NCBI RefSeq assembly: GCF_004010195.1
Contig: NC_057758.1
Coordinates: 2,644,216-2,677,351 of the forward strand
DNA length: 33,136 bases
DNA from: Chiloscyllium plagiosum
Taxonomy: Eukaryota
Direction of reading: 5' to 3'
In this document: positions 1 to 33,136 of the stretch, in pieces
Layout: the number at the start of each line of letters is the position of its first letter
How positions within the stretch are numbered: the first letter of the stretch is position 1
Position numbers and translations under genes: made by a program
Notes under the pieces: generated by a model
What the model was told of the DNA's origin: nothing
Databases searched by the model: none
Seen by the model: the letters and a program-made list of their open reading frames with translations, nothing else

Positions 1-1034
1 CCGGTCGAGGTCAGAGAGTGGTGGTAGATGGTAAATATTCAGCCTGGAGCCCAGTTACAAGTGGAGTTCTGCAGGGATCAGTTCTGGGTCCTCTGCTGTT
101 TGTAATTTTTATTAATGACTTAGATGAGGGAGTCGAAGGGTGGGTCAGTAAATTTGCAGATGATACGAAGATAGGTGGAGTTGTGGACAGTGAGGAGGGC
201 TGTTGTCGGCTGCAGAGGGACTTAGATATGATGCAGAGCTGGGCTGAGGAGTGGCAGATGGAGTTCAACCCTGCCAAGTGTGAGGTTGTCCATTTTGGAA
301 AGACAAATAAGAATGCGGAATACAGGGTTAATGGTAGGGTTCTTAGTCAGGTGGAGGAACAGAGGGATCTTGGGGTCTATGTACATAGTTCTTTGAAGGT
401 TGCCACTCAGGTGGATAGAGTTTGTAAGAAGGTCTATGGAGTATTATCGTTCATTAGCAGAGGGATTGAATTCAAGTGTCGTGAAGTGATGTTGCAACTG
501 TACAGGACTTTGGTTAGGCCATATTTGGAGTACTGTGTGCAGTTCTGGTCGCCTCACTTTAGGAAGGATGTGGAAGCTTTGGAGAGGGTGCAGAGAAGAT
601 TTACCTGGATGTTGCCTGGAATGGAGAATAGGTCGTACGAGGATAGGTTGAGAGTTCTCGGCCTTTTCTTGTTGGAACGGCGAAGGATGAGGGGTGACTT
701 GATAGAGGTTTATAAGATGATCAGAGGAATAGATAGAGTAGACAGTCAGAAACTTTTTCCCCGGGTACAACAGAGTGTTACAAGGGGACATAAATTTAAG
801 GTGAAGGGTGGAAGGTATAGGGGAGATGTCAGGGGTGGGTTCTTTACCCAGAGAGTGGTGGGGGCATGGAATGCGCTGCCCGTGGGAGTGGTAGAGTCGG
901 AATCATTGGCGACCTTTAAGCGGCATTTGGATAGGTTCATGGATGGGTACTTAATCTAGGTGAGAAGTTCGGCACAACATCGTGGGCCGAAGGGCCTGTT
1001 CTGTGCTGTATTGTTCTATGTTCTATGTTCTATG
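1..1034 (+). mobile_element. Young CR1-type LINE, 3' part (ORF2 RT, short 3'UTR, (TTCTATG)3 tail); continues off the left edge
   Basis: Uninterrupted RT frame. The 3'UTR GGCACAACATCGTGGGCCGAAGGGCCTGTTCTGTGCTGTA ends in TTCTATG repeats at 1014-1034. Confidence 0.95.
3..959 (+). CDS. CR1 ORF2 reverse transcriptase, C-terminal ~318 aa (5'-partial)
   Basis: Motifs GVLQGSVLGP, FADDTK, MEFNPAKC, LYRTLVRPYLEYCVQFWSP, FFTQRVVGAWNALP. The frame is open from the window edge to TAG at 957-959. Confidence 0.93.
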   Translation, partial: GRGQRVVVDGKYSAWSPVTSGVLQGSVLGPLLFVIFINDLDEGVEGWVSKFADDTKIGGVVDSEEGCCRLQRDLDMMQSWAEEWQMEFNPAKCEVVHFGKTNKNAEYRVNGRVLSQVEEQRDLGVYVHSSLKVATQVDRVCKKVYGVLSFISRGIEFKCREVMLQLYRTLVRPYLEYCVQFWSPHFRKDVEALERVQRRFTWMLPGMENRSYEDRLRVLGLFLLERRRMRGDLIEVYKMIRGIDRVDSQKLFPRVQQSVTRGHKFKVKGGRYRGDVRGGFFTQRVVGAWNALPVGVVESESLATFKRHLDRFMDGYLI

Positions 1035-1254
1035 TAAGGTCGATGGGCTTGTTGTGCAAATCGATATAAAGGGTTATGATTTATTTGCAATTGCAGAAAC
1101 GTGATGAGCTAGGTGAGAAGTTCGGCACAACATCGTGGGCCGAAGGGCCTGTTCTGTGCTGTATTGTTCTATGTTCTATGTAAGGTCGATGGGCTTGTTC
1201 TGCAAATCGATATAAAGGGTTATGATTTATTTGCAATTGCAGAAACGTGATGAG
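956..1254 (+). repeat. Direct tandem duplication of CR1 tail plus 74 bp of flank (956-1108 and 1109-1254)
   Basis: The two units differ by one TTCTATG unit and one substitution (gttgtg/gttctg). Confidence 0.93.
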
Positions 1255-1810
1255 TGGGAATTAAATATCCAATAGTATCAGTTAACTAGGAAGAAGAGGC
1301 AAGAAAGTCAGGGAAGTCGAGTCGCACTGTTCATTAAGGATAAGATTAGGGCAACAGGGAGAGAGGAAAACTGATCTAAGGAGCATAACGTTGGATCCAT
1401 TTTGGTGGAAATTAAGAATAGTATGGGGAAGAAGTCACTGGTGGGACTCGTCTATTGGCAACCCATTGCTGCAGTGACACAGGTGATCAATTAAGGCATA
1501 TGTGACCTATGTAAGAATGGAAAGGCAGTAGACATTGGGGACATTAAGATGCACATAGGATTACCCAAATCAGTTGGGTAGAGATAGTCTTGGAAAGGTG
1601 TTCATAGAATTCGTTGATGATAACACTCTTGAACAGCGTGTTACCGAACCTACAAGGAAGCATGCAATCTTAAATATGGTTCTGGGTAATGACACAGGTA
1701 CAATAAATGATATCCTAATCAAAGATCCACTGAGAAGGTGTGATCACAGTATGATCAAAGTTTGGATTCAAATGGAAGGTTAAATAGTATCATCTAAAAC
1801 CAATTTGGCT
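1035..1810 (+). mobile_element. Old CR1 fragment, APE endonuclease region (target of the young CR1)
   Basis: Translates as KVDGLVVQIDIKGYDLFAIAET, later EQRVTEPTRKHAILNMVLGN...DHSMI. Stops and frameshifts are present. Confidence 0.8.
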
Positions 1811-3130
1811 TGTACATCAAGCACACATATATATATTCAGTAAAATGCAAACATACAGAACTACATTCAGCTTTCGTCTGTGGTTCTCCCAGCACCAAAT
1901 GCCTCTCTTTCTCATCCTGGTCTCGACAATGCATTGGCGATCATGTTTTCGCGTCCTGGAACATTTACAATTTTCAAATTCAATGGGTATAATAACAAGA
2001 TCCACCTAAACAGCCTGGCATTTTTTACCTTAAATTTCTTCATGAAATTCAATGGCATATGATCGGACAGTACAATTGTCTCAAACGTGTTACTCGTATC
2101 CTTAGCACTTAAATGTTGTAGTGCCAACACCAAACTTCACGTCTCTTTCTAAACTATTGAATATTTCTGCTGATGAACGTTCAACCTTCTGGAGAAATAC
2201 TCAATAGATCTTCCTATCTCCTCCTCGTTTTCCTGCAGGAGCACAACACTGACACCTTTATTATTCGCATCGACAGCCCACTTGAAATGTTTTGTATAAC
2301 CACGTGAGTCTGATACTGTGGAAGTGGTTAAGACAGTTTTCAGACTGCCAAATACGTTGTTCATTGAAACCTCTAGCCTCTCTTTAGCAATTTAGTGAGT
2401 GGACACCCACACTGCTAACATTTCAATACTTTCAATAAAATCGAATCACTCCAAGGAACCAACGTACTGCTCTGTCTGTCGATAGCATGGGAAATTGTCC
2501 AATTACTTTCATTGTACATGTCCAATAACATGCCCCAACACTTTGGCAAATTCACTTTTAGCTAGGTTTGCCACCAACCCTGGAATCCAAATTCGAACGG
2601 ACAAGTCCGATAAACGTTGTACATGCTCCTTCCATGAGTGACTAAAAATCACCAGCTCATCGATGTACACCACACATGTGGAGTAAGGTAATGCCCTTAT
2701 TGGTTGGTTTCTGAAACGTTTCTCATACCAGCTGGAATGACGTTAAGCTTATACAGTCTATTTGGCGTTAGGAAACCCCGAAATTGCCTCTGTTCTTTCT
2801 GACAGAGGCACCTGCCTCTGAGCAAGTCCAACCGAGAAATGCAAGTTCCTGTCCCACCTTTTCAACAGTCTTCCAGTCGCGGAATTGGATATGCACCAGT
2901 CTTTCTAACTGCATTGACTTTGTGATTGTCTACACAAAACCACTGGGGGGCATCTGGCTTTCAAACCATTGCTCTGGGCGAGCTACCGTCCTTGTCACTC
3001 ACTTTAATTATGCCATTTTGGAACATGATACTTTGAAATACCGTCGAGCCAAATGCTCAGCTTGATTTAATCATTCTCTAAAATTGAACACATTGCCTAA
3101 ATGTGTGGTCACTGAATTCTGACGTAATAA

Positions 3131-3202
3131 TGGGAGGGTCAGTGTGGACTTATTGGGCCGAAGGGCCTGTTTCAACACTGTCGGGAATCTAATCTAATCT
3201 AA
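3131..3202 (+). mobile_element. HE1 SINE / partner-LINE 3' tail fragment inserted in Gypsy A
   Basis: GGGTCAGTGTGGACTTATTGGGCCGAAGGGCCTGTTTC...GGGAATCTAATCTAATCTAA matches the reverse complement of the tails at 20472 and 20796. Confidence 0.85.
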
Positions 3203-6200
3203 TGGTGCTCTCATTTCCTGCCCAAAAACAAATTCAAATGGTCTGAGTTTGGTTGATTCATTTGGTACATCTGTGATCGCAAAAAGGACAAACAGAATTC
3301 CCTTATCCCAATCATCTATATTGTCCTGGAAATAAAGCTTCAACATGGTCTTTCGTATTTGATGTCACCCTTCTTGGGCTCCCTGTGATTCTGCATAGCA
3401 TGAACTAGACTTGAATTACTTTATGCCTAAGCGTTCCACAACTTCATTTAATTCTAGTTTACCTTGAGCTGCCTGTATCTGCATTGACAGCCCGGATATA
3501 ATTTTAAAAAGTAATTCCTCTACAATAATTTTAGTTGTGGTATTGTGTAATGGAACTGACTCTGTAAATCTCGATGATACATCCATTGTTGTTAACAAAT
3601 ACTGATTCCCCACTTCTTGTTTTAGGTACAGGACCAATGCAATCAATTCAGACTCTTGAAAATGGTTCCAGAAATGCTGGAATATGTATTAAAGGTGCAG
3701 GTTTTATTACTGCCTGTGGTTTTCCACTTACTTGACCTGTATGACATATCTGGCAAAAATTCAACTTCATCCTTGAACAGTCCAGGCTAGTAAAACAGTC
3801 CTTGTATTTGAGCCTGTGCTTTCTTCACTCCTAAATGACCTGCAAGTGGTAACTCATGCGAAAGTTGCAAAACCTTACTTCTGTGCTCCACTGGGAATAC
3901 GATTTGATCAAATTCTGCACATTTCTCATCTGCTTGAATATGTGATTGTGTCCATTTCCTTACTATGATATAATTGTTTTTAAGTAATAACACGCAGACT
4001 CCTTCTCTGTGCATATATAGCTGTTTTAAATTTTCATGTTACTGCTGCAACTCAATAAGTTTTGCAGAGCTAAAGGTATTTGCATGATTATTTAGTTGCT
4101 CCTGATTCGTCTCAACTAACCAATCGAACACAGTCTCTACGAAAGCCACTTCACCTTCCTTATGCGCAACATTTGATCTCTCCTCCTCAAACTGGTGACT
4201 CTGTGACCTCGGTACTACACAATCAGGGAAAATCCCCCGAAAACAAACATGCATTATTGCAGTTACTTGATACTCCACTAGCTTCTCAATTATAGTAGGT
4301 AGTACGCTGACGGGTGAATCCGCTGTATTCCAGACAATTCATATTCCAAGAGCTGAGAGTTTGTCCAGTATTCCTAACAGACATTTTCCACACTTTTTTG
4401 GAGATTCCATTTCATTTTACATAATTGAGTGCTTTTTATCCCGCCATAAATTCTTGTTAGCATTTCCTTTTCTGGCAATAGTCTTTCTGGAGTACATATC
4501 TCCTCATCCTTCAGTATCACAGGCTGAGAGGACCCTGTTACCCTTAATATTACAACCGCTTTGTCTGCTATCCCTTGCCTATGTGAATACAATTTGTCTT
4601 TGCAAGGATACTTTTTAAGCAGATCTGGCGCTTCCTCCTTAACCAACTTCCAATCAGGTTGCACGCTCTGATTCAGCTTTCCACCTTACACTGTACTTTC
4701 TGTTATCATCCCAGCAAAACTTCCAGGCTTATCCTGTTTTCCCACGTAGGGTTTTCCTGTGCTTTTTCCAGTGTACCAACACTGTGATTTTTAGTGACCT
4801 ACTATATTACAACGAAAACACCAGAGCTTTTTATCTTTTCTGTCTCTTTCAACGGTTTCATTTTTAACCTCTGGTGAGGTTCCCTTATGATCTTCTCTGA
4901 GATCTACCTTTCCCTTTCCATGTGACGATTTATCTTTTCCCCAATTTTTAGCCTTCACGTACCGAAATTCATTTGGAAAACTAAATTGCGGTTTTATGGA
5001 CCAGCTCATAATCATCAGCCACTTCAGCTGGTATCCTTGCTGGTATCCTATCATATCTGCTTATCCACATGAGTTCCCATTATGACAAGCAGCGAATGTT
5101 TGAGCTCCTCCAAAATACTTGCCTCTCTAAGAGCATCATGAGTTTACTCTATTCTTAAAGCTCTGATCCACCTACCAAAATGACTTTGATCCTTTCAAAC
5201 TCGACATAGGTTGAACGAGAGCCTCTCCTTAGATTCCTGAAACGTTGTGTATCTGCTTCTGGTACAAGCACAAATGCAATTAGGACTGTTTTCTTCAGCT
5301 CCTCATAGTCCCCAAATACTTCCTCTGATAAGGATGTGAATACCTCACTTGCTCTACCTCTATGTTTGGTCTAGATCAACAAAATGCTCATGGTTACTGG
5401 CCTTTGCACTTGTTTAGCGACTTTTACAAATGAGATGAAAAAGACTTCCACGTCCTTCTCATCATAACTTGGCAAAGTTGGAACATACTTAAGCAGTTTT
5501 TCATCAGACTTTTGACTATTAGTGGCTTGCTCATCCTCATGCATTGCCTTACTGAGCCTACGTTCAGCAGTCATTTCCAACCTTTTAATCTGACTTTCCT
5601 TTTTAAGTGTCAATTTCTAAAGTTCAAGCACTCTCTTTTTTTCTTCCTCTTCTGCTTTTAATCGTAGGTCAAAGTGTTTAATTTCTGCTTCTAATTGAAG
5701 CTTCTTCATTTGTAACTGAACATAGAACATTGAACAACATAATGCTGAACAGGCACTTCGGCCCTTGATGTCGCATCAACCTGCAAACTAATCTAAGCCC
5801 ATCCCCCAACACTATTCAAACGTCATCTATATTCTTATCGAAGCACTGTTTAATGCCTCTAATGTGGCTGGGTTAACTACATTGGCAGGCAGGGCATTTC
5901 CCACTCTTACCATTCTCTGAGTAAAGAGCTGCCTATGAAATCTGTCTTAAATATATCACTCCTCAACTTGTAATTTTGCCCCCTCATACAAGCTGATGTA
6001 ATCATCTGAGGAAAAAGACTCTCACTGTCCTCCCGATCTAATCCTCAGATCATCTTGTATGTCTCTATTAAATCATTTCTAAGCCTTCTTCTCTCCAATG
6101 CGAACAGACTCAAGTTCTTCTGCTTTTCCTCATAATACCTTCCTTCTATACAAGGCAACATCCTGGTAAATCTCCTCTCTACCTTTCTCCAATGCTTCCA

Positions 6201-7536
6201 CATCATTCCAGTATTGGGGCGACCAGAACTGGACACAATATTTCAAGTGGGGCTGCACGTACGATTTGTACAGTTGCAGAATGACTCTAGAATGGTTCTG
6301 GAACCCAGTCCCTCTTCCAATAAAACCCAACTCACCGTATGCCTTCTGAGCAGCTCTATCAACCTGGTTCGCAACTTTCAGGGATCTATGTACATGGACA
6401 CCAAGATTCCATTGCACATCCACATTACCAATAATCTTACCGCTGACCCAGTATTCTGCCTTCCTGTTATTCTTCCCAAAGTGAATCATCTTACATGTAT
6501 CTGCACTGAACTCCATTTACCACGTCTCAGTCCAATTCTGTAGTTTGTTAAAATCGCCCTGCAACCTGGAACATTCTTCCGCAATGTCCACAACTCCACC
6601 GACTTCAGTGTCATCTGCAAACTTACTAATCCACCTATGCCTGTGCCCAAGTCTTTTATAAACATGACAAACAACAGTGGTCCCAAAACGCTAACCGAAC
6701 TCTAGGCTGAATATTATCCTTCAACCACCATTCGCTGCCTTCTTACAGAAAGCCATTTTCTAATCCAAACTGCGAAATCACCCTCAAGCCCATGCCTCCA
6801 CATTTTCTCCAATAGCCTACCATGTGAACCTTATCAAAGGCTTTATTGAAGTCCATGCACACCACGTCAATTGCCCTATCCTCATTCACATACTTGGTCA
6901 TCTTCTCAAAGCACTCAATGAGCTTTGTGAGACACAATCATGTTAACTATATACAAACAAGTTGTTGCTTGCTCAATGATTATAAATCCTACGTCATAGA
7001 ATCCTTTCCAAAAGTTTTCTTGCAACAGACGTAAGGTTCACTGTCTATACTTACCTGGGTCATCTCTGCTGCCCTTCTTGATCAAGGGCATAACATTTGC
7101 AATCATCCTGTCGTCAGGTACTAAATCTGTAGAAATGATGACTCAAAGATCAAGGCAAATGTCTCTGATATCTCCTCCCTAGAGTCCCAGAGAACCCGCG
7201 GAGAAATCCCATCCAGACCCGGGGACTTCCCCACTTTCACACATTCTAGAATTGATAACACGTATCTCCTTACTGACCTCAATCCCTTCAAGTCTAATAG
7301 CCCGTATCTCAGTCTTCTCCTCTACTCCTTTTCTTGAGTGAAACAGATGAGAAATATTCATTCAGCATCTCACAGATCTCCACAGTGTCCAAACACAACT
7401 TCCCAATTTTGTCTTTGACTGGCCCTATTCTTACCATATTCACCCTGTTGTTCCTCATCTATCTATTGAAAGCTTTGGAGTTCTTCGTTATTCTACCTGC
7501 TAAAGACTACTCATGTAATCTCTTTGGTCTTCTTAA

Positions 7537-7540
<4 letters not shown>

Positions 7541-7586
<46 letters not shown>
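7541..7586. repeat. (CT)n microsatellite, about 23 units
   Basis: Pure CT run inside CR1 ORF2. Confidence 0.97.
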
Positions 7587-7587
<1 letters not shown>

Positions 7588-8663
7588 AGCCATTCCTAGC
7601 TAATTTGTAACTCTCAATCGCCTCATCTGAACTATCTCGTCTCAACTTCACGTCAGCTTCCCTCTTCCACTTAACAAGAGAAATAATTTCTTTCGAAAAC
7701 TACCGTATCCCTCTTCACTGCCTGACAGGGACAAACCTATCAAGGACACTTAATGTCTGTTCATGAAACCATCTCCACATTTCGATTGTCCCCATCCCTT
7801 GCATTTTGCAGCGCCATTCTGTGCCTCCTAAGTCTTGCCTAATCGCATTGTAATTGCCATCTCCCCCATCTATAACTCTTGCCCAGTGGCATGTATCTAT
7901 CTCTCTCCTTCACTAAACTAAATGTAACCGAATAATCGTCACTCTGCAAAGTGCTCATCTATCACTGAATCAAGCACCTAGCCTGGTTCATTACCAGGTA
8001 CCAGATCCAATGTGGCCTCCCCTCTTGTCGGTGCTTCGACATAAGGTGTCAAGAAACCCGACTGCACAAAATGGACACAAACGTATCTTTCTGACATACA
8101 AGAGCTACGGCATTTCCAGTCATTGTTGCAGAAATTGAAATCCCCCATAATGACTACTATGCTCATTTCACTCCGCCCAGAAACATTTTGCCACTCATCA
8201 CCTCCAAATACGTGATACTTTGAGGATATCTATAAAAAGAACTCCCAGCAGTGTGACTCCTGTTTCTAACTTCCGCTCACATCACATCAGGAGACAATCC
8301 TCGTCAAAAGCTCTTTCAGCCACCGTTACACTGTCCTTGACTGACAAAGCCACACCTACTCCTCCTTTACCACCTTCCCTGATCTTAATGAAATACCTAA
8401 ACCGTGGAACCTCCAACATCATTCCTGACCCCGCTCTATCCATAAATCCGAAATGGCCAGAAAATCAAAGTCCCTGGTATTTATCCATGTTGCAAACTCA
8501 CCTACCTTATTCCGGATACTCCTGACGGTGAAGTTGACACACCTCAAACCAGCCTGTTCCCTTCCAGCACACCCTTGTGACTGTAAAATCCTGTCCATGT
8601 CCTCCTCAATCTCATCCTCTTGAGTACTGGAACTACATCACAGTTTCTCATCCCGCTTATGAG

Positions 8664-9253
8664 CTAGTTTAAACCCACCCGAGTAGCACTGGCGAATTTC
8701 TCACCCACGGTATTATTACCTCTCTGGTTCAAGTGAAGACCATCGTGTCTGTGGAGGTCCCACCTTCCCCAGAATGAGCCCCAATTATCCATATCTCTGA
8801 AACCCTTTCTCCGCACTGTCCCTGCAGCCACGTGTTCAGCTGCTATCTCTCCCTGTTTCTCGCGTGGCACAGGTAGCAAACCAGAGATAACAACACTGTT
8901 TGTTCCAGCTCTCAGCTTCCACTGTGGATCCCTGAAACCTTGCCTTACATCCCTGTCTCTCTTTATACCTATGTCGTTGGTAACTATCTGGACCGCGAAA
9001 GGGAGCTGATCACCCTCTCCCTTCAGGGCCACAAAGACATGATCCAAGACATCATGGACCCTGGAGCCTGGGAGGCAACACACCAAACGTGAGTCCCTTT
9101 CCTTCCCAACATACTATCTGACCCTCTAACTACTGAGTCCTCAATGACTAACACTCTCCTCCTTTTTCCCCTTGCCTTCTGTGCAACAGGGACAGGTTCG
9201 GTGCCAGACACCTGCACCCCAAGCATGCTCCTGATAAATCGCTCCCTCAACAA
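8664..9253 (-). pseudogene. CR1 ORF1 SGNH/GDSL esterase domain, frameshifted
   Basis: VLVIEDSVVRG (GDS block), VCCLPGSRVHDV, IVTNDIG, VVISGLLPVPR, DGLHLNQRG. Confidence 0.85.
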
Positions 9254-9721
9254 TATCCAAAACGGTATACTTGCGTTTCAGAATAACGAAAACAGGGATC
9301 CCCGCACTGATAGTTTCTACTTATCTGTAACTACTTCCCTGTAACTCTTATCTATCACGGACTCTGCCTCCAGAATGAACAGAAATTCATCCAACTCCAG
9401 CTCCAGTTCTTTAACACTATCTGGGAGGAGCAAGAGTTGTTTGCACTTCTTGCAGATACACTTGCATGGAACACGAATGGCGTTCCTCTACGTCAAACAT
9501 CATGCAGTAGGAACATTTCTCTCCCTGCACTGCTATCCCTGCTCGTCCCCATATCAGAAATTATAAAAGGAGAGAAGCTTATCCGATGTGTCCCTGGTGT
9601 TTAAGGTTAGAGGAGCTGGATGGGCGGAACGCCCAACAAGGTTAGGGTCTTGGGTTTAGAAAACACTCACTTATACAGCTGAGGGGGAAAAGTCCTCCAT
9701 TTCCCAGAAACCTCTGCTCTC

Positions 9722-9951
9722 TGAGGTAAGTTTTTAAACATTTAAATTCGTGATTTACCTTTCCCGAAAGGCCGCTAGTCCCTGCTCCCGCTCTTCCTGC
9801 TGCTGGCAACATAAATGAAGGGCTTTGACGCTGGAGCTAAGTTTTTAAACATTTAAATTTGTGACTCACCTTTGCCCTCAGGCCCAAGCCCAAGCTCCCG
9901 CTCTTCCTGCTGCTGAAAACAGAATCAGAATGCTCCGACGCTCGAGGTAAG
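9722..9951 (-). repeat. ~110-bp monomer repeats in the CR1 5'UTR (two copies plus a partial third)
   Basis: AG(G/C)TAAG recurs at 9724, 9835 and 9945. Two units share TTTTTAAACATTTAAATT and GCTCCCGCTCTTCCTGCTGCTG. Confidence 0.75.
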
Positions 9952-10247
9952 CGTTTCGTTTGGCTCTCTCTACAGATCCTGATGATGATTCCAGCAAATT
10001 AATATGCTGGGCCAATGCTGCAATCAGTTCATCTTTCCTCACAATAGGAGGTAAATTCAAACACCAGCTTGTCGACTAATTCCCGCAGCTTGGTCTTATA
10101 TGCCTTTTGTAATCCTCAATGGCATTTCACCCACCTCCAGAACCTCCTTGGTGACTGAAAGAACCATTGCTATCCGAACGCTGTTTAAATGAAGCATATC
10201 ATCACCCGTTTAAAATAAAAGACACTAGCACCGATCCCTCGCAGCTT

Positions 10248-10269
10248 AAATCCCGCAATGAACCAACAA
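10248..10269 (-). promoter_or_regulatory. Degenerate primer-binding site (tRNA-Pro-like) of Gypsy A
   Basis: Minus strand reads ...GTCCATGACA GATTGTTGGTTCATTGCGGGATT, compared with the Pro PBS TGGGGGCTCGTCCGGGATT. It occupies the same position as the PBS in copy B. Confidence 0.5.
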
Positions 10270-10271
10270 TC

Positions 10272-10874
10272 TGTCATGGACAAGGCCAGACCACACAAAA
10301 TATTTTAAGCAGATACTCCAGAGTGTAAATTAGCTACTTGTTAGTGTATATGAGTATTGCCAGAGCATATTAGCTGGTTTGACTGCCAAGTTATAAACAA
10401 ATTTTATTTTAACAATTGCGTGATGAAATACAAAGATCAGAAAATAGAATATCAGATAACCTACTCTATCCAAACCCGACGTAATGATTATGTTCTGAAA
10501 ATACATGCAACACCCCCATTACGCAATCCTATAGCACAAAACACAACATTAAGACAGACAACTTACTTTTTGCGAATTCAGAAGACAGGAGGGGAGATAG
10601 AAGACGTTGCAGTCTTTTTCACATACAGCTGCCACTGAACTCGCTAAAGTTCTGAAATTAATCCAAAAAAAGTTAATCCAAACGACAGTGAGCTACGCAG
10701 TTAGCTGGCCACTCCCCTTTAATTGTACTGGTTTGTTAAGACATGAAACTGTTCGGCTGGATGTATTACCAGATTGGCCGAGCAATGGGCCCCAATAGAC
10801 TATTCAATCTTCAATCAAAAGGGAACCTTGTGTCGTTATATCTTCTCTGGAAATAACTCAAGGGCATAGCAACA
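10272..10874 (-). repeat. 5' LTR of Gypsy A (~600 bp, TG...CA)
   Basis: Minus strand begins TGTTGCTATGC and ends GGTCTGGCCTTGTCCATGACA. Its ends and length match the LTR at 24519-25118. Confidence 0.7.
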
Positions 10875-11045
10875 TTGTAAGAAGGACCAGTGGTGTGACA
10901 CGTGGTAAAAGTGGATATTGGATAAAACAATTTCCAGAAGACTTTTGATAAGGTGTGGCATAAAAGATTCATCCATAAGATAAGAATGGATGGAGTTGAG
11001 GGGATTGTCCTAGCATGGATGAAGGATTGGTTAAACAATAGAAAG

Positions 11046-11180
11046 GTGAAAATAAGGACTGCAGATGCTAGAGATTAGAGTCGAGAGTGTGGTTCAGGAG
11101 AAGCACAGTAGGTCAGGCAGCATCTGTAGAACTGGAAAATGTATGTCTCCGGCAACAGCCCTACATGAGGAATGAGCCTC
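11046..11180 (-). mobile_element. Short Penelope-terminus/MER6-like element, old copy, 13-bp TSD
   Basis: GACTGCAGATGCT...GGTCAGGCAGCATC is shared with the copies at 11898 and 28606. TSD AA(A/C)CAATAGAAAG at 11033-11045 and 11181-11193. Confidence 0.75.
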
Positions 11181-11897
11181 AACCAATAGAAAGCAGAGTT
11201 CTGATACACACGTGCTTCTCTGGTTGGAGGTCATTGGTAAGCTGGGTTGAGCCCGCAAAATTTCATGCTATGCATAAATAATTTGGAAGAGGAGACCGAG
11301 TGTAACGTTTGCTGTTAACACCAAATTCAGTTGAAAAGAAAATTGTGCAGAGGATATGGAGAGTCTCAGAGAGATTTAGATCTAGTAAATAAGAGTGCAA
11401 GGGCCCAGCACATATAGCAGAAATATTGGTAAAATGAAGTAATCTAGTGTGCAAGTAAGCATTTTAGGTCAGGTTATTATTTTAATTGTGGAAATTTGGA
11501 GTATGCTAGTGTGCAGAAGGACTTGGCAGTGCTCGTGCATGAATGGGTAAAAGTTGATTTGCAGGTGCAACAGATAATCAGGAAGGCAAACGGAATATTG
11601 ATAATAATTGCTATTGGAATTAAATCTAAGTGCTTGGAGGTTCTGCTGCAATTGTACAAGATATTGTTGAGGGCCCACCTGCATGATTGTGTGCAGTTCT
11701 GGTCACCTTACCTGAGGAAGGATATACTGATTATGGAGGCGATGCAGAGGATGTTTACTGGTTAGATTCTGGAAATGAGGAGGATATGCTTTGAGGAGAG
11801 ATGTGGCCAGCTGGCGCTGAACTCGCTAGAACTAAGAATAAAGAGGAGTTTCTGATAGAAAATTGTATAATTATGAAAGGGATTGGTAAGATAGAGG

Positions 11898-12108
11898 AGA
11901 AAGTGAGGTCTGCAGATGCTGGAGATCAGAGCTGAAAATGTGTTGCTGGAAAAGCGCAGCAGGTCAGGCAGCATCCAGGGAACAGGAGAATCGACGTTTC
12001 GGGCATAAGCCCTTCTTCCTGAAGAAGGGCTTATGCCCGAAAAGTCGATCCTCCTGTTCCCTGGATGCTGCCTGACCTGCTGCGCTTTTCCAGCAACACA
12101 TTTTCATC
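11898..12108. mobile_element. Penelope-terminus/MER6-like element in inverted (palindromic) configuration, 13-bp TSD
   Basis: 86-bp inverted arms at 11933-12018 and 12021-12106. TSD GGTAAGATAGAGG at 11885-11897 and 12109-12121. Confidence 0.85.
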
Positions 12109-12474
12109 GGTAAGATAGAGGCAGGCAAGTTGTTTCCGTTGATGGGTAAGACTGGGACACGAGGACATGGCCTCAAGATTAAGGAAAGTAGGTAGATGAC
12201 AGCGATGAGGAGGAACTGCTTTGCCAGTGAGTGGCGAATCTATGGATAATCTATAATTATCTGCCCAACAATGCAGTCGACGCAGCTTCATTAAATACAT
12301 TGAAGACACAGTTGTTGGGTCTTTGCATGGTAGGAGAATTACGAGTTCTGCGGATCATGTAGGAAGGAGGAGCTGACATAAAAGATAAGCCACAATCTTA
12401 ATGAATGGCGGAGCCGACTCAATGGGCCAAATGTCGCAATCTTACTTCAATTGCTAGTACACTATGAAACTATA

Positions 12475-13227
12475 TTCACTCAGGCCAATCAAGCCATGTC
12501 TGCTTGTAGCCCTCTCTAGAAAATGAAGGGAATGGGATTGGACAGATAAAGCGAGAGGGAACGCGTCTATGATGGGAGTTAAGTGTTTGTCTGACAATCA
12601 CATCATGTATTGCCAGTCAGTAGGAAACGAGGGCAGACTCTTCACTGGCTGCAGTTTGTGATGATGCTGTCACGGTACAACAGCTATCTGGTCCTTGGGT
12701 TCTTTCAAGGTGGTCGTGACGAAAGTGTCGCTGAATTGAGTTTACAATTCCAGGAGAGTGGCCGCTTCCCCCAGTTCGAAATTTTTTTGCCTGATTTTGT
12801 TCAGCTGTAGCAGTCACAAGATGTTACAGCCTAGAATGTTTCCAAAATTCAGCAGATAATTCCAGATTAACTTTCGCTTTGAACTGTCTTTGGAAGATCT
12901 TCCCACCTGCCGTTAAGAACCTGCATTTTGGTTTACGTTCTTGCCAAGGGATGTGTTTATGGCATGTTACCGGTTTAGAAAGGTTCCTCTGTTAAGTTGC
13001 TGTATTGGGCCTTTTAAACTTCCCAACAGTTCAGTTGTTCTAAATTTCGTTTTTCTTTATTCCTGTTTCAACTGCTGTTTTAAATAAATTATGTTTTGAC
13101 CTAAAGACAGGTGGTTTGATCAGCTGCACCACACCTAAAATATATACCTCGTACCTGAGTTTAAAATAAAAAGACAGAAGGCTACGTTGTCAAAACATTT
13201 TGAGGGAGTCTCTCCTAGTTCGTCACA
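12475..13227 (+). repeat. 5' LTR of Gypsy copy B (left boundary uncertain)
   Basis: Ends GAGGGAGTCTCTCCTAGTTCGTCACA like the other two LTRs, has AATAAA at ~13083 and ~13164, and is followed by a PBS. Confidence 0.6.
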
Positions 13228-13230
13228 GAT

Positions 13231-13249
13231 TGTGGGTTTGCCCGGAATT
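13231..13249 (+). promoter_or_regulatory. Primer-binding site, tRNA-Pro-like
   Basis: TGTGGGTTTGCCCGGAATT compared with TGGGGGCTCGTCCGGGATT, 3 nt after the LTR-terminal CA. Confidence 0.6.
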
Positions 13250-14211
13250 GATTCTAAACCTCCAATTTGGGTTGTTGGGTTCGAAGGTCTTACTGCCTTT
13301 TTTCCAGGTGTTGGATTTGGTTGAGTTAAGCAGTGATTAGTATTGTAATGGCTTTTTCAATTACTAAGAGTTTTCTAGTTGTGAAAGAAGCAACGCTATG
13401 GTTTTTCAAACATTGAGCACGGCATAGCCGCTGAAATTAGCAGATAAGCTCGAGCAGGGATTGCTTTTGTCTGTGAGAAAAGGAGAGGTGATTATAGCAA
13501 CAGCTCTGTATTGAAATTTGCGAGAAACGCTATGTGAATCTTTGAAAAGGGTTAGAGCTCAATTGCAGACGAGGCAGCTTGAAGATGAAAAGGAACTGAA
13601 ACAGTTTCAATTACGGGTAAAAGTAGGGGAAAAAGAAAATGAGAGGACAGCCCGAGCAACAGAAAAGGAAGAAAAGAGAGAGAAGAAAGGGCGAAAAGAG
13701 AGTACGGACAGGGAGAAAGAGAGAACGTTTGGATTTCAGAAATTGTCACTTAGACAGGAAAGTCGGCTGAAAAGGATGAAGGCGAATGCAGAAGGTATGC
13801 TGAGTTGGTAAGAGAGTGAGAATGAGCAAATGCATCGTAGTGAAAGGCCAGCTGGAGATCTGTTTCAATATATCCGAGCATTATCTAAAGTTGATTAGAA
13901 GAATGTAGAATTCTTTTTCATCTCATTTGAGCAAGTGGCTGAACAAATGCAGTGGCTAGTGACCATGTGGATTTTGTTGGTCCAAACAAAGCTGGTAGAT
14001 ACAGCTACTGAAATGCTTGCAACACTATCAGATGAAGTATCTGGGAATTATGAGGAGATGAAGAAAGCCATCTTAAGTTTGTATGAGCTTGTGCCAGAAG
14101 CAGAAGGACAGTAAAAGAAGGGGCCTGGTCAAAAATACATTCAATTTGAAAGGAAAAACAAAGCAATTTAAATAGCCAGATACAGGCATTAAAAATAGGT
14201 CAAACATATGA

Positions 14212-16487
14212 GAACTAGCATCTGACAGGTGTTAAAACTAAGAAGTGTGAAGAAGGAAAAGGGTAAAACCCCAAGAAGTATAATGACCAATGAGAAGCAA
14301 AACTGCAGGTTTACAACTGTGGGGGTGGATTCAATTTCATTGAAATTTATGAATAAATGGGAGACCTCAGGAAATGTGATGAGATTCTGCAGCACACAGA
14401 ATAGGACAGACTGTTTGGAAACGGTTAGGAATCAAGTTCAAACATATTGGATAAACGAATAACAATGAGAAGATGGACGGTCAATACAGGACTAAAGGTA
14501 TTGTTTTGTTACTGAATGTGTCGTATATGAAATAAGGTACATGAACTTGTGGCACAAATTAACGTTGGGAGGCATGATGTGATAGGGATCACGGTGATGT
14601 GGCTGCAAGGGGATAAAGACTGGGGGAAGACATCGAAGGATATACATCCTTTAGAAAAGACAGGCAAGAGGGCAGAGGGGTCAGTATGTTGCATCAGCAA
14701 AAATGTAACCAAGTAATAGTAAATGAAGTAGGGTCAGATTATGTTGAATCTGTGTGTGTAGAGTTGAGGAACGGCAAAGGTACAAAATAAAATTCTGGGA
14801 ATTATCTTCAAGCCTCCAAACATTAGGCAGGATATTAGTCATAAGATACACCAAAAGTTAGAGAAGGCGTGGAAGAAAGGCAAGGTTACAGAGACCATAG
14901 GGGTATTCAAGATGCAGCTGGACTGGGAAACAACAATTTTGTCGTGGACTGCAAGAACAATTAATTTGTCGAATGTCTGCGTGATGGACGTTTGCAGCAG
15001 CTTGTGGTGGAGTCCATTGGCAATTCTGGATTTAGTGTTGTGCAATTAGGCAGACTTCAGTAGGGACCTTAAGATGAAGTAACCTTTAGGCGGCCGTAAC
15101 CATAATACGACAGAATTTACTCCGCAGTTTTAGAGGGAGAACGGTATTATACTTTAATAAAGATACCTTCAGAGCTACGAGGGAGGAGCTGATTGTAATT
15201 GATTGGCAGAGGGCTCAACAAGGATGAGACAACCATGAGACCAGGAGCGTCAGTGACAGCAGACACGAAAAAAACGGAAACATATAATGTGGCGAAGGGC
15301 AGAGGGAAGCCGGACGATTGGGAAGCCCAGAAAGACCAACAGAGGACAACGGAGAAAGAAATAAGGATGGAGAAGATTAAACATGAGGGTAAGGTAGCGC
15401 GTAATATTAGGAAAGATTGCAAGAGACTCTTTGGGTATATGAAGGACAAAGGAGAGCCAAAGCTGATATTGGGGCACTGGAAAATTATACTGGAATAATG
15501 GGGGAAAACTAAATGGCTGACGAACTGAATATGTACTTTGCACCAGTTTTCACGGTGGAAAACATGAATTATATCCCACAAAACCAAGACAGTCAGGAGG
15601 CAGATATGAGTATGGTGGCCATCACTGTTGGAGAAGGTGCTAAAAAAAACTGCAACGTCTAAAAGTGGACAAATTTTCTGGACCAGATGGACTAGACCAT
15701 AGTGTTCTGAGGGAAATATCTGAAGAGATAGTGGAGGCTTTAGTGCTATTCTTTCAGGTAACACTGGAGTCAGGGAGGTGCCCAAAGGACTGGAAAAAAG
15801 CTTCTGTTTAAAAAGGCAGTAAGGGAAATGCCGGGAAATTAAATGCTGAGTCGCCTAACCTCAGCTGTTGGTAAGGTTTTGAAGTCTATTATGAAGGATC
15901 ACATTTCTGGATAATTGAAAGTGCATGGAAAATAGGGCAAAGTCAGCATGGGTTCATCAAGGGGTGCTCATGCCTGACAAACGTATCAGAATTCTTTGTG
16001 GAGGTAATGGACATTTTAGCCAATTGATGCTACCTACCTACACTTTCTGAAGGCCTTTGATGAGGCTGTGGAGTAAGATTATAACCCATGATTTTCGAGG
16101 TAAGGAACTAGCATAAATACATATTTGCACTCTGGCAAAGAGTAGAGACTGGGGATAAAAGGGTCCTTCACAGGAAGGAAGCCAGTGACCATTCGGTAGG
16201 AAGAATAGAGGCATGGACCATTATCGAAATGCGCAGTAAATTCAGAAGTCAGAAGTGCAAAGTGACTTGGGAGTGCTTGTCCAGTTTGCTCATAAGGTGA
16301 ACTTACAGGTTTAATCGGAATTTGGGAAGGCAAAGACAATACATTCATTCATCTCGAGAAAAGTAGAATGTAAAAACAGGAATGTAGTTCTGACGCTTGA
16401 AAGGCTCTGGTGGATCACATGTAGCTAGTTGTGAGCAAATGTTGGGGCCCATTCCTGAGAAAGACTGTATTGACCCTAGAGCGAGTC
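14212..16487 (+). mobile_element. Old CR1 (EN to RT) with internal deletions, 3' end cut by the next CR1
   Basis: KVHELVAQINVGRHDVIGITVMWL (EN), ARNIRKDCKRLFGYMK, QSQHGFIKGCSCLT. Confidence 0.8.
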
Positions 16488-18962
16488 AAAGAACAAAGAA
16501 CAAAGAAAATTACACCACAGCAGCAGGCCCTTCGTCCCTCCAAGCCTGTGCTGATCCAGGTATTCTACCTAACCTATCACCGATTTGCCAAGGATCTATA
16601 TGACTCTGCTCCTTGCCCTTTCATCATGTATCTGTCTAGATACATCTTAAATTACGCTATCGTGCCTCTAACACATCCGCTGGCAACGCATTCTATGCAC
16701 CCACCACCCTCTGTGCAAAGAACGTCTATGAATATCTCCCTTAAACTTTTTTTCCTCTAACCTTGAACTCGTGACCTCGAGTAATTGAGTCCCCCATTCT
16801 GGGGAAAAAAGAAAAAAGATTTCGTTATCCAGCCTGTCGACATCTGTCTTGAGTTAAGTAGACCTCAGCCAGGTCCCTGCTCAACCTCAGGCTTTCAAAT
16901 GGAAATAATACTAATCTACTCAGCCTCTCTTCATAGCTAGCGCCCTCCAAAGCAGGTAACATTGTGTCGAAACTCCTCTGCACCCTCTTCAAAACATCCA
17001 CATTCTTTTGATACTATCAAAAGATACATCAACTGCTTTACCCTCATCCAACTGTTTGGTCACCATCTCAAAGAACTCAATAAGGTTTGTGAAATGGAAC
17101 GTAGCCTTCACAATTTCATGCTGACTATCCCTAATCCAATTATTCTTTTCTAGATGATAATAAATCCTACCTATTATAACTTTTTCTAAAGCTTTACACA
17201 CAACCAAAGCAAGTCTCACTGGTCTAAAATTACCAGGATTGTCTCTACTTCCCTTCTTGAAAAAACGGACAACATTTGCTATCGTCCAATCTTTGTTCTT
17301 GTAGACAATGACAATGTACAGATGAAAACCAAAGGCTCTGCAATCTCCTCCGTGGTTTCCCAGAGAATCCTAAGGTAATAAAAATCTGGCGCAGGCGACT
17401 TTTCTATTTTCATACTTCACAGAATTGCTAACACCTCTTTTTTGTGAATCGCAGTCCTGTTAGGTCTCGTAACCTGCCCTCAGTATTCTCCTCGAGAACA
17501 TTGTCTTTTTGCAGCGTGGATACCAACGGAAAATATTCACTTTGCGCATTTGCTATCTTTGTAGGTCTTTCCTGGCGAATTTGTCAATCTCTTGCGCCCT
17601 AACTGAGCCTTCACGTCTCATCCCAATACAAGGTTTCTTCTTCCTCTTGAAATGAGATTTAACTTCTTTAGTAAACCACGTCTCCCTCTCTCAGCGACTT
17701 CCTAACTACCTGACAGATACATATTTATCAAGGATATGCAGTAGTTGTTCCTTGAATAAGCTCCACATTTCAAATGTGCCCAACCACTGGAGTTTCTTCC
17801 CAATTCCAAGCCACCTAAGTCTTGCCGAATCGCTTCATAATAGCCTTTCATGCAACAATAAATCTTGCCCTGCCGTATGCACAGACCCTTTCCATTGCTA
17901 AAGTAAACATAACCGAATTGTGTTCACGATCACCGAAGTGCTCACATACCTCCAAAGCTAACAGCTGGCCGGGTTCATTACCCAGTAGCAAATCCAATAT
18001 GGCCTCAACCCTTATTGGCCTGTCTACGTACTGTGTTAGGAAACTCTCCTGCGCACATTAGAAAAAGAAACGGATACACCGAAAGTGCCCCAACTATAGT
18101 ATTTCCAAGCAATGCGTGGAAACGTAAAACCCCCACAATAGCTATCTTTAGACTCTCGCTGCTAATCAAAACAATGTTGGCTTTCAGTTCCTCTAAATCT
18201 CTGGAACTATTTGGAGGTCTATAGAAACCCCCAACAGGGTGACCTCTCCTTTCCTGTTACTAACCTCCGCCTATTCTATCTCCGTAGACGAGTCCTCAAA
18301 TGTCCTTTCTGCAATCGTAATAATGTCCTTGACTGACAATACCACGCCTCTCCCTCTGAAATAATCCTGACTGTTCTTACTAAATCACAGAACCTGCAAG
18401 AACTATTCCTGTCCTTGCTCTATCCATGCCTCCGAAAGGACACAACATTGAATTCCTAGGTCCCAACACATGTTGCACGTTCACCACCTTGTTCCGTATG
18501 ACCCTAGTGTTGAAGTAGACACATTTCAAACCACCTTCCTGCTTGCTGGTGCACTCGCCCGACCTTGAACCCTTATTTCTGAACTCGTTACTCTCCACTC
18601 CCTGGACACTGAAACTACAATTTAAGTTCTGATACCGCTGCTGAATTAGTTTAAACCCGCCCCATCACCCCAAAATAATGTCACCCCTTTGGTTCAGGTG
18701 TAGACAACTCTGTTTGTAGAGATCCCACGAACCACAGAATGCGCCCAAATCATCCAGGTATCGCAAACCCTCTCTCCTGCAACATCCCTCTAGCCACGTG
18801 TTCAACTCCACGCTCTCCGTATTCTTTGCCTCGCTCGCACGTAGCACGGGAAACAAACCAGAGGTAACAACTCTTTGTTCTAGCTCTAAGCTTTCACTAT
18901 AGCTTCCCGAATTTCTGCCGAAAATCCCCATCCGATTTCCTACCTACATCGTTCGTGTGTAG
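16488..18962 (-). mobile_element. CR1 LINE with (TTCTTTG)n tail, heavily deleted, including ORF1 3' end
   Basis: Tail caaagaacaaagaacaaagaa at 16488; IRDSQHEIVK..TNLIEFFE; LKCVYFNTRVIRNKV; ORF1 VVTSGLFPV..LHLNQRG. Confidence 0.85.
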
Positions 18963-19645
18963 TTCCCTGCAGGTTTTCGTTGCTACGTCCTTACTGTCTA
19001 CTAACATCCTCATTTGGTTCCCACCCCCCGCCACATTAGTTTAAAACTCTCCAACAGCGTTTGAAACAGCACCCCTGAAATTATCTTATCCAATCCTGCC
19101 AGGTGTGGACCGTCCGATTTGTAACACTCTCACGTCCCCCAGAACTGTTCTCAAAGTTCCAAGAATCTAAACCCCTCCTTCGTGCACCATCTCTCAAGCC
19201 ACTCATTCACTCTGCGTTTTATTTTCATTTCTACTCTGGGTACTATCTGGTGCTGGTAGCAACCCTGAGATTACTACCTCTGAAGTCCTGCTTTTGAAAT
19301 TGTCTCCTAACTCACTAAATTCTCTTGTTGGATTTTTACCTATACCATTGCTGCCTATAAGCACCAAGACAGCTGGCTGTTTACCTCTCCCTTCAGAATG
19401 TCCTGCATCCGATCTGACACATCCTTGACCCTTGCAACTGGGAGGCAAAATACCATTGGGGAGTTTATTTCAGACCACAGAACCGTCTATCTACTTCTCT
19501 TACAATTAAACCCCCTATGGTACTCACCCTTTCATTCTCTTTCGCGCCCTTTTGTGCAGCAGAGCCAGACATGGTGCTATGAACCTGGCAACTGCAGCTT
19601 ACCCTGATGAGATATCTCCCCCAGAAGTATTCAAAACAACATCCC
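18963..19645 (-). mobile_element. Second CR1 ORF1 (esterase) fragment from a different subfamily
   Basis: VLVLIGSNGIGK...VVISGLLP; ORF1/ORF2 junction motif (attagtttaaa on the + strand) at ~19036. Confidence 0.75.
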
Positions 19646-20130
19646 TGCTATTTCTCGGCAGGGACGAATTGCCTAATTTCTTGTCCAATGTGTTATAGTC
19701 TAATGGTATTATGGTTTTGTCAATTTCAGTCTGTGAAGGGGTAGAAATTAGGGATAAAAGAAATCCTCACTTAGTAAGGGAAAAAGAGATTTGGTTGAAG
19801 ACAATAACGATAGCTTACCACTGGGTACAAAGGAACCCCATGAAGGTAAAGAGAATTTAAAAAGCTCCAAAACTTTCCGTGCAATAAAGTAGACCACACG
19901 ACGTCACAGTGTTGGTGGTTTAGACAAAAGGACTGGGAAGACTAATTAGGAAAAAAGATAAGCCAGTGAACTTTGTAGAAGTGGTAAAGGAAAGCAGCAT
20001 TTATAATTTACAACCTGGTCAGAGATTGGTTGAGGAGAAAGTGGCAGATCCTCTTAAACTATTTACTTTCGAAAGTACATTTTACTTCCAGATGCCAGGA
20101 GCTGCAGGGAGAGAAGTTATCGTATTAATG

Positions 20131-20327
20131 CAGGACCATTTTCATCATTGATGTTCACCTGTCCCTCTGCTTGCCGTCACTTCCTCTGCTGCTCCCGCTC
20201 TTTCTGTGAAGGAGAGAGAAAACAAAACACCGATGCCCGCTACAGGTAAGTAGTTTTGAAAAAAACTCTTACCTTAGCTGTAGTCTCCCGGGTTCACCTC
20301 AACTCGGCCGCTGCTCCCACTCAAATG
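20131..20327 (-). mobile_element. Orphan CR1-like 5'UTR fragment
   Basis: GCTGCTCCCGCTCTT and AGGTAAG...CTTACCT motifs, as in the 5'UTR monomers at 9722-9951. Confidence 0.55.
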
Positions 20328-20471
20328 CCAGAAAAAAAAGTGTTAGTACGTGGAATTCATGACGACAAAATGAATTGACTAATTTGTCGAGTAAGGTTAG
20401 AGTGTTCTGGGAAAAGTGAAGAAGTGGTCCTAGCAATAATGGAAAAACTCTCAGCACCGGAAATACAATTT

Positions 20472-20746
20472 AGATTATATTAGATTACTTACAGTGTGGA
20501 AACAGGCCCTTCGGCCCAACAAGTCCACACTGACCCGCCGAAGCGCAACCCACCTAGACCCAATCCCCTACATTTACCCCTTCACTTAACACTCCGGGCA
20601 ATTTAGCTTGGCCAATTAAACTAACCTGCACATTTTTCGACTGTGGGAGGAAGCCGGAGCACCCGGAGGAAACCCGCGCAGACACGGGGAGAATGTGCAT
20701 TCTCCACACAGTTAGTCGCCTGAGGTGGGAATTGAACCTGGGTTCA
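20472..20746 (-). mobile_element. HE1 V-SINE, 5'-truncated at box B (copy 1 of a tandem pair)
   Basis: V-domain (rc) TTCTCCCCGTGTCTGCGCGGGTTTCCTCCGGGTGCTCCGG, box B GGTTCAATTCC, (AATCT)n tail. Confidence 0.92.
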
Positions 20747-20795
20747 GTAATTTAATCTAATAATGGAAAAACTCTCAGCACCGGAAATACAATTT

Positions 20796-21070
20796 AGATT
20801 AGATTAGATTACTTAAAGTGTGGAAACAGGCCCTTCTACCCAACAAGTCCACACTGACCCGCCGAAGCGCAACCCACCCAGACCCATTCCCCTACATTTA
20901 CTCCTTCACTTAACACTATGGGCAATTTAGCGTTGCCAATTCAACTAACCTGCACATTTTTGGACTGTGGGAGGAAGCCGGAGCACCCGGAGGAAACCCG
21001 CGCAGACACGGGGAGAATGTGCAGTCTCCACACAGTCAGTCGCCTGAGGTGGGAATTGAACCTGGGTTCA
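20796..21070 (-). mobile_element. HE1 V-SINE, copy 2 of the tandem pair
   Basis: About 95% identical to 20472-20746 by eye, with the same truncation point. Confidence 0.92.
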
Positions 21071-22393
21071 AAAATTTAATCTAATCTAATAATGGAAAAA
21101 ACTCTCAGCACCGGAAATACAATTTGTCCTCAGTAATGATGTAGTTCAGTCAAAAGTCAGATTGTTTGAAAAATCTGCGGAAAATTAGGCAACAGATGTA
21201 TTACACGAAACATATCCTGGGCTTTCTTCTTGACTGTGTGGCAATAAATTGACAAAGTCACCAGTTGAAACAGGAGAAGAAATCAAAGAATACAGACAAA
21301 GAAGTTGATGTAAAATTCTCAGAAGCCATGTTTGATCAAATGTTTGAGACAAACCAGGAACAAATGGAGAATAGCTCGATATTTTGAGCTCAGAGAATTT
21401 AACTAAGTTTCAAAAGAATGATGAAAACCTGAAACAATTTTATCAAGAAACCTGCACAGGAGAAAAATCTACGTCTTTCCCTGAATGCGACTATCTTAAA
21501 AATGAATTCGTGATGAGGAAATTAATATGATCACACATTCAGCAAATGAGGAATGGACAGAAGTTCATCAAGTTGTATTAGAAGAGGGTGCAGAAAGGAA
21601 ATGTTGCGGTTAGCGCATGAATAATGAGCAGGAGCACATTTACGTAGCATTCAAATTAAAATACAAAAACTGACCTCAAATGCTCAAGATGCAGTTGAAT
21701 TTTGTCAAGTACATCAAATAAGGAAAACCGGAGGTAGAAATTACACCTTTAATACCTGTTCCTGAATTGGAAGAACATTCTTCAAGAGTCTGAATTGATT
21801 GTCTACCGAAAAGATAAAGACGCAATCAGTATGCGTTAACAGGAATGAATGTGTCTGCGAGATTCCCAGAAGCAATTCCATTATGCAATATTACAGTTAA
21901 ACAATTGTAAAAGAGTTACTCCAATGTTTCACTATATACGGACTGCTCACAGAGAAACAATCAGATCAAGGGTCATTAAAATTATTCAGGGAATTAATGG
22001 ATAGCTGAGGAATAAAACAATTCGACTCCACTGCGTACGATCCAGAATCGCAGGGAACGTTAAAAAACATGGCATCAGACATTAAAGATCATGATTAAGG
22101 ATTACGTTCAAGACTAACTAATTGATTGGGATATTGGAATTCCATTTGTAATTGTTGCCATTCCAGTTGCACCAATTGTATCGACCAAATTCAACCCATT
22201 TGAATTAGCTTTTGGGAAGGAGGTGAGAGGACGACTGAAACTAATTGAGGGGAATATGGTGAGTCAGAAGTTATAGAGCAAATATTTGTCCTAAAATTTG
22301 GGCAAATTTTTGGGGAATTGCTAAATAGATCAGGGGTATTTGCTGTGCAATAACTAATAATATTACAGAAGATGATGAAATAGGAAGCAGATT

Positions 22394-24456
22394 GATTAAA
22401 GTAGTTTGCTTACAGATAAAAATTACTTAGCTAAATAGCTGGATTTCAAGCTCTATATTTTTCTGTGAGAATAAAAGGCAAGCTTGACAGGAACAAAGAA
22501 CATTAAGTGTCAAGACATACTGAAGCTTTGAACAGAAAAATGAAGCAGATATGGTTTACGTTGCAAGCAGCTGATATAAAGGGATTTCCTTTAGGTATGC
22601 AGAGAATGTAGAAATGTACTAAAGAAGGAAATCAGAAGGGTGAAAGTAGGGCACGAGATAGCCTTGCATTAGAAGAATAGGGTAAGTCAAAAAAGGCTGT
22701 TTAAGCATAATGAAGAAAAAAATGAATATCTCGAGAGAGTAGAAATTTTCAAATAGCAAAGTGGAGATGTATGTGCAAAGGCGTAGGAGATGGCTGTGGC
22801 CATGAATGAATGTTCGTCCTCTGTGTTTACTCTGGAGAAAGACATGAAGACCTGGGATCTTGGGGTTGCTAGTTCTGATATCTTGGGACAGTTCATATCA
22901 TAGTAGTGATAATATGTTGGATGTACTTGAATGTATGAAGGTGGAAAAATCTCCTGGTTCTGAACAGATATATTCAAGAACATTGCAAGACGCTAGAGAA
23001 GGAATTGTCAGAGACCTGGCTGATATGTTTGCATCATCGTTAACAACGAGTGAGGTCCGAGTAGACTGGAAGATAGTGAATGTTGCACCCCTATTCAAGA
23101 AGGCCAGCAAGGAAAACAGATCCATAGACCAGTAAGCCGAACATGTGTAGCAAGTAAGTTACTTGAGAAGATTCTGAGAGATAAGTTGAATATGCATTTG
23201 GAAAGATCGGGTTTGCAGATGGATGGTCAGCGTGGCATCTTAGATTTCTTTGATGAAGTGACAGGAAAGCTTGACGAATGCAGTGTGACGGACGTATTAG
23301 ATATGGGTTTCAGTAAGGCCTTTCATAACGATCCACATGGACGGCTGCTGTGGAAGTATCGATCTTATGAAATCCAGTTGAGCCACCCATTTGGATGCAC
23401 AATTGGTTTGATGGGAAGAAACAGAGGGTAATAGTGAAGGGATGTTTGTCGGACTAGAGGCCTGTGACTAGTGGAGTGCCCCGGGGTATTTGCTGAACCC
23501 ATTATTGTTTGCTATCTATATGATTGGGATGAGCATGTAAAAGGCATGAGTAGTAAGTTTTCAGATGTCAGTAAAATCGGCGGTATCGGCGACACCGACG
23601 AAGGTTGATCAGCAGGGGAAGTGGACTGGGAAATAGCAAGTGATGTTTAATATAGATATGTGTGAGGTATTGCATTTTGGAAAGTCACATCAAGGTAGGA
23701 GCTCAATTGTGAATGGTCAGCCCTTAAGGAGTGCAATTGAATAGAGAGACTTTGTAGATCGGGTGCATGCATCTATGAAAATGGTGTCACAGGCAGACAG
23801 CACAGTAAAGAAGGTTTTTGGTACACTGGCCTTCATCAGTCGGGGCATTGAGTATCGACGTTCTGAAGTCATGTTGCAGCTGTACAGAACTTTGATGAGG
23901 TTGCGCGTGGAGTACTCTGTTCACTTTTGATCACCTTGTAATAGGAGGGATGTTATTAAACTGGAAAGAGTGCAAAAGAAATTTACACGCATGTTACCAG
24001 GACTCAAGGGTCTGATCTACAAGGAATGGCTGGTTAAGTTCGGATTTATTTTCTGCAAAGTGTTCAAGATTGAGGGAGGAACTTCGATAAGTTCGTTAGG
24101 TCATGAGAGGCATGGATAGGTTACGTACACTTTGTACTTTCAGCAGAGCTCTGGAATTTAGGACTACACCATCAGTTAAAGATGAGGACGAAGAACGAAA
24201 GTGAACCTGAGGGGCAATCTTTTTACACAGAAAGTGATACGCATGTGGGTAGAGCTGCCAGGAGAAGTTGTTGAGGAGGTATATTAACGACATTCAAAAG
24301 GCATTTGGGCAAATACATGAATAAGAAAGGTTAAGAAAGACTTAGGCCAAGTGCATGGAAATGGCATTAGCATAAATGGACATTCTAGTCTGCACGGAAC
24401 AGTTTAAGCCAAACAAGCTGCTCGAGATGTGGGTCTCTTTGACTCTATGCAACTAT
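22394..24456 (+). mobile_element. 5'-truncated decayed CR1 inserted in the integrase of Gypsy B
   Basis: KSPGSEQIY..DWKIVNVAPLFKK and FSKAFHNDPHGRLL; tail gactctatgcaactat. Its flanks (ggaagcagat / aaatcaaaaactc) are contiguous in copy C at ~28452-28478. Confidence 0.87.
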
Positions 24457-24518
24457 AAATCAAAAACTCGTAATTTTGCTAACGGAGATGAAGTGTTTGT
24501 GTTACTTCCATTGGTAGG

Positions 24519-25118
24519 TGTGGTGATGCTACTCTTTTGACAACGCTAATTTGTTTTTTTGTTTGTTTTCCAGGAGGTCGTAAATGCAGAGTTTCCAATA
24601 TATCTGAAAAGAGCTACTTCGAAAGAATTTTAAGTTCTTTGTCAAAACGCTTGCACAACGAAAGAGGAATGACCAGATCTTCCAAATCATTCTCTTTTTT
24701 CTGATTTTAACAAGCAGTCAGTTTGAAGCTAATTGTCAAGCTTTGTTTTCCCTGGGGACACAAAGAAACATCTCCATGCTGATCCTCTCTCTCTCTCTCT
24801 CTGAAATCTCTCTCCTGTGAGAAGCTGTGTTTGAATTTAGTTGTTTGCCAAGGAGGGCGTTTGTGGGATGTTGCAGGCAATTCGAACAGCTTTTGTTAAG
24901 TTGCGTTTTCGTTTCGGTTGAGTTTTCAAATAGTTATGTTATACAGAATTAGGTTTTCCTTTGTTCATGTAAGTTCGGTATAGTTTAACACTGAGGAGTT
25001 TCACCAGCTGCGTTTCTCTTACAATATTTACCTTACATCTGCTGAAAACAACTAGAATCGTTCTGTACTTGGGCACGTTCTTAAAACTCTTTGAGAGGGT
25101 CTGACCTGGTCCATAACA
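24519..25118 (+). repeat. 5' LTR of Gypsy copy C (600 bp, TG...CA)
   Basis: Begins TGTGGTGATGC and ends GAGGGTCTGACCTGGTCCATAACA; interrupts copy B coding sequence. Confidence 0.8.
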
Positions 25119-26043
25119 ATTTGTTTTTTTTTTCTGGTTTTTTTTTCTTAGTTCCAATTCAGGATAAGCTTTTTTGGACTCAAAGGTAGCACTTCGTAAG
25201 TGCCCGTGTCTTTTGTTCCTGATGTTGCATTCGGTTGGTTTAAGCAGTGCTTTGGCGCTTTTAAAAAGCGTAAACATAGCAAAATTGTTTGCTTTGTCAG
25301 TCAAGCTTGAGCTGATGCTACCTTCGCCCGTATGAAAAGGAGAGATAATTACAGCAATACCTTAGCATTCAAATTTGCTGGAAACACCATCAGAATCTTT
25401 GCAGATGCCCAAACTCCAATGGAAAATGAATCAGCTGTAGTTCGAGGCAAAAGAAAAAGGAAGAGAAGCAGAAATGAAACTGTTCGAATTACGATGAAAA
25501 CCAGAGGAAAGAAAAACAGACCGAAACGCCCAGCAGAACAAAAGAAAAAGGACAGAATCGCTTTACCAGAACAAAAAGAAAGAGTGAGAGAGAGAAAGAG
25601 ACAGAGAGAGGAACGGAAGAAAGAGGGGGCATTAGAACTTGATTAATAAGCAATTACATTAGAAATTTGGCTTTAATGAGTGGGCATGAATGCTGAAAGT
25701 GAGCTTAATGAGAAAGACAGTGTGGATGAGCAAATCTTTGAAGAAGGCCTGGTGTTTAAATATATTCAAGCATTGCCTAAATTTAATGAGAAGCGTGTGA
25801 GAATCTTTTCATCTCTATTGAGAAGGTGCGTGCACAAATGTCGTGGCCAATGACTTTGTAGGTTTTGTTGATCCAAGAAAACTGGTATGTAGGAAGCGTG
25901 AGGTATTTGCATCACTATCCGAGGAGATAGTTGGGGTTAATGAGGAGGAGACGAAACCATTTTAAAGTGCATATACGATTGTACCAGAAGCTTCCCAGCA
26001 GTGTTCCAGGAACGTAAGGACGCACACTTGCAAACCTACATTT

Positions 26044-26316
26044 AGGGGCTCAATGGCTATCACTGCCACCTCACAGCACCAGGGACCCAGGTTTGATTCC
26101 AGCCTCAGGCGACAATCTGCGTGCAGTTTGCACATTCTCCCCATGTCTACATGAGTTTCCTCCGGGTGCTCCGGTTTCCTCTCACAATCCGAAAATGTGC
26201 AGATTAGGTTAATTCGCCATGCTAAATTGCTCATAATGTTAAGTGCATTAGTTGGATGGTCCGTGTGGAGTTTTTGGGCGGAAGGGCATATTTCCACACT
26301 TTAGGGAATCTATTCT
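26044..26316 (+). mobile_element. HE1 V-SINE with tRNA-derived head, inserted in gag of copy C
   Basis: Box A-like GGCTCAATGG, box B GGTTTGATTCC, V-domain TTTGCACATTCTCCCC..TTTCCTCCGGGTGCTCCGGTTTCC, tail GGGAATCTATTCT. Confidence 0.9.
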
Positions 26317-28605
26317 GAGTTCAAAAAGATCAAATAAAGTAACTGTGATAGGTAGATTAGGGCAATAAAAACAAAGCAAAACTATGACGCACTTAGAGCA
26401 ATGCTTACTTTGGTGGAGATCAAAATTTCACCTCCTGAAGTATTGAGCAATCGTGTGGAAAAGCAGAGAGTTAAAACGGCGCAATTAGCAGTGGAAATGG
26501 CTGAGCATTAAGAGTTGGTTCATAAATTAAAGTTTGGCTTCTCACATCAATTTCAATCCATGAAGGATAAAAATTTGGAAAAAGATGAAATGCTCACATC
26601 GTAATGAAAAGATAAATCTTGGTGAAATCACATGGATAACTTACAACAACGGAAAAAGAAAACTCTTACACGGGAATAAGGAGCCTAAAAAGCTGCGGTG
26701 TTTTCACTTCACTAAGGTAGACAGCATGAAACCATAATGTTGGTGGGTTAGAAATAGCACTGCAAAGCCAAGTTCAGGAAAACAAAATTAGCCAGTGACT
26801 TTTGTTGAAGTGGTAACAGAAAGTACAGTGGAGTCTAAAACCCTACACCACAATGTACAATTTGTCGGAGAGGCGTGAAGAAGGAACTGCCAGATATTAT
26901 TAAACTGTAGACCTACTTTCAAAAGTAAACTGTATTCACATAAGCCAGGAGCAGCACCTAAAGAGGTTGCAATGTTAAGACATAGAGGATTCTCACAATC
27001 TTTGATGTTGAAAGATGAGGACATATGTACCACTGAAAGACTGTTGCCAGAAAATGTGCTCGTAACGGGAACTAAGACTGAGAGAAGATGTGCTCAATTG
27101 TGTAGAATGAGATTAGAGGAGCCAGCGAAAGGTGAAAATGTCCCAGTAGGACTACGGGGCAAACTCTCAAGTCCACGAATGCAATTAGTTCTTTCTAACC
27201 AAGTAGCTGGTTCACAGATAGGAGTGCTGCCTCCTATTATGGAAAAGCCAGTTGTATACCGCAGGCAATTGAGGTATTGCAGGAAGCATATCTTCGGATT
27301 TTTTCCTGACTGTATGGTAATGAATTCACAAAGGTACCAGTTGAAACAAGAGAGATCAAAGAATACAGGTAAGAAAATTAAAGTGGAATTACCAGGTACA
27401 CTGTTTGATCAGATGGTTGAGATAAAACAGGAGGAGATACATGACAAAGCAGACATCTTTATCTCTGGAACATTAACCGAGTTACAGTTGAAAGATGAGA
27501 AAATAAAACGTTAGTATCAAATAGAAGAAGAACATAGATGCACTCTGGTGCACTGCTATCTGAAAAATGATGTCTTAATAAGAAAATGAAGGCCATTATA
27601 TATTCAGGCAGAAAGTAAATGGGCAGAGGTTCATTAAGTCGCATTGCCAGTGAGTTACAGAAAGGAGTAGTGCATGATCTACGATTAGGAGGTCATTTAG
27701 ACAAAAGAAAATCTCAAATAACACTTTTCTTACTGGCCTGTTCTGCGTAAGGATGTAGTGGATTTCTTTTTCTCCAGATAGACAAGTAATTGGAAAACGC
27801 GGGCAGTATTAAAACCAACAACTTTAATACCTATTCCTACGTTAGAAGAACATTTTCCAAGAGTCTTATTGACTTCCTCGGACCTATAACTAAAACAAAA
27901 AATGGGAGTCAGTTTGTGTTAACAATAATGGATTTGCACGTTAGATTTTCAGAGGCCATTCCATTCCGCAATATTCAAGCTGAAACTAACATAGAGGAGA
28001 TTTTCAAATTTTCCACTACATACGGACTACTAACAGAGATCAACTGTCAAGAATTACACCAAAATTATTCTAGGTAGTTATGGACAGATAAGGATTAAAA
28101 CAATTCAAAAATATTGTGTTCTGGCCAGAAATGCAGGGAGCCCAAGAAAAGTGGCATCAGATATTCAAGACGATGTTCATAACTCATATTTAAGACTATT
28201 CAGATGACTGAGACATTGGAGCTCCGTTGGAATTTTTTCCATCAAAGAGGCACCGAATAAATACCATGTTTAGCCCATTTGAAATAGTTTTTGGGAATGT
28301 AGCAAATGGAACAATAAGCTTGATTATGGAGAAATTAAGTCGTAATTCAGAGGCCACATATTTGGGCAGTGTGTCAAATTTACGAAGTAATTAAATAAAC
28401 TGGTGGAGTTGGCGAGAAACGTTTTAAAGATATCAAAGCGTACAATGAAACAGGAAGCAGGCATGAAATCAAAAACTCCTCAATTTTGCTATCGGAGATA
28501 AGGTGTTAGTGCCTCTTCCAATGGTCAGTGAACCATTAATAACAAGGAGCAGTGGACATTATCAAGTCGAAATGAGATTGATTGAGGTGAACTATTTCAT
28601 AAGGA

Positions 28606-28732
28606 TCTGAAGAAGGGCTTATGACCGAAACATCGATTCTCCTGCTCCTCGGAGGCTGCCTGGCCTGCTGTGTTTTTCCAGCACCACATTTTTCAACTCT
28701 GGTACTCCAGCATCTGCAGTCCTCACTTTCTC
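28606..28732 (+). mobile_element. Short Penelope-terminus/MER6-like element, 14-bp TSD
   Basis: TCTGAAGAAGGGCTTATGACCGAAAC...CAGCATCTGCAGTCCTCACTTTCTC. TSD CTATT(T/A)CATAAGGA at 28592-28605 and 28733-28746. Confidence 0.85.
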
Positions 28733-28772
28733 CTATTACATAAGGACTCCAGACAGAAAGAAATCTCACAGA

Positions 28773-30430
28773 GCTCAGTAAGATTTGTGAGGCACGACTT
28801 ACCCTTCACAAAACCGTGCTGAATATGCCTATCCAACTTGTTACTCCCACGATGATTATAAATGCTATCATTTATAAACATTTCCAACACTTTATGCATA
28901 ACCGTAGTAATGCTCACTGGTCTATAATTACCAGGATTGTCTCTCCTCCCCTTCTTGAACAAGGGGACAACATTTGTTTCCTCCATTCTTCTGTAAATAT
29001 TCATCTAGAAAACAACAACATAAAGATCAAAGACAAAACATCTGCAATCTCCTCCCTGACTTCGGAGAAATTCCTACGATATATCCCTTCCATCCCAGAG
29101 ATGTACCTATTTTCACAATTTCCAGAATTGTTAGCACCTCCTCAACAATATTGTCTTTGTCCAGTGTGAATACTGACGAAAAATATACATTCAGCGCTTT
29201 CCTATCGCTGAAAACTCCACTGCTGTCCTTGATTGGCCTTAATCTTTCTCTCGCCATTCTTTTTATTCCTGGTATACTTATAGAAAGCTGAAGAATTTTC
29301 CTTGATCCAACCTGCCAACGACTTCTCCCGACCCTTCCTGTCTCTTCTAAACTGTGTCTATAAGCCTTTCCTGGTTAACTTTTAACTCTCCAGCACCCGA
29401 AGTGAGCCTTCATGTCTTTTCCAAACGTAAGCTTTCTTCTTCCACTTGTGAAAATATTCAACTTCTTTCGCAAGCCACTGCGCCCTCGCTCGACCACTTC
29501 CTCCCTACCTGTCAGGTACATACTTATCAAGCACTCGCAGTATCTATTCCTTGAATATACTCCAAATGTCAATTGCACCCATTCCCTGCAGCTTTCTTCC
29601 CATTCCTTTGCATCCTAAATATTGCCTAATCCTATCATAATTGCCTTTCCTCCAGCAACAACTCTTGCCCTGTGTTATGTATCTATCCCTTTCCATCGCT
29701 TTAGTAACCATAACTGAAATGTGGTCATTATCACCAAAGTGCTCATCTACCTCTAAATCTAACACCTAGCCAGGTTCATTAACCAGCTCCAAATCCAATG
29801 AGTCTTCACTCCTTGTCGGCTTGTCTACATACTATGTCAGAAAATCATCCTGTACATTGGACAAAAATCTGACCCATCTGAAGTACTGAAGTTCCAATTA
29901 ATATTAGGAATGTTAAAGTCCCTGGTAACAACTACCCTGTTACTCTCGCTCCAAACCAGAATTATCGTTGCTATACTTTCCCCTACATATATCGAACTAT
30001 TCGAAGGCTACAGAAAACACACAATAGGGTGACCTCTCTTTTCCTGTTTCGAAACTCTGTCTGGACTACCTCAGTAAATGAGTCCTCAAATTTCTTCATG
30101 CTACCATAATATTGTCCTTGACTAACAATGCCACACCTCCCCCTCTTTTACCTTCTTCTCTATTCTTTTGGAGACATCTATGTCCTCGAACTTTCAACAA
30201 CCATTCCTTTCCCTGTTCTATCCATGTCTCCGAAATGGCCATAACATCGAAGTCCCAGGTACCAACCCATGCTGCAAGTTCAGCTACCTTGTTCCACATG
30301 CTCCTGGCGTTTAAGTACTTTAAACCACCTACCTGCTTGTAGGTGAAATCTTGCGATCTTGAAACCATATTTCAGACCTCACTACGATCAATCTCCTGGA
30401 CATGGAGCCGCAGTTTTAGTTCCCATACCC
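28773..30430 (-). mobile_element. CR1 ORF2 fragment (EN to RT N-terminus), decayed
   Basis: YLNARSMWNKVAELAAWVGTWDFDVMAISETW, GGGVALLVK, NVVPLFKKG..PGNYRPVS, QHGFVKGKSCLTNL. Confidence 0.9.
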
Positions 30431-30444
30431 TGTTGACGACATTT

Positions 30445-31132
30445 TCTTCTAGATGTAGGTTTCCTCGCTGAGCTGGAAGGTTCATTTCCAGACTTTTCCT
30501 CACGCTACTAAGTAACAACCTCAGTGGGCCTCCGGGCAAAACACTGGTGATAATTCCTTCTTTCTATTTATATGTTTGGGTATCTTTGGGTTGATAATGT
30601 CATTTCCTCTGGTGACGTCATTCCCTGTGGGTTGTCGACAGCGTCTAACTCGATGTGTTGACAGGGTTCCGGTTGGAATGCCATGCTTCTAGGAATTTTC
30701 GTGTGTGTCTCTCTTTGGGTTGTTCTAGGGTGGATGTGCTGTCCCAGTCGAAATGATGTCCTTCCTTATCTGTATGTACGGATACTAGTGAGAGAAGGTC
30801 TTGTCGTTTTGTGGCTAGTTGATGTTCATGTATCCTGGTGGTTTGTTTCGTGCCTGTTTGTCCAATGTGTTTGTTACAGTCCTTGTACGGTATTTTGTAA
30901 ATGACATTAGTTTGCTCGTTGTCTGTCAAGTATTTCACGTCCACTAGCTGCTGTTTTAATGTGTTGGTGGGATTGTGGGCTACCATGATGACAAGGGGTC
31001 TGAGTAGTCGAACAGTGATGTATAGGAGAGTGGCTATGGTTTCTGGGCATGTTTTGTCTGGCTGTTTGGGTTTGTTGCTGAGAAATTTGCGGGCTGTGTT
31101 CATTGGGTACACGTTCTTTTTTGAATACTCTG
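30445..31132 (-). mobile_element. Penelope-like element 3' end: GIY-YIG endonuclease plus terminal repeat
   Basis: NVIYKIPYKDCNKHIGQTG..RIHEH..HFDWD..RKFLEAWHS; degenerate hammerhead-like core at 30491-30524. Confidence 0.88.
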
Positions 31133-32351
31133 TATAGGTGATTTTCCTCTGCTCTGGACCTATGGCGAGGAGTCAGTGAAATGACTACACAGTGATATCA
31201 ACGTGTTTTATCCCACCATCAGATTTACCATGGGCTACTCTTTAGTATGTGTCTCATTCTTGGACGCATACATCTCCATCAAGGATGGACACCTCAGTAC
31301 CTCACTGTACAACAAACCCACGGATAACCTCAGAATGCTACACTTCTCTAGCTCCCACACTAAATATAATACAACAGCATTCCCCGACGGACAAGCCCTA
31401 TGCATACACAGAATCTTTTTAGATGTAGATGAATGTGACGAACATCTGAAGGTGCTCAAGGATGTCTTCATACACATTGATCTCGAATTTGGATGTGCCA
31501 CTGCGAGAAACCGTAATTTCCACCACAGGAGAAAGACTTGTGGCAAACGATAAGTTACTTTCAGAGAGCCGAAAAACTACACCATGCACTTTACAGCATG
31601 AAATACATTATCGATAAGGATGGGCATCTCGCCAAGAACTTCCCTTTGCCCCCATTTCTCGCCTTTAAACAGCTGCCAATACTTAAGCAGACAATTGTTT
31701 GCAGCAAATGGCCAAGCCTTCAGGACAACATCGACCACAACACCTCACAGCCCTCTCATGTCAACCACTGCAAGACGTGTAACAATGTCGACATGGATGC
31801 CACATTACCCGTGAGGACACCACCCACTGTTTACACAGCAGGTACTCATCCGACTAAGCTGTCTATCTCAATCGTTGCAGGCAAGGCGAGGGCACGGTAC
31901 ATTGGCGAATCCAAAGAGACTTGATTACAGTGGTTGGACGGACATCACGCAACAATCAACAGACAGAGGTGTTCCATCACTGTCATCAGTCAGGGACATT
32001 CGGCATCGGAACTTCGGGTGACCCTCTTCCAAGGTGGACTTCGAGATCGGCAACAAAGCAAAATGGCTGAGCAGATGCTGATAGCCAATTTCGGCACCAA
32101 TTAGGATGACCTCAAACAGGATCTTGGGGTCAGGTCACACTACAGATGACCCCACTACACTATACACTCTGTCTCATACAGGCACACACAGACAGACACA
32201 AGCACACATGCACTCTTACATACTCACACAGTCACAGAGACCCTGCCTCATACACAAATACACATAAAACCCCCCAGACAGCTTTTACACACGCAAACAG
32301 ACGTTCCGTCACGAGCACTCACACGCAGCACACCCTCACATACTCTCTCTA
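31133..32351 (+). mobile_element. Second Penelope-like element: RT C-terminus, GIY-YIG, CA-rich 3' tract
   Basis: YPTIRFTM..VSFLD..LYNKPTDN..LHFSSSH..GQALCIHRI; Cys pair CKTC in the linker; RYIGESK. Confidence 0.88.
32150..32351 (+). repeat. Degenerate (CA)-rich low-complexity tract
   Basis: Mixed CACA/CAGA/CTCA run downstream of the Penelope ORF. Confidence 0.85.
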
Positions 32352-32541
32352 CATAGAACATAGAACATAGAACAATACAGCACAGAACAGGCCCTTCGGC
32401 CCACGATGTTGTGCCGAACATTTGTCCTAGCTTAAGCACCCATCCATGTACCTATCCAATTGCCACTTAAAGTTCGCCAATGATTCTGACTCTGCCACTC
32501 CCAAAGACAGCGCATTCTATGCCCCCACCACTCTCTGGGTA
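32352..32541 (-). mobile_element. 190-bp 5'-truncated CR1, same family as 1-1034
   Basis: The reverse complement aligns to ~845-1034, including the (TTCTATG)3 tail. Confidence 0.93.
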
Positions 32542-33136
32542 GACGTGTCGCGTCTTTTAAGCAGGAACCTATAGTCGTACTCAAAGTTAACAACAAATGG
32601 TATCCTTTTTTAATTGACACAGGAGCTTCAATGTCTTCTGTAAGATCTGACAAAGACTTGCCAATTTCAAAGCAAACGAAGAGTTTGTCTGGTCTACATG
32701 GAGAGAGCAAAGAATATCCACTTTCTCAACATGTTGCTGTTTATTTTCAAGGTTATTCCCTGTCTCATCGTTTTGTAATTACAAACAAAATATCATGCAA
32801 CTTGATGGGACGAGATTTGCTGTCTTCCTTTCAAGTAAAACTTGCATGTTCCCCTGATGGTGTCCAGCTTGATTCTGATTCATACGAACGTCAGCAGTAT
32901 GTATCCACTGAACCACAGTGGTGGTCACTTGATATTAATACCAAAAACTCTGGGGACCACAATACTCTTGCTTATGTCCGAACAGACCAGGATAAAATTC
33001 TTGAAATTTTAAAATTTATTTAATTGGAACCAAATGAACTGTGCAGAATTTGGCCCATGTCATTGGTCCAGAAGGGGAGGCGGAAATATCTCTTCATCTA
33101 TGGAAGCAATCAGCACCTCATATCATTCCAAAAGTT
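32542..33136 (+). mobile_element. pol: Endogenous retrovirus (class I / epsilon-gamma-like) pol 5' fragment: aspartic protease plus downstream domain; runs off the right edge
   Basis: In frame with ORF 32631-33023: EPIVVLKVNNKWYPFLIDTGASMSSV...LSGLHG...CNLMGRDLL, the retropepsin DTG and GRD motifs. Confidence 0.82.

Follow-up and report, generated by a model that had tools for sequence, protein, structure and literature searches.

The window analysed here (33,136 nucleotides of Chiloscyllium plagiosum contig NC_057758.1) ends within a retroviral pol gene, and the question raised by this locus is what is encoded directly behind the retroviral protease and what kind of enzyme it may once have been. 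An initial annotation of the DNA had proposed a domain like those of the 2H phosphoesterases and had drawn an analogy with the coronavirus and rotavirus enzymes that degrade 2′-5′ oligoadenylates (2-5A). Using homology searches, shuffle tests, structural models of natural relatives and the open literature, we consider it probable that the locus is a dead pol fragment of a class I-like endogenous retrovirus (ERV) which carried a 2H domain of the CNPase subfamily, with CNPase-like activity, and that its lineage has the order protease, 2H, reverse transcriptase (RT), RNase H and integrase.

Layout and decay of the locus

The retroviral element starts directly after a very high-copy repeat (Table 1), over which contig depth is 1e5-1e6 vs ~1e2 over the retroviral part. 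A 92% identical copy of this repeat lies at 845-1036 of the window, and we take the repeat to resemble the 3′ tail of a CR1-type LINE. The protease-bearing frame is open from 32490 to 33023 and carries the signatures I-D-T-G (32613-32624) and G-R-D-L-L (32808-32822); its protease matches retroviral proteases in the PDB, and when the protease only was used as query the best matches were skate-lineage proteins. The stretch linking the protease to the 2H domain may contain a protease cleavage site. No gag remnant was found in the window by tblastn with gag-bearing relatives, and Pfam applied to the window ORF identified RVP but no 2H family. The locus is a dead pol fragment, apparently gag-less, and probably derives from a class I-like (gamma/epsilon-type) ERV of a cartilaginous fish. 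One poly-A single-cell run, of which ~2 in 100 was read and which is a very thin sample, had no depth over 32555-33136.

Table 1 Features at the right-hand end of the window
Feature	Position	Strand	Evidence or remark
High-copy repeat fragment	32345..32541	-	Left border of the element; not part of the retrovirus
Retroviral aspartic protease, open frame	32559..32843	+	Pfam RVP, passing the curated cut-off (E 7.1e-12)
End of protease and linker to 2H domain	32844..32912	+	Unbroken alignment with P0001, 39% identity, 147 residues
First part of predicted CNPase-type 2H domain	32913..33006	+	0/1000 shuffles against 4/4 relatives
Frameshift zone	33007..33025	+	Homology leaves the 32490 frame and resumes in the 33008 frame; seen in organism A contigs
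Second part of predicted 2H domain	33023..33136	+	Score 72 against P0001, 50 against P0003; 0/1000 shuffles each

The strings on which the initial annotation relied (GRDLL, PQWWSLDI, H-N-T, IGTK, QSAPHI and the histidine at 33119) all lie where it had placed them. The first part of the domain opens with P-Q-W-W-S-L-D-I at 32913, contains the W-W of the first strand (32919-32924) and reaches the first catalytic motif, H-N-T, at 32958-32966, with a Tyr five residues past the His. The middle residue of this motif is the polar Asn in the window vs Val, Cys, Trp or Leu in 71/71 relatives. This frame ends at a stop at 33021-33023, and the frameshift proposed near 33015 was recovered by homology, which switches frame within the zone given in Table 1 and does so in an organism A contig too. 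The second frame continues with I-G-T-K, a stop (33035-33037) and T-V-Q-N-L-A-H-V-I-G-P-E-G-E-A-E, and further on reads Q-S-A-P-H-I; it contains the second catalytic His, at 33119, and the window ends five codons past it. The third position of the second motif is not Thr or Ser. The 2-nt slip invoked at the second His is not supported: the frame remains in register with P0001 past this His, to the last codons of the window, and nothing there calls for a slip.

The two His codons are 161 nt (53.7 codons) apart vs 180 nt for the 60 codons that separate them in the closest relatives, a shortfall of 19. The same 19 letters were found on comparison with a related copy in an organism C contig (317 letters vs 298 in the window over 32839-33136), and the second part shows two 3-residue gaps against both P0001 and P0003. 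The short spacing of ~54 codons had been put down to a deletion, which holds for these 19 missing bases, but it is mostly a family trait, with relatives spaced 59-69 residues. A large deletion between the motifs was considered and rejected, the shortfall against relatives and the organism C copy being 19 bases.

The frameshift and the stop both fall within 32833-33084, a stretch that an organism A contig reproduces without a gap and with 4 differences, so that they are genuine and not artefacts of assembly. At the stop codon nine contigs, distributed over three runs as 5, 1 and 3, have other letters than the window, and other copies have indels of their own in the contig comparison; the ERV family is multi-copy in organism A and is present also in organisms B and C. 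The decay already recognised in the initial annotation comprises one shift of frame, one stop codon and two small deletions. Two intact H-x-T/S motifs in one open frame are absent from the window copy, which, with its frameshift, stop, deletions and both motifs altered, is unable to make the enzyme.

Homology to Pol proteins of skates and retroviral class

Tripeptides of the form H-x-T/S are common by chance (333 in the 66,268 six-frame residues of the window), so that the motif alone is no evidence and outside support is needed. When 1.84 billion proteins were searched with HMMER, 157 matches reached E <= 0.001, 150 of which were listed. Most of the matches listed cover the protease only, and the alignments of P0001, P0002, P0003 and P0149 reach query residue 170-173, beyond the first His. 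The best match among the 1.84 billion proteins was P0001 (E 3.7e-23), a Leucoraja erinacea protein of 1225 residues with cluster members in Amblyraja radiata. The domains of P0001 comprise RVP, RVT_1, RNase H and rve, and behind its protease lie two H-x-T motifs spaced by 60 residues, the second of them ~70 codons ahead of the RT. Skates are thus the source of the nearest named relatives, at 38-39% identity to the window.

Both pieces of the window align to the post-protease domain of relatives, with 0/1000 shuffles against P0001 and P0003, which agrees with the 2H-type domain proposed behind the protease. The second piece beat 1000/1000 shuffles against P0001 and P0003, 994 against P0149 and 922 against P0005; four other frames were unremarkable, 42 to 997 of 1000 shuffles reaching their scores. 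Judged by sequence comparison, the homology of both pieces to the post-protease domain of relatives is far above chance. A broad, teleost-weighted profile (A2) missed the pieces in whole-window frames and on short segments gave weak scores, with 2/300 and 10/300 shuffles. Word-index protein searches were weak negatives, both among longer proteins with the window ORF (0/421 candidates) and with P0003 residues 85-235 (0/80 candidates). In the ESM Atlas the window ORF retrieved protease clusters only, while the P0001 domain gave leads at 0.80-0.82, including tRNA-ligase CPD, that lie below the trust level. No related loci were found in viral contigs or in the metagenome contigs searched, and neither 15 long relatives nor 15 further ones had a Pfam match to any 2H family.

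The RT-RNase H of P0001 matched p80 chains of the MLV/XMRV type at E 5e-136, against ~1e-53 for foamy virus Pol and 5e-45 for Ty3. Being nearest to the MLV type, it marks the lineage as a class I-like retrovirus and not Gypsy. The Pol order in the skate relative is protease, 2H, RT, RNase H and integrase; this class I-like order together with an MLV-type RT-RNase H was found in the relative P0001 only. An origin of the locus from Gypsy was rejected on the MLV-type RT of P0001, the RT of the locus itself lying beyond the window end.

That there is no 2H domain here at all, and that the region is a linker, chance sequence or part of a Gypsy retrotransposon, would fit with the frequency of chance motifs, the lack of a Pfam 2H match and the position of the RT outside the window. 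We regard this as scarcely credible, since both pieces reach 0/1000 shuffles against relatives, two structural models give CNPase and the RT of the relative is MLV-like. In natural relatives none of the outcomes that would have told against the initial annotation was seen: the two H-x-T/S motifs are kept, a 2H fold is predicted and the RT is retroviral, not Gypsy.

Predicted fold and similarity to CNPase

We utilized models of two natural relatives from different lineages, whose alignments nevertheless have members in common. The model of P0003, a compact relative, was built from 40 aligned relatives (pLDDT 74.9) and, compared with 48,161 chains, gave mouse CNPase as its top match (Z 12.2, rmsd 2.9 over 132 residues), the next 2H protein scoring 7.2; Foldseek on this model agrees with CNPase. 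The model of the teleost domain P0052 was built from 23 natural domains (pLDDT 94.9) and matched CNPase with Z 17.0 and rmsd 3.4 over 169/174 residues, the next 2H enzyme scoring 8.2. Almost all of its top 21 rows were recognisable 2H proteins, and the other 2H enzymes fell at Z 5.7-8.2, including MHV ns2 (7.5), rotavirus VP3 (7.2) and Acb1 (7.6), with AKAP18 (6.5) and the penguinpox cGAMP phosphodiesterase (PDE; 6.1) further down. A profile of the 23 natural domains searched against the PDB identified G-RICH (E 1.9e-4) and mouse CNPase (E ~1e-3), and in the CNPase rows both H-x-T/S motifs are aligned.

In mouse CNPase the cyclic phosphate is bound between the pairs His230/Thr232 and His309/Thr311, with His309 as the residue that activates the water, and the base is sandwiched by Phe235 and Val321 (PMC4643303, in part). 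The β5-α7 loop comprises residues 319-321 (His309+10 to +12) and is followed by helix α7, described as unique to CNPase (PMC4643303, in part). In both models, within near full-length alignments with CNPase, a helix begins 11-12 residues past the second His, as counted by residue distance. Seventy of the 71 relatives have Gly at His2+15, the exception being a mis-picked motif, and 55/71 relatives, as well as the window, have Tyr or Phe at His1+5, like Phe235 of CNPase. The domain is therefore predicted, by the fold and profile of its relatives, to belong to the CNPase subfamily of 2H phosphoesterases; fold and motifs were read from relatives that share 38-39% identity with the window copy, whose own α7 region lies beyond the window end. 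The 2H identity put forward in the initial annotation is upheld for a domain between protease and RT, but the subfamily is that of CNPase, not LigT, AKAP7 or the viral 2′,5′-PDEs.

Vertebrate CNPase, a myelin enzyme, is the best structural and profile match and has in common with the viral domains both motifs, the aromatic residue at His1+5 and, as predicted by the models, a helix past the second motif. The two differ in that the motifs are 79 apart in mouse (His230, His309) vs 59-69, and in that the viral domains are shorter and embedded in a polyprotein. With the identity of the relatives’ domains to CNPase at just 11-17%, the substrate is one that we infer. MHV ns2, rotavirus VP3, AKAP7, LigT, Acb1 and the poxvirus cGAMP PDE also share the 2H fold and two His-x-Thr/Ser motifs, but score Z 4.8-7.6 vs 12.2-17.0 for CNPase, and α7 is given as absent outside CNPase (PMC5283653 and PMC4643303, both in part).

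Poxvirus and phage 2H enzymes raise the alternative that the domain destroyed another immune nucleotide, e.g. cGAMP, and the penguinpox cGAMP PDE and phage Acb1 are indeed among the fold matches (Z 5.3-7.6). An enzyme carried in the virion would moreover be on hand while reverse transcription makes the viral DNA. These Z values are in the general 2H background, well under CNPase, an α7-like helix restricts the site in CNPase, and the penguinpox enzyme matches the profile at only E 0.11 over 27 residues. We consider a cGAMP-like target quite unlikely.

Distribution, motif retention and proposed function

ERV proteins of skates, of many teleosts and of the newt Pleurodeles waltl carry the domain between their protease and RT. 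In alignment A2 the skate-lineage domain lacks ~30 residues that the teleost forms have behind the first strand and ahead of the first motif, and the distance from the protease motif to RT is ~175 residues in the skate lineage and ~235-250 in the teleost forms. P0097, P0135, P0043, P0086 and other protease matches have ~55-75 residues to RT, without the domain. In a rapidly built RT tree with 40 rows, of which 34 have the domain (a biased sample with no named reference viruses), the skate proteins stand apart on a long branch of their own and do not fall in the main teleost 2H clade. The 2H label needs 3 changes on this tree, which is compatible with one origin. Judging from the sequences, the domain appears to have been lost or gained several times among related Pol proteins, and its capture from a host CNPase is plausible. 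P0048, P0051, P0166, P0185-P0187, P0189 and P0190 are domain-bearing ERV Pol fragments named as host genes, Gypsy or a bacterial MAG protein, names which are likely to reflect mis-annotation or host contamination.

There are 58 profile matches among the 150 protease matches listed, 37 of which span both motif columns. Both motifs are kept in 32/37, although 23 of these 32 had been picked for the profile because their motifs were kept, and the unbiased count is 9/14. In a wider set of 201 proteins, skewed by the profile search and by near-copies, 71/76 keep both motifs, at the 59-69 residue spacing given above. The five full-span domains without the motif pair among the matches listed suggest that catalysis is dispensable in some lineages. 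They include P0014 (ENA record, 1343 aa), a full Pol whose 2H-like domain scores E 1e-14 in the profile and has lost both catalytic His; this domain is possibly a non-catalytic variant.

Such cases bear on the proposal that the role of the domain was mainly non-catalytic, a captured CNPase fold serving membrane or Gag binding, for instance as a decoy against host CNP. The host protein binds HIV-1 matrix and inhibits particle formation (PMC7471995, in part), the motif pair is missing from the 5/37 domains just described, one of them in a full-length Pol, and the walleye viruses carry the fold in Env, not Pol. Both motifs are however kept across deep lineages at ~20-50% identity, which indicates selection on catalysis, and some of the motif-less cases may be decayed copies. 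We therefore give a mainly non-catalytic role a low probability.

Matches in BFVD to the teleost model were led by Q2VF30 (E 4e-13), which we take to be a salmon retrovirus polyprotein, followed by the WEHV1 and WDSV envelope polyproteins. The BFVD entries Q9WHI8 (E 5e-10) and A4GTG3 (E 5e-9), both envelope polyproteins of walleye viruses, show the fold. As the fold occurs in walleye Env and in Pol it is present in two different retroviral genes, the window lineage differing from the walleye viruses in carrying it in Pol. That such a domain is known from fish retroviruses, as the initial annotation had stated, is confirmed by PMC9503650 (in part, citing Mazumder 2002), where 2H domains are ascribed to these viruses and to walleye dermal sarcoma virus, and the epsilon-like ERVs of ray-finned fish sometimes encode CNPase (PMC4977317, in part, citing Basta 2009). 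These domains have the same fold, and come from the same virus group, as the family in the window. The closest named relatives are the skate ERV Pol proteins (Leucoraja erinacea XP_055501356.1 and Amblyraja radiata XP_032872649.1), with the same compact domain in the same place; they are open from protease to integrase, unlike the broken window copy, and their 38-39% identity makes the window element one of a separate ERV family. The main text of PMC8672886, on zebrafish ERVs, contains no phosphodiesterase, phosphoesterase or CNP, and the domain goes unmentioned in the first half of PMC4422223, which deals with the ERVs of the elephant shark. In the open-access literature we found no description of the domain in a cartilaginous fish ERV and no assay of any retroviral 2H domain. 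What is new is the compact form of the domain in skate-like lineages, while 2H/CNPase domains in fish retroviruses are already in print.

The range of hosts also bears on the viral analogy drawn in the initial annotation, and so on the reading that the domain was a 2′,5′-phosphodiesterase destroying 2-5A to block RNase L, like coronavirus ns2 and rotavirus VP3. The superfamily and motifs are common to both, ns2 and VP3 do appear as fold matches (Z 5.8-7.5), divergence of the compact skate-lineage form is conceivable, and a working OAS-RNase L pair is reported in a cartilaginous fish (PMC10400998, in part). CNPase nevertheless fits far better (Z 12.2 and 17.0), and the models predict a helix at the position where α7 of CNPase obstructs the side on which a 2′,5′-linked substrate binds (PMC5283653, in part). 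OAS-RNase L is reported to have been lost in ray-finned fishes, Anura and Caudata (PMC10400998, in part), yet the ERV proteins of teleosts and Pleurodeles waltl still keep both motifs, and 2-5A is thus unlikely to have been the ancestral target. Given the predicted α7-like helix and the reported loss of OAS-RNase L in hosts, 2-5A degradation is not retained as the leading function, and we judge it very improbable. The host range, in arguing against this usual explanation, narrows the test of substrate, which can be made directly on the open natural copies in public records, such as skate XP_055501356.1 (domain at about residues 127-265) and teleost KAL6488528.1 (about 121-294).

We favour a CNPase-like activity. 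By analogy with the CNPase structure, the two His-x-Thr/Ser motifs would hold a 2′,3′-cyclic phosphate and the second His would activate a water held by the following helix, leaving a 2′-phosphate and a free 3′-OH on free nucleotides or RNA 3′ ends. From general retrovirology the domain would be made with Gag-Pol and packaged in virions, and might be released by the protease. For its role, we favour a clean-up of the cyclic phosphates that would be left where host RNases cut virion RNA or primer tRNA. More tentatively, such a CNPase-type Pol enzyme, invisible to Pfam, could be packaged across an ancient and widely distributed group of retroviruses of fish and amphibians, where it would clear the 2′,3′-cyclic nucleotides and cyclic RNA ends made from virion RNA by host RNases; we hold this wider proposal to be doubtful. 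Among such products is 2′,3′-cGMP, which has been reported as a TLR7 ligand. If the proposal is true, the clearing of cyclic nucleotides would be a virion-borne route of immune evasion, and the small skate-lineage domain would offer a minimal model for the purpose of CNPase, whose own biological role has been called enigmatic (PMC5283653, in part). The locus itself, a dead fragment, is of little weight, and the wider Pol-borne family missed by Pfam matters more.

A number of other decayed elements were identified within the window. Integrase-like remnants at 3200-3625 (minus) and 21937-22252 (plus), with weak tblastn matches to the integrase portion of related retroviral Pol proteins (E 1e-5 to 5e-8), are probably other LTR elements unrelated to the retroviral locus. 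Short frames at 27790-28400 (plus) resemble, by eye, the integrase of a decayed LTR retrotransposon, with no Pfam match in the one frame scanned. Decayed LINE pieces lie at 28726-30371 (minus), with RVT_1 (E 2e-7) and endonuclease/exonuclease/phosphatase (E 8e-6) matches. Two opposed fragments without a Pfam match, at 30645-31172 (minus) and 31185-32130 (plus), presumably represent the ends of a Penelope-type element, as which they read.
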